Shown here: piece after piece, positions 1-36,229 of the stretch | Numbering within the stretch: the first letter of the stretch is position 1 | How the letters are laid out: every line of letters starts with the position of its first letter | Source: Candidatus Thorarchaeota archaeon SMTZ1-45 | GTDB lineage: Archaea; Asgardarchaeota; Thorarchaeia; Thorarchaeales; Thorarchaeaceae | Length of the DNA: 36,229 bases | Direction of reading: 5' to 3' | NCBI GenBank assembly: GCA_001563335.1 | Contig: LRSL01000092.1 | Coordinates: 1-36,229, forward strand | Notes under the pieces: model-generated | The model's input: only the letters and a program-made list of their open reading frames with translations | Told to the model about the DNA's origin: nothing | Database searches by the model: none | Made by a program: the position numbers and the translations under genes

Positions 1-418
1 CTAACCACTCAAAGACTCCAAATGTAAGTAATACAGCAACTGCTAACATAAAATCAACAGAACCCTCAGTCAAAATAGATGCGATCCATGATGTTATTAC
101 TACAACAAGGATTACCAACATCAACCGCATAGTAAGGTATATCCATCTATCAGACTTGCTTTTTTCCTCCTCTTTCTCAGTCTGCTCTCTGCCGTATTCG
201 TCTGCTATTTCCTCAGGAGTCCCAAGCTCTTCTAGCACCTGAGTGATTACGCCTATTCTATCATCACTTGGATTCTTCTTGATTTTTTCATTGAATGATT
301 CATAGATGTGAGATTTCAAATCTTCAATAAGATCCTCTGTTTCAAAACTATCTGGAAGTAACTTTGTAACCCTCTTCATATACTTCTCAATTGCATGATT
401 TATTTCATTGTCACTCAC
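1..418 (-). CDS. HAAS/DUF1700-like membrane protein, runs off the window edge (not in ORF track)
   Basis: GTG at 418 overlaps the PadR stop (GTGA). Hand translation: MSDNEINHAIEKYMKRVTKLLP...LIEDLKSHIYE...VLEELGTPEEIADEY, then hydrophobic helices (LMLVILVVVITSWIASIL; FMLAVAVLLTFGVFEWL). LGxPxEIA is typical of PadR-associated HAAS domains. Frame is open to position 1. Confidence 0.8.
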   Translation of the reverse strand, partial: MSDNEINHAIEKYMKRVTKLLPDSFETEDLIEDLKSHIYESFNEKIKKNPSDDRIGVITQVLEELGTPEEIADEYGREQTEKEEEKSKSDRWIYLTMRLMLVILVVVITSWIASILTEGSVDFMLAVAVLLTFGVFEWL

Positions 419-768
419 TTTTTCAGTTCCTCCAGTTTTTCAAAGATATCACCAACAAGAATGGTCAGCTGACGGAAAACACGGTCTCCTTCTCCTGTCA
501 AAACATAGACCTTCCTACTAGGACCTGATTCTGATTTTTCACTATAGACATTCAGTAATCTTTCTTTTCGAAGTCGATGGAGTATTGGGTATAGAGTACC
601 TTCTTTGACTTGGAGTAGACCATCTGTCCGCTCCTCAAGTTCACGAGCAATACCATACCCGTGAATTCCTTTCTCATGACGATTCACTATAGCGAGGACT
701 GCATATTGAAGAATGCCTCTTCTGATTTCTATTTTCCAACTGTCTTCAAAGCTGGGGCTTCTCTCCAA
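415..768 (-). CDS. PadR-family transcriptional regulator
   Basis: RRGILQYAVL, HGYGI, EGTLYPILHRL and RKVYVLTGEG are PadR wHTH signatures. Confidence 0.93.
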   Translation of the reverse strand: MERSPSFEDSWKIEIRRGILQYAVLAIVNRHEKGIHGYGIARELEERTDGLLQVKEGTLYPILHRLRKERLLNVYSEKSESGPSRKVYVLTGEGDRVFRQLTILVGDIFEKLEELKK

Positions 769-835
769 ACTTATGCAATCCTCTCAGTTGTTCGGAGGAG
801 AAAATTCCATTACAACTCCTTAAGTTTATCCTATT

Positions 836-2221
836 CTACACGATGTCTGCATCATGACGCCTTCCAGGTAGTCGGGCTCTTAGTTCAAGCCAAAACGTGG
901 AAGTATAGGTTCTCGGTTCTCTTACTAATAAGTAGAAGAATGATGCAAAGAAGCGTAATACTCCACTAAGGATGAGCATGATATACACAGAAACATATTC
1001 GCTTCCTAAAACTACAAGAATTATTTGTCCCATTACGCCAGCAATCAAAGAACCAAAGAGGTATACAACACCTGTGAACGTGTTGTACACTGCTAAATAA
1101 GATGCTCTCTCCTCCTCCGGAGATATATCATAAATATATGCTGTTATTGCGTTCATTCCTGAAGCTACGCAGAAACCTGCAAGTATATTGGCAACATAAA
1201 TATAGTATACATTTTGAGCGAATGCGTACATGATTGGAACTAAGAAGAGAAGTCCTCTTCCTAGTAAGATCAATGGCTTTCGTCCAACCTTATCACTAAG
1301 TCTTCCAAAAGGTATTGTGAAGATGATTATAGAAAGAGTCATAGCTGCAGATGCAATAGCTATTTCTAGATTGGAATTATTCAACCAAGTTTTCTGTACG
1401 ATAATAAAGTACGGCCATGCCAGAGACATGGCAAATGAGTAGAATACAGCAATAAAGCAGAACCTTCGAAAGTCACCAGGTTGAGATAACAATTTATGGA
1501 TTGGAGGGAACTTCCTTGGCCCATCATTACGTTTTGGATATTCCCTTATGCTCACGGAAAGTAAAGATGAGATAATTCCCACAATAGCAGTGAAGAAGAA
1601 AGGACCATAATAGACCTCTCTGAAAGCCTGTTCACCCATTTGAATAGGAAAAAGGACAGATCCTAAATCTCCGAATAAACCTCTAAGAAATGGGACAAGT
1701 GGGGGTAATACTGCAATGAAACCTGAAATCAAAGTAGCTGTGAGAGATGCAATATTAGTAGCTAACCCAAGTTTTCCTAATTCATTCCCCCTATTGCTTT
1801 CATCCATTAATCCTCCTACTAGTGACAACCAAGTAGGGATTTGAATGCTGAATAGAATTGATTGAATTGTATACAGGATAATTAATTCCAGAGGTGTTGC
1901 TGCCCACAAGAACATATAAACGACTAGAAGTCCAGTCATTGTACCAAACGCGACAAATGCCTTTGTATTCCTAGCTCTATCAGATGTTGCTCCCCACACT
2001 GGCTGAAGCACTGTAGGAGCAAAATTTCCAACACTGCGGAATGCTCCTTGCTCTACAAAATTCTGAACTCCCCTTAGAGCCATTTGCATATCAATCAAGT
2101 ATGCTTGAATGAAAGGTGAATACAGCCCTACTCCAAACTGAGTCAATGCTCCTACAAGATATGCGCGTGCAGGAAGTCGTTTGAGTTCATCATTTTCAGC
2201 GAGTGAGTATGTTTCTGTCAT
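836..2221 (-). CDS. MFS transporter
   Basis: About 12 hydrophobic segments with motif-A copies WGATSDR and FGRLSDKVGRK. Start moved to the ATG at 2221 because the longer ORF overlaps the divergent gene. Confidence 0.9.
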   Translation of the reverse strand: MTETYSLAENDELKRLPARAYLVGALTQFGVGLYSPFIQAYLIDMQMALRGVQNFVEQGAFRSVGNFAPTVLQPVWGATSDRARNTKAFVAFGTMTGLLVVYMFLWAATPLELIILYTIQSILFSIQIPTWLSLVGGLMDESNRGNELGKLGLATNIASLTATLISGFIAVLPPLVPFLRGLFGDLGSVLFPIQMGEQAFREVYYGPFFFTAIVGIISSLLSVSIREYPKRNDGPRKFPPIHKLLSQPGDFRRFCFIAVFYSFAMSLAWPYFIIVQKTWLNNSNLEIAIASAAMTLSIIIFTIPFGRLSDKVGRKPLILLGRGLLFLVPIMYAFAQNVYYIYVANILAGFCVASGMNAITAYIYDISPEEERASYLAVYNTFTGVVYLFGSLIAGVMGQIILVVLGSEYVSVYIMLILSGVLRFFASFFYLLVREPRTYTSTFWLELRARLPGRRHDADIV

Positions 2222-2341
2222 TATTAATTCTCGAAGGCTTTTTGTCCACCTATTAACTCTAATTCTTACACACTCTATGACTTGACCGTCATTGTTATGT
2301 AGACTGATTACATCGCATTCTTTGGTTGTGTGAGCCACTCA

Positions 2342-3451
2342 ATGCTCGACGAATCAGTTTACAAGAAACGAATCGAACAAGTACAAAAGCATCTTGATTC
2401 ATTCAATATCGATTTTGCATTTTTGACACCATCTCCAAATTTTCAATACTTAGCTGGTTTCAAATATGATATGCATGAGCGGCTCATTGCACTTGTGATT
2501 AAGAAAAAATCAGAACCACAAATCATTGCTCCCGCATTTGAGGTTTCAGATCATAGTTCACATACTTGGATAAAGGACATTGTACCTTGGGCAGAGGATG
2601 AAGACCCCTATGAGCTTGTTGTTGATTTGGTGGGAAAAAAGAGTGAAGGACACTCGGTGCTTTTTGATGACAGTCTACCTCTAGGCATATATTGGTCACT
2701 TGAAACCGCACTTGATGGTTTTCGTAATTCTGCATCACTTAGTCCTATGATTAACTTAATGCGAATAACAAAGTCCGAAAAAGAGATCGACCTTATGAAG
2801 AGAGCTGGTCAGATAATCAACGATGCTGTTCTAAAAGCATTTCAAAAAACGACTATTGGAATGACTGAACTTGAAGTTCAAGAGATAGTCCATAAAGAAA
2901 TTCGTCGTCAAGGCGCAACCCCAACTTTTGCAGCTATCCAATTTGGAGAGAACAGTGCACTACCACATACTGCAGCAGGAAATCGAGAATTGAGGAAGGG
3001 AGATGTTGTCCTTATGGATTGTGGGTGTGCTTTAGATGGATATAATACCGATATGACAAGAGTTGGAGTTGTTGGTCCACCAACCGAGGAATTAGAGCGT
3101 ATATATTCAACAGTACTTCATGCTGTAGAAACTGCTATTGCGCAGATTGTACCTGGAATGACCTGTGGAACTGCTGATGGTATTGCTCGACGCTTAATCG
3201 ACAATGCTGGATGTGGCGAACTATTCACTCATCGCTTAGGTCACGGAATCGGTCTCGAAGTTCATGAACCTCCATACATTGTCAGAGGCAATGCCATGGA
3301 GTTAAAGCCTGGTATGTGTCATAGTATTGAACCTGGAATCTACATTGAAGGCAAGTTCGGAATTCGGATTGAAGAGTTAGTATGTATACGAGAGAATGGT
3401 CCTGAATTACTGACGTTTATGCCGCGTGATCTTATTCAGATTGGCCAGTAG
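2342..3451 (+). CDS. pepQ: Xaa-Pro peptidase (M24B, prolidase-like)
   Basis: ALPH, MDCG...YNTDMTR, HRLGHGIGLEVHE, SIEPGIY and GIRIEE metal-binding motifs. Start is either GTG 2330 or ATG 2342. Confidence 0.9.
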   Translation: MLDESVYKKRIEQVQKHLDSFNIDFAFLTPSPNFQYLAGFKYDMHERLIALVIKKKSEPQIIAPAFEVSDHSSHTWIKDIVPWAEDEDPYELVVDLVGKKSEGHSVLFDDSLPLGIYWSLETALDGFRNSASLSPMINLMRITKSEKEIDLMKRAGQIINDAVLKAFQKTTIGMTELEVQEIVHKEIRRQGATPTFAAIQFGENSALPHTAAGNRELRKGDVVLMDCGCALDGYNTDMTRVGVVGPPTEELERIYSTVLHAVETAIAQIVPGMTCGTADGIARRLIDNAGCGELFTHRLGHGIGLEVHEPPYIVRGNAMELKPGMCHSIEPGIYIEGKFGIRIEELVCIRENGPELLTFMPRDLIQIGQ

Positions 3452-4052
3452 TCGAATCATCTTCTGCAGGAGATTCTCCCTTGGATTTTGCAAGGATTTC
3501 ATCCATCTTTTTGCGGTCTTCCTCAGAAAGGTTTTGCATTGCCTCAGCTGACTGTCTTATCATTTGATTCATCATCACAGAGTAGACTGCAGGAAGTGCA
3601 TTTTTGGTTTCTATTCTCTCATTGTATTCCTTTTCAGCCAGATTTCTAGCCTCTTGTAGAGCTTCCTTACTCACATCCCCCTTTCCCACACCCGGACAAT
3701 CCTTACTACTCAGAACGAATTTCTCGCCATTGTATTCTAGTGGAAAGGTCTGGCAGGAGATTGGTCTTCCATATCTTATTTCACATGCATTGGCTTTCTC
3801 ATTGTAGAATATGCAGGCAGTGGATTCTGGATCGTTTTCAAGAGGTTTCCGAGCAGTTTCAAAGTAAAACGAATCTTGTTCAGACTCTGGCATGTGTATA
3901 GAAATACCTGGAAGTATGTTCATGATATATCCTTGAGTCATCCAACGGGCAAGATCACCGATGGTGACCATAATTTTGGGTCGGATATGACAAGCTTTAG
4001 TATCGCATTTTTGTTCCAAACAATTGAAACTGTACTTGGATTTTTCAGACAT
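3432..4052 (-). CDS. YkgJ/CxxCxxCC-family cysteine-cluster protein
   Basis: FNC-x4-C-x4-CH, CIFY...CEIRYGRPISCQTFP and CPG. Likely start is MSEKSK at 4052. Confidence 0.8.
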   Translation of the reverse strand: MSEKSKYSFNCLEQKCDTKACHIRPKIMVTIGDLARWMTQGYIMNILPGISIHMPESEQDSFYFETARKPLENDPESTACIFYNEKANACEIRYGRPISCQTFPLEYNGEKFVLSSKDCPGVGKGDVSKEALQEARNLAEKEYNERIETKNALPAVYSVMMNQMIRQSAEAMQNLSEEDRKKMDEILAKSKGESPAEDDSTTGQSE

Positions 4053-4208
4053 CCTCATCACCCATAACTGCAGATATGCGTTCGTTGCTAAATCGTCTTT
4101 AATATTTTCGAAATGTGATTTTACCAACTCCGATAGGTTTTTGTTGGTTCAAATTTGGGTTCAACTTAATCTCAGAGTAGAATTTTCTTAGCACTCGGAG
4201 TATTCAAA

Positions 4209-7028
4209 ATGACTGAGTGGTATAGTAACGACGTCGACTATGTTCTGAAACGCCTTGAAACATCAACAGAAGGTCTTTCGAGCGAAGAGGCAAAAAATCG
4301 ACTTACGGAATATGGACCAAATGAGTTGGTTGAAACAGGTGGTATCAGCCCACTGCGAATGTTCCTCCAACAATTTATGGACCCAATGGTGATCATTCTT
4401 CTTATTGCCATTATCATCTCACTACTAATGTCTGTTCTTTCATCTGGTGAATCTGATCATGAGAGTGGGATTATTGATGCAATTGTAATATCTGCTATAG
4501 TGATTTTCAATGCTGTATTTGGCTTTGTGCAAGAGTACAAATCTGAAAAAGCATTAGAAGCATTGAAGGATATGGCTGCGCCTAAAGCCCGCGTCATGCG
4601 CGATGGACTCTGGACCGATATTGACGCACGCAATGTTGTTCCTGGTGATCTCATCGGTTTCGAGGCTGGAGACCTTATTGCTGCGGATGGTCGAGTTACA
4701 TATGCTGTTGGGTTATCAGCTGATGAAGCGCCACTCACTGGAGAGTCTGTTTCTGTTCGAAAAATGAGCGAACCAATTCATCTTCGTAAACCGGTTGTTG
4801 GTGATATGAAGAATATGGTTTTCCAAGGAACAACTATCACAGCAGGTAAAGGTCATGCTGTAATAACAGCGACTGGAATGAGAACTCAGTTTGGGAAGAT
4901 AGCTGAACTTGTACAAGAGAGCGAAAAAACTATGACGCCTCTCCAACTAGATCTGGAAGATCTTGGTAAGAAACTTGGTGCATTGATAATTGTCCTCTGT
5001 ATCATTGTATTTGGAGCAGAAGTCCTTCAATCTGCAGCTGAAACACTCATGGCTGCCCTCTTAGCAGCCATTGCTTTGGCAGTTTCCGCAATCCCCGAAG
5101 GATTACCTGCAGTGGTAACAATCACACTTGCTATTGGCGTCCAACGCATGGTGGCAAGGAATGCAATAGTAAGAAGACTCCCTTCTGTTGAAACTCTAGG
5201 CTCTACAACAATAATCTGTTCAGACAAGACTGGTACTATCACAAAGAACGAAATGACAGCCACAACTTTGTATGTTAACGGAATGACAATCTCTGTAAGT
5301 GGGGTTGGTTACAACAGATCTGGTAAATTTACTCGAGCAAGTGAAGATTATAGTGTTATGGGAGATCCGCATATTGTGAAACTGTTTGAAATAGGACAGC
5401 TCTGCAGTAATTCAATGCTTCAACCTGACCTCTCTGGAAAAGCTGATTGGAGTATTGTGGGCGACCCAACGGAAGGGGCACTCCTTGTTCTTGCTGAAAA
5501 AGCAGGTCTCTCTCAGGATGACACATTATCTCGGAATACTGAAATCACAGAGATATCCTTCGATTCAGCAAGGAAAAGAATGACCTCAATAATTCGGGAT
5601 GAGGATGGAAACTTAGTTGCTAACGTAAAAGGTGCTCCAGAAGTTTTGTTGCCCCTTTGCACACATATCTATGAGAACGATGACATTCGGGAACTCACAA
5701 TCAGAGAAAAGGAATCAATTATCCAAATAAATGCAGGATTTGCAGAGTCTGCGTTGAGAGTTCTAGCTTTTGCCTATCGTCCATTAGAGCATGAGCTGCC
5801 TGATTGGGAGCCTGAAAAAGTAGAACGTAATTTCATCTTTGTTGGACTCATAGGGATGATTGACCCTCCACGTGATGAGGTACGAGATGCTATAAATCTG
5901 TGCAAGATTGCTGGAATTCGCCCCATAATGATAACTGGTGATCACAAGCTCACTGCTACTGCAATTGCCCGAGATGTGGGGTTGATTGATATCGATAGTG
6001 AGGTCTTGAGCGGGGCTGAACTCGATAGCATGAGTCAGGTTGAGTTCCAAGACGCGGTTAAACGTTGCAATGTATTTGCTCGAGTTGCTCCAGAACATAA
6101 ACTACAGATCGTGAGCGCTCTGAAGTCTAACGATCAAGTCGTTGCCATGACTGGAGATGGAGTGAACGATGCTCCTGCAATAAAAACCGCAGATGTTGGT
6201 ATCTCCATGGGCATAAGAGGAGCAGATGTCACTAAAGAAGCCTCAGATGTCATTCTCACTGATGACAACTTCGCAACTATTGTTTCAGCAGTAGAGAAGG
6301 GACGTGAGATATATTCGAATATCAGAAAGTTTGTACGTTTCTTGCTAGCTGCAAACTTTGATGAAGTATTTCTTATCTTTACAGTTGTAATGCTTGGATT
6401 ACCCCTACCAATTACTGCTATTCAGATACTCTGGCTAAATCTAGCTACTGATGGTTTCCCAGCGCTGGCTCTTGGAGTTGATCCTCCTGAGTCTGGAGTA
6501 ATGGGTAGACCACCTCGGAAACCTGGTGCAAAGATGATGGACCGAGGAATGATAACTTTCATAGTCATTGCAGGTTTTACAGCGTTTCTTGCATCACTTA
6601 TTGTGTTCATGTGGTCTTTGTGGGCTTACGGTGGTTGGATTCCGGGAATCACTGGTCCATCTGTTATCTGGAGCTCTGATATTTCACCAATATCTGGGCT
6701 TGCATGGGAGCATATTCTTGCTCACGGACGAACTGCAGTATTCACTAGCGTTGTGTGCTTTGAATTATTGTTTGTATGGAATTGCAGAGATGAATATCAT
6801 CCTGTCTGGAGAACCGAAGTGCGAGAATCGAAAGTGTTGATGATTGCAGTGGCATTGTCTCTTATTCTAACTCTATTCACAATCTACTTTCCACCGATGG
6901 CTGCCCTCTTTGAAACAGTACCAATTAACACAATTGATTGGGTTGTAATATTGCTGACCTGTCTTCCAGCTTTGTTTATTCCACCTCATATCATATTTGG
7001 GCGTTTTCGTTCCTCTGAAACAACTTAG
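4209..7028 (+). CDS. P-type ATPase, type IIA (Ca2+-transporting-like)
   Basis: TGES, IPEGLP, CSDKTGT phosphorylation site, KGAPE, MITGD, GDGVND and QILWLNLATDG. Confidence 0.95.
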   Translation: MTEWYSNDVDYVLKRLETSTEGLSSEEAKNRLTEYGPNELVETGGISPLRMFLQQFMDPMVIILLIAIIISLLMSVLSSGESDHESGIIDAIVISAIVIFNAVFGFVQEYKSEKALEALKDMAAPKARVMRDGLWTDIDARNVVPGDLIGFEAGDLIAADGRVTYAVGLSADEAPLTGESVSVRKMSEPIHLRKPVVGDMKNMVFQGTTITAGKGHAVITATGMRTQFGKIAELVQESEKTMTPLQLDLEDLGKKLGALIIVLCIIVFGAEVLQSAAETLMAALLAAIALAVSAIPEGLPAVVTITLAIGVQRMVARNAIVRRLPSVETLGSTTIICSDKTGTITKNEMTATTLYVNGMTISVSGVGYNRSGKFTRASEDYSVMGDPHIVKLFEIGQLCSNSMLQPDLSGKADWSIVGDPTEGALLVLAEKAGLSQDDTLSRNTEITEISFDSARKRMTSIIRDEDGNLVANVKGAPEVLLPLCTHIYENDDIRELTIREKESIIQINAGFAESALRVLAFAYRPLEHELPDWEPEKVERNFIFVGLIGMIDPPRDEVRDAINLCKIAGIRPIMITGDHKLTATAIARDVGLIDIDSEVLSGAELDSMSQVEFQDAVKRCNVFARVAPEHKLQIVSALKSNDQVVAMTGDGVNDAPAIKTADVGISMGIRGADVTKEASDVILTDDNFATIVSAVEKGREIYSNIRKFVRFLLAANFDEVFLIFTVVMLGLPLPITAIQILWLNLATDGFPALALGVDPPESGVMGRPPRKPGAKMMDRGMITFIVIAGFTAFLASLIVFMWSLWAYGGWIPGITGPSVIWSSDISPISGLAWEHILAHGRTAVFTSVVCFELLFVWNCRDEYHPVWRTEVRESKVLMIAVALSLILTLFTIYFPPMAALFETVPINTIDWVVILLTCLPALFIPPHIIFGRFRSSETT

Positions 7029-7879
7029 GATGGAAGACGCTTATCCAGCCAACTGTAAAGGTCTCCTAAAACCTGATCTTTCTCTGGCTCTTCATGTAGT
7101 TGATGATAGAAACCATCATAGAGATTCCAGGTCTTATCAACTGAACTAAGGTTGTCATAGAACTCTTTATTCTTTTCAGGATTGACTAGTTTGTCAGCTC
7201 CCGCTTGCTGCACTAGCACAGGCAGGAATATACTGGATGCAGATTGAAATGCATCCTTTGAAGCTTTTAATACCTCAATGCTAAAACGCGGCGTGACTAT
7301 GTTTACTCTGAGAGGATCATTTTCTAGTCGTTTTAGATTCTCTGGGTTTCTGGAAATATCCGCGTAATCAAATCCAATAGGAACATATCTTTTAACATTC
7401 AAGCTTGAGAGTATATTGCCAGTAATTCGTTTTCCTATACCAAGATTCATAGTTTGGTTCAAAGCTGGAGATTGCAAAATAAGTCCATCCACAGTCCTAG
7501 GATACTTGACTATATAACGAATTGCATTCAGACCTCCAAGGGAAGAACCAAATAAGTAAGTAATCTTGTTCAGATATTGATCCTTAATTTGCATGATCAA
7601 GTTCTGTGTATCTTCTACATATTCTTCAAAGCTCATGACATGTCCCTTGATTCCTGAATAGTGACCAAAGCCTCTCAAATCTGGTGCAAAGACCGCAAAA
7701 CCTCTATCAGCGAGATACTCTCCCAAACTCTTCAGGTCTCCACCATGAGCACCAAGACCGTGAAGTGCGACAATTAGTGCTCTGGGTTTATCGTTATCTG
7801 GGCGCCACAAAGCCATGAACATCCGAGTCCCATCAAATCCGATGTATTTGCTTTCCTTGTATTTCAAGAGTGACACCAC
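7025..7879 (-). CDS. Alpha/beta hydrolase, lysophospholipase/monoacylglycerol-lipase family
   Basis: HGLG oxyanion motif, DLRGFG, GSSLGG nucleophile elbow, D (GADKLV) and H (YHQLHEE). Confidence 0.9.
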   Translation of the reverse strand: MVSLLKYKESKYIGFDGTRMFMALWRPDNDKPRALIVALHGLGAHGGDLKSLGEYLADRGFAVFAPDLRGFGHYSGIKGHVMSFEEYVEDTQNLIMQIKDQYLNKITYLFGSSLGGLNAIRYIVKYPRTVDGLILQSPALNQTMNLGIGKRITGNILSSLNVKRYVPIGFDYADISRNPENLKRLENDPLRVNIVTPRFSIEVLKASKDAFQSASSIFLPVLVQQAGADKLVNPEKNKEFYDNLSSVDKTWNLYDGFYHQLHEEPEKDQVLGDLYSWLDKRLPS

Positions 7880-7931
7880 TGTGTGTTTGTAATTGGCTAT
7901 TACTATTTATCTTGTCTATTGAATAGAATAG

Positions 7932-7961
7932 TGTGAATGGCCTATATAGGCTAATCTCACA
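7932..7961. terminator. Inverted repeat just downstream of the 3-hydroxyacyl-CoA dehydrogenase gene
   Basis: Perfect palindrome GCCTATATAGGC (7940-7951) flanked by TGTGA...TCACA. Confidence 0.4.
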
Positions 7962-7967
7962 TTTTCA

Positions 7968-8852
7968 TTAGAATCTGTTTGGTTTGGGAGTTTCTCCTGA
8001 ATAGTCATAGAAACCCATGCTGGATTTCCTGCCTAACCAGCCAGCTCGGACCATTTTTCGCAATAGAGTCGGTGCTCTATACTTGCTGTCTTTGAATTCT
8101 TCTACAAAGTAGTCTGAAATATGTAAAGCCGTATCAAGCCCAACAAAGTCTAGGAGAGTCAAAGGGCCCATTGGCCAATTTAATCCAAGCTGTATTGCTT
8201 TATCCATATCTTCCACAGTAGCTACTCCTTCTTGAATTGCAAACACGGCCTCAAGCAATGCTGGAACGAGCAATCTATTCACAGCAAATCCAGGAGCTTC
8301 GTTAACAAGTACAGTTACCTTACCGATTTTCTTTGAAACATCCTCAATGATTTTTACTGTATCATCCTCTGTAGCCTGTCCTTTGATAATCTCTACAAGG
8401 TTCATAACTGGAACTGGATTGAAAAAGTGCATTCCAATGAACTTGTCTGGTCTTTCTGTCACAGCTGCCATTTGTGTTATGCTGATGCTTGAGGTGTTCG
8501 ATGCTAGAATAGCATGTTTGGGTGCTAATGCATCAACCTCTTTCCAAATCTCAAGCTTTAAACTAACAATCTCCGGAACAGCTTCAATGACAAGATCTGC
8601 ATCATCCACTGCTTTCTTGAGATCTAGGACTCCTTGAATTCTACCAAGAATAGCAACAACCTCTTCTTGAGTAATTTTGCCCTTCGCTATCCCTCTCTCC
8701 AAGTTCTTCTTGATCGTAGCCATTCCCTTGTCAATGAACTTTTGGTCTATGTCACGCATTTTGACCTGATAGCCTGCTTGTGCACAAACATGGGCAATTC
8801 CATTTCCCATTAGTCCTGCGCCCAATACAGCAACTTTCTTTATCTCCATCAT
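7968..8852 (-). CDS. hbd: 3-hydroxybutyryl-/3-hydroxyacyl-CoA dehydrogenase
   Basis: GAGLMGNGIA Rossmann motif, EAVPE, ASNTSS, GMHFFNP and PMGPL. Confidence 0.93.
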   Translation of the reverse strand: MMEIKKVAVLGAGLMGNGIAHVCAQAGYQVKMRDIDQKFIDKGMATIKKNLERGIAKGKITQEEVVAILGRIQGVLDLKKAVDDADLVIEAVPEIVSLKLEIWKEVDALAPKHAILASNTSSISITQMAAVTERPDKFIGMHFFNPVPVMNLVEIIKGQATEDDTVKIIEDVSKKIGKVTVLVNEAPGFAVNRLLVPALLEAVFAIQEGVATVEDMDKAIQLGLNWPMGPLTLLDFVGLDTALHISDYFVEEFKDSKYRAPTLLRKMVRAGWLGRKSSMGFYDYSGETPKPNRF

Positions 8853-8973
8853 TATCCACCTCTAAATTTTTCTGCGGATGCATTGGTTTCATTATTGCTT
8901 CTAAATATGTTTGACTGTCAAGATATTTTCACAATAAGTTACTAGACTCAGTTTTCAAATGAAGAATTAGTAT

Positions 8974-9600
8974 CTATTTCTTGCAATATCTGAAAGTGCA
9001 TCTCTTATCTCCTGCTGCTATCGTTTCATTTCGCGAGAATTCTATCCAATCTTCAATAAGATAAGCTATAATCATGTCATAATCGCATAGTATAGATCCC
9101 AACTCAGGCTTCCCTGCCTCTCTAAGGATATCGAAGTAGAAACAATTTTGAATATCAAAACCAAAACAATCCTTTTCGTTCTCCACCTCTACGACTTGGA
9201 AATAGTCATTATCATAATTCGCAGCATTTCCCTTTTGGACCCATTTAGTGAATTCATCCCATGGATTATCTGATTGTTGTATACTTGCTACTTCTGTCTT
9301 CAAGTAATCTAAAAGCATGCTATGATATATGGAAATCGCAGTTTCTTTCAACGCATTGAACGAAGCTCTAACTTCACAGAGAACATCATCTAGTGCCATC
9401 AAGAAAAGTGAGTTTATACCATGCCTCTTTGCAAGTAAATCTGGCATCATATGTTCGTAATTGTTATAGTGGATCTCGAATTGTCTACTAAAGAGCTTGT
9501 GCATTGCTTCACCTTTATCACCAAATTGCTTGTTTAGTTCCTTCAATGTTAGCTCTGAGAAGAAATCGATAAGTTGTTGAGTTTGCTCATCTTGAGCCAT
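8974..9600 (-). CDS. L-2-amino-thiazoline-4-carboxylic acid (ATC) hydrolase-family protein
   Basis: C-terminal FDIQNCFY...PELGSILCDYD...RNETIAAGDKRCTFRY pattern with three conserved Cys. ATG at 9600 preferred. Confidence 0.75.
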   Translation of the reverse strand: MAQDEQTQQLIDFFSELTLKELNKQFGDKGEAMHKLFSRQFEIHYNNYEHMMPDLLAKRHGINSLFLMALDDVLCEVRASFNALKETAISIYHSMLLDYLKTEVASIQQSDNPWDEFTKWVQKGNAANYDNDYFQVVEVENEKDCFGFDIQNCFYFDILREAGKPELGSILCDYDMIIAYLIEDWIEFSRNETIAAGDKRCTFRYCKK

Positions 9601-9690
9601 TTTCAAATCACATTTTACTTTCTTATTCAAAATCTAAGTTTCTGATTACCCTTGATATGCTTGTCTATGTTTAATTTTACTCTTATGAAT

Positions 9691-9707
9691 AGTCACAATA
9701 TGTGACT
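9691..9707. promoter_or_regulatory. Palindromic operator candidate AGTCACA-ATA-TGTGACT
   Basis: Perfect 7-3-7 inverted repeat between divergent genes, with an extra TGTGAC half-site near 9714. Confidence 0.55.
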
Positions 9708-9737
9708 TCTTTATGTGACCCTCAGAAGTGGCTTCGG

Positions 9738-9745
9738 TATATATA
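9738..9745 (+). promoter_or_regulatory. TATA box candidate for the small-ORF array
   Basis: TATATATA about 33 nt upstream of ATG 9778, consistent with archaeal promoter spacing. Confidence 0.5.
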
Positions 9746-9777
9746 CTAAATCTGAGCAGTATTTCTTGTGAAATATC

Positions 9778-9885
9778 ATGGCTCTAACAACTAACTCACG
9801 AAACACATCTGTGCTAAAGAACATGAAGGACAGAAGTATAACTACTGAAGCCCTGACTTATGCCTATATGACTGTACTAAGGTGA
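9778..9885 (+). CDS. Micropeptide P1 (35 aa), TxA[IL]TxAY family
   Basis: MALTTNSRNTSVLKNMKDRSITTEALTYAYMTVLR*. Upstream TATA; motif shared with P2 and P3. Confidence 0.6.
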   Translation: MALTTNSRNTSVLKNMKDRSITTEALTYAYMTVLR

Positions 9886-9892
9886 TAGAGAA

Positions 9893-10021
9893 ATGGTCTA
9901 TACTGAGCAAGATGTCTGTTGGATTTTTACAAGTACTGCTTTGCATAGTGACTGGTCACAAGGTGGTCACAAAACTGGTCAGTTAGTATCAGAAACACCA
10001 TATCTTGTGACCAACCTATAG
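9893..10021 (+). CDS. Possible small ORF (42 aa)
   Basis: MVYTEQDVCWIFTSTALHSDWSQGGHKTGQLVSETPYLVTNL*. SD-like AGGTGA lies 7 nt upstream; only a weak motif echo (FTSTAL); overlaps the TGGTCACAA boxes. Confidence 0.25.
   Translation: MVYTEQDVCWIFTSTALHSDWSQGGHKTGQLVSETPYLVTNL
9953..10013. repeat. TGGTCACAA boxes: two direct copies and one inverted
   Basis: TGGTCACAA at 9953-9961 and 9964-9972; TTGTGACCA at 10005-10013; partial CTGGTCA near 9975. Confidence 0.7.
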
Positions 10022-10037
10022 GAAGGTGTGAAAGATT

Positions 10038-10133
10038 ATGGCTCTTTTAAAATACGGGCTCCAATTTGCGTGGTTTAACAAAAATGCACTTCAAACTAGT
10101 GCCATTACTCATGCTTACGCCTACAGGAGGTAA
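10038..10133 (+). CDS. Micropeptide P2 (31 aa), TxA[IL]TxAY family
   Basis: MALLKYGLQFAWFNKNALQTSAITHAYAYRR*. SD-like GGAAGGTG upstream. Confidence 0.62.
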   Translation: MALLKYGLQFAWFNKNALQTSAITHAYAYRR

Positions 10134-10138
10134 GTTGC

Positions 10139-10207
10139 TTGACGAAAAAGAACAATTCTCGCACCATCTCCACTCGTGCAATCACTGACGCCTACTTCAG
10201 GAGGTAG
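10139..10207 (+). CDS. Micropeptide P3 (22 aa), TxA[IL]TxAY family
   Basis: TTG start 7 nt after AGGAGGT (the end of P2). MTKKNNSRTISTRAITDAYFRR*. Confidence 0.6.
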   Translation: MTKKNNSRTISTRAITDAYFRR

Positions 10208-10366
10208 TTTCACTGCAGGTCCTTCTCAAACACTATAATTTTGGTTTGAAATATCAACAAAATCTCGATTTTAAGTACAGGACACAAAATAATGCTTTGA
10301 GAATAATGTTTATATCCAAACCATTACTGAACAATGGTTGGTTGTATAAACCAATATCATGAAGTG

Positions 10367-10489
10367 ATGACAATGACACGGTCGAATTTCCTCTCAACAG
10401 ATATGTTCTGTTTGACAAGTGAGGACAAGACGATTTGTGTTCAATCATTTGGTGCATTGTGTAATGCTGGTCTAAGTGTGTCAGATTAG
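10367..10489 (+). CDS. Possible small Cys/Ser/Thr-rich ORF (40 aa)
   Basis: MTMTRSNFLSTDMFCLTSEDKTICVQSFGALCNAGLSVSD*. TATAAA about 20 nt upstream and GAAGTGA at the start. Confidence 0.3.
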   Translation: MTMTRSNFLSTDMFCLTSEDKTICVQSFGALCNAGLSVSD

Positions 10490-10560
10490 AGCCACGCGAT
10501 TTCACATTATAGTTACATCGGACAAATCTCCTATCTCCGAATCTCCTAAGATGGGGATTC

Positions 10561-10599
10561 TGCATCGGCCCTCGTATGTGTGATCCGAGGGCTGATGCA
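10561..10599 (+). other. GC-rich 14-bp RNA hairpin
   Basis: TGCATCGGCCCTCG / 11-nt loop / CGAGGGCTGATGCA with one G-U pair and no downstream T-tract. Confidence 0.7.
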
Positions 10600-10620
10600 A
10601 TTCAAAGGAAGTTGACAGAC

Positions 10621-10725
10621 ATGAAACGTGAATCGAAAATCAGAATCAAGGTAACCAAAAAAGCACATCTTGAAAATACATCAACTTCGATTTCTTACGA
10701 AGATCACAAACAAAAGATTGAGTGA
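10621..10725 (+). CDS. Possible small basic ORF (34 aa) directly upstream of the MFS gene
   Basis: MKRESKIRIKVTKKAHLENTSTSISYEDHKQKIE*. Stop is 9 nt before the MFS ATG. Confidence 0.3.
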   Translation: MKRESKIRIKVTKKAHLENTSTSISYEDHKQKIE

Positions 10726-10734
10726 TGATATTTC

Positions 10735-12291
10735 ATGAGTAGAATGAAATCCTTTCTAGGCTTACCAGATGCTACTGACAAAGTCATAAGACTAGCAAAA
10801 ATAATGGGAATATTGGGACCACTTGCCAATCTAACATTCTTCCTTTCAACTACATTCTATGTGATCTTTGTAGCAGAAGCTCTTGGTGGCGGTCCCGGTA
10901 TGTATCTCCAAGGTATTGGTCTAGTTGGAACTCTTGTGGTTGTACAGATGGTTGTGCAGATACTTCTCGACTACCCAACTGGCGCTGTTGGAGATTGGAT
11001 TGGACAGAGGTACATTATAGCTGGCGCAAATCTATCATATGGTGTTGCGTACATTCTAGTTTCCTTTGTGACAGTTGATACACCCTATATCACCCTAGTG
11101 GGCATCTATGCACTACAAGGATTTGCACAGTCACAATCAAGCGGTGCTTGGGGAGCTTGGTTTGATAACAACTACAGAGTTGCAATGCCTGGTGATTCAG
11201 ATAGGAAGCAATATGGAGTGTTCTGGGGGCGAATGGGTATGATAATGCAGATAGTTGCTACTGCCTCTTTGATTCCAGGTAGCATTCTAGCTGCTATATT
11301 CTCAAGAGCTTGGGTTTTCCAACTGCAAGGAGTCTTGGCCTTTCTCTTTGCTCTGGTTGTATTCAGATTAGTTCGAGATTTCCCCGAGGTTGAAGAAAAG
11401 AGAGCTCAGAATGGTGAACGTCCCGATCTAGGAGAGTATTTCTCAATCTTGAAGGGTGGTATCAGCTATCTTTTCAGACATGCATTTGTTAGGTATATTG
11501 CAGTTGGAACAATGTTAGCTGTTAGTTCAATCATGGTGTGGGGGAATCTTATTTTATTCCCAATGTACTACCTATATCTAATCACCGATGTTGGAGTCGC
11601 CAGCTTCAGGACGTTATTATTTATTCCTGGAATTTTCTCACAAGAACGGTCTGGCGTATGGTCTCGAAGGTTTGAGCCAAAGAAGTGGATCCCACGGTTT
11701 CGTCTGATGCAGACATGCGGGTTCATCTTTTTCTGGGTATTTGCAGCAATCATGTTGCTATTTCCACCTGCAGCACCCAGCACGAACGTATTGACTCTTT
11801 ACTGGCCATTCACAAGTATTGAACTCTTAACACTTCCTGCAGAGAATTTAATCCCGATTGTTCTCATATTCACAACATTCGTATCTACCAGTTTCTTCGG
11901 AGGATTTGCTGAAATCCTAACCCAAAGAGTATTGTTGGATGTCATTCCAAATAGAATTAGGAACTCTATGTATTCTCTCTTTCCAACGGTGGCAACTCTA
12001 CTAGCAATTCCACAGATTGCACTCTTTGGATGGTCGATCACTATAATTGGATTCCCATTGACTCTAGCCGCATGTGGTTTGATTTCATTTATGGGAGTAT
12101 TGCTCATAGTCCATGGCTTTAGACATGAACCTCCTGAACCTGACGGTGAAACCTGGGCGAATGGTGATGCCGTCTTGCCTCCAAAAGAGCCTGAACTTGG
12201 TGGAGCTGAGAAGCTATCCGAAGAAACTCTCCATAAAACCGAAGCAGGTGGGTTGGAGGAGATCGCAGAAGGAATTCTCCTAGAGGATTAA
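10735..12291 (+). CDS. MFS transporter
   Basis: DYPTGAVGDWIGQR motif A, SGAWGAW, about 12 TM segments and an acidic C-terminal tail. Confidence 0.88.
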   Translation: MSRMKSFLGLPDATDKVIRLAKIMGILGPLANLTFFLSTTFYVIFVAEALGGGPGMYLQGIGLVGTLVVVQMVVQILLDYPTGAVGDWIGQRYIIAGANLSYGVAYILVSFVTVDTPYITLVGIYALQGFAQSQSSGAWGAWFDNNYRVAMPGDSDRKQYGVFWGRMGMIMQIVATASLIPGSILAAIFSRAWVFQLQGVLAFLFALVVFRLVRDFPEVEEKRAQNGERPDLGEYFSILKGGISYLFRHAFVRYIAVGTMLAVSSIMVWGNLILFPMYYLYLITDVGVASFRTLLFIPGIFSQERSGVWSRRFEPKKWIPRFRLMQTCGFIFFWVFAAIMLLFPPAAPSTNVLTLYWPFTSIELLTLPAENLIPIVLIFTTFVSTSFFGGFAEILTQRVLLDVIPNRIRNSMYSLFPTVATLLAIPQIALFGWSITIIGFPLTLAACGLISFMGVLLIVHGFRHEPPEPDGETWANGDAVLPPKEPELGGAEKLSEETLHKTEAGGLEEIAEGILLED

Positions 12292-12301
12292 ACACCGAAA
12301 T

Positions 12302-12325
12302 AAGGCTGCAACACTATGCAGCCTT
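12302..12325 (+). terminator. Hairpin after the MFS gene
   Basis: AAGGCTGCA-acacta-TGCAGCCTT perfect 9-bp stem followed by T-rich sequence. Confidence 0.6.
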
Positions 12326-12449
12326 CAATTCATTTTGTATACCAGCGTAAAGTTAATACTGACTCTCGCAGATTGAACATTGGTGCTTACAATTGACGGA
12401 TAGACCACAGTTTCTGACCGTTTCTTATTCTGACTCAGGTCTTAGTACA

Positions 12450-13223
12450 ATGAGTTATGAACGAAAGATGGTCCGTGAAAAAGATGTGAAATTTGATGGA
12501 GAGGATGGTTCACTAGAGGTTACTGATGTTCGACTTGTCTGGTACAAGAAACCCTCCGGAGGCGGATGGAAAAAATGGGGTGCTTTAGCAGGTGCTGTTG
12601 CAGGAGCCGCCCTGCTTGAAGGTGCAGGACGACAAATGGGTGGTATAGGTCGCCATGTAACACGTTCATTGGCTAGAGGCATAACATACGCCGCTGTTGG
12701 AACTGCAATCTCTTCTTGGACCGCTGATTCATACTATAATAGAGATAAAGATGGTAATACAGAAAGTTTGGCTCTTCCTCTAATTGCGATTAGTCAAGCC
12801 AGTCAAAGTGGTGACCGATTGATCGTTGAATTAAGGTCTGGAGGAACAATGGAGTTTAATTTTAAGCAGAGGAAAGTAATACCCTCAATTCTTGCGAATG
12901 TGATATCTGCACAGGAACAAGGCAAATGTCCTTATTGTGGAACTAATGCTGGAAACGTTCCGAGCTGTCCAAACTGTGGAGGTGTCATCGAAGGTGGTTC
13001 AGGTGGAGCTCCTCATGGTGGTGCTGAAGCACATACTGGTGCAGGCGGACCTGGTTCGATGACGATCCATTATACAGATCGAGATGGTGATGGTCAACCA
13101 GACTCTGTTACTGTAACTGGTGCTGGTGTACCTGGTGGTGCTCAGGCTGGTTTTTGCAGAAATTGTGGGACTCCATATCCTCAAGGTGCAAGATTCTGTA
13201 ATTCTTGTGGACAACGAGTTTGA
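12450..13223 (+). CDS. PH/GRAM-like domain with Gly/Ala-rich insert plus zinc ribbons
   Basis: GSLEVTDVRLVWY ... LALPLIAISQ ... LIVEL..MEFNF followed by a helix; CPYC/CPNC and CRNC/CNSC ribbons; DRDGDG motif. ATG 12450 preferred. Confidence 0.65.
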   Translation: MSYERKMVREKDVKFDGEDGSLEVTDVRLVWYKKPSGGGWKKWGALAGAVAGAALLEGAGRQMGGIGRHVTRSLARGITYAAVGTAISSWTADSYYNRDKDGNTESLALPLIAISQASQSGDRLIVELRSGGTMEFNFKQRKVIPSILANVISAQEQGKCPYCGTNAGNVPSCPNCGGVIEGGSGGAPHGGAEAHTGAGGPGSMTIHYTDRDGDGQPDSVTVTGAGVPGGAQAGFCRNCGTPYPQGARFCNSCGQRV

Positions 13224-13240
13224 TTAATAACATAATAGGA

Positions 13241-13258
13241 GGGCTCAATATTGAGCCC
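13241..13258. terminator. Perfect 18-bp palindrome between convergent genes
   Basis: GGGCTCAATATTGAGCCC followed by a pyrimidine tract on the + strand. Confidence 0.65.
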
Positions 13259-13279
13259 ATCTTCTCTCTTTTGCATCCA

Positions 13280-14062
13280 TCAACGGAACATATCAGATTC
13301 CTTAGTTCTATTGATATCTACTGCTTTTTCAACACCATCTGAATACTCATATCCTCGAACAATCACAACTGGAATTCTCTCTCCAGCTTGACCCATCAAT
13401 GGCTCCACAAATGAAGCTAGTTCATCAATTTGACAGACAGTGGAGCGTTTCAAGACTCTTCCATACAGGTCACTCTTTCCCTTGTTATGTTTGAAAGCGT
13501 TGATTCCAGCACAACCAATGGCAACATTAACCAGGCCCTTTCTCCAAGGTCTACCTTGTGTATCTGAGATAACAACAGAAAGCTCAACACCTGTTTCTTT
13601 CTCAAGACCTTGAAGAATTAATTCTGCAGATTTGTCCGGGTTCTTTGGCAGAAGGACATACTCTTCCTCAGGTGCATTCGACTTGTCAACACCACTAAAA
13701 TTGCAAATTAGACCTGAATGAGTTTCTACAATTAATACACCATCACTCTTGATAACGACAGCAGATTCTCTAAGAGCAAGTTCTACATGGATTGGATTAA
13801 ACTTATTTCTTTCAGCGATTTCACGAGCTTGTTCTGATATATCAACATCTTTTACTCGAACAAATCTGTCTTCTGATTTTGATACAATTTTCGAGGCAAT
13901 TACTATGACATCTCCATTGACTAGGTTGATTTCCTCTCTCTTGATTGCATCAAGTATTATCTCAACTAGATCATCACCTGACTTAACGATTGGAATAGAA
14001 TGCAATGCTGTTGCTGAAACTCCGTGGGATGTCATTATCCTTCTCTTGATTGCGTTATCCAT
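13280..14062 (-). CDS. cofE: Coenzyme F420-0:L-glutamate ligase
   Basis: IPIVKSGDDL, SKIVSKSE, GVDKSN, LLPKNPD, SDTQGRPWRKG, DELAS and PVVIVRG. Alternative start at ATG 14035. Confidence 0.93.
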   Translation of the reverse strand: MDNAIKRRIMTSHGVSATALHSIPIVKSGDDLVEIILDAIKREEINLVNGDVIVIASKIVSKSEDRFVRVKDVDISEQAREIAERNKFNPIHVELALRESAVVIKSDGVLIVETHSGLICNFSGVDKSNAPEEEYVLLPKNPDKSAELILQGLEKETGVELSVVISDTQGRPWRKGLVNVAIGCAGINAFKHNKGKSDLYGRVLKRSTVCQIDELASFVEPLMGQAGERIPVVIVRGYEYSDGVEKAVDINRTKESDMFR

Positions 14063-14346
14063 TCAACGGAAAAGTCTGCCCATTGACCAATTTAATACCA
14101 ATAAGTTTAGAACACGTGTTCCTGTATTATATTACTCCATGGTCACAATTTCCATATGACTTCAAATGTACTCTAAGTTGTACAAACCTACAGAATGAGC
14201 CGTTTTGAAGGGATTAGTGACAGAAATGATTAATATAGAATAAGAGAAATCCGACTATTCAACACAGAATGCTGTTACGTGGGAAAATCTGTCCTGCTGA
14301 ATTGACATGAGATGTATTATAAAGTTCGAAATTGGAGCGAATTACA

Positions 14347-16350
14347 TTGTCCGAGAAGAAATCTAGTTCAAATCCAACACCTGCACCAACAAAGGTTGAC
14401 TCAGGAGATATCAAACAAGGCACAATTGCTAAATTCATGCGAAAGCGTACGCAGCTTGTAGGATTTGAAACTGGACTTAACAAACACACGCAATATGCAA
14501 TTGAGTTCTTGGACAATGCAATTGATGCACTCGAAAGTTGGTGGTGGAAAACTAAAAGACGCCCACGACTTCAAGATCAACTTGATCCCGCAATTGTTTC
14601 CGAAGTTCGTGCCAAACTTGAAGAGGGCCAAATTGATACCATCACCCTTAGCAAACAACTTGAGAGAGACGTCAAAGCAGGAAAGGAAGTCGAGATTCAA
14701 GCAAGACGTAAAGAATCCATTGATGAGCGTATAACCGAGTTTCGAAAATTCGTGGTGCCTTTACGACCTTTATTGTCAAAGAGAGAGCCTTTAGTAGTTC
14801 TAGAACTAAAAGAGGTTCAAATGCCTGACCTTGTTCCCATTGATGATGAAGAAGGATTCAAGGTCTATGAATTCACATGTTTTGATACCGGTGTGGGTAT
14901 GGTACCAAATGATCTTGAAAAATTCGGTATCTATCTTGCATCTAGCAAATCTGAGAAACTAAGACAGACAAGAGGAAGCCAAGGATTTGGTGCACCTTCT
15001 GCATTTAGTGATGCGCAAAACACTACTGGAAAACCCATTTTCACTATATCAAAACGATTCAACTCTGATGTAACAACTATCACCAATTTCTACACAACCA
15101 CTGCAAACACAAAGGAACATGTTGGTGGTCCAGTGAATATGGACCTTCCATTCAACCATGGCACATATATCCGATTATACTATTTGAATATTCAATACCG
15201 ACGAGGGTACGCTGATATCTATTGTGAGATGGCATCACTCCTCAACTCCCATGTGACAATAATCTTCATTGATCCATATGGTGTCGTTCACATACATCCT
15301 CGCCGAGTTAATGCTTTCCCTGAAGAACCAAAGTATGCTCAGCCACATCCTGCAAGCATCAGAATCGGTGAGTTTCAAGACTTACTTCGTGAAACCAGAG
15401 AATCGGATTTACGTGGCTTTTTGACTAAGGCTTTTTGCCGATTGAGTGCAAATAAGGCAAAAACCATAGTTGCCAATGCAAGCAAGGACCTCCGAAGAAG
15501 GCATCTTGACGATCTTAAAATGACTACACCTACTGATTCCCTCTCCAAGACTGAGGTCGAACTACTTTATCGAGCTTTTTCAAGCGAAGATTATATCGCT
15601 CCTCCAACAGATACTGTTGTTCCAGTTGGCGAAGAAATATTCGAACAAACAATTCAGATGGCCTATAATCCTGATTTCGTTGCAGCTGTTACAAGAAAAC
15701 CTACATCAGGAAAGGGCTTGTCTTTTGCAATTGAAGTATGTATTGCCTACGGTGGTGAAATCAAACCAGCTTCATCTGCTCCAATGGTTCTCTGGAGGTT
15801 TGTCAATAGAGTACCAAAACTTCGTGATAATAGTGACTGCGCCACCTGGAAGGCAACAGCCTCAGTAAACTGGAAAAACTACAAGCTACAGTCCTTTGAT
15901 AATGGAATTCCACGTGGTCCAGTTATGGTGTTTATTCATGTTGCAGGGGCTTATGTACATGTCATGTTCAAAGGACAGAGTAAACAAGCGCTTGCGGAGG
16001 ATGAAGTGCTCCTGAGGGAGATAAAATTAGCACTCGAAGATGCAGGACGTAAGTTCAGGCGCTTCATAACACGACGTGAAACAGCACGACGGAAAGCAAA
16101 GCGTGCTGGAATCCTTGCTATGTATGCTGATCAATTCGCTCAAAGTCTTGTAACAATAGCTAATGATGGTAGGAAGAAACCCATTTTCGATGCTGAAACA
16201 ATTGCCAGTAAACTCAGAGACTCTATTACAGGATTCGAAACAGTTGAGGACCAAGAAGAAACCGAAACTGATGCTCTTGGAACAGATCTTATAGCTGACA
16301 TACCACTTGATGACGATGAAGGAGCTATTGAAGAAGGTGAGCTTGAATGA
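14347..16350 (+). CDS. top6B: DNA topoisomerase VI subunit B
   Basis: GHKL motifs EFLDNAIDA, DTGVGM, QTRGSQGFG and HGT; PHP; RFVNRVP; SKQALA. TTATAAA at 14317 favours TTG 14347 over 14332. Confidence 0.93.
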   Translation: MSEKKSSSNPTPAPTKVDSGDIKQGTIAKFMRKRTQLVGFETGLNKHTQYAIEFLDNAIDALESWWWKTKRRPRLQDQLDPAIVSEVRAKLEEGQIDTITLSKQLERDVKAGKEVEIQARRKESIDERITEFRKFVVPLRPLLSKREPLVVLELKEVQMPDLVPIDDEEGFKVYEFTCFDTGVGMVPNDLEKFGIYLASSKSEKLRQTRGSQGFGAPSAFSDAQNTTGKPIFTISKRFNSDVTTITNFYTTTANTKEHVGGPVNMDLPFNHGTYIRLYYLNIQYRRGYADIYCEMASLLNSHVTIIFIDPYGVVHIHPRRVNAFPEEPKYAQPHPASIRIGEFQDLLRETRESDLRGFLTKAFCRLSANKAKTIVANASKDLRRRHLDDLKMTTPTDSLSKTEVELLYRAFSSEDYIAPPTDTVVPVGEEIFEQTIQMAYNPDFVAAVTRKPTSGKGLSFAIEVCIAYGGEIKPASSAPMVLWRFVNRVPKLRDNSDCATWKATASVNWKNYKLQSFDNGIPRGPVMVFIHVAGAYVHVMFKGQSKQALAEDEVLLREIKLALEDAGRKFRRFITRRETARRKAKRAGILAMYADQFAQSLVTIANDGRKKPIFDAETIASKLRDSITGFETVEDQEETETDALGTDLIADIPLDDDEGAIEEGELE

Positions 16351-18578
16351 GTCGTAAGAAATCAAAGGAAAAAGAAGAAACTGTTCAAGCAACCCTTAGC
16401 GAGGTTGTTGAAGAACCTAAACTAAAGAAGAATACAAAGGCGAAACCCGTGAAGAAGAGCACAAAGAAAACATCTAGAAAAACATCCAGTACAAAAAAGA
16501 CCAAACGCACTTCTAAAAAGACTCCTGATAAGAAAGAAACTCCAAAGGAAAAGGAAGCTCTAAAAAGGAAAGAGGAACCGCCTGCTCCAAAGAAGACGAC
16601 CAAAAAGAAGTCTGCTTCAAAGAAAAAGGAAACCAAGACACAGAAAACGACTTCAGTAAAGAAAGAAGTACCAATTGAACCTCCAGAGAGTTCCTTCAAG
16701 TTAACTGAGCTACCAGGGGTTGGACCAAAACTAGAAGAAAGGTTGGTTAAAGCAAAATATGAAACAGTTGAGAAGTTGTCACGTGCAAGACCTTTCTCAA
16801 TTGCTAAGAAAGTTGAAGGACTTAGTAAAGCTGGAGCAAAGAAACTCATAGATGCTGCCAAGGATTTGGTTAAGAAACGAAATGTAACAATTGAATCTTC
16901 TGAAGCTCAACCAGATATCAAAGTTGAAGATATTCCTCCGCCAAAGTTTGCCTTGACAGATGTTCCTGGTTTGGGACCCAAACTTGCCCTTTCCTTGGAA
17001 CATGCAGGTTATGACTCAGTTGCTCGATTAGCTAGAGCATCTCCGCAAAATGTTGCAAAGAAGGTGGGTGGTCTTAGACTTCAGAAAGCGATATCGATTG
17101 TTAATGCTGCCAAAGGTTTGATTCTAGATCAGGAATTAGCAGAGCTGACAGGAGAAACTGAAACACTAGTTATTACTGCAGCAGCATCTTCAGCAGATGC
17201 AACATCACCACCTGAGATGGAACCTGCTTTAAAGGATGAGAAACCAGCGAAAAAACCTGCGAAAGAGAAAGGACCCAAGAAAAAAGCTCCCAAGAAAAAA
17301 GCACCTCTTACAAAGAAGCCGGCTAAAGCACCTAAAGCGCCTCCCATTAAGAAACTTAAGCCTATTCGAAAAGAATCCGGTTTGCCTGTTCCAAAAGCTG
17401 TCCAGGATCTTGCAGTTGAATTAAAGGAGAACTGGGCTCTAGTAGAACAAAGAGTTCAAGAATTACCTGGATCTGGTGGGGTGGCTGAACCTTTAATTGA
17501 AACAGTTGAAGTTGTAAATCTTTCTGCTGATGACACAACGGAGAGAATCGTTGATACTGCATTAGATATTCTAAATGAAACCATGACAAGTGGAAGACCT
17601 GCATTTGATATACCAAGTAGGTCCGGTGACAATATCGTCTGGGATGAGGTCCGAGATTTACTGCTATTAGGAATGCGTACAATCTCGCGTCCATATCACT
17701 CACTAGCATCTGTTGTTGACGCAACAAGAACAGCTCGCGTTATGGAGATTGTTTTCAATCTTCTGAAATTAAACCTGCATGCAACGAAACGTGAGGTTTA
17801 CTACAGCGATGTTAACCTATTCAGAGAACAGAAGTATAGTGATAAGATCATTGAAGATGTCGCTTCTATGATTCAGACTACACGTGACAGTATTCATGTA
17901 GTTGCATCTGCTCGAGGTTCTGCCATGGGTCGAGTGACTATACGAGATGGTGGTGACCTTATTGATTTGACAAAGATGGGCACGGGCGGATGGGCTGTAA
18001 CACCATTTCTAGACCAACTTGAGATAGTTGAGAGTGATGCTGAGTTCATTATATTGTCTGAGAAAGATGCTGCTGTTATGCGTCTTGCTGAAGCAAAGTA
18101 TTGGAACCGCCAACCTTGTATAGTAATTACTGGAAAAGGATCAGGCGACATTGCTACAAGGGCATTCCTCAAGATGTTAGTGAAGGAACTTGAGATTCCA
18201 GCTTTTGCATTAGTAGACTCAGATCCATATGGTCATTACATCTATTCTGTATTCCTTAGAGGTAGTAAACGATTGAGCTATGAATCACCATTCATTGCTA
18301 CGCCAGAGCTAAAGCTTCTTGGAGTTTTGAGTCGTGACTTGGATGAATATAAAATACCCAAAGCAGTTCGAATTCCAATGCAGCCAACTGACATTAAGCG
18401 CGTCAAAGATATGTTGAAAGAACCATTCGTAAAACGGAATAAACCCTGGGTTGAAGATTTAGAATTGATGCTCAGACTTAAAGAGAAAGCTGAGATTCAA
18501 GCATTTGCAAGTCACAGTTTTGAATTTCTCACTGATGCATATATCCCCCGAAAACTGGAAACAGGTGATTGGATTTAA
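16347..18578 (+). CDS. top6A: DNA topoisomerase VI subunit A (Spo11 family) with long N-terminal Lys-rich and 2xHhH extension
   Basis: TKREVYY catalytic Tyr, EKDA, TGKG, DSDPYG Toprim and KAEIQA; ATGA overlap with top6B. Confidence 0.95.
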   Translation: MSRKKSKEKEETVQATLSEVVEEPKLKKNTKAKPVKKSTKKTSRKTSSTKKTKRTSKKTPDKKETPKEKEALKRKEEPPAPKKTTKKKSASKKKETKTQKTTSVKKEVPIEPPESSFKLTELPGVGPKLEERLVKAKYETVEKLSRARPFSIAKKVEGLSKAGAKKLIDAAKDLVKKRNVTIESSEAQPDIKVEDIPPPKFALTDVPGLGPKLALSLEHAGYDSVARLARASPQNVAKKVGGLRLQKAISIVNAAKGLILDQELAELTGETETLVITAAASSADATSPPEMEPALKDEKPAKKPAKEKGPKKKAPKKKAPLTKKPAKAPKAPPIKKLKPIRKESGLPVPKAVQDLAVELKENWALVEQRVQELPGSGGVAEPLIETVEVVNLSADDTTERIVDTALDILNETMTSGRPAFDIPSRSGDNIVWDEVRDLLLLGMRTISRPYHSLASVVDATRTARVMEIVFNLLKLNLHATKREVYYSDVNLFREQKYSDKIIEDVASMIQTTRDSIHVVASARGSAMGRVTIRDGGDLIDLTKMGTGGWAVTPFLDQLEIVESDAEFIILSEKDAAVMRLAEAKYWNRQPCIVITGKGSGDIATRAFLKMLVKELEIPAFALVDSDPYGHYIYSVFLRGSKRLSYESPFIATPELKLLGVLSRDLDEYKIPKAVRIPMQPTDIKRVKDMLKEPFVKRNKPWVEDLELMLRLKEKAEIQAFASHSFEFLTDAYIPRKLETGDWI

Positions 18579-18671
18579 TCCTTTAAGCACATTAAACCAC
18601 AAGTGAGGTTTTATTACTATATAAGAGTGCGTCAGAATAACTATAGAGAACTCTTGGAGGATATCCCAACG

Positions 18672-19589
18672 TTGATTTCTAAGATCGGAATTGAAGTCAT
18701 AGATAGCCATGCACATTTTTTCACATATGACACTATCAAACGGTGGATAGATAGCGGAGCTTCGCTTGAGCGACTGCAGAATCGAGTTTCATTCCAAACT
18801 GATATGCCTCAATTAACGATTCCAGATGAAAATTGGGATGCTGGCCAGATGTGGGTCGATGAACTAGACAAATATGGAATTACAGCCATAGGTATGATGA
18901 TTGGGGAGGAGGTATGGGATGAGTTTAATGAAACTCGCAAAAGATTTCCTGGTCGATTCCTGGGTTATGCGAATATCAATCCTGCTGATGAAAATGCAGT
19001 TGATAAGGTGAAGAGAGCAGGAAGGGCTGGATTTCAAGGAATAAAGCTTTATCCAAGTTCATGGAACTTTCATGCCTATGATGACTGCGTTTATCCAATA
19101 TATGAAGAAGCTTTGAAACAGAAGTTATTGGTAATTCTTCACTTTGGGATTACTATTGGAAATCAAGCTAATCTTAGGTATGGAAATCCCCTTGACATTC
19201 AGAAACCTGCACTTGATTATCCTGACCTGAACTTCATGATTGCTCATTTTGGAGCAGGATTCTTTCGAGAAGTATTGATGCTTATGTACCAGACACATAA
19301 TGTTGTGATGGATACTAGCGGGAGTAACAATTGGATGAATTATCAAGAGGTTGACCTAACAATAACAAAGGTGTTTGAACGGGCTTTGAAAGCTGGTGCC
19401 TCATGCAGGGTAGTCTTTGGCACTGATTCATCATTTTTCCCACGTGGCTTCAGATATAATATTCTACAGGAGCAATATAATGCAGTAAAATCACTTTTAC
19501 CTCAATTTAATTATACTCAGGAAGACGTGAATTTAATTTTCAGAGATAATATCCTCCGACTTACGAATTTCAAACCAAAGAACGACTAG
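18672..19589 (+). CDS. Amidohydrolase_2-family metallohydrolase
   Basis: IDSHAH, GIKLYP, ILHFG, AHFG, DTS and FGTDS. GGAGG precedes the in-frame TTG at 18672. Confidence 0.88.
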   Translation: MISKIGIEVIDSHAHFFTYDTIKRWIDSGASLERLQNRVSFQTDMPQLTIPDENWDAGQMWVDELDKYGITAIGMMIGEEVWDEFNETRKRFPGRFLGYANINPADENAVDKVKRAGRAGFQGIKLYPSSWNFHAYDDCVYPIYEEALKQKLLVILHFGITIGNQANLRYGNPLDIQKPALDYPDLNFMIAHFGAGFFREVLMLMYQTHNVVMDTSGSNNWMNYQEVDLTITKVFERALKAGASCRVVFGTDSSFFPRGFRYNILQEQYNAVKSLLPQFNYTQEDVNLIFRDNILRLTNFKPKND

Positions 19590-19593
19590 GATT

Positions 19594-20847
19594 TTACGCT
19601 TTCCTTATCTTCTTCTCAAGACCCCTTAACTTCTTGGAGTCTCCACCTTCTCTGAATTTTGCTGCTGCTTCTTGATATTTTGCTAGGGCATCTCTAGAAC
19701 TTCCTTGTTTCGATAATTGGTCTCCTTGGTTCTCCAAATCTTTCCCCCACTCAATATAGGCTTCTCTTACTTTTTCTGAACAGCGAGCTCGTTTCTTGGC
19801 ATCAGTGCTGAACATATAGAGTTCTCGTGCTTTTCGAAATTGCACTATTGCCCATTCGTATTCATTGACTTTCATATGATTCTCGCCTTGGTCGAAATGA
19901 AATTTCGCCATTGAATCATATCCAACATCTACTCGCTTTGTACTTTCAGCAACCCCCTTTTCATTCCTTGCTTTCTCGAAAAGCATCTTTGCTATCTCAA
20001 AGGATTCGATTGCTCTTTCATGCTCATTTTCATCTAGAAGGTGCTCACCATGTTCGATTCTTGCTTTTCCCATGGCTTCAAAGACATAATCTGGGTACTC
20101 AAAATCATCTGAGGAAAGTGCAACACCACAATTTGGACATGCAGGAGTTTCCAACTCTTGGAGCGGCCCTTTCAACCCTACCTTTGATGGTTTTCCGACA
20201 ACAACATCAATGAATGTCTTTGTTGTGGTTCCTCTACCTTCAGGAAACAAGTGTTCAACAGCCTGCTTAGTTTCTTCTCGTATCTCTTTTGGAGCTCCTT
20301 CAGGGAATAGATGTTCGAGAGCTTCTTCCGTGGTTACTGGTATTTCCTCATCATAGACTCTTGGAGGTTCTATCTCTTTGAATGGCATTCCCACTTTGAT
20401 ATCTTCAACGCCTTCTTCCCATGAGAGATCCGTGCTTTTACCCTCAGGTATTGCTGGTTCTTCTACTGGACTATCAGTCATGGTTTCTGAGCTTTCCTCA
20501 ATCGAAGATTCTTCGATAAATGGGATGTCTTCTTCGATTGGTTTTTCCTCTGCGCTTTGCATGCTTGATTCTTCCCAACTTAGATCTTCATCCACAGGAG
20601 GTAATACCTCCGGTTCAATTAAAGAAGGTACTTCAGGTGGTAATTCATCAAGTGCAGAATCCTCCAAACTAGCCAGTTCTTCAGCTTCATCCAAGATTTC
20701 AGATTCCTCAAGTGATGGTTCCGGGGGCGCTGATGGCAAATCCTCAGGTACCTTGTTTCCGCAACCTATACAAAATGTCGACCCTCTTCTAATGCGTTTT
20801 TCACATGTTGGACAAATTACTTGATCTTGCATCTTCGACATTTCCAT
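19594..20847 (-). CDS. Zinc-ribbon / acidic linker / TPR- or alpha-SNAP-like helical-repeat protein
   Basis: CPTC..CIGC N-terminal ribbon, Glu/Pro-rich linker, CPNC, then repeats AIESFEIAKMLF, AIVQFRKARELY and ALAKYQEAAAKF. Confidence 0.7.
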   Translation of the reverse strand: MEMSKMQDQVICPTCEKRIRRGSTFCIGCGNKVPEDLPSAPPEPSLEESEILDEAEELASLEDSALDELPPEVPSLIEPEVLPPVDEDLSWEESSMQSAEEKPIEEDIPFIEESSIEESSETMTDSPVEEPAIPEGKSTDLSWEEGVEDIKVGMPFKEIEPPRVYDEEIPVTTEEALEHLFPEGAPKEIREETKQAVEHLFPEGRGTTTKTFIDVVVGKPSKVGLKGPLQELETPACPNCGVALSSDDFEYPDYVFEAMGKARIEHGEHLLDENEHERAIESFEIAKMLFEKARNEKGVAESTKRVDVGYDSMAKFHFDQGENHMKVNEYEWAIVQFRKARELYMFSTDAKKRARCSEKVREAYIEWGKDLENQGDQLSKQGSSRDALAKYQEAAAKFREGGDSKKLRGLEKKIRKA

Positions 20848-20940
20848 AGTTAGACAGTAGTATGTAACTACAGGTTAGAAACTTGAGTGTTCACATAAGA
20901 ACTGTTTTCGTACAAAATCACTGAATGCGGCTATTCATCA

Positions 20941-21576
20941 TTATGGGGTATATAAGTAGAAATACGCTATCCAAGCAATTATAATCCCAAGCATAACACC
21001 GGTGACTGATTGTACAAGAGTATGCTGTTCAAGTGTTACTCTAGAGTAAATAACAATAATCCAGATTACAGCAACTAATAAGGCAAATGGGCCATAGACA
21101 TAGATTAAAGCTGCGCCTGGTCCTCCAACTCCCGCTCCATGAACTGATATTTTCGATTTTAAGCTGACCAGCATTACTCCTAAAGTCACAGAAAAATAAG
21201 ATGCAGCTAGTGAGCTCATTATTTGACAACCTAGATAGCTATACAAAAGGAAAGCAATAACATAGCACATTATCGAGATCAAAAAGAACTTCGTTCTGCT
21301 CTCTCTCTCAGAGACATCCAAGTCCACGTTCCCTTTCCAAGCCTCATAAACAATAGGCAAAATGGGAAGAATAACCATCACGATAATGCAAATCATGATT
21401 GAAGATATTGGATCTAGAATTGATCCAAGACCAATTGGTGATGTCACAGAAAAAATGATTCCCACATAGAGATTGATGAGTGGCGCTGGAGTGAGCCTTG
21501 AAATTAAACGGGAAAATGTCACCCGCCTTCCTTTCAATTCCAGAAGCTCATCGTGATACTTCAATAGATTCACCAA
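20941..21576 (-). CDS. PAP2-like integral membrane protein
   Basis: Six to seven TM segments with KISVH and SRVTLEQHT motifs. Confidence 0.72.
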   Translation of the reverse strand: MVNLLKYHDELLELKGRRVTFSRLISRLTPAPLINLYVGIIFSVTSPIGLGSILDPISSIMICIIVMVILPILPIVYEAWKGNVDLDVSERESRTKFFLISIMCYVIAFLLYSYLGCQIMSSLAASYFSVTLGVMLVSLKSKISVHGAGVGGPGAALIYVYGPFALLVAVIWIIVIYSRVTLEQHTLVQSVTGVMLGIIIAWIAYFYLYTP

Positions 21577-21733
21577 GTATCCTTCGATAATTCATACCCA
21601 ATCTTCAATCTTTTCTCTAAAACTATGGGAGGATTATGCTTGGTAATGTATATCGCTTCAGTAGTTATATGACAACAAGCTTTTTCTTTATCCATTTAAC
21701 ACCTTTCAGATACCAGAACACCCAGAAACTGCC

Positions 21734-22060
21734 ATGGATGTGTACAAAAACATGCCCGCGATGCCGAAGCGTGAGATATTCGAGAGGATTATCCAAAATA
21801 TAACGAGCAAATTTCCCGATGTCTATGCAGCTCTCTTCATCAGTCCTGAAGGTTTTCCCATTAATACTTGGGGTGTAACATTGGAAAGGGCTGAAGAAAT
21901 CTCTGCTCTTCTAAGTGCATTAATTGGCAAAACTTGGGAGATAGTAAGGGGTGTCAAAGAAGGCGGCGAGTTAGCATTCATTCAGATTCAAACAAACATG
22001 GGTGGAATCAGAATCGCTCCTCAAGAGGAATTCATTCTAGTTACATTGACTCGTGGATAA
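21734..22060 (+). CDS. Roadblock/LC7 (MglB-like) domain protein
   Basis: AALFISPEGFPI...ISALLSAL...GELAFIQIQTNMG..I..ILVTL pattern, 108 aa. Confidence 0.85.
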   Translation: MDVYKNMPAMPKREIFERIIQNITSKFPDVYAALFISPEGFPINTWGVTLERAEEISALLSALIGKTWEIVRGVKEGGELAFIQIQTNMGGIRIAPQEEFILVTLTRG

Positions 22061-22272
22061 ACCTGCATTTGACAGTATCTTAATTACATTCAAAGAACAG
22101 CAGTCCAAGTATAATATAGGCATAAAGAGTCAACTTCTTTAGAGGAATTATAGTCATATCACTCGGTGTGTTCACTAGTGCTATTTTTATACTCAGTGAA
22201 TCGACACTATCATGTTTAGATACTCAACAAAGTCTGAGGATAGAAGTTGGGTGATATAGGGAGGTCTTCTAT

Positions 22273-23325
22273 TTGTCACCAAAGAAGGCAGCAGATGAAG
22301 AATACGACGAAGAGGAAATGGACTATGAGGAATTTGAAGGAACCAATGAAGAAACTCTTGAGTCAGGAGGCGATGACTCTAGTGTTTCTGGGATTGAGGT
22401 AACTGATCTTCCCGGTGTAGGTCCAGCTATTGGAAAACGTTTAGCTGAATCTGGCTACAAGAATGTTGAAGCTATTGCGGTTGCATCACCCGGTGAACTT
22501 GCTGCTGCAGGATCAATTGGTGAAACCACAGCTACTAAAATCATCAAAGCAGCCCGTGAGATGCTAGATATTGGTTTTGAAACAGCTGATCTTCTTCTTG
22601 AGAGACGAAGGACCGCTGGCAGAATTACTACTGGATCAAAAGCTCTTGACGAGCTGTTTGGTGGTGGAATTGAAACTCAATCAATCACTGAGATGTATGG
22701 CTCTTTCAGATCTGGGAAGACACAAATGGCGCATCAATTAGCTGTAAATGTTCAACTTCCTTCTGACCAAGGCGGTCTGAGTGCGAAAGCAATCTATGTT
22801 GACACTGAAGGTACTTTTCGACCAGAACGCTTAGTTGACATGGCAGAAGCATATGGTCTGGATAGTGCGAAAGTTCTCAAGAATGTCGTATGGGCTCGTG
22901 CCTATAATTCAGACCATCAAATTCTATTATGCGATCAAGCTATGGAGATGGCGACTGAGCATAACGCAAAACTGCTAGTTATAGACTCAGTAACAAGTCA
23001 TTTTAGAGCAGAATATACTGGTAGGGGAACTCTAGCGGCAAGGCAGCAGAAACTCAACAAGCATTTGCATCATCTTCAGAGAGGTGCAGAGATTAACAAC
23101 ATGGCAATTTACATCACAAACCAAGTGATGTCTCGTCCTGATGCTTTCTTTGGCGATCCAACAGCACCAGTGGGAGGACATGTATTAGCACACGTACCAC
23201 AGACTCGCTGTTATCTTAGAAAGTCAAAGGGAGAACGGAGAATATGTCGTCTTGTGGACTCTCCCAATCTTCCTGAAGGCGAAGCTGTATTTACTGTTTT
23301 GAAAGAAGGCATTCGCGACGTCTAG
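22273..23325 (+). CDS. radA: DNA repair and recombination protein RadA
   Basis: N-terminal HhH (DLPGVG), FETA polymerisation motif, GSFRSGKT Walker A, DTEGTFRPER and LLVIDS Walker B; SD GGGAGGT before TTG. Confidence 0.97.
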   Translation: MSPKKAADEEYDEEEMDYEEFEGTNEETLESGGDDSSVSGIEVTDLPGVGPAIGKRLAESGYKNVEAIAVASPGELAAAGSIGETTATKIIKAAREMLDIGFETADLLLERRRTAGRITTGSKALDELFGGGIETQSITEMYGSFRSGKTQMAHQLAVNVQLPSDQGGLSAKAIYVDTEGTFRPERLVDMAEAYGLDSAKVLKNVVWARAYNSDHQILLCDQAMEMATEHNAKLLVIDSVTSHFRAEYTGRGTLAARQQKLNKHLHHLQRGAEINNMAIYITNQVMSRPDAFFGDPTAPVGGHVLAHVPQTRCYLRKSKGERRICRLVDSPNLPEGEAVFTVLKEGIRDV

Positions 23326-23329
23326 TTCT

Positions 23330-23368
23330 TAGAAGAAGTTGATGGTTTCATAGAAACCATCTCTTCTA
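23330..23368. terminator. Bidirectional hairpin between convergent radA and GGR
   Basis: GATGGTTTC-ata-GAAACCATC (23341-23361) with outer TAGAAGA/TCTTCTA arms. Confidence 0.6.
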
Positions 23369-23370
23369 GT

Positions 23371-24723
23371 CTATTCAAAGTTGGCTGATTCAATAATATC
23401 CAGAACTGACTTTTCCCAACTATCAAGTTTATCTGGGCTATTTGGATAATTGCTATAGAGTTTACTCAATTTCTTCATAAGCCCAGCAGCTTTCTGCAAT
23501 TTCATTAAGAGCGAAATCCTTCCTGCACCTCTCTTCACTCTTTTCAGTTTATCTACTGTACTGAGCGAGAGACCATCACCGCGATTTGCAGCCATTAAAT
23601 CCTCTGCCTCGAGGAGTCTTCGTTCAAAACCAAAGTTCATGTCATCATCGGAAACAGCTTGCAAAAATCTTCGGAATATCTCCAGAGAGGCTAGTCTCTG
23701 ACCAAAGAATGGAAAATATCGAGTGTTGTAAGACCATAAACCATTTGCTGAGATGTCTCGCATTGCTATTGCGCCTCTTACAACTTCCCCTAGTATTACT
23801 CCTGCTCTCATACCTGCTCCTATACCGCCTCCATGTATTGGATTAACTTGGAGAGCTGAGTCTCCAACAAAAGCGATACCATCACCAACCAGACTTTTCA
23901 GAGGTCTGCGTACTGGTACTGCACCTCCTTTTCCCTCTATTAACTTTGCACCAAAAAGCAGTGGATATTGTTCTTTGAATCTTTTAAAATACGATTTAGG
24001 TGATCCGCGTCCCTCGCCACCAGTTATTCCAACACCTGCATTGATCTCTTGGACACCCTTTGGGAATATCCACGCATATCCCTTTGGTGCAATCTCTCCT
24101 CCTAGAAAGACACGTGCAACTTCTGGCTCAGCTAATGGCATCTTTAAGGATAGAATCTCCCTATAACATAGCGCGATGTCTTCTTTGGCTATGTTTTTTT
24201 CAATCAATGGGTTCTCTAGTTTATTTCTAATTACTGCTGCAAAACCACTAGCATCCACAACAACCTTACTCTTTACTATTTCAATGTCTTTGGACATGAG
24301 ATCCTTATACTCAATACCTGTGACCTGATCTCCAATCATCATTGGTCCACCAACATGAACATTAGGAATAAAGTGTGCTCCTGCACTAATCGCTTCTCGT
24401 AGCAGTCGTTGTCCAAAACTGAGTCTGTTCACTGTCCATCCATCAAACTCTGCCCACCCTCTGATTTTCAACTCATTCTTCATGTTGGGTGGATAGACAT
24501 CTGCCCCTCCAATTACAGAGGATATTTCATCACCCTCTGGATAGTCAATTCCTGTTGCTTCGAAATGTGCCTTGCTAACCTCATCCCCACATACTTTCTG
24601 ACCAATTTCTTCCATTGGTTTTCTGTCTAAAAGAAGTGTTTTCAATCCTAGTTCTGCGCACCTTCTAGCTGTCACGCATCCTGCGGATCCTGCTCCAACA
24701 ATTACAACATCAGGCTTCTTCAA
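23371..24723 (-). CDS. Geranylgeranyl reductase-family flavoprotein (DGGGPL reductase-like)
   Basis: GAGSAG, KVCG, DASG, PKGYAWIFP and VGDSA...NPIHGGGI. Confidence 0.92.
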   Translation of the reverse strand: MKKPDVVIVGAGSAGCVTARRCAELGLKTLLLDRKPMEEIGQKVCGDEVSKAHFEATGIDYPEGDEISSVIGGADVYPPNMKNELKIRGWAEFDGWTVNRLSFGQRLLREAISAGAHFIPNVHVGGPMMIGDQVTGIEYKDLMSKDIEIVKSKVVVDASGFAAVIRNKLENPLIEKNIAKEDIALCYREILSLKMPLAEPEVARVFLGGEIAPKGYAWIFPKGVQEINAGVGITGGEGRGSPKSYFKRFKEQYPLLFGAKLIEGKGGAVPVRRPLKSLVGDGIAFVGDSALQVNPIHGGGIGAGMRAGVILGEVVRGAIAMRDISANGLWSYNTRYFPFFGQRLASLEIFRRFLQAVSDDDMNFGFERRLLEAEDLMAANRGDGLSLSTVDKLKRVKRGAGRISLLMKLQKAAGLMKKLSKLYSNYPNSPDKLDSWEKSVLDIIESANFE

Positions 24724-24828
24724 AGTCTATCGATATGAAAAAAGCACTCTGGAATTTAAATGCCTGCATGATTACCCATGTTCAGAGCCAAACAGAACGG
24801 TTATTTGCTTAGAGGGCAGGACCGGATT

Positions 24829-26124
24829 ATGAACTCCTCACAGAGTTTGATTGTTGTCGGACTTCAATGGGGTGACGAAGGTAAAGGAAAGATTGTTGAT
24901 GTTCTTTCCGAGAAATTCGATATAGTAGTTAGGTTCCAAGGTGGTAGTAATGCCGGACACACTGTGATTATTGGTGATAAAACATACAAATTCAGAATTA
25001 TGCCCACAGGTGTGGTAAGGGGCAAGAAAGTTGTAATTGGAAATGGTGTTGTCGTTGATCCTGTTGTCCTTTTAGAAGAAATTGAAGCTTTAAAGTCAGC
25101 TGGCATAGATATTGATTTGCTAATTAGCGACCGTGCACATCTAATCACTCCATATCAGATTCAACTTGATGATCTCATGGAAACTGCAAAAGGTAACCAA
25201 AAATTGGGTACTACAAAAAGAGGCATCGGTCCCACCTATTCAGACAAGGTATCCCGTGTAGGTGTGAGATTTTGTGACTTTGTTCATCATAAATCAAAGC
25301 AATGGTTAACTCTTGAAAGTTCATCAAAATCTCAAATTGAGAAGATTCATGGAATTAAAGTTGAAAACTCTGATGCAACCTTATTTGATTCCTTCTCTTC
25401 CAACGTGAGGAAATTACTCCCTTATGTTGGTGATTGCGGGGAATATCTTGAGTCTAAATTCAATACTGGCAGTCGCGTTCTCTTTGAAGGTGCACAAGGA
25501 GCACTCCTAGATATTGACCATGGAACCTATCCTTTTGTTACCAGCTCGAACTGCGTTTCTGCTGCAGCTTCAACTGGAACTGGAGTTTCCTTCAATAGAC
25601 TAAACTCTGTTCTAGGCATCTGTAAAGCTTACATGACACGGGTTGGCACAGGACCATTTCCAACAGAACTTAATGACGAGGTTGGAAAAAGGATGCAAAA
25701 TCAGGGTAGGGAGTTTGGTACCGTGACTGGTCGTCCACGAAGATGTGGTTGGCTCGACCTTGTTGCATTAAAATATGCAATTCGGCTTAATGGTTGCAGG
25801 TATCTTGCCATTACAAAAGTAGATGTTCTTTCAGGAATTAATCCTCTGAAGGTTTGCGTAGAATATGATATCGATGGAATAGAAACAAGATCCTACCCTG
25901 CTAGTGCAGAGTTGCTTTCAGATGCTACTCCCGTCTATGATAAACTCGAAGGTTGGTCTGAAATAAATATGATTTCTCCAAAATCTAAGGGCTTTAGCAA
26001 TCTCCCTCATCAACTGCGTAATTATCTGAATTTCATAGAAGAAATAACTGGTTCACAAATAGCCATGGTATCTGTTGGACCTGACAGAGCTGACACTTTG
26101 TTAGTCCCTGATGTCCAAATATAA
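24829..26124 (+). CDS. purA: Adenylosuccinate synthetase
   Basis: QWGDEGKGK, GGSNAGHT, GTTKRGIGP, EGAQG, GTYPFVTSS and GTVTGRPRRCGW. ATG 24829 preferred. Confidence 0.97.
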   Translation: MNSSQSLIVVGLQWGDEGKGKIVDVLSEKFDIVVRFQGGSNAGHTVIIGDKTYKFRIMPTGVVRGKKVVIGNGVVVDPVVLLEEIEALKSAGIDIDLLISDRAHLITPYQIQLDDLMETAKGNQKLGTTKRGIGPTYSDKVSRVGVRFCDFVHHKSKQWLTLESSSKSQIEKIHGIKVENSDATLFDSFSSNVRKLLPYVGDCGEYLESKFNTGSRVLFEGAQGALLDIDHGTYPFVTSSNCVSAAASTGTGVSFNRLNSVLGICKAYMTRVGTGPFPTELNDEVGKRMQNQGREFGTVTGRPRRCGWLDLVALKYAIRLNGCRYLAITKVDVLSGINPLKVCVEYDIDGIETRSYPASAELLSDATPVYDKLEGWSEINMISPKSKGFSNLPHQLRNYLNFIEEITGSQIAMVSVGPDRADTLLVPDVQI

Positions 26125-26127
26125 TGA

Positions 26128-26664
26128 CTAAACATGTTTTAGCTCTATCATTACGATGGAACCGATGATGACTGCTGCTATTATCAACAAAAGTGGTGGT
26201 GCATAGTTTAGAAAAATCCCAAAATATTGCACAATCCGTGCAGGGTCTAATGCTATAATAGTCAGATGTCCCCAAACTAGTAGAAAACCATAGATTGCAA
26301 AAATCGGATAGAGCACAGGTCCTCCAGTTATTACAAGTAAAAGAATAATCACAGCTAGTCGACTCTTAGTCGGATCGAATAATGGCACCTTGATTGTTTC
26401 TTGATCACTGACCTCAAAGTAATATGCTATGAGAAAGGTTGGTATTCGCATTCGAATGAATTCAAGAATTTGAATACCTTGTTGAATTGAGAGAAGGACA
26501 AATGTGTGGCAGAGCATGTAACTGAGAATCATTGCATTTAGAATAGGTAATGAGGATGTAAAGAGTTGAAGACTCTCGATAATTCCAACTAGAACTGAGA
26601 AGTTAACCAAGAATAGGAACAGATGAGTAACTCCACCTCTTAAGTACTGAAGTTTCTTTACCAT
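26128..26664 (-). CDS. Hypothetical membrane protein (about 4 TM)
   Basis: Hydrophobic segments; lies 23 bp downstream of a Rab-like gene on the same strand. Confidence 0.75.
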   Translation of the reverse strand: MVKKLQYLRGGVTHLFLFLVNFSVLVGIIESLQLFTSSLPILNAMILSYMLCHTFVLLSIQQGIQILEFIRMRIPTFLIAYYFEVSDQETIKVPLFDPTKSRLAVIILLLVITGGPVLYPIFAIYGFLLVWGHLTIIALDPARIVQYFGIFLNYAPPLLLIIAAVIIGSIVMIELKHV

Positions 26665-26687
26665 TCATATCCATCCTAGTAGTCCTC

Positions 26688-27287
26688 TCAGACACCTAGC
26701 TTGAATGGTTTTGGTGGTCGAGTTCCTGTTATTTGATCAAGCTGACCTAGCTCAGCTTGTTTGGCTATTGCCATTTTGACCAGATCAGTAAAGAGCAGGT
26801 TGATATTTTCGCCTGTCTTAGCTGAGGTTTCATAGTGTAGGACATCCAACCAATTGGTGACCATCTTGCCGGCTTCTGGAGGGACAAGTCTGTCCTCACG
26901 GTCAATCTTGTTGGCTACGACCGCAACTACAGCATTTGGGCACACAGTGATAAACTTGGTGAACCACTCACCAATGTCCAAAAAAGTCTGAGGACGAGTG
27001 ACATCGTAAACAATTATTGCCATAGATGCGCCTGCCATATATCTACGTCTCAGTTCATTATAGGTTGGTTGGCCAGCAAGATCCCAAAGAACAACACGAG
27101 CTGTAATAGAACTTCCACTTGGTGATATCGTGTTAACCGTCTTCAAGGCAAATGTTGTGCCAATGGTAGCGATATAGCGCTCGCTAAAACTATCCTCTGT
27201 ATATCGTTTTATGCAGCTAGTCTTGCCCACTGCTCCATTTCCCAAGGCAACCATTTTGAGCATGTGACTAGCGTCTTCCATTGACAT
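26688..27287 (-). CDS. Rab-like small GTPase
   Basis: G1 GNGAVGKT, G2 TIG, G3 WDLAGQ, G4 NKID, G5 ETSAK and VYDVT. Confidence 0.93.
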   Translation of the reverse strand: MSMEDASHMLKMVALGNGAVGKTSCIKRYTEDSFSERYIATIGTTFALKTVNTISPSGSSITARVVLWDLAGQPTYNELRRRYMAGASMAIIVYDVTRPQTFLDIGEWFTKFITVCPNAVVAVVANKIDREDRLVPPEAGKMVTNWLDVLHYETSAKTGENINLLFTDLVKMAIAKQAELGQLDQITGTRPPKPFKLGV

Positions 27288-27463
27288 GACGCAGCGTCCT
27301 AATGTTCACTACCGTGTATTTTTGGAGTTGTTTGGTTAATAATAGTTCTGAGTATATCCCTGTAATATCATACGTTTTGCATAGAAAGATATATTGTAAT
27401 TATGGATTCATCATAGTAAGGATTATACTTGACATTTTCCATATTCGGATGTAATTTCGACTG

Positions 27464-28180
27464 GTGGTGACTACCTTGGCAGAGCAATTTCTTAGCCGTT
27501 TGACAAAGATAGAAGAAAGCATAAACCAACTAGGTGAAACCCTAAAACGAATGATTACAATTCTGAGCACGGTCACTGAGATAAAATCTGAAGTACGCGT
27601 TGCTAAAGAAGAGATTTTGGCTGCTCTGGGAAGTCAAGCCAAAGCTGCTCATCCACCAGATAATCAGGAAGATTTGGCGAATATGGTTGTTCAGGAAGTA
27701 GGAGCCATCCGTGTATTCGTTCAACAATCGATGGAAGACCTCAGGAATGAGATGATTGACATCATTGAGAGTCTTCCTACTCCGGAACCAATACCTGTAT
27801 CTACTCCTGCTGCACCTCCACCGGTCACACCAACTCCAACGCCTACCCCAGCTCCTACCCCCTCGGCTGAACCAGCTCCCACACCCTCCGTTGCTCCATC
27901 ATCAATTCCAGCTGACCGAGGGATGGAGATTGCAGGTCAACTTAACAGAATCGTAAAATCTCTGAAGATGGGCTGTATAGCAGGAGATGTCTTGGATACG
28001 ATGGCTGAAGTAAAAGCAGCTATTTCAAAGATTGTACCGAGCGATCCGATTATGGTTCATATCGACAGATGGGCTGGTGTGGTGGGTGGATATCAGAAAC
28101 GCAAAGAACTCCAAGCTCGTGATATTTTAAAATTGAAGAAAGAAATCAAGGCTGAAATTCCAAAATACAAACCCGCTTAG
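27464..28180 (+). CDS. Hypothetical coiled-coil / Pro-rich linker / helical-domain protein
   Basis: Heptad-like N-terminus, PT/PA repeat linker and helical C-terminal domain. Confidence 0.75.
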   Translation: MVTTLAEQFLSRLTKIEESINQLGETLKRMITILSTVTEIKSEVRVAKEEILAALGSQAKAAHPPDNQEDLANMVVQEVGAIRVFVQQSMEDLRNEMIDIIESLPTPEPIPVSTPAAPPPVTPTPTPTPAPTPSAEPAPTPSVAPSSIPADRGMEIAGQLNRIVKSLKMGCIAGDVLDTMAEVKAAISKIVPSDPIMVHIDRWAGVVGGYQKRKELQARDILKLKKEIKAEIPKYKPA

Positions 28181-28599
28181 TCTTCAATTATTGGTGCTCC
28201 ATCCGCAATGAGCTTCATGGTCGCAAGAACTCTGATTATGTCCGTAGTAGCTACAAGTCCAATAATATCATTTCCTTCAATGACTGGAATGTGACGCTTT
28301 CCTGTCTGATTCATTAGAGATATAGCTTGTCCAAGATCCGCATCTGGTCCTATGGTAACCACAGGTGTTGTCATGATATCTTCTAAGCAGAGAGTTTGGA
28401 ATGACTCTTCTGAAAGAAGTTGAGCACCTATGATCTCTCGAAGAGTGACCATACCTGCAAGAACGTCTGCTTTTGTGACTAAGAGACTCCCAACATCTTC
28501 AACAGCCATTAGTCTAGCTGCGTCTACAACAGGAGTATCAGATTCGGCAGTGATTATAATCGAAGTCATGAAGTCCCTTACTTTCACGTTTTGTTTCAC
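28177..28599 (-). CDS. CBS-pair domain protein
   Basis: VRDFMT..., VGSLLV, LEDIMTTPVVTI and RHIPVI..IIGLV. Confidence 0.92.
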   Translation of the reverse strand: MKQNVKVRDFMTSIIITAESDTPVVDAARLMAVEDVGSLLVTKADVLAGMVTLREIIGAQLLSEESFQTLCLEDIMTTPVVTIGPDADLGQAISLMNQTGKRHIPVIEGNDIIGLVATTDIIRVLATMKLIADGAPIIED

Positions 28600-28614
28600 C
28601 TCAACTGGAAGAAG

Positions 28615-29223
28615 CTACATCAGAGGACTTTTACTCTCCGAAAGAGCTTTTTCCAGAACAACCTCAGCGATACGAGTAAACACATTGTTGACCTCATCAC
28701 CAGTTTTCGCTGAAGTTTCAAAATACTCTGCTTGGAACCAGTCGCGCAGCATTAATCCAGGCTCTTGAGGAACCATTCTAATGTCTGCAAGGTCTATTTT
28801 ATTGGCGCTGATGATGACCGGTGACGCAGGACAGACCTCTTTGAATGATTCAAACCAATTGTTCATAGCCATGAATGTTTCAGGACGTGTGACATCATAG
28901 ACAATAATCGCACCTGAAGCGCCTTTCATGAATTGTCTTCTTAGTTCCCTATATGTGGATTGACCCCCCATGTCCCAAACGTTTAGGCGAACTTTCCGAA
29001 CACTGCCCTCAGTGTCAGTCACATCAATGTCTTTAGTTGCGAAGGTCGTTCCAATAGTTTGTTTGTATTCTTCATCAAAGACATTCTCGGTATATCGCCT
29101 TACAAGCGATGTCTTACCTACGGCTGCCTCTCCTAGTAAGACTACTCGAAACTTGTATCCTTCGAACCCATCTGATGTGTCTGTATCAGACATGGTTTCT
29201 GAAGTTTCGTTTCTCTGAGTCAT
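28615..29223 (-). CDS. Rab-like small GTPase
   Basis: G1 GEAAVGKT, TIG, WDMGGQ, NKID, ETSAK and VYDVT. Confidence 0.93.
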   Translation of the reverse strand: MTQRNETSETMSDTDTSDGFEGYKFRVVLLGEAAVGKTSLVRRYTENVFDEEYKQTIGTTFATKDIDVTDTEGSVRKVRLNVWDMGGQSTYRELRRQFMKGASGAIIVYDVTRPETFMAMNNWFESFKEVCPASPVIISANKIDLADIRMVPQEPGLMLRDWFQAEYFETSAKTGDEVNNVFTRIAEVVLEKALSESKSPLM

Positions 29224-29327
29224 AGATTAGCAACTCCAGGTTGTCGCTCTCCGGACGTGCTTTCACACTTCACGAGACTTGTTTTATATCTTTTCTGCGG
29301 AGATTCAAAAGGATTTACTACAGCTCT

Positions 29328-31007
29328 TTATGTAAACCATTCAGTAATTCTATGCATAATTAACTCAAAAGCTATGACTGGATATCCAATTCCGAAATTT
29401 GAGAGTATCATCGGAGAAATCTCACCAAAGGAGCCGCATACTTCACCATCAATCTTTATGCACGCAGATCTACCTTCGATAAAGTCTGAGCTATCCTCTG
29501 ATTCAAATGTGAAACGTTCATCCAATCCAAGATTTCTCAAAAGAAATCCTATCTCGGTCATGAGATTGGTAATATTCACTTTAACATCTGTAACCAAACC
29601 GCATACCGACGTAACTTGGTCTACACATGTTTCCTGTGTATCATCAGGAATTGCTACATCTCCCACTTCATAGATTTTTTGGGGATAGTCTGTATGTTGG
29701 TTCTGCGAAGCGAATTCAAGAACAACAGGCAAGAGTGAGTTACGCAAGACGGAGTAGTTGCGACTCTTTGGATTTCCTGTAGTTACCAAAGGTCTTTTGC
29801 GTAACATTTTATCATTGAGCAATTCCGGAGAACTCATGATATAGTTCATGATCTCCTGATAACCCATTCCAACCATGAGGTCTCGAACCTTGTTCTTGAT
29901 TCGAGTCACGTGATTAAGCTTGCCCGTCGTCATTGTTTGGGGCATTCTAGGTTCAAGTCTGTCGAAACCATAGCCAATAGCTACATCCTCTATTATATCA
30001 ACGGGATGAAGAATGTCCATTCTGAATTTGGGAATCATAACTTGAACTTGATCAGTTTGTGTCAATTTGGCTCCATAGCCCATTCTTTCAAGAGCTTGGA
30101 CAATCTGTTTTTCCGTCATATTTAGTCCAATTAGTGAATTGATATCATTGATAGGAATCTTCATCACTTCAGGATTGAAATTTGGAGTTTCGTCAATTGT
30201 ACCATTTGGATATACCACTGTCACAGATTCGATCTTCCCTCCTCTTTCAGCAAGAGAAGCTGTAATGATATTCAACGCTTGATGTACTGTGGGAAGATGA
30301 GTACCAGTGACTTCCACAAAGATGTTCTTAGTTTCAGTTGTAATTCGACCAAGACTATTGCTATTGATTATTGGTGGAAGACTTAATACTTGATTATTAG
30401 AGTCAAAGAGCAACGGCCATCGTTTATGCCTCTGAATGATTGATCCAAATTCAATCCCTTTTTCATGCTCAGTCATTATAGTTGGACCATCCATCTCAAC
30501 CTCATGACCCAAAGGTACGAACCTTATCTTCTCTGGTTTTTGCAATCCATAGAATACTGGAAAATTAAGATCATTATACACATAGAGACCAATGCTGGCT
30601 TTGTTTCTGTTTCTTCCATGTGTTGAAGTAAGAGCATCTTGAAGGTGCATGTATTCCTTGATTAATTCATCATCAGATGGTACTCCCCTAAGGATTGAAC
30701 AACAAATGAACGGTCTGATTTTGCTTAGTCCTGGTTTGACAATGACCTGTCTACCCGATTTCTTTACAGGGTATTTCTTCAATCCAGTTTCAATGCATAA
30801 GAATGACCTAACTGCCCGAGCAATACCCTCAGCTGATAACATGTCCTGACGGTCTGGATTCACCTCTATCTCAATGATATTTCCATCTACTTTTTCAACC
30901 TCTGCTTTCACTAAAAATAGAGTGTCTTCTAATTGTTTAAGGGTTAGTTTTTTCCCAATCAATGAAAGAAGGTCGTCAATCCTACATTCTACAATCATAG
31001 CAATCAC
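29328..31007 (-). CDS. pheT: Phenylalanine--tRNA ligase beta subunit (archaeal type)
   Basis: DRQDMLSAEG, LSLPPIINS, RMDILHPVDIIEDVAIGYG and LRNSLLP. Confidence 0.96.
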   Translation of the reverse strand: MIAMIVECRIDDLLSLIGKKLTLKQLEDTLFLVKAEVEKVDGNIIEIEVNPDRQDMLSAEGIARAVRSFLCIETGLKKYPVKKSGRQVIVKPGLSKIRPFICCSILRGVPSDDELIKEYMHLQDALTSTHGRNRNKASIGLYVYNDLNFPVFYGLQKPEKIRFVPLGHEVEMDGPTIMTEHEKGIEFGSIIQRHKRWPLLFDSNNQVLSLPPIINSNSLGRITTETKNIFVEVTGTHLPTVHQALNIITASLAERGGKIESVTVVYPNGTIDETPNFNPEVMKIPINDINSLIGLNMTEKQIVQALERMGYGAKLTQTDQVQVMIPKFRMDILHPVDIIEDVAIGYGFDRLEPRMPQTMTTGKLNHVTRIKNKVRDLMVGMGYQEIMNYIMSSPELLNDKMLRKRPLVTTGNPKSRNYSVLRNSLLPVVLEFASQNQHTDYPQKIYEVGDVAIPDDTQETCVDQVTSVCGLVTDVKVNITNLMTEIGFLLRNLGLDERFTFESEDSSDFIEGRSACIKIDGEVCGSFGEISPMILSNFGIGYPVIAFELIMHRITEWFT

Positions 31008-32516
31008 CTACCTAACGAAATAGCTCCTCCTAAGCCAATTCAAATCTCGTGAAAAGAGATCTCTGATGTCATTGATTCCCATTGAAGCCATATAGAGTCG
31101 TCCAGCTCCAATCCCCCATGCAAGTACTGGATCCCTAATTCCAAGAGGCTGTGTAACCTCAGGCCTAAAAATTCCTGAGCCTCCTAACTCTATCCATCCT
31201 ATCTCTTTGTGTTTTCCGAAGGTTTCTACACTTGGCTCTGTGAATGGGAACTGACCTGGTTTAAACTTTAACTTTTCAATACCCACTCCCTTACATATCG
31301 AGGTCAGATATCCCAAAAGATCTCTTAGTGCAAGTCCTTTATCCATGATAATACCTTCACACTGGTCAAACTCCTGTGCATGAGTTGCACTGAGAGTTTC
31401 AGATCTGAAGTTGCGATCAATGATGAACATTTTCTGGGGACTCTCGCGATGTTCATAGAGATACCGCATTGATACAGGTGTTGTGTGCGGTCGTAGACAA
31501 AGGCGTGTTGCTACTTCTTTACTATAAGGCCAATCCCATCCCTTTGATCCAGTGTTTCCTCCATTCTCATGTACTGCCTTAACTTCTCTATAGTATTTCT
31601 TGTCGAGAATGTGTCCATGGTCATACGGATCAGATATACGGAATTGATCTTGAACCTCTCTTGCAACATGATCTTGAGGAACAAAGAGTGTGTCGTGAGC
31701 CCAGAATTCAGTTTCCACATATGGTCCATACCATTCAGTGAAACCCAAACCAACCATAATCTCTCTCAACCAATCATTGAACTCCGCATATGGGTGCTTT
31801 TTCCCATAATTACCATAGGCTGGTTTGATGTCAACATTATACGGTCTAAATGATACATTTCTCCATGCATCACTGGCAAGTAACTCGGGAGTGAGGTTTC
31901 CAATACCTTTCACTCCCACTTCGATTAACTGCTCAATCTCCCTGATCTCTGCCTGCACAATTTCAGCTTCGAATTTCTTAGTGACAATCTCATAGACTAG
32001 TTTCCTTTCCAAGGCTTGTTTCAAAGATTCTGCATATTTCTCTGAAAGTGTTCCTTTTCCAGTGGAGAGATCCTCCAACAAATCAGAAACATCCCATTGG
32101 TCTAGTTCCACTAAACATTGCAGGACCGTAGTGCCCTCCTCTTTGGATATTTGTAGCCATTCATTTTTTCGAGCCCAATTCATTGCGATTCCTTTGGTTT
32201 CTGCATCAAGCCCTGCTTTGCCAACAGCGTCATCGAAAGAGGCTTTTCCCCCTAAACTCTTCACTGCATTAAAAAGTCGGATTTCTGGAAGTCCTATGTC
32301 AGCGTATTCAATTCCCTCGTCTGTGAGCGAATATGAAACAATCTCTCTTGCATGAATCTTTACAAGATTACGGCTAGCAAGAGAGTTGAGAATAGATATC
32401 ACACGCTCCTCCCCCTGCTTTAGATTACTAGCAAGTTGTGAGGTTTGTACGCGCTGGCTAAGGTTCAAAAGCTCTCTGAGTACTTCTCTTTCTCCTTCTG
32501 TCAGCTTGTCACTCAT
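31008..32516 (-). CDS. pheS: Phenylalanine--tRNA ligase alpha subunit (archaeal type)
   Basis: GLPE, GKKHP, LRPHTT, FRSE, FPFTEPS, ELGGSGIFRPEV and AWGIG. Confidence 0.96.
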   Translation of the reverse strand: MSDKLTEGEREVLRELLNLSQRVQTSQLASNLKQGEERVISILNSLASRNLVKIHAREIVSYSLTDEGIEYADIGLPEIRLFNAVKSLGGKASFDDAVGKAGLDAETKGIAMNWARKNEWLQISKEEGTTVLQCLVELDQWDVSDLLEDLSTGKGTLSEKYAESLKQALERKLVYEIVTKKFEAEIVQAEIREIEQLIEVGVKGIGNLTPELLASDAWRNVSFRPYNVDIKPAYGNYGKKHPYAEFNDWLREIMVGLGFTEWYGPYVETEFWAHDTLFVPQDHVAREVQDQFRISDPYDHGHILDKKYYREVKAVHENGGNTGSKGWDWPYSKEVATRLCLRPHTTPVSMRYLYEHRESPQKMFIIDRNFRSETLSATHAQEFDQCEGIIMDKGLALRDLLGYLTSICKGVGIEKLKFKPGQFPFTEPSVETFGKHKEIGWIELGGSGIFRPEVTQPLGIRDPVLAWGIGAGRLYMASMGINDIRDLFSRDLNWLRRSYFVR

Positions 32517-32838
32517 ATATCAATCAAAACTCCTACGAATACTGGGTTAAGTCTAGATGTTTCCGCCTCATTCTCACTACTAAGATACAATAAATTGCCC
32601 CTCATAGGCTGGATGTAAATTGGCGGTTATCCATCCGTCCTTCACCTGTTTTAGGCAGAAACTATGTCCTCACCTTTTTAATCTGTCGCAAAAGTGGCAG
32701 CATATGATTGAATGTTACTTTTGTGGAATCGCTATGTCGTAACGTTAAAATATACTCACTCTGGGTTCTCAATTGGTAGATTTGAACTACTTCTGATTTT
32801 GAATAATCAGCACAACCGCAGAAAAAAGGTGATGAAGA

Positions 32839-33918
32839 GTGTCCTTGGATCGATATAGGTTAAAGCGCAAAATTGAGAAGCTAAAAGCTTACCAAGGACG
32901 CCATAGCTCTTTCACAACAATCTATGTTCCACCTACAAAGAATCTTGTTGATGTCATTAGTTTTGTTAGAACTGAACTGGCTGGTGCAGATAATATCAAG
33001 AGTAAAGCAAATAGGAAGAATGTTTCAGACAACCTCACTGCAATTCTGAGCGAACTCACAAAGATCAGCGAAATCCCTGAGAATGGAATTGCGTTCTTTT
33101 ATGGGATTCAAGAGGAAGGAGGAACGAATGAAGAGATACGCGAGATCGTAATTCCACCTTCACCCATCTCACAGTTCTTCTACCTCTGCGGTCGTGAATT
33201 CGTAACAGATGAACTCGAATCCATGACTCAACCCAAAAGTTTGGTTGTGATTGTGTTGATTGAAGGTGGTAAGGTTACCATAGGCTATCTTCGTGGAAAA
33301 CACATGGAACTTGTTCGTGACGAGGATTTCTATATCATTGGCAAAACGAGAGCTGGTGGTCAAAGTGCAAAACGGTATTTGAGAATTCGTGAAGAAAAGA
33401 TGATGGAGTTCTTCAAATATGTTGGCCGTATTCTGAATGAGCTTCTCGTTGATAATCTGGATAATGTTGATGCAATTGTGTTGGGTGGTAACACCATTCG
33501 GTGTCAAGAGTTTTTAGAAAAAGGTGATTTGGACTATCGTTTAAGAGAGAAGATTGCAGAAACGATTATTCCCGTCAGTGTCATTGATGAAACAGGTCTC
33601 TATCAAGCAATGAAAGAAGCATCTCGAATTCTTCGAGAAACAGAGATCTATGCTGAACGGCAGACATGGGATAGCTTTATGGCTGATCTTATGAAGGGGC
33701 TCACTAATATAACATATGGTAAGGAGGAAGTAATGGAAGCACTTCGAAGCGGTCGTGTAGAAACTATCATGGTTTCAGAGGATCTTGCAGAACAGATGGA
33801 TGAATTATATGAAGAAACTTCAACTTATGGGACCCAACTTCTAGTTTTTTCAAATCAGACAGAATCCGGAGCGCAGCTAAAAGCGTTTGGTGGGATGGCT
33901 GCAAGGTTACGTTGGTAA
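32839..33918 (+). CDS. prf1: Peptide chain release factor aRF1 (short form, variant decoding motifs)
   Basis: NIKS, YLCGREF, GGQS and FGGMAARLR; SD AGGTGA before GTG. Confidence 0.9.
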   Translation: MSLDRYRLKRKIEKLKAYQGRHSSFTTIYVPPTKNLVDVISFVRTELAGADNIKSKANRKNVSDNLTAILSELTKISEIPENGIAFFYGIQEEGGTNEEIREIVIPPSPISQFFYLCGREFVTDELESMTQPKSLVVIVLIEGGKVTIGYLRGKHMELVRDEDFYIIGKTRAGGQSAKRYLRIREEKMMEFFKYVGRILNELLVDNLDNVDAIVLGGNTIRCQEFLEKGDLDYRLREKIAETIIPVSVIDETGLYQAMKEASRILRETEIYAERQTWDSFMADLMKGLTNITYGKEEVMEALRSGRVETIMVSEDLAEQMDELYEETSTYGTQLLVFSNQTESGAQLKAFGGMAARLRW

Positions 33919-33919
33919 T

Positions 33920-34336
33920 CTATCCTTTTGGTGGACTAGGCATACCTCTCAGTGTTTCGATATCTTCAATCCACTTAGCTAATTCAATACTTATACCATT
34001 GATATACTCTAGAAGTGCTTGCTGATACTTTCGTAAATGCTGCTGTTCGAGCTTCTGTGATTTCGATAAGAAGTCTTTCGAACGTCTTGGAAAACCAATC
34101 GACCATTGTTGAAGATTGAGTTCAGCCTTTCTATCCTCAAGTATCTTCTTGGCTATCCTGATTGTTCGCCGCTTGGAAATAAGGTCTTCAAGTAATTTCT
34201 GTAGAGTTATTGTTGCTGCAACAAGTTCCTTTGCATCTAGCTTTGTGTCTTGATCACGACTTGTATAATATACACGTTTGAGGTCTCTTTTAGCAGTCAT
34301 CACATGAGTTAGGAGTCTTGTCAATGAATGAACCAT
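33920..34336 (-). CDS. Hypothetical basic alpha-helical protein (138 aa)
   Basis: ATG 34336 after AAGGTG avoids overlap with the upstream gene; amphipathic helices. Confidence 0.65.
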   Translation of the reverse strand: MVHSLTRLLTHVMTAKRDLKRVYYTSRDQDTKLDAKELVAATITLQKLLEDLISKRRTIRIAKKILEDRKAELNLQQWSIGFPRRSKDFLSKSQKLEQQHLRKYQQALLEYINGISIELAKWIEDIETLRGMPSPPKG

Positions 34337-34403
34337 GGCACCTTTTTGTTGATTCTGTAACGTAAAAAGGTCTGTGTTGTTGTATTCCTTCGCACAACGG
34401 ATT

Positions 34404-35063
34404 TTATGTAAGAGAATAGTTGCATCGATCACTGCTATATGGACAGACTCTGCAGCGGTTTGCCTCATTAGTTGGCTTTGGCTTTCTTCCATTATACCAT
34501 ACTTCATCCAATCTCTGCAATTTTTTAAGCACCCTGTTTGGTTTGAATTTAATCACGAATGTTTTTCCATCACTACATCGCCAACACAGATTTGTTAATC
34601 TTTTAGCCAGACATCTCTTAGCTTTTTCTTGAAGACAATATATTATTACAAGTCTTGTTGATGAGCATGATACACCACCCTCAAGGAGGGCAAGTGCATA
34701 TAATCCTGCTTGAAACACATCTTCTGATCTTGCTTCTCGAGGAAGATATGTCATAGGAAATTTGCGTTCTATAATGCAGTCCAAAATTGGTGCTTCCTCC
34801 AAATGGAGAACTCCTCCATCGAGTCTGCCCATGTATCTGTGTCCCAAGGATTTTACAACTTCTTCAGAGAAGTAGTAATACTGATTGGTAACACCCCGAA
34901 TTGGTTTCATCCTAAGAAAATCTGATAGACTCCATTGAGCTGGAAGTGCTCTTTCTATTTTCCTTCTAGTGCTTGAAAATCCAATGCTTGGATATGATGC
35001 AAGAAAAAGAAAAACTCCAATGAAAATGACAATCATCATTATCAAAGTAACTAAATCTCTCAT
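34404..35063 (-). CDS. N-terminally membrane-anchored Cas4/RecB-like PD-(D/E)xK nuclease, C-terminal part
   Basis: TM helix LVTLIMMIVIFIGVFLFLA; GRLD, IIERK, QAGLY and CRVCPYxxxxC. Confidence 0.75.
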   Translation of the reverse strand: MRDLVTLIMMIVIFIGVFLFLASYPSIGFSSTRRKIERALPAQWSLSDFLRMKPIRGVTNQYYYFSEEVVKSLGHRYMGRLDGGVLHLEEAPILDCIIERKFPMTYLPREARSEDVFQAGLYALALLEGGVSCSSTRLVIIYCLQEKAKRCLAKRLTNLCWRCSDGKTFVIKFKPNRVLKKLQRLDEVWYNGRKPKPTNEANRCRVCPYSSDRCNYSLT

Positions 35064-35067
35064 ATAA

Positions 35068-35298
35068 TCACCAGAAGATCCACAAGAACCCCATAATCGA
35101 GGTCAGAATGATTATCAGCAGGGGCAAGAGCTTTCTCTCCGACCTCTCTCTATTTTCTCCCTTTGACTTCATGTTAATGTACTGGTGTAATTCATTTCCA
35201 GTAATGCTTGCCAAAGAATGGATGTCTCCAAACTGTTGCTTAAGATGCAGTCGATATTCACACTGATACTGTGTTCTCAAGTCTGATACATCTCGCAT
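35068..35298 (-). CDS. Cas4-like N-terminal fragment with C-terminal TM helix
   Basis: VSDLRTQYQCEYR and GNELH motifs, then LLPLLIIILTSIMGFLWIFW. Start is ATG 35298 or TTG 35337. Confidence 0.68.
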   Translation of the reverse strand: MRDVSDLRTQYQCEYRLHLKQQFGDIHSLASITGNELHQYINMKSKGENRERSERKLLPLLIIILTSIMGFLWIFW

Positions 35299-35465
35299 CT
35301 TGTAAAAAGGTCCTTTTTCAGCATCTGTCAACCTCAAGGTTGGTCGTAGTAATGTTTTAGATAATCCTACAAAAGGACCACACCTCTGACCAAACAGTAG
35401 AGATTCACTTATATTCGAGTTTGAGGAGTTACATCAACAGGATTTCGCTACGGAGACAAATGCTG

Positions 35466-35888
35466 ATGTCAGACGAAACCTATGAAGGTGCTACTGCCGG
35501 AAAAGTACTAGTTTTTGATGAAAGTGAGACTGTAAAATTTCCAACAGCTTTTAAGAACGCTATGGGGACTGGTCAAGGTCTAATGGTGCTTGTACACAAA
35601 GACAGGCTCATTAAGATATTTCCTCTTGAGAGTGATGAAGTGTTATTTCTCAGTCTTGAGATTGGTAAATTAACCAACGACTTCTTGACTAAACTCTCTC
35701 AAATTTTCAAGAGGGCAGGTCTCGTTGATCTATTGTTCTCAACGGGAGTATGTCTCCGAGGAACAAGATGTTTCTATGAATGCTACTTCAATCCTGGACA
35801 ACTCAGTTCAGATATTTCAGAACTAGAAAACTCTCTCAAAGTTCTGGATGGAGTTCAAAGAGTCGTAATTGATCAAGTTTCAGTCTAA
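35466..35888 (+). CDS. Hypothetical protein, AbrB-like N-terminus plus ACT-like C-terminus
   Basis: FDESETVKFPTAFKNAMG resembles AbrB; FLTKLSQIFKRAG...LENSLKVLDGVQRV resembles ACT. Confidence 0.55.
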   Translation: MSDETYEGATAGKVLVFDESETVKFPTAFKNAMGTGQGLMVLVHKDRLIKIFPLESDEVLFLSLEIGKLTNDFLTKLSQIFKRAGLVDLLFSTGVCLRGTRCFYECYFNPGQLSSDISELENSLKVLDGVQRVVIDQVSV

Positions 35889-35932
35889 TTTGGGTTTCAA
35901 TTTCCTCACGCAGCAGCATTGGTGCATTTGAC

Positions 35933-36229
35933 ATGCAGGATATTGTCCAATTTATCATGGAGATGATTAGTCAAGGGTACCTAGGACTTTTCATCATCTG
36001 CTTTGCAATTAACATGATTCCTTTCCTGAGTCCTAGTAATATGGTCCTTGCGGGAGCTGCTGTATTGACCTTGTCTATTCTGACACCTATGGGACTAGTA
36101 GAAGCAGTCATCATAGGGATTATCGTTGCTATTACGGCCACACTGGCAAAACTAATCCATTTCTATGTTGTCCGGGGATCAAGAGCTATTCTCTCTGAAG
36201 AGCGCTTAAGGTCTCTTGACTCAGAAAAG
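35933..36229 (+). CDS. DedA/VTT-like membrane protein, truncated by the window end (not in ORF track)
   Basis: MQDIVQFIMEMISQGYLGLFIICFAINMIPFLSPSNMVLAG...ATLAKLIHFYVVRG; frame is open to the window end. Confidence 0.7.
   Translation, partial: MQDIVQFIMEMISQGYLGLFIICFAINMIPFLSPSNMVLAGAAVLTLSILTPMGLVEAVIIGIIVAITATLAKLIHFYVVRGSRAILSEERLRSLDSEK

What the first reader, a model, noticed from the sequence alone, without database searches (positions are those of the whole stretch)
9778..10207. Hidden tandem array of paralogous micropeptides sharing [IL]xTxA[IL]TxAY...R
Seen: three same-strand ORFs below the ORF-track cutoff (35, 31 and 22 aa) align at their C-termini: ITTEALTYAYMTVLR*, LQTSAITHAYAYRR*, ISTRAITDAYFRR*. 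The core codons vary largely synonymously (GCC CTG ACT TAT GCC TAT / GCC ATT ACT CAT GCT TAC / GCA ATC ACT GAC GCC TAC), which favours selection on the peptide. P1 has a TATA box, P2 has an SD-like element, and the Arg-Arg-stop of P2 (AGGAGGT) supplies the SD for P3. P1 and P2 both start MAL; P1 and P3 share NSR. Inference: a family of signalling peptides, RiPP-like precursors, ribosome-arrest leaders or small protein regulators, possibly tied to the downstream MFS transporter or the divergent ATC-hydrolase-family gene. I do not recognise the motif from any described family.
Basis: partly seen in the sequence, partly recalled or inferred. Interest (0 to 1): 0.85.

Follow-up and report, generated by a model that had tools for sequence, protein, structure and literature searches.

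The report
New Thorarchaeota micro-protein gene family
Three tiny genes in this Asgard (Thorarchaeota) genome belong to an undescribed, protein-level conserved family of about 30-residue basic peptides present in many copies per genome across one archaeal family, whose job is still unknown.

Summary
P1 (9778-9885), P2 (10038-10133) and P3 (10139-10207) are members of a micro-protein family (26-38 aa, basic, mostly starting MAL, ending ST[DE]A[IL]T[HY]AY.YRR*). The own genome has 11 copies at 6 loci. The family was found in 78 of 85 other genomes of the same GTDB family and in 0 of 224 genomes of 29 other families of the phylum. A degenerate DNA motif scanned over 185,579 species hit only Thorarchaeota-type MAGs.

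Selection acts on the peptide: codon-position entropy is 0.66/0.26/1.58 bits, the invariant Ala uses all four codons, and pN/pS is 0.34-0.43. No Pfam, NCBIfam, PHROG, PADLOC, PDB or Rfam match was found.

Arrays are translationally coupled. P1-type genes share a conserved promoter with a GTCACA-N3-TGTGAC operator, which also precedes a paralog of the window's MFS gene. Sister arrays sit 5 nt upstream of a different MFS gene.

Function is not established. My best guess is trans-acting helical micro-proteins in one regulon, with nascent-peptide regulators and RiPP/exported peptides as rivals. No RNA data were available.

The parts
9692..9706 (.). Perfect palindrome GTCACA-ATA-TGTGAC, taken to be the operator of the P1 promoter.
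   Evidence: It occurs exactly 5 times in the genome, 4 of them in front of P1-type ORFs on C47, C83, C86 and C92. It is conserved in the P1-type rows of the 39-row upstream alignment (a few rows were other ORF types).
9714..9719 (+). Third half-site TGTGAC(CC), downstream of the palindrome.
   Evidence: Conserved as TGTGACCC(T) in the P1-type upstream alignment.
9738..9745 (+). TATA box TATATATA, within the conserved GTGGCTTCGgTATATATAC.
   Evidence: Identity is about 0.8-0.99 per column in the alignment of 39 upstream regions. The promoter function is inferred, not shown.
9760..9777 (+). Conserved short leader TATTTCTTGTGAAATATC, containing the inverted repeat TATTTC/GAAATA, directly before the P1 ATG. 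It has no GGAGG-type SD.
   Evidence: A similar TGTGAAAgATT-ATG precedes P2.
9778..9885 (+). P1: a 35-aa micro-protein of the ..T[TQ]ALTYAYMTV.R* subtype, ending in a TGA stop.
   Evidence: HMM E 8e-16. There are 8 distinct orthologous sequences with pN/pS 0.37; over the first 15 codons pS is 0.19 against 0.61 for the rest. AF2 predicts helix 23-34 with pLDDT about 80.
9949..10037 (+). Conserved non-coding element in front of P2. It holds TGGTCAC (9953-9959), TGGTCAC (9964-9970), TGGTCAG (9976-9982), the inverted TGTGACCA (10006-10013), CCTATAGG (10015-10022) and the SD-like AAGGTG (10023-10028).
   Evidence: It is up to 94% identical between species, found in 22 of 27 other genomes of the genus at 1-3 copies each. 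Conservation looks even, with no visible wobble pattern (by eye, not quantified). The same element precedes a different, larger gene in L103, L104, L110 and L112. The ORFs across it use different frames in the two locus types.
10038..10133 (+). P2: a 31-aa micro-protein ending ..QTSAITHAYAYRR*. Its last two codons, AGGAGG (10125-10130), form the SD for P3.
   Evidence: HMM E 2.5e-12. There are 13 distinct orthologous sequences, always 98 nt after the start of the element, with pN/pS 0.43 overall and 0.28 beyond codon 15.
10139..10207 (+). P3: a 22-aa micro-protein of the 'YFRR' subtype (..ISTRAITDAYFRR*), with a TTG start and a TAG stop.
   Evidence: HMM E 1e-7. Orthologs in other species start with ATG, for example in L092, L094 and L099. 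Twenty distinct YFRR-type C-terminal sequences give pN/pS 0.34. In sister loci this subtype lies 5 nt before an MFS_3 gene.
10735..12291 (+). MFS_1 transporter gene, 518 aa. It is a syntenic neighbour and probably belongs to the same regulon.
   Evidence: Pfam MFS_1, E 1e-17. Orthologs follow the array in other species. The paralog on C108, 60% identical, sits directly behind the operator-promoter.
8974..9630 (-). ATC_hydrolase-family gene (PF14196), divergent neighbour.
   Evidence: The same neighbour is present in L037 but not in L043, where a 3HCDH gene is upstream.

Best explanation
P1, P2 and P3 are real, translated genes of an undescribed micro-protein family confined to the Thorarchaeota family-level clade.

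Each product has two parts:
- a basic, disordered N-terminal half, usually starting MAL(A/T)(K/T);
- a conserved C-terminal amphipathic alpha-helix, [ST]-T-[DE]-A-[IL]-x-[HY]-A-Y-x-Y-R-R. The near-invariant T, A, A and Y give a small-xxx-small (A-x-x-x-A) face flanked by Tyr.

The genes are expressed as short polycistronic arrays. The Arg-Arg codons (AGGAGG) at the end of one ORF serve as the ribosome-binding site of the next. P1-type genes sit behind a conserved promoter with a GTCACA-N3-TGTGAC operator, and P2 sits behind a second conserved element carrying the same GGTCAC/GTGACC half-sites. One unidentified DNA-binding regulator therefore probably switches all arrays together, along with at least one MFS transporter paralog.

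My preferred mechanism is inferred, not shown: the peptides act in trans as small adaptor or regulator proteins. The C-terminal helix would dock on a partner helix and the basic tail would add electrostatic contacts. The partners would be products of the same regulon, such as the MFS transporters or the acidic 'EAT' peptides that follow sister arrays.

I put about 0.95 on 'real coding family' and about 0.4 on the trans-acting docking mechanism.
For: Coding:
- Across 70 distinct 27-nt cores, entropy at codon positions 1/2/3 is 0.66/0.26/1.58 bits. The invariant Ala uses GCT 37, GCA 21, GCC 8 and GCG 4.
- pN/pS is 0.37 for P1 (8 sequences), 0.43 for P2 (13 sequences) and 0.34 for the YFRR-type C-termini (20 sequences).
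- The matches listed lie in open frames of mostly 30-42 aa, all with no internal stop. Searches left 69, 359 and 313 further matches unlisted.

Distribution:
- 24 of 24 genomes of the same genus have 3-12 copies each.
- 78 of 85 other genomes of the GTDB family have it, in 16 of 17 genera of the class.
- 0 of 224 genomes in 29 other families of the phylum have it.
- 32 of 32 motif-bearing stretches among 185,579 species are Thorarchaeota (25), Promethearchaeota (2) or uncultured-archaeon (5) MAGs.
- No hit in viral contigs.

Stable loci: arrays sit in at least 7 different syntenic contexts that recur between species.

Trans action: in locus types D, F and G the last ORF of an array has no tightly coupled cistron after it. 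P3's ortholog group (type G) is under purifying selection, so at least this product is selected for itself. Types D and F were not tested for selection separately.

Helix: AF2 places the conserved motif in a helix, with pLDDT 86/77 for residues 21-35 of P1 and 91 for residues 21-30 of a sister peptide.

Regulon:
- The exact operator occurs 5 times in the genome, 4 of them at arrays.
- Near-exact copies with the same promoter layout precede an MFS paralog (60% identical to the window's MFS), a membrane protein and a bactofilin-domain gene that lies next to an HTH_45 gene.

Coupling: the stop-to-ATG distance between family ORFs is 1-7 nt at 36 of 36 junctions.
Against: - There is no expression or peptide evidence. 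No RNA run holding the locus was listed, so this says nothing either way.
- No partner is identified.
- AF2 confidence for the whole peptides is modest (mean pLDDT 66-70, pTM about 0.3).
- The AF2 model of a read-through fusion does not pack the family helix against the EAT helix.
- Tight coupling of the last family ORF to a downstream cistron in 4 of 7 locus types (EAT peptide or MFS_3) fits a cis-regulatory role equally well.
- Conservation right up to the stop codon and a length of about 30 aa, roughly that of a ribosomal exit tunnel (recalled knowledge), also suit an arrest peptide.
- The first 15 codons of P1 have unusually low synonymous divergence (pS 0.19). Part of that conservation therefore acts on the nucleotide sequence rather than on the peptide.
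Confidence: 0.42

Rival explanations
1. Cis-acting regulatory nascent peptides (upstream or leader ORFs). The conserved C-terminal 13 residues would act inside the ribosomal tunnel to slow termination at the stop codon. That would gate termination-reinitiation, or TAG read-through, onto the next cistron: another family ORF, the EAT peptide or an MFS transporter. The trigger could be a small molecule that the transporter handles.
For: - Conservation runs up to the stop codon, while the middle of the peptide varies.
- Lengths are 21-38 aa, median 33.
- The SD of the next cistron lies in the last codons of the previous one, with 1-7 nt spacing at 36 of 36 junctions.
- In 8 of 8 YFRR-MFS_3 junctions found (two pairs carry identical peptides), the YFRR-type ORF (the subtype of P3) ends exactly 5 nt before an MFS_3 gene.
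- At 24 of 25 junctions the last family ORF is in frame with the following EAT peptide, and the stop there is TAG in 23 of 25.
- Leader peptides in front of efflux genes are an established bacterial paradigm (recalled knowledge: cmlA, ermC, tnaC).
Against: - In the window, P3 is followed by 528 nt that hold their own TATA-like box and a structured leader before the MFS gene.
- Locus types D, F and G end in a family ORF with no tightly coupled cistron, yet P3's ortholog group (type G) is under purifying selection.
- Several paralogs in series, up to 13 matches per genome, and a conserved N-terminus (MAL..) are not expected of a tunnel-acting peptide.
- No stalling has been shown.
Confidence: 0.22
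2. Precursors of exported or modified peptides (RiPP-like products or signalling peptides). These would be matured by enzymes encoded elsewhere and exported by the co-regulated MFS transporters.
For: - The small precursor-sized genes are multi-copy and dispersed.
- They are adjacent or coupled to two unrelated MFS families, one matching the 'transmembrane secretion effector' model MFS_3.
- The C-terminus is rich in Thr, Tyr and His, residues that some radical-SAM RiPP chemistries use (recalled knowledge).
- RiPP clusters are reported across Asgard archaea (PMC12144867, passages seen).
Against: - No maturase-type Pfam family was found among the 37 neighbouring proteins scanned at these loci.
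- No NCBIfam precursor model matches.
- Only 5 of 123 distinct peptides contain Cys. This excludes lanthi-, sacti-, ranthi- and thiopeptide chemistry as a family trait.
- The conservation pattern (conserved C-terminus, variable middle) differs from that of multi-copy precursors, which have a conserved leader and a hypervariable core (recalled knowledge).
- There is no signal or double-glycine leader.
- MFS export of unmodified 30-aa peptides is unusual (recalled knowledge).
Confidence: 0.13
3. Cationic toxic peptides neutralised by the acidic EAT peptide, in the manner of a toxin-antitoxin pair or a propiece. The orphan copies in the window would be extra toxin paralogs.
For: - The peptides have median net charge +5 and pI 10.3.
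- In locus types A, B and E an acidic or Ser-rich 37-41-aa peptide always follows directly, at 34 distinct junctions.
- Multi-copy tandem small genes are typical of small-toxin loci (recalled knowledge).
Against: - The peptides are hydrophilic (median GRAVY -0.69), with no membrane-spanning or strongly amphipathic segment.
- There is no PADLOC or PHROG match.
- The window array and locus types C, D and F have no EAT partner.
- The loci are syntenic and stable, not mobile, and absent from viral contigs.
Confidence: 0.08
4. Not genes at all: a repeated DNA or RNA regulatory element whose open frames are incidental.
For: - The promoter, the leader and the first 15 codons of P1 are conserved at the nucleotide level (pS 0.19).
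- This segment behaves as a repeat that breaks assemblies. Summed contig depth reaches 152 at 9760-9781 against about 9 in the flanks.
- The P1-P2 spacer is a conserved non-coding element.
Against: - The C-terminal halves show strong third-position variation with invariant residues encoded by all synonymous codons.
- pN/pS is 0.28 in the C-terminal parts of P1 and P2.
- Frames stay open in every listed match across 16 genera.
- No Rfam match was found at gathering or at E <= 1.
Confidence: 0.03

Closest known systems
Regulatory arrest or leader peptides (TnaC, fungal arginine attenuator peptide, ErmCL/CmlA-type leaders; recalled, not searched by sequence)
   Same: Both are short ORFs of 20-35 codons whose conserved residues lie in the C-terminal dozen positions up to the stop codon. 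In sister loci the ORF directly precedes, and is coupled to, an efflux-type (MFS) gene.
   Different: This family has many paralogs per genome. Some array-terminal ORFs have no tightly coupled downstream cistron. The N-terminus is conserved. No sequence similarity to any described leader was found in Pfam or NCBIfam. Stalling is untested.
Leaderless multi-peptide bacteriocins (aureocin A70, garvicin KS type; recalled)
   Same: Both have two to four tandem genes for related, cationic peptides of about 30 residues made without a leader.
   Different: The Thorarchaeota peptides are hydrophilic (GRAVY -0.69). There are no ABC transporter or immunity genes among the scanned neighbours. The loci are core, syntenic and present throughout the clade rather than strain-variable.
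Dispersed multi-copy RiPP precursors (prochlorosin, NHLP or Nif11 type; recalled)
   Same: Both have many small precursor-sized paralogs scattered over the genome.
   Different: The conserved part here is the C-terminus rather than the leader. Cys is almost absent (5 of 123 peptides). No maturase was found nearby and no NCBIfam precursor model matches.
Small-protein regulators of transporters (AcrZ, SgrT, MgtS, KdpF; recalled)
   Same: Both are small proteins co-transcribed or co-regulated with a transporter gene.
   Different: Most of those regulators are membrane-embedded (recalled), whereas these peptides are soluble and basic. Binding to the MFS protein is not shown; the one co-fold gave no answer and is reported only under Tried and rejected.

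Membership tests
Any described protein family (Pfam-A, NCBIfam, PHROGs, PADLOC, PDB chains) | A significant profile match. | tested here: not met
   For 11 family members the best E-values were 0.17 (Pfam), 0.094 (NCBIfam), 0.16 (PHROGs) and none (PADLOC). The profile of 67 members against PDB gave a best E of 0.2.
RiPP precursor | A maturase (YcaO, LanM/LanB, radical SAM-SPASM, ATP-grasp and the like) encoded beside the precursors or co-occurring with them. | tested here: not met
   The 37 neighbouring proteins scanned with Pfam at these loci comprised MFS, ATC_hydrolase, 3HCDH, SOR, AhpC, GNAT, PolX, YbaK-like, hemerythrin, aminotransferase and zinc ribbons. A radical-SAM-like CxxxCxxC ORF lies about 4 kb away on C86; it was seen in a translation and not followed up. 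Genome-wide co-occurrence was not tested.
RiPP precursor | A conserved leader plus a variable core bearing modifiable residues (Cys for the thioether or thiazole classes). | tested here: not met
   The C-terminus is conserved and the middle is variable. Only 5 of 123 peptides contain Cys. Chemistry on Thr, Tyr or His cannot be excluded.
Arrest or leader peptide | The ORF lies upstream of, and is translationally or transcriptionally coupled to, the regulated gene. | tested here: inconclusive
   The feature is met in type C loci (5 nt to MFS_3 at 8 of 8 junctions found) and at EAT junctions. It is not met for the window array, which lies 528 nt from the MFS gene with a separate leader, nor for types D and F.
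Arrest or leader peptide | Ribosome stalling that depends on the nascent peptide. | not testable with these tools
   This needs toeprinting or Ribo-seq.
Leaderless cationic bacteriocins or type I toxins | A hydrophobic or strongly amphipathic, membrane-active peptide. | tested here: not met
   Median GRAVY is -0.69 over 123 peptides. No hydrophobic stretch is visible in the alignments.
Pyrrolysine recoding (as an explanation of the in-frame TAG in sister arrays) | PylS and PylD genes and a tRNA with anticodon CUA in the genome. | tested here: not met
   TIGR02367 and TIGR03911 gave best scores of 19.6 and 19.8 bits, against cut-offs of 178 and 150. ARAGORN found no tRNA-CUA among the 26 tRNAs it called. 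The genome is 88% complete. TAG ends 36% of ORFs of 250 aa or more.

The most novel reading that the evidence does not exclude
The family is a Thorarchaeota-specific translational control device, the first nascent-peptide sensor system described in archaea. The conserved C-terminal helix would form in the exit tunnel and tune termination at the array's stop codons. That would decide whether ribosomes reinitiate on the next cistron (another family ORF or an MFS exporter) or read through the conserved in-frame TAG, producing a roughly 70-aa fusion of the micro-protein with the acidic 'EAT' peptide.

The frame is kept at 24 of 25 such junctions, although the gap between the stop and the next start codon varies in multiples of three. 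The stop there is TAG in 23 of 25, against mostly TAA (24 of 38) at inner junctions.
Probability: 0.15. Interest if true: 0.88.

Novelty: categorically new. Interest (0 to 1): 0.7.

Why it matters
Asgard archaea are the closest known prokaryotic relatives of eukaryotes, and their lineage-specific genes are mostly unannotated. ORFs this short are often missed by gene callers. Many of these are under 30 codons, a common cut-off (recalled).

This is a protein-level conserved, multi-copy gene family (3-13 copies per genome) that marks one whole Asgard family. It has its own conserved promoter and operator and links to two transporter families.

It offers three things:
- a clean test case for micro-protein biology in archaea;
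- a defined regulon and operator for finding an unknown transcription factor;
- possibly an example of regulated termination, reinitiation or stop-codon read-through in archaea.

Even if the function turns out to be modest, adding these genes to annotation changes the reading of dozens of 'intergenic' regions per genome.

Tried and rejected
- HbYX-type proteasome-gate motif (recalled idea). The C-terminal endings are mostly YRR (55 of 123). The penultimate-Tyr endings among the 15 commonest total 21 (TYR 9, MYR 8, RYR 2, LYR 2). This is not a family trait, so I dropped it.

- MFS C-terminal tails as EAT-like motifs. By eye the tails looked similar. An HMM of 32 EAT tails searched against 58,099 ORF C-termini of the genome found only the three free EAT peptides; the next hit had E 4.3. 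Rejected.

- The spacer ORF at 9893-10021 (42 aa) as a fourth peptide. The two locus types keep different frames over the same conserved DNA. Conservation looks even rather than codon-periodic (by eye, not quantified). The element also precedes another gene. I read it as regulatory DNA or leader.

- 'Q' at the stop position in six database proteins (P0020, P0022, P0028, P0048, P0053, P0054). I first read this as CAG fusions. All DNA copies examined carry a stop there: 9 of 9 full-length metagenome loci have TAG, the full-length genome hits nearly all have TAG, and 32 of 34 distinct junctions have TAG. The Q is therefore probably a TAG=Q gene call.

- Co-fold of the YFRR peptide (A6) with its coupled MFS_3 protein (A7). 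No answer: score 0.00 against a mark of 0.32. This is not evidence for or against binding.

- Expression. No RNA holder was listed. The laid runs are DNA contigs only. They show the locus identical in X2 and X3 over 9763-10281, and a pile-up with contig breaks over about 9690-9825, which I read as a repeated promoter/5' module. They say nothing about transcription.

- ESM Atlas returned only unnamed small clusters at score 0.90, with low recognition. Uninformative.

- Co-distribution with the window-type MFS family. The MFS was missing in 3 of the 7 genomes without the peptide family, and in 9 of the 78 genomes with it. This is a weak, phylogenetically non-independent trend and was not used as evidence.

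- Literature. No paper describing the family was found with these searches:
  - 'Thorarchaeota' + 'small proteins' (7 listed);
  - 'Asgard' + 'precursor peptide' + 'RiPP' (3 listed);
  - motif strings AYTYRR, THAYTY and YAYQYRR (1 unrelated hit, listing only);
  - 'Asgard', 'small ORFs', 'microproteins' and 'sORF' (12 of 906 listed, none on Asgard).

Full report
**What is in the window.**
- P1: MALTTNSRNTSVLKNMKDRSITTEALTYAYMTVLR, 9778-9885.
- P2: MALLKYGLQFAWFNKNALQTSAITHAYAYRR, 10038-10133.
- P3: (TTG start) MTKKNNSRTISTRAITDAYFRR, 10139-10207.

The window is the whole contig C92 of a 3.54-Mb, 119-contig assembly with 42% G+C.

**Is the motif more than chance?**
- The motif T.A[IL]T.AY.{1,6}R-stop occurs five times in all 7.09 million six-frame residues of the genome, each time at the end of a small ORF.
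- The expectation is 0.003, and none was seen in five Markov shuffles.
- The 8-residue core alone is not enriched (5 observed against about 1.8 expected). The signal lies in the core combined with its position at the end of a small ORF.
- A profile of six copies retrieved further members.
- After inspection the genome has 11 members in arrays at six loci: C92, C83, C86, C47, C15 and C76.

**Relatives and distribution.**
- A profile search of whole genomes found the family in 24 of 24 genomes of the same genus, 3-12 matches each, and in 0 of 16 others sampled.
- With a 67-row profile it was found in 78 of 85 other genomes of the same GTDB family, in 16 of 17 genera of the class. It was missing in the single genome of the second family.
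- In a phylum-wide draw it was found in 71 of 76 genomes of that family and in 0 of 224 genomes of 29 other families.
- A back-translated motif scanned over one genome per species (185,579 species) gave 32 stretches. By their titles all are Thorarchaeota (25), 'Promethearchaeota archaeon' (2) or 'uncultured archaeon' (5) MAGs.
- The same pattern found nothing in viral contigs.
- Among 1.84 billion representative proteins, 56 scored E <= 1e-3. Nearly all are 29-46 aa. Two long repeat proteins (P0005, P0029) are spurious multi-stretch matches.
- There is no match in Pfam, NCBIfam, PHROGs, PADLOC, PDB or Rfam.
- The paper searches listed under Tried and rejected found no description.

**Coding evidence.**
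- Over 70 distinct copies of the 9-codon core, entropy is 0.66, 0.26 and 1.58 bits at codon positions 1, 2 and 3. The invariant alanine is written with all four codons.
- Direct orthologs of each window ORF exist in other species in the same arrangement.
- For P1, 8 distinct sequences give pN/pS 0.37.
- For P2, 13 sequences give pN/pS 0.43.
- For YFRR-type (P3) C-termini, 20 sequences give pN/pS 0.34.
- All matches listed by the genome searches are open frames without internal stops (part of the matches were not listed).
- One caveat: the first 15 codons of P1 have low synonymous divergence (pS 0.19 against 0.61). That stretch therefore also carries a nucleotide-level constraint.

**The peptides.**
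- 123 distinct members have a median length of 33 aa (range 21-38), median net charge +5, pI 10.3 and GRAVY -0.69. Only 5 contain Cys.
- Most start MAL(A/T)(K/T).
- In the 67-row alignment A25 is invariant, and T23, A29 and Y30 (P1 numbering) are at least 90% conserved.
- AF2 puts this segment in an alpha-helix. For P1 this is helix 23-34, with pLDDT 86 and 77 for the last two blocks. For a sister peptide it is pLDDT 91 over residues 21-30. The rest is of low confidence.
- Two alanines four residues apart, next to a tyrosine, suggest a tight helix-helix contact face. This is an inference.

**Gene organisation.**
- Family ORFs follow each other at 1-7 nt (36 of 36 junctions; 6 nt in 21 of them).
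- P1-type ORFs share a conserved upstream module (alignment of 39 sequences, mostly P1-type). It reads TAGTCACA-N3-TGTGACTTC-N4-TGTGACCC-N6-GTGGCTTCG(C/G)TATATATAC-N-..TATTTCTTGTGAAATATC-ATG.
- The exact palindrome occurs five times in the genome, four of them at arrays.
- This module behaves as a repeat in public assemblies of the same organism.
- The 152-nt gap between P1 and P2 is not empty. Its 3' 89 nt (9949-10037) are up to 94% identical between species (22 of 27 other genomes of the genus).
- That element carries three TGGTCA(C/G) repeats about 11 nt apart and an inverted TGTGACCA, the same half-site as the P1 operator. P2 always starts 98 nt after its beginning.
- In four loci the same element stands in front of a different, larger gene. 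I therefore read it as a promoter, operator or leader module and not as a peptide gene.

**Context and the MFS link.**
- Arrays occupy at least seven syntenic contexts that recur between species, with no neighbour common to all (Pfam).
- Neighbours include desulfoferrodoxin, AhpC/TSA, hemerythrin, PolX, a YbaK-like editing domain, GNAT and an aminotransferase.
- The window type (ATC_hydrolase divergent upstream, MFS_1 downstream) recurs in L012/L037 and, partly, in L043.
- Three observations tie the family to MFS transporters:
  1. The window-type MFS follows the array in other species.
  2. A 60%-identical paralog on C108 sits directly behind a near-exact copy of the operator-promoter, without peptide genes.
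  3. In the sister locus type, which has the same P1-element-P2-YFRR layout or a shortened P1-YFRR form, the YFRR-type ORF ends 5 nt before an MFS_3-type gene at 8 of 8 junctions found. That gene is unrelated to the window's MFS (BLASTP E = 1).
- In the window itself, however, 528 nt separate P3 from the MFS start. This stretch is conserved and has its own TTTATAT box and hairpins with compensatory changes. The MFS is therefore probably a separate transcription unit there.

**A second peptide and an in-frame TAG (sister loci only).**
- In locus types A, B and E the last family ORF is followed by a 37-41-aa acidic or Ser-rich peptide ending ..EEVL(L/M/A)(L/M/W)EAT*.
- In an unbiased scan, 24 of 25 such junctions are in frame with the family ORF, and the intervening stop is TAG in 23.
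- Among 34 distinct junctions the stops are TAG 32, TAA 1 and TGA 1.
- Inner junctions use TAA 24, TGA 11 and TAG 3.
- Nearly all full-length genome matches across nine genera show exactly one TAG; exceptions include one TAA and one TGA.
- The genome shows no PylS or PylD above cut-off and no tRNA-CUA, and TAG is a common stop.
- The pattern could reflect a fixed reinitiation spacing, or programmed read-through giving a 70-aa fusion. I cannot decide between these.
- The window array has no such peptide after P3.

**Interpretation.**
- The data establish a real, translated, lineage-specific micro-protein family under common transcriptional control. They do not establish what it does.
- I favour trans-acting helical micro-proteins (about 0.4). 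P3's ortholog group, which ends the window-type array with no tightly coupled cistron after it, is under purifying selection. The conserved face also looks like a docking helix.
- A cis-acting nascent-peptide role (about 0.2) is the most interesting rival. It fits the stop-proximal conservation, the length, and the coupling to MFS_3 and to the EAT peptide.
- RiPP or exported peptides (about 0.13) are weakened by the lack of Cys, the absence of maturases among the scanned neighbours, and the wrong conservation pattern.
- A toxin/neutraliser pair (about 0.08) and a purely non-coding element (about 0.03) are unlikely.
- The one co-fold job gave no answer and carries no weight.
- The search of earlier findings, the listing of cluster members and the search for homologous proteins could not be used.

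Noticed in passing
L004:680-889 (-) = own genome C15; also own-genome C86 and C47, L007, L010, L013 and others: A second small-peptide family, the 'EAT peptide' (37-41 aa, acidic or Ser-rich, ending ..EEVL.[LMW]EAT*), directly follows the last family ORF in three locus types. It is in frame at 24 of 25 junctions, and the intervening stop is TAG in 23 of 25. This may be programmed read-through or fixed-spacing reinitiation. It is not present in the window.
   Followed up: partly
window 10308-10734: The leader in front of the MFS gene is conserved. It holds a TTTATAT box at about 10308-10315 and a CU-rich, anti-SD-like stretch GGACAAATCTCCTATCTCC at 10520-10538. It also has two hairpins, at 10539-10560 and 10562-10598, with compensatory base changes between species. 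No Rfam match at E <= 1.
   Followed up: partly
own genome C108:9664 (L059), C8:24483 (L058), C1:21192 (L060): The same operator-plus-TATA layout precedes three further genes. One is an MFS paralog. One is an unannotated membrane protein. The third is a 417-aa bactofilin-domain gene lying just downstream of an HTH_45 winged-helix gene, which is a candidate regulator of the regulon.
   Followed up: partly
L103, L104, L110, L112 (other species): The conserved TGGTCAC-repeat element that precedes P2 in the window stands, in these loci, in front of a gene of at least 165-198 aa (frames open at the locus ends) containing ..MWNTWD.LW.GGFTQGV.. instead of a peptide gene.
   Followed up: no
L005:2760-2867 (+) = own genome C76:16259-16366: In the C76-type locus a further 35-aa ORF ending ..RTLDSLYYDFARIK* precedes the family ORF. 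The corresponding DNA aligns in L040, L052 and L057. It may be a distant paralog of the family.
   Followed up: no
window 10735-12291 and paralogs: The window's MFS belongs to a multi-copy subfamily: 6 matches in the own genome, up to 7 elsewhere, and present in 73 of 85 other genomes of the GTDB family. Its C-terminal tails are acidic.
   Followed up: partly
own genome, contig not recorded (ARAGORN coordinates c[24794,24884]): A tRNA-Sec (anticodon TCA) gene is present, so the organism probably uses selenocysteine. Only 26 tRNAs were called by the plain ARAGORN run.
   Followed up: no
window 9690-9825: In public DNA assemblies holding this organism, contigs pile up and break over the P1 promoter and the 5' part of the ORF. 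Summed depth reaches 152 against about 9 in the flanks. This fits a multi-copy near-identical module.
   Followed up: partly

Follow-up and report, generated by a model that had tools for sequence, protein, structure and literature searches.

The window analysed here, a 36,229-nucleotide stretch of DNA from a Thorarchaeota genome, carries the genes for Top6B and Top6A, which would be co-translated as subunits of an Asgard-type topoisomerase VI with Top6A as its A subunit, and, further downstream on the same strand, the gene for RadA (Table 1). The stop codon of Top6B sits inside the ATG of Top6A, and this AGGTGAGCTTGAATGAG junction recurs in several same-genus orthologues. Top6B, which is apparently ATPase-competent, matches Top6B of M. 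mazei (3.2e-56) with the N-box EFLDNAIDALE aligned; it has an insertion of about 95 aa between the GHKL N-box and the G1 box, and its residues 69-164 are unaligned against the M. mazei protein. A search of this genome (87.7% complete) revealed no domain of the GyrA/ParC type, which agrees with the absence of gyrase in Thorarchaeota reported in PMC9348778.

Table 1. Positions of the Top6B-Top6A locus, of the predicted parts of Top6A and of RadA within the window.
Feature	Coordinates	Strand	Details and basis
Top6B partner gene	14332..16350	+	672 aa; Pfam Topo-VIb_trans 8.7e-43
Translational-coupling junction (putative)	16335..16350	+	SD-like AGGTGA 16335-16340; ATGA stop/start overlap 16347-16350
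Top6A ORF	16347..18578	+	743 aa plus stop, ATG start; ORF list, Pfam
N-terminal tip	16347..16418	+	residues 1-24; basic cluster MSRKKSKEK, then PIP-like motif ETVQATLSEVVE
Lys/Thr/Ser-rich tract 1	16419..16694	+	residues 25-116; composition; predicted disordered
(HhH)2 domain 1	16695..16874	+	residues 117-176; Pfam HHH_5
Poorly conserved linker	16875..16946	+	residues 177-200; pLDDT below 50
(HhH)2 domain 2	16947..17126	+	residues 201-260; Pfam HHH_5
Acidic/neutral linker	17127..17231	+	residues 261-295; no Lys, net -8
KKAP-type Lys/Pro tract 2	17232..17381	+	residues 296-345; 9/12/15-nt DNA tandem repeats
K-x-SGLPVP motif plus helix	17376..17498	+	residues 344-384; joins arm to core
Top6A/Spo11 catalytic core	17499..18575	+	residues 385-743; Pfam, S. 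shibatae Top6A match
Tyr486	17802-17804	+	core, within KREVYY 481-486
Glu572	18060-18062	+	core, within SEKDA 571-575
Asp624/Asp626	18216-18224	+	core, within DSDPYG 624-629
RadA	22273..23325	+	350 aa; comparison object; Rad51 8.5e-98; HHH_5 at residues 42-96

The initial annotation had described a Top6A of 743 aa with an N-terminal extension and an intact catalytic core, and both points hold: an extension of 384 aa precedes a core in which the motifs KREVYY, SEKDA and DSDPYG are all present. Pfam places TP6A_N at residues 460-518 (3.1e-19) and the Top6A/Spo11 Toprim domain at residues 567-737 (6.1e-53), and in sequence matches to solved structures the core finds S. shibatae Top6A (2zbk_A) at 1.2e-57. 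Based on the alignment and on the numbering of yeast Spo11, we take Tyr486 to be the catalytic tyrosine.

The extension (referred to below as the arm) contains two low-complexity tracts, of which tract 1 is composed of 36% Lys (33 K, 15 T and 10 S; net +26) and tract 2 of 40% Lys together with 20% Pro, giving a net charge of +17, the latter with short 9/12/15-nt DNA repeats at 17241-17342. In the full-length AF2 model, which is poor overall (mean pLDDT 47.9), the Lys tracts have a pLDDT of 31-45, with 31-40 given for tract 1 and about 36-54 for tract 2 as means of 10-residue blocks, and the helix 350-371 between arm and core is modelled at a pLDDT of about 75. Near this joint, K342, S344 and W363 are invariant in 32 aligned rows.

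Two tandem domains had been proposed by eye at about 16701-16868 and 16953-17120, and the HhH profile built for the analysis places them at residues 117-173 (nt 16695-16865) and 201-256 (nt 16947-17114). Pfam assigns this region to HHH_5 (70.1 bits, 2.3e-19; family cut-off 27 bits) over two stretches, the best covering residues 119-173. The domains share 46% amino acid identity with each other (29/63; BLASTP, 2e-18), and in both the second hairpin is degenerate (EGLS and GGLR, not G-h-G). A two-domain model was obtained with a pLDDT of about 85-89 for domain 1 and about 89-94 for domain 2, joined by a disordered linker. Foldseek searches with the HhH model returned (i) the tandem HhH of NusA (1.6e-4), (ii) DNA-bound Topo V (8df7_A; 6.4e-3), and (iii) RadA/Rad51 N-domains (rmsd 1.1-1.3 Å; 1pzn_A, 1.3 Å over 54 columns). 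Among solved structures, topoisomerase V comes closest to the HhH region by sequence (residues 105-181; 4gfj_A at 1.1e-7, 8df7_A and 5hm5_A at 3.4e-7). In their known relatives, both HHH_5 domains and Lys-rich tracts bind the phosphate backbone of DNA regardless of sequence. Modules from DNA-binding families are thus joined to an intact Top6A, as the initial annotation had it; that the arm binds DNA we infer from family membership, and it may likewise affect activity. The combination of HHH_5 and a Lys-rich linker is also found on other nucleic-acid proteins in Thor genomes, namely eL32 and Rpo6.

The fusion, which might have been unique to this assembly, is family-wide. Among the same-genus genomes, 19 of 24 have matches of 695-757 aa starting at query residue 82 or earlier; the remaining five have contig-end fragments (four genomes) or only a paralogue (G003). 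The gene is present in 79/85 other genomes of the same Thorarchaeia family (E<=1e-60), and of the 80 genomes that hold it, the present one included, 65 have an open frame of 642 aa or more (our count from the table of matches). At least two HhH domains are encoded in 56 of 69 core-bearing loci (51 with two, four with four and one with five), drawn from 71 loci examined; the other 13 comprise 11 loci cut by a contig end, one with an N run and one with a stop 56 nt from the contig end. PF14520 and the Top6A domains occur together in all of the best 120 of 220 long relatives (at least 630 aa), and the HhH copy number in Thor relatives ranges from 2 to 7. The number of HhH copies was not found to trade off against the charge of the basic linkers, which leaves the idea of interchangeable DNA-binding modules without that support.

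Frame indels among the family orthologues come in multiples of three, and the arm appears to be under purifying selection, with dN/dS values (only rough, because dS is saturated) of about 0.06-0.26 (HhH domains), 0.13-0.29 (Lys tracts) and about 0.03 (core); the linker 177-200, at 0.2-1.4 on 19-24 codons, is the sole computed part not below 1. Among the Asgard lineages compared, the arm was located in one Thorarchaeia family. Orthologues of the core that are labelled Odin-, Baldr-, Hel-, Loki-, Hod- and Hermodarchaeota share 60-67% identity with it and measure 394-442 aa; these proteins of other Asgard lineages have no HhH domains, each carrying only a short basic N-terminal tail. A 395-aa protein with the submitter label Thorarchaeota (P0365; 60% identical) also lacks HhH, and therefore the arm is not present in everything labelled Thor. 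In the main texts of three papers on topoisomerase VI evolution, we found no mention of HhH domains.

The tip of the arm carries a motif of the pattern Q-x-T-L-x-[DE]-h-h after a basic cluster, which is present in 53/53 distinct full-length frames; in 45 aligned orthologues Q14 and L17 are invariant and T16 is conserved in at least 90%. It resembles a PIP box, defined in the available part of PMC4929162 as QXXhXXaa with the consensus peptide KTTQSTLDSFFK, with aliphatic in place of aromatic residues, a likeness that is new here. The aromatic pair is missing (V20 V21 in the window; A-N or H-D in 4-copy and 7-copy forms), and since these positions are not conserved, Q-x-T-L is kept by something other than a hydrophobic plug. 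Two C-terminal sequences encoded in this genome, QTTLTDFF and QSGLMDFF, are likely canonical PIPs. The complex model of the Top6A tip with PCNA reached an ipSAE of 0.72 (best of 3 controls, 0.00); this mark was reached by 58/80 solved complexes and 2/110 mismatched pairs, counts that hold only roughly here, as our own alignments were used. At least 71% of the contacts are shared between runs, with a partner pLDDT of at least 50, and the modelled interface involves residues 10-18 and 20-21 of Top6A and residues 39, 42-46, 122-127, 226, 242 and 244-249 of PCNA, which we take, from PCNA anatomy, to be the canonical PIP site formed by the inter-domain connecting loop and the C-terminal tail. This result may reflect solved PIP-PCNA complexes that the model had learned and indicates likeness, not binding; that the arm tip binds PCNA is a possibility we put forward tentatively and with some doubt. 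In P. abyssi, two subunits of Topo VI came down with NucS in pull-downs, along with PCNA, RFC and Hef (PMC4929162). No paper reporting a PIP motif on Topo VI was listed in the literature searches, and PMC4929162 has none.

The arm is probably a non-specific DNA tether of Top6A, possibly linked to the clamp (perhaps at the replisome), and not a link to RadA. One Thorarchaeia family would have added to Top6A a flexible N-terminal arm of about 385 residues, built from the two Lys-rich disordered tracts and two HHH_5 (HhH)2 domains; with two such domains per arm, an A2B2 enzyme would have two arms and four (HhH)2 domains. The arms would keep the enzyme bound to duplex DNA close to the G-segment, or to DNA crossings, which, by analogy with Topo V and actinobacterial TopA, may raise affinity, processivity or salt tolerance, and the PIP-like tip may tether the enzyme to PCNA as well.

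Other readings of the extension were weighed. A translation start near 17520, considered in the initial annotation, or an assembly artefact of the long ORF would mean that the arm is absent from the protein. In-frame TTG (17382), GTG (17481) and ATG (17583) codons do occur at residues 346, 379 and 413, with a GGTGG-like stretch before the GTG, but conservation in the 53 full-length frames sets in with the first residues, positions 1-20 rank among the best-conserved of the arm, and the frame is open in at least 65 genomes and in 56 loci from independent assemblies. Moreover, dN/dS is below 1, the ATG overlaps the Top6B stop with an SD-like site upstream, a start at 17583 would cost conserved core residues, and contigs from two other studies (X2 record 1, 15954-17015; X3 record 7, 15855-16656) span the B/A junction with 0 differences. 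The loss of the arm in either way is extremely improbable; the extension is neither an assembly oddity nor an untranslated leader. It is also unlikely, to a far smaller degree, that the arm acts mainly as a protein-recruitment or regulatory scaffold or as a phase-separation driver, DNA binding being secondary. The most conserved parts of the arm are short motifs (Q14/L17; K342/S344/W363), the Lys tracts are free to vary in length and sequence among orthologues, and the PCNA docking and the P. abyssi co-purification described above point in the same direction. Nevertheless, no folded part of the arm is better conserved than the HhH domains, which are members of a DNA-binding family, the PIP-like motif is devoid of the aromatic pair, and the presence of the same module on eL32 and Rpo6 fits a generic nucleic-acid tether better.

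The initial annotation had aligned both domains by eye with the N-domain of RadA, encoded 3.7 kb downstream (its start lies 3,695 nt after the Top6A stop), and had considered that break formation might be physically linked to the recombinase. The alignment holds as far as membership of one Pfam family goes, as indicated by BLASTP identities to RadA-N of 34% for HhH1 (21/61; E 2e-12) and 35% for HhH2 (20/57; 6e-10). Domains copied from RadA-N, or mimicking it to dock on RadA filaments and so couple a Spo11-like cutter to the recombinase, would agree with this kinship, with the common fold (rmsd given above), with 35 loci in which RadA follows on the same strand at a distance of 2.5-4.7 kb, and with an ML tree (56 columns; bootstrap not converged) in which RadA-N joins 13 HhH domains of 4-/5-copy Top6A forms (UFBoot 95 / SH-aLRT 90). 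In that tree, however, the two domains of the window are not placed with RadA, and the data are compatible with one Top6A HhH clade with RadA outside (AU p 0.193), so that a RadA origin gains no support from the phylogeny. RadA-N is the least similar among five Thor protein families carrying HHH_5 (mean identity to Top6A domain 1: eL32-N 46%, Rpo6-N 40%, membrane protein 38%, RadA-N 34%; RadA-N to the window-type domains, 34-35%), and the sequence matches to Rad51 (8.4e-5) and RadA (6.8e-4) are weaker than that to Topo V. The order Top6B-Top6A...RadA is kept in a sister family (G025) whose 420-aa Top6A has no HhH, and the synteny is therefore older than the fusion. The genes in between encode an amidohydrolase (+), a Zn-ribbon/TPR protein (-), a membrane protein (-) and a Roadblock/LC7 protein (+); being unrelated and on both strands, they argue against a single operon. 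Finally, the paired, apparently ATPase-competent Top6B speaks for a topoisomerase, not a dedicated break-maker. We therefore regard derivation from, or mimicry of, RadA-N as very improbable, and the proposed link to the recombinase is not supported.

The non-specific tether proposed here can be set beside several known systems. With archaeal Top6A proteins (2zbk_A of S. shibatae, 2q2e_A of M. mazei and 1d3y_A of M. jannaschii), the enzyme shares the 5Y-CAP Tyr, the Toprim Glu and the DxD motif, and, as in archaeal and Asgard relatives, its gene directly follows Top6B; what sets it apart is the arm, with its pair of (HhH)2 domains, its two Lys tracts and its PIP-like tip. The N-domain of RadA/Rad51 has the same HHH_5 family and fold, but is a single copy on a RecA-type ATPase, with no specific kinship supported. 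The term histone-H1-like, applied earlier to the tracts, stands for composition (K, P, A, T and S, with KKAP-type repeats, as in H1 tails) and not for the globular winged-helix domain, of which Pfam reported none in Top6A; the likeness is compositional only. Among PIP clients (Fen1, RFC large subunit, PolB/PolD, NucS, NreA and TIP), the common features are the Q and h (Leu) of the box, a basic flank, a terminal position in the protein next to a disordered linker and, in the model, the canonical groove, whereas Top6A has V-V for the aromatic pair, unconserved in multi-copy forms, and bears its motif N-terminally.

Two topoisomerases with added DNA-binding parts offer further parallels. The C-terminal domain of Streptomyces TopA likewise adds low-complexity Lys repeats to a topoisomerase, where they make the enzyme highly processive and its complex with DNA more stable (PMC5714199); actinobacterial TopA, however, is a bacterial type IA enzyme with C-terminal repeats and no HhH domains, and the likeness is an analogy of design, not homology. 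Topo V of Methanopyrus kandleri (type IC) is a topoisomerase with a tandem (HhH)2 array, and a chimeric polymerase given its HhH motifs tolerates more salt (PMC8313265), although the catalytic domain and mechanism of Topo V are unrelated. According to PMC9489208, which includes structures with DNA, its 12 tandem (HhH)2 domains form a C-terminal array with AP-lyase repair domains, whereas the two-copy array of Top6A is N-terminal and alternates with disordered tracts rich in Lys.

The Top6A encoded in the window consists of a catalytic core (residues 385-743) preceded by a 384-residue N-terminal extension, here called the arm. Pfam recognizes in the core a TP6A_N domain (PF04406; 5Y-CAP/winged-helix; 3.1e-19, 69 bits against a cut-off of 26), followed by the Top6A/Spo11 Toprim domain (PF21180; 6.1e-53), and the top solved relative of the core is Top6A of S. 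shibatae (1.2e-57). Its catalytic motifs are preserved: KREVYY is matched in the alignment by R..YY of the S. shibatae and M. jannaschii enzymes, the catalytic Tyr of KREVYY being presumably the one that follows from Spo11 numbering, and SEKDA (with the metal-binding Glu) and DSDPYG (DxD) are invariant across 32 orthologues. The N-box and G1/G2-like GHKL motifs of the adjoining Top6B align to M. mazei Top6B (3.2e-56). Judged from sequence, the window Top6A would pair with a GHKL-box Top6B as a topoisomerase, and not act as a Spo11-like break-maker. The window Top6B also carries a charged insertion for which M. mazei Top6B has no aligned counterpart; Top6B of the sister family shows a similar one.

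Features discussed in the text (positions in the window, or residues of Top6A, unless another contig of the same genome (C) or a public locus (L) is named)
Feature	Location	Strand	Size	Remarks
Top6B	14332-16350		672 aa	directly 5' of Top6A
Top6B insertion	14536-14823 (Top6B residues 69-164)		~95 aa	between GHKL N-box and G1 box
Top6A	16347-18578		743 aa	start overlaps Top6B stop by 4 nt (ATGA)
Arm tip	residues 1-24			basic, then ETVQATLSEVVE
Lys tract 1	residues 25-116			Lys/Thr/Ser; 36% K, net +26
HhH1	residues 117-176			(HhH)2 domain 1
Linker	residues 177-200			loose
HhH2	residues 201-260			(HhH)2 domain 2
Acidic stretch	residues 261-295			without Lys
Lys tract 2	residues 296-345			KKAP-type; 40% K, 20% P, net +17; 9/12/15-nt DNA repeats
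DNA tandem repeats	17241-17342			periods 9, 12 and 15
K-x-SGLPVP motif	17370-17393 (residues 342-349)			between Lys tract 2 and pre-core helix
Conserved motif and helix	residues 344-384			K-x-SGLPVP, then helix
TP6A_N	residues 460-518
KREVYY	residues 481-486
Toprim	residues 567-737
SEKDA	residues 571-575
DSDPYG	residues 624-629
Roadblock/LC7-domain gene	21734-22060	+		7.3e-11; just upstream of RadA
RadA	22273-23325	+
Top6B-Top6A operon, C92	14332-18578		Top6A 743 aa
Top6B-Top6A operon, C101	L002/L006		Top6A 350 aa
Top6B-Top6A operon, C37	L003/L004		Top6A 381 aa
PCNA, two tandem genes	C69:43937-44686, 44874-45620; L137-L139	-		66% identical
eL32 with HHH_5 (same genus)	L091-L112, e.g. L091:1253-2035, L096:779-1774
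Rpo6	C19:30086-30760; L113-L127	+		N-terminal HHH_5, then short basic linker
Polytopic membrane protein	C82:14495-16078; L095, L128-L136	-	about 528-571 aa

The initial annotation had described the extension as two helix-hairpin-helix domains set among Lys-rich tracts, and its coordinates and description proved correct by ORF, Pfam, profile and composition analyses. Two stretches match HHH_5 (PF14520; 2.3e-19, 70.1 bits against a cut-off of 27), and HhH1 and HhH2 score 82.3 and 78.5 bits with our own HhH profile, both domains being among its seeds. In the AF2 model they form helical (HhH)2 bundles (pLDDT 85-94), each with four DSSP helices of at least 4 residues, separated by a disordered linker. 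Foldseek retrieved for the HhH model the N-domains of RadA/Rad51 (rmsd 1.1-3.2 Å), DNA-bound Topo V and the tandem HhH (AR) domains of NusA. Hairpin 1 is canonical in both domains (PGVGPK and PGLGPK), and hairpin 2 is degenerate in both (EGLS and GGLR). The Lys tracts are predicted to be disordered by the full-length AF2 model, which was used only for order and disorder of the arm (mean pLDDT 47.9, with a poorly modelled core, probably a result of the near-invariance of the 32-row alignment there). The label "histone-H1-like" holds for the Lys-rich composition; its globular winged-helix part found no counterpart among the 10 Pfam families at E≤0.01. The KKAP tract is encoded by short DNA tandem repeats, a pattern that suggests length changes by slippage and agrees with the variable tract lengths seen among orthologues. 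K342, S344 and W363, in and after the K-x-SGLPVP motif, are invariant among 32 family orthologues; the motif was not found in the other Asgard orthologues inspected.

The genome of the window is a MAG of 119 contigs (87.7% complete, 5.8% contamination). An internal translation start or an assembly artefact is very unlikely, because long frames occur family-wide, their N-terminus is conserved, the translation signals recur, the arm is under constraint and the Top6B/Top6A junction is bridged by independent contigs. Within the same genus, 19 of 24 genomes yielded matches of 695-757 aa beginning no later than query residue 82, at 66-81% identity; of the remaining five, four have contig-end fragments and one (G003) showed only a paralogue. 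A Top6A gene was detected at E≤1e-60 in 79 of the 85 other genomes of the family (GTDB class of 87 genomes), and frames of 642-954 aa are present in 65 of the 80 gene-holding genomes, that of the window included. At public loci, a core-bearing frame was found in 69 of 71 cases, with at least two HhH domains at 56 of the 69 (51 with two, four with four and one with five); among the other 13, 11 frames are cut by a contig end, one is interrupted by Ns and one has a stop codon 56 nt away from the end of its contig. Every one of the 53 distinct full-length frames opens with a basic cluster and then [TIV][VI]Q-x-T-L. These counts argue against two refuting conditions named in the initial annotation, an internal translation start and a fusion unique to this assembly.

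Further evidence is in agreement. In a collection of 5.8 billion proteins, 220 relatives reach 630 aa or more, and PF14520 occurs together with Top6A domains in every one of the best 120; in that same set, the database names are "helix-hairpin-helix domain-containing protein" (NCBI) and "meiotic recombination protein SPO11" (JGI). An SD-like AGGTGA with the ATGA overlap recurs within the genus. The core has a dN/dS of about 0.03; the ratio is 0.06-0.26 in the HhH domains and 0.13-0.29 in the Lys tracts (rough values, since dS was saturated and many dS values were not computable). Contigs of two other studies (X2 and X3) bridge the junction with 0 differences, each piece covering only part of the stretch, with gaps e.g. 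at about 17415-17596. Matches of 18 nt to a 39-kb contig were discarded as spurious. A representative search also returned about ten matches of 767-947 aa with two separated stretches, for which inteins or insertions are our guess.

A survey of Top6A architectures across Asgard, which the initial annotation had proposed, placed the HhH arm in a single family. Among the best 120 of 939 core orthologues, proteins of 394-442 aa (60-67% identity) labelled Odin-, Baldr-, Hel-, Loki-, Hod- and Hermodarchaeota lack HHH_5, and their N-termini are short basic tails. In the sister family, represented by one genome (G025), Top6A is 420 aa long, has a short tip rich in Lys and lacks HhH; Top6B (700 aa) has a K/S/T-rich N-terminus, and the genes follow one another as in the window, as far as RadA. 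Since these orthologues have the basic tail or tip and no HhH, the arm is an innovation of one family, made on a pre-existing basic tail. Submitter labels and architecture do not always coincide: HhH-bearing protein P0213 is labelled Odinarchaeota, HhH-bearing locus L053 Hermodarchaeota, and P0365, a 395-aa HhH-less orthologue (60% identical, also among the best 120 of 939), Thorarchaeota. The HhH copy number is mostly two, with four at L061-L064, five at L059 and seven in protein P0003 (950 aa), which matches frames of 951-954 aa of one genus. No trade-off between copy number and basic linkers was seen among 48 two-copy, four four-copy and one five-copy proteins.

The resemblance of both domains to the N-domain of the downstream RadA (RadA-N) had raised the possibility that they derive from it or link break formation to the recombinase, with a bearing on Spo11-Rad51/Dmc1 coupling. 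The alignment made by eye is real, as that of a shared family: identity to RadA-N is 34% for HhH1 and 35% for HhH2, compared with 46% between the two domains. RadA-N is not the closest HHH_5 module, the mean identity to Top6A domain 1 being 47% for domain 2, 46% for the N-terminal domain of eL32, 40% for that of Rpo6, 38% for a membrane protein and 34% for RadA. For phylogeny, a 13-seed profile collected 232 domains (192 distinct) from these five protein groups; for Top6A domains 1 and 2 the threshold for removal was 80% identity to a kept row, for all other groups 88%, and with three truncated single-domain rows also removed, 97 rows and 56 columns remained. A quick tree and a careful ML tree agree in giving no resolution of the backbone. 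In the ML tree, domain 2 forms a single group (UFBoot 93/SH-aLRT 92) nested among domain-1 rows, and RadA groups with 13 domains of multi-copy forms (95/90) and not with the window type; a topology holding all Top6A HhH domains together with RadA outside was not rejected (AU test, p 0.193). The phylogenetic comparison with RadA-N, also suggested earlier, thus gave no grouping of the window type with RadA. With the lowest identity and no such grouping, a RadA origin is unsupported, as is any RadA link of the arm, and no bearing on Spo11-Rad51 coupling was demonstrated. Between Top6A and RadA lie genes for an amidohydrolase (+), a Zn-ribbon/TPR protein (-), a membrane protein (-) and a Roadblock/LC7 protein (+).

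The other HHH_5 carriers point to an "HHH_5 plus Lys-linker" module that was attached repeatedly to nucleic-acid proteins in Thorarchaeota (Top6A, eL32, Rpo6 and a membrane protein). In genomes of the same genus, eL32 (Pfam Ribosomal_L32e plus HHH_5) has one N-terminal HHH_5 domain, two in one genome, and a KKAP-type Lys linker; identity between this HhH and HhH1 reaches 57%. A phmmer search with a relative's eL32 domain found no eL32 in the window's genome, an absence not implied for the organism at 87.7% completeness. Rpo6, identified by sequence reading and regular expression and not by Pfam, has an HHH_5 domain that looks like the same module as in Top6A. The polytopic membrane protein has, at its C-terminal end, a cytoplasmic HHH_5 domain with a KKTVKKKK tail, and it could serve to anchor DNA to the membrane.

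At the tip of the arm, Q14 and L17, invariant among 45 aligned orthologues, correspond to the Q-x-x-[LIM] start of a PIP box. The archaeal PIP consensus is KTTQSTLDSFFK, defined as QXXhXXaa in PMC4929162. The tip is similar to this consensus, but aliphatic at positions 7-8: the aromatic pair is absent, its place being taken by V20 and V21 in the window and mostly by V/L/I/M, rarely F, in orthologues. In the multi-copy forms, Q-x-T-L is kept and the hydrophobic pair is lost (A-N or H-D), which speaks against taking the tip simply for a PIP box. C-terminal PIPs, likely canonical, occur in the same genome (QTTLTDFF and QSGLMDFF).

A complex model of Top6A residues 1-45 (45-row alignment) with PCNA of the same genome (20-row alignment) reached an ipSAE of 0.72 (runs 0.71, 0.72 and 0.72), the best of three controls scoring 0.00. 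Of 80 solved complexes 58 reach this mark, and of 110 mismatched pairs two; as the model used our own alignments, these counts apply only approximately. The runs share at least 71% of contacts, with a partner pLDDT of at least 50, and Top6A residues 10-18 and 20-21 are placed against PCNA residues 39, 42-46, 122-127, 226, 242 and 244-249, which we take to be the canonical PIP groove (IDCL/C-terminal tail). The modelled contact may reflect memorized solved PIP-PCNA complexes and indicates likeness only. Binding of PCNA by the Top6A tip is possible, and in our judgement somewhat doubtful. The window's genome has two tandem PCNA genes, as do three of four other sampled genomes of the genus; in the family's 15 further genera, all 35 matching genomes show a single gene.

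By sequence, residues 105-181 of the arm match Topo V repeats (1.1e-7) ahead of Rad51 (8.4e-5) and RadA (6.8e-4). As reported, Topo V has 12 (HhH)2 domains and was solved on DNA (PMC9489208), its HhH motifs confer salt tolerance on a chimeric polymerase (PMC8313265), and Streptomyces TopA is highly processive through lysine repeats (PMC5714199). On the basis of the (HhH)2 fold models, the Topo V match, the disordered Lys tracts and these precedents, we infer that the arm would be a flexible, sequence-independent DNA tether, present twice per A2B2 enzyme.

The window's genome (87.7% complete) yielded no GyrA/ParC domain, consistent with the absence of gyrase in Thorarchaeota reported in PMC9348778. 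Topo VI is the sole type II topoisomerase found, next to one type IA enzyme, and it is encoded by three Top6B-Top6A operons, the same three Top6A types occurring in most genomes of the genus. The C101 Top6A is nearest to that of M. mazei (1.3e-65); the C37 Top6A is divergent (1.1e-21), with VDMSPW at the expected Toprim DxD site. This context of one type IA enzyme, three Top6BA operons and no GyrA/ParC domain found supports a need for specialization. A tentative and, in our estimate, rather improbable reading is that a vertically inherited Asgard-type Topo VI was turned into a clamp-tethered enzyme in gyrase-less Thorarchaeota: the aliphatic PIP-like motif would hook each A subunit to PCNA, the Topo V-like (HhH)2/Lys-tract arm would hold duplex DNA, and the type IIB enzyme, travelling with the replisome, would remove precatenanes or positive supercoils, the two other Top6BA paralogues assuming other duties.

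Part of this is known already: the proteins are public under automatic names, and the Asgard-type core with eukaryote-like helices is published, Brinkmeier et al. (PMC9665070) describing a eukaryote-type N-terminal helix of Asgard TopoVIA; supplementary alignments of that paper may already show thorarchaeal sequences with the arm. Neither an HhH/Lys arm on Top6A nor a PIP-like motif on Topo VI was found described in the accessible literature (supplements and subscription journals lying outside its scope). The finding is of moderate relevance to topoisomerase mechanism and replisome coupling. The natural variants with two, four, five and seven domains on a near-invariant core offer tests of how flanking DNA contacts affect relaxation, decatenation and processivity. 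If real, the PIP-like tip would be the first direct handle on bringing an archaeal type II topoisomerase to the replisome, and the clamp-tethered enzyme, if true, a prokaryotic counterpart of the replisome-associated type II topoisomerases of eukaryotes. The family-wide arm itself suggests that a type IIB enzyme can gain the same kind of accessory DNA tether as that of Topo V and actinobacterial TopA.

Follow-up and report, generated by a model that had tools for sequence, protein, structure and literature searches.

Two adjoining minus-strand genes of a Thorarchaeota genome probably encode membrane-anchored pieces of one EXO5/Cas4-related iron-sulfur nuclease. The DNA analysed, referred to here as the window, is the 36,229-nucleotide stretch at positions 1 to 36,229 of contig LRSL01000092.1 from Candidatus Thorarchaeota archaeon SMTZ1-45 (assembly GCA_001563335.1; GTDB lineage Asgardarchaeota; Thorarchaeia; Thorarchaeales; Thorarchaeaceae). 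The genome is metagenome-assembled, with 119 contigs, 3.54 Mb and 87.7% completeness. An earlier note on this DNA had proposed a single Cas4/RecB-type Fe-S nuclease spread over two membrane-anchored products, with the Fe-S ligands divided between them, and the proposal is supported by complementary mapping, fold, topology, conservation and complex prediction. The open reading frames, motifs and junction that it reported are all present exactly as described (ORF calls and sequence), and conserved homologues of both the large (n = 131) and the small product (n = 16) indicate genuine genes rather than chance ORFs. The enzyme class itself is known, and the two-gene, membrane-anchored layout is apparently undescribed: no account of a split or membrane-anchored Cas4/EXO5-type nuclease was found in the literature, the supplements of which might name such proteins.

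In the known Fe-S PD-(D/E)XK nucleases (Cas4, EXO5, AddB, Dna2), the nuclease domain is soluble and lies on a single chain. We consider it likely that the two genes are the halves of an EXO5/Cas4-type enzyme of this kind, coming together as a heterodimer at the cytoplasmic side of the membrane. The cut would fall within the domain and separate motif I from the beta core, with a transmembrane (TM) helix on each piece at the cut. The small, tail-anchored protein would give the N-terminal helical segment, the first Fe-S cysteine (C26) and the metal-site H51, and the large protein the beta-sheet core (D82, E99-x-K101, Q118-x3-Y122), C204, C207 and C214, together with a lineage-specific four-Cys insert. 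The two TM helices would pack antiparallel, with their free ends outward and the soluble parts in the cytoplasm. Because the cut lies within the nuclease domain, the cluster and the active site would be divided over two polypeptides, and neither would be complete in one chain.

The two genes and their products

Table 1. Positions of the gene pair and of its motifs within the window.
Feature	Position	Strand	Remarks
Large subunit gene	34404..35063	-	219 aa; stop TAA 34404-34406; ORF call
C204-x2-C207-x6-C214	34422..34454	-	CRVCPYSSDRC; invariant in 47/47
Four-Cys insert C143, C151, C160, C163	34575..34637	-	Invariant in 47/47
Catalytic motifs G79-R-x-D82, E99-x-K101, Q118-x3-Y122	34698..34829	-	GRLD, IIERK, QAGLY
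N-terminal TM helix, large subunit	34992..35054	-	About residues 4-24
Junction TGG TGA TTAT ATG	35061..35075	-	Small-gene stop, 4 nt, large start in +1 frame
SD-like GGTGAT	35067-35072	-	Overlaps small-gene stop codon
Small subunit gene	35068..35337	-	89 aa; ORF call
Start and stop codons, small gene		-	Start TTG 35335-35337; alternative ATG 35296-35298 (codon 14); stop TGA 35068-35070
C-terminal TM helix, small subunit	35071..35133	-	About residues 69-89; 0-1 residue after helix
C26 to G47-x3-H51 segment, small subunit	35185..35262	-	C26 at 35260-35262; H51 at 35185-35187

The small protein holds the stretch VSDLRTQYQCEYR, which includes C26, and GNELH, which includes H51, and its ORF ends in ...LLPLLIIILTSIMGFLWIFW, followed by TGA. 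Homologues (n = 16) are 87-105 aa long, and L20, Q23, C26, G47 and H51 are invariant in 47/47 small proteins. From the sequence, C26 is predicted to be the first Fe-S ligand and G47-x3-H51 to be motif I, with H51 as the metal-site His; the Gly-x3-His motif of Cas4/EXO5-type nucleases binds metal. Searches of the small protein against curated families gave zero matches, and its profiles matched no solved nuclease among the PDB sequences; its assignment therefore rests on a 42-column profile alignment and on the conserved motifs. Modelled alone it gives a poor structure (Atlas pTM 0.26).

TM helices were called from hydropathy and models. The best 19-residue Kyte-Doolittle window of the small TM helix has a mean of 2.55 (median over 47 proteins, 2.77), and the median tail beyond the helix is a single residue (n = 47). 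With a single TM helix at the extreme C-terminus, no N-terminal signal and a cytoplasmic soluble part (hydropathy and charge bias, 47/47), the small protein has the makeup of a tail-anchored protein. An ArsA/Get3-family ATPase is encoded in the genome (E 4.8e-86), an observation that says little because the same search was positive in 13 of 14 control genomes.

The large protein begins with MRDLVTLIMMIVIFIGVFLFLASY and is laid out as an N-terminal TM anchor, then the PD-(D/E)XK core and then the C-terminal Fe-S motif; its homologues comprise 131 matches of 120-384 aa. The TM segment has a mean Kyte-Doolittle value of 3.09 (median 2.71 over 47 proteins), and in the AF2 model (pLDDT 83) residues 2-23 form a helix at pLDDT 92-94. 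G79, D82, E99, K101, Q118 and Y122 are invariant in 47/47 large proteins. C204, C207 and C214 are the three predicted C-terminal Fe-S ligands; their motif aligns both to human EXO5, at its C-x2-C-x5-C, and to the end of NCBIfam cas4. The four-Cys insert is a candidate second metal site; its region is modelled at low confidence (pLDDT 55-82), and in the complex model residues 145-160 are in contact with the small subunit.

No relevant Pfam model matched the window proteins at E up to 10. The large protein matched NCBIfam cas4 over its C-terminal part at E 0.02 (14.8 bits, below the cut-off of 65), and PADLOC Cas4 weakly (E 2.4e-4). Among 29 of its relatives, PF12705 was found in 4 (best E 9.4e-6) and PF01930 likewise in 4 (best E 0.012). 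As no family model passed at its curated cut-off, the assignment is made at superfamily level, through profiles and fold.

At the junction, the earlier note had pointed to an SD-like GGTGA, and this reading gains support from conservation, since in 30/47 loci the large-gene start is preceded at 9-10 nt by GGTGA, where chance would give about 1.3%. In family member G128, the 16S 3' end (...GGATCACCTCCT) is complementary to GGTGA(T); no 16S gene was found in the SMTZ1-45 genome, two of five relatives had one, and only the G128 3' end was usable. Because the small-gene stop codon lies inside the SD-like GGTGAT, the two genes are probably translationally coupled, with termination on the small one leading to initiation on the large one.

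Complementary homology to single-chain relatives

The closest relatives found are single-chain archaeal Exo5-like/PDDEXK_1 proteins of about 250 aa (P0161, P0165-P0167, P0170, P0171 and P0173), which have the same catalytic and Fe-S residues and whose length the window pair jointly spans. Residues 13-54 of the small protein map to residues 25-66 of the single-chain family (hhalign probability 92.9%, E 3.6e-7), in keeping with the earlier claim that this protein resembles a nuclease N-terminal part, and residues 60-219 of the large protein map to residues 86-254 (hhalign 99.3%, E 2.6e-20). C26, G47 and H51 align with the invariant C38, G59 and H63 of this family, and the catalytic residues of the large protein with the invariant G104, D107, E121, K123, Q139 and Y143. 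The small-protein segment also aligns with the Cys and Gly-x3-His stretch of human EXO5. When the single-chain profile was run over the 3.54-Mb genome in six frames, it matched these two ORFs only (E 1.2e-20 and 1.4e-3). A separate PDDEXK_1 match in the genome, a 248-aa protein on contig C37, is devoid of the Fe-S Cys pattern and was set aside.

Unlike the window pair, the single-chain proteins are unsplit and have no TM helix. Where they have a link of 20 residues, the window has linker, TM helix, stop, start, TM helix and linker (35 + 59 residues). The four-Cys insert is missing from six of the seven, P0161 alone having a comparable four-Cys stretch. Pfam Exo5 and PDDEXK_1 are matched by each of the seven with E no higher than 0.01, though not always above the gathering score. 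The family matches human EXO5 nearly over its full length at E 1.1e-14 and SSO0001 Cas4 at 5.5e-4, and the PADLOC Cas4 models are matched at about 1e-14 as well. Single-chain relatives occur sporadically in other Asgard families, with five strong full-length matches among 224 genomes; the gene context of five single-chain relatives (short loci L064-L068) contained nothing informative.

Membrane topology and predicted assembly

Charge distribution around the two helices is asymmetric. Small proteins carry 2.2 K/R in the 15 residues preceding the TM helix vs 0.04 beyond it, and large proteins 0.09 preceding it vs 3.1 in the 15 residues beyond. By this positive-inside bias both soluble parts are cytoplasmic in 47/47 pairs, so that they lie on one side of the membrane, as the earlier note would have it.

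Prediction of the complex gave a score of 0.93, vs 0.01 for the best of three controls. The 0.93 mark was reached by 58/80 solved complexes and by 2/110 mismatched pairs, counts that are only rough because our own alignments were used. Runs agree in at least 81% of contacts, with a partner pLDDT of at least 82. The predicted interface sets TM against TM (residues 5-23 of the large protein against 72-89 of the small one) and includes C26 on one side and C204, C207 and C214 on the other, so that the four cysteines whose convergence the earlier note wanted checked all lie within it. Since the halves of a split gene resemble the solved single-chain Cas4/EXO5 proteins, passing such a test shows likeness more than binding, and physical assembly of the two proteins is suggested on the strength of prediction. 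We infer that the pair binds an Fe-S cluster. By analogy with EXO5 and Cas4, its activity would most likely be that of a metal-dependent 5'-3' ssDNA exo/endonuclease.

A self-sufficient large protein, acting as a membrane nuclease with the small one as an accessory (anchor, regulator or inhibitor), is unlikely. One argument for it comes from two genomes of genus g5, G081 and G209, in which an inserted element breaks up the small gene and the large gene is intact and looks constrained. Between these two the large gene has a dN/dS of 0.20 at dS 0.8; where the small gene is interrupted the values are 0.20-0.31, against a reference range of 0.11-0.40. The insertions may be of recent date; otherwise the large protein would have some function without an intact partner. 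In addition, mutation of the cluster cysteines of the M. mazei solo-Cas4 abolished cluster binding while nuclease activity persisted, according to the accessible text of PMC12501428. However, the large protein begins beyond the point at which its single-chain relatives have their first helix, first Cys and Gly-x3-His, and the small protein supplies just this missing segment, its invariant residues included. Moreover, the predicted interface buries this segment against the catalytic and Cys motifs. These points argue for the divided enzyme, with the small protein as a structural half.

Genomic context and possible roles

The pair is present as a single copy, and in 44-47 of 49 loci it occupies the same position between housekeeping genes. 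Its neighbours are an aRF1-like gene, PheRS genes and conserved genes with no assigned function. The downstream gene at 33920-34336 was considered as a third component and rejected: it still adjoins the upstream 155-aa gene in four genomes from which the nuclease pair is cleanly absent, so its adjacency is positional. The pair was not found in 11/76 family genomes and is cleanly absent from the syntenic site in four genomes that are 93-99% complete; it is dispensable and occasionally lost. Where present, the large gene is under purifying selection, with a median dN/dS of 0.18 (range 0.11-0.40, 46 pairs).

The earlier note had seen no CRISPR array or cas gene in the window. This holds genome-wide for Cas1 (PF01867) and Pfam Cas4, both absent in a search of the 87.7%-complete genome, and on this ground the pair is taken not to be CRISPR-associated. 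No defence or DNA-uptake genes are linked to the pair, and PADLOC gave weak Cas4 matches and nothing else.

As to function, we tentatively suggest that the pair processes or destroys DNA ends at the inner face of the membrane, for example those of incoming viral or transferred DNA. Membrane-confined repair or replication of the solo-Cas4 type comes next, as a fainter possibility. Activation by pairing of the TM helices, which the earlier note raised together with incoming-DNA processing or defence, is speculative, as are those roles. We doubt that the pair is a dedicated antiviral effector which destroys DNA at the membrane upon infection and is triggered by assembly of the halves. Membership of the Cas4 family would fit such a role, as would the patchy distribution in the family with clean losses, the sporadic occurrence of single-chain relatives in other Asgard families, and a split active site, which would permit conditional assembly. 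On the other hand, a single-copy gene pair kept in the same place between housekeeping genes, under ordinary purifying selection and with no defence neighbours, does not look like a defence system, and PADLOC found nothing past weak Cas4. Co-translation of the halves from one coupled message also favours constitutive assembly.

The pair would place a DNA nuclease on the inner membrane face of Thorarchaeota-type Asgard archaea, which suggests that DNA is handled there in a way that has yet to be studied.

Conservation of the split

In 49/49 other genomes the gene immediately upstream of the large one is a homologue of the small gene, complete in 48; it always stops right after its TM helix. The junctions are of at least 14 different kinds. 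Spacing is +4 nt in 24 loci and +5 nt in 10; another 9 have the genes overlapping by 1 to 37 nt, and 2 have an in-frame stop. Over 50 loci the second ORF is in the +1 frame in 27, in the +2 frame in 21 and in frame in 2. The two in-frame loci (L033 and L036) have one TGA plus 24 or 9 nt between the ORFs. The split is thus conserved in other genomes, as the earlier note needed it to be, and because it recurs in 48/49 of them with at least 14 junction geometries, assembly error and uniform recoding are excluded.

No fused form was found among the 131 large-protein matches of 120-384 aa, or among the 21 strong matches, none longer than 252 aa, from a search of 1.84 billion representatives. A search for longer small-protein relatives, which is weak evidence, returned 43 candidates and none at E up to 0.001. 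The alternative put forward in the earlier note, an inserted TM hairpin within one protein, thus has no extant example among the homologues searched; it is a plausible ancestral intermediate.

It is very improbable that the two ORFs are read as one polypeptide with an internal TM hairpin, through programmed frameshifting or stop-codon readthrough. They lie just 4 nt apart, and in two of the 50 loci (L033 and L036) they share a frame, which would suit such a mechanism. Nevertheless, the frame differs among relatives and overlaps reach 37 nt, so that no single recoding event serves all, and no fused protein is on record. Every large gene also has its own start codon directly before the TM helix, with the GGTGA described above preceding it in 30/47 loci. 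That the split arose through faulty assembly or sequencing, or marks a pseudogene broken not long ago, as might be feared for a metagenome-assembled genome of 119 contigs, is hardly credible given the two-gene layout in 48/49 other genomes, the contigs from two other public runs (X3 and X4) that cross the junction over 34892-35145 with no insertion or deletion, and the conservation of both genes with a large-gene dN/dS of about 0.18.

Comparison with known nucleases

The RecB-like PD-(D/E)XK core, the motifs D, ExK, QxxxY and Gly-x3-His and the four-Cys pattern are all found across the pair; the window pair departs from the class in that its nuclease domain is not on a single polypeptide. Foldseek placed Cas4 (8d3l_J, 1.8e-3), EXO5 (7lw9, 4e-3), MGME1 and SSO0001 at the top of the matches to the large protein. 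With VIA-align, the large protein gave Z 10.4 against Cas4 (7mi4_A; rmsd 3.4, 118 aligned), 8.8 against MGME1, 8.5 against the DinG nuclease domain, 7.7 against AdnAB, 7.2 against EXO5, 5.4 against AddAB and 4.2 against Dna2. Its best structural neighbour in the Atlas is an archaeal Exo5/PDDEXK_1 cluster (TM-score 0.63), with PF09810 in 69% of members. The kinship to Cas4 claimed earlier therefore stands for the fold and the Cys pattern, whereas by sequence the closest solved relative is human EXO5.

Cas4 and solo-Cas4 (PF01930, TIGR00372; SSO0001 4IC1, 7MI4, 8D3L) share their fold and four-Cys cluster pattern with the pair, and some family members carry Cas4 as their automatic JGI name. The evolutionary style of the pair also resembles that of solo-Cas4, for which the accessible text of PMC5704561 reports that inheritance is vertical and outside CRISPR loci, with selection close to the median of the genome; in that text the words "split" and "Thorarch" do not occur and "membrane" occurs once. 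However, Cas4 is soluble and single-chain, whereas the window pair is membrane-anchored and made of two chains, and it matches Cas4 models weakly, at E 0.02 to 2.4e-4.

The Fe-S nuclease domains of AddB, AdnAB and Dna2, and MGME1, which has no Fe-S cluster, share the RecB-like core with the pair. In the AddB/AdnAB/Dna2 group the cluster staples the N-terminal helix to the C-terminus. Unlike the pair, these proteins are domains of large helicase-nucleases or soluble enzymes, and we know of no AddB/AdnAB/Dna2/MGME1-type member that is split within the nuclease domain or membrane-anchored. Cut within its domain, the pair offers a compact natural test case for the tolerance of gene fission within a domain, for TM helices as an assembly device and for the contribution of the "iron staple" to folding.

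The eukaryotic exonuclease TREX1 has a DEDDh fold, which is unrelated to that of the pair. According to the accessible text of PMC11904002, it is tail-anchored, has a cytosol-facing catalytic domain and removes cytosolic DNA. It serves here as an analogy only, being likewise an exonuclease held by a C-terminal tail anchor; TREX1 is a single chain at the eukaryotic ER, and its role need not be that of the pair. A broader picture, in which an EXO5-like gene underwent fission in Asgard archaea and gave an obligate split enzyme, confined to the inner membrane surface, switchable by assembly and acting as a TREX1-like guard against entering DNA, is doubtful, albeit conceivable.

EXO5 (PF09810; human 7LW7-7LWA) is the best solved sequence match of the pair, at E 0.06 for the large protein alone and 5.7e-4 for a 47-row profile, although the window proteins fall short of the Pfam model PF09810. 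Common to both are the N-terminal Cys-Glu segment, Gly-x3-His, D, ExK, QxxxY and the C-terminal C-x2-C-x5/6-C. They differ in that EXO5 consists of a single soluble polypeptide of about 370 aa, whereas the window has two genes, a TM helix in each product and an extra four-Cys insert. Asgard archaea are the prokaryotes closest to eukaryotes. As no solved relative is closer in sequence than human EXO5, a tree that includes these archaeal proteins would be a worthwhile test of where eukaryotic EXO5 came from.

The two reading frames and their junction

The earlier note had described a split, membrane-anchored Cas4/RecB-like nuclease encoded by a small and a large gene, and a re-reading of positions 34404-35337 found its account of both ORFs and their motifs correct to the single base. 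The small ORF contains VSDLRTQYQCEYR with C26, followed by GNELH with H51, and ends in the hydrophobic stretch LLPLLIIILTSIMGFLWIFW, with the TGA stop codon immediately after. The large ORF begins MRDLVT-LIMMIVIFIGVFLFLASY and carries GRLD (D82), IIERK (E99 and K101), QAGLY (Q118 and Y122), a Cys-rich stretch (C143, C151, C160 and C163) and CRVCPYSSDRC, which holds C204, C207 and C214.

Features of the locus and its surroundings in the window
Feature	Positions	Strand	Remarks
Ras/Roc/Arf-type small GTPase	28615-29223	-	Pfam Ras, E 2.1e-44
PheRS alpha and beta genes	29328-32516		near small GTPase gene
aRF1/eRF1-like protein, 359 aa	32839-33918	+	all three eRF1 domains, GGQ motif
Apparent 195-aa ORF	33920-34507	-	seeming 104-nt overlap with large gene
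Large ORF, 219 aa	34404-35063	-	starts 4 nt past small-ORF stop, different frame
Small ORF, 89 aa	35068-35337	-	TTG start, ATG at codon 14
Divergent 155-aa protein gene	35421-35888	+	no Pfam match

In 30 of 47 loci the small-gene stop falls inside a GGTGA(T) located 9-10 nt 5' of the large start; the expected share is about 1.3%, and kinship among the loci inflates the count. This motif is complementary to the 16S rRNA 3' end ...GGATCACCTCCT of the family member G128, which together with the position of the stop suggests that the two genes are translationally coupled. The 16S rRNA match of G128 (locus L085, contig C2) spans 2411 nt on a 1478-position model, which points to at least one large insertion or intron, and in another genome (G075; L084, C2) the 16S sequence deviates from the usual 3' end past ...CCGTAGCGG.

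Conservation of the split

For the large protein, databases contain 131 relatives with E up to 1e-3, nearly all of 201-230 aa, labelled Thorarchaeota or other Asgard and in some cases called Cas4 by JGI's pipeline; the small protein has 16, of 87-105 aa. The large-protein profile was also run over 301 sampled genomes of the phylum; it matched 65 of the 76 other genomes of the window's family (Thorarchaeaceae) and, always weakly, 3 of 224 outside it. The layout was surveyed in 49 other genomes (the 29 best-scoring loci of the phylum sample and 20 chosen for other genera). A small-gene homologue lies directly upstream of the large gene on the same strand in every one of them, and is complete in 48, the exception being genome G081.

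Throughout the 50 loci including the window, the small ORF stops right behind its hydrophobic tail, and the geometry of the junction is variable: a gap of 4 nt (24 loci) or 5 nt (10), an overlap of 1, 4, 16, 31 or 37 nt (9), a gap of 1, 10, 13, 14 or 26 nt (5), or a common frame interrupted by one TGA plus 9 or 24 nt (2), the start codons of distant loci having been picked heuristically. This variety rules out a uniform recoding mechanism as well as an assembly error as the cause of the split, and contigs of two other public runs cross the window junction without an indel. The split is thus real and conserved. There was no fused protein among large-protein matches of 120-384 aa, the longest of which (243-285 aa) owe their N-terminal extensions to the large frame being read across the small gene, nor among 21 strong matches in 1.84 billion representatives, all of at most 252 aa; a search for longer proteins with the small-protein query also found none, which is weak evidence. 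At rank 30 of an Atlas search with the same query there is a Bacillota cluster of about 98 aa (14% with PF12705, feature score 0.90), which could be, as a lead only, another separately encoded N-terminal nuclease fragment.

Homology, fold and the probably divided active site

Curated-family scans of the window proteins themselves gave almost no matches, so family membership is assigned at the superfamily level. A search of representatives yielded remotely related single-chain proteins, 246-268 aa long, and all seven of these unsplit archaeal relatives match Pfam Exo5 (PF09810) and PDDEXK_1 with E up to 0.01, not all of them above the gathering score. By profile-profile alignment, small residues 13-54 correspond to single-chain residues 25-66 (probability 92.9%, E 3.6e-7) and large residues 60-219 to single-chain residues 86-254 (99.3%, E 2.6e-20), so that the two sequences map cleanly onto complementary parts of these relatives. 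When the single-chain profile was run against the whole 3.54-Mb genome in six frames, it matched these two ORFs only (E 1.2e-20 and 1.4e-3). The same profile matches human EXO5 over nearly its full length, including the N-terminal Cys-Glu segment and Gly-x3-His (E 1.1e-14), and Cas4 SSO0001 (E 5.5e-4), and the 47-row large-protein profile itself reaches EXO5 (E 5.7e-4). Of the 224 Asgard genomes sampled outside the family, 5 contain strong full-length single-chain matches. Other Asgard families encode remoter relatives of the profile in longer open frames, of 312-323 aa in 10 of the 11 genomes in family f27 and of 536 aa in G235 (L065, C157:5250-5861).

The AF2 model of the large protein (pLDDT 83) has Cas4, EXO5, MGME1 and SSO0001 as its best Foldseek matches (E 1.8e-3 to 3e-2). 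With VIA-align the best match is Cas4 7mi4_A (Z 10.4, rmsd 3.4, 118 residues aligned), followed by MGME1 (Z 8.8), the DinG nuclease domain (8.5), AdnAB (7.7) and EXO5 (7.2), and in the Atlas the closest structural neighbour is a cluster of archaeal Exo5/PDDEXK_1 proteins, 261 aa long (TM 0.63).

Across 47 pairs, L20, Q23, C26, G47 and H51 of the small protein are invariant, as are, among others, G79, D82, E99, K101, Q118, Y122 and the cysteines C143, C151, C160, C163, C204, C207 and C214 of the large one. These residues pair one to one with the single-chain C, G-x3-H, G-x2-D, E-x-K, Q-x3-Y and C-x2-C-x5-C. Therefore the four predicted Fe-S ligands are divided between the two genes, as previously proposed, one (C26) on the small and three (C204, C207 and C214) on the large; likewise, the small protein contributes the motif I histidine, and the large one the acidic and lysine residues. 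The additional four-Cys insert, missing from six of the seven single-chain relatives, is a candidate second metal site.

Membrane anchoring and predicted assembly

Kyte-Doolittle windows over the 47 pairs place a hydrophobic 19-mer (median score 2.77) at the extreme C-terminus of the small protein, with a median of 1 residue behind the helix, and another (median 2.71) beginning at about residue 4 of the large protein. Lys and Arg average 2.2 in the 15 residues ahead of the small-protein helix and 0.04 behind it, as opposed to 0.09 ahead and 3.1 in the 15 residues behind the large-protein helix. The positive-inside rule predicts the cytoplasmic side from such a bias, and by this rule the soluble parts of both proteins are cytoplasmic and both cut ends face outward. 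This is the arrangement demanded by complementation and by the Fe-S chemistry, and it agrees with the earlier expectation that both soluble parts share one side of the membrane.

When the complex was predicted from the 47-row alignments, the pair scored 0.93 and the highest-scoring of three controls 0.01. Among reference cases, 58 of 80 solved complexes and 2 of 110 mismatched pairs attain that mark, counts that apply only roughly here because our own alignments were used. Runs agreed in at least 81% of contacts, with partner pLDDT of at least 82. The predicted interface joins the TM helices (large 5-23 with small 72-89, with helical periodicity on both) and the soluble parts (small 12-62 against large 66-82, 100-122, 145-160 and 181-216), and all four predicted ligand cysteines fall within it. 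As the single-chain relatives have solved structures, this result may show likeness to them rather than binding. The small protein modelled alone is poor (Atlas pTM 0.26), which fits a domain fragment that would fold on its partner.

Locus, selection and losses

The order aRF1-like gene, unknown gene, large gene, small gene, divergent 155-aa gene and membrane-protein gene is preserved in 44-47 of 49 loci, the aRF1/eRF1-like gene adjoining in 47 of 49 genomes. Further neighbours are the PheRS subunits and a small GTPase of a type typical of Asgard genomes. The unknown gene encodes a conserved, coiled-coil-looking protein with no match in Pfam or PADLOC. As similarity in distant relatives begins only at residues 57-65, its start is probably M58 at 34336, which leaves a protein of about 138 aa. 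The 155-aa protein is 89-95% identical in many same-genus loci and 57-78% in other genera examined, and each of the five genomes searched carries 4-5 paralogues of it. The nuclease pair is single-copy in its genome. The window had been noted to lack cas genes, and neither Cas1 nor Pfam Cas4 was found in the whole genome, which is 87.7% complete.

The large gene has a median dN/dS of 0.18 (range 0.11-0.40) over the 46 pairs with 0.05 < dS < 2 from all pairings of 49 genes. The pair is missing, with the flanking genes abutting and the unknown gene still in place, from four family genomes of genera g4 and g15 that are 93-99% complete. A decayed locus in G046 (L053, C39, about 2090-2660) retains about 47 first codons of the small gene (53% identity, E 1e-11) and about 430 nt in place of the 660-nt large gene. 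In genus g5 the pair is intact in G224, while in G081 (L031, C80; L081, C145) inserted DNA interrupts the small gene near codon 36, and in G209 (L075, C355) about 8 kb separate the large gene from the first 69 codons of the small one, which lie upstream; in both, the large gene is intact. The G209 insert includes a 727-aa ORF whose C-terminal part, with HADLNAARNI, resembles that of a TnpB/IS605-OrfB-type nuclease. Given synteny, selection, losses and these interruptions, the system is vertically inherited, constrained and dispensable.

Proposed role and relation to known nucleases

What the analysis documents is the anatomy and conservation of the pair, its complementary homology and fold, the charge-bias topology and the purifying selection. 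Beyond this, we propose that both chains would form one nuclease domain on the inner membrane face, stapled together by the shared Fe-S cluster. The enzyme would be a metal-dependent DNA exo/endonuclease, as in its relatives, and the membrane tether would limit it to DNA reaching the membrane. Its role may, tentatively, be to process or destroy the ends of entering DNA; membrane-confined repair or replication ranks next as somewhat less likely, and the remaining probability goes to some other function. None of the genes linked to the pair favours any of these roles.

The enzyme class is already known, and the novelty is the architecture: the fission falls inside the catalytic domain, both cut ends bear a TM helix, and there is an extra Cys4 insert. 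No split or membrane-anchored Cas4/EXO5-type nuclease is described in the literature searched, supplementary files lying outside the search, and NCBI records label these proteins hypothetical. According to excerpts of PMC12501428, a solo-Cas4 that has been characterised carries a [4Fe-4S] cluster and acts as a Mn/Mg-dependent nuclease. The vertical, constrained and dispensable pattern of the pair resembles the evolutionary pattern of solo-Cas4 genes as described in excerpts of PMC5704561.
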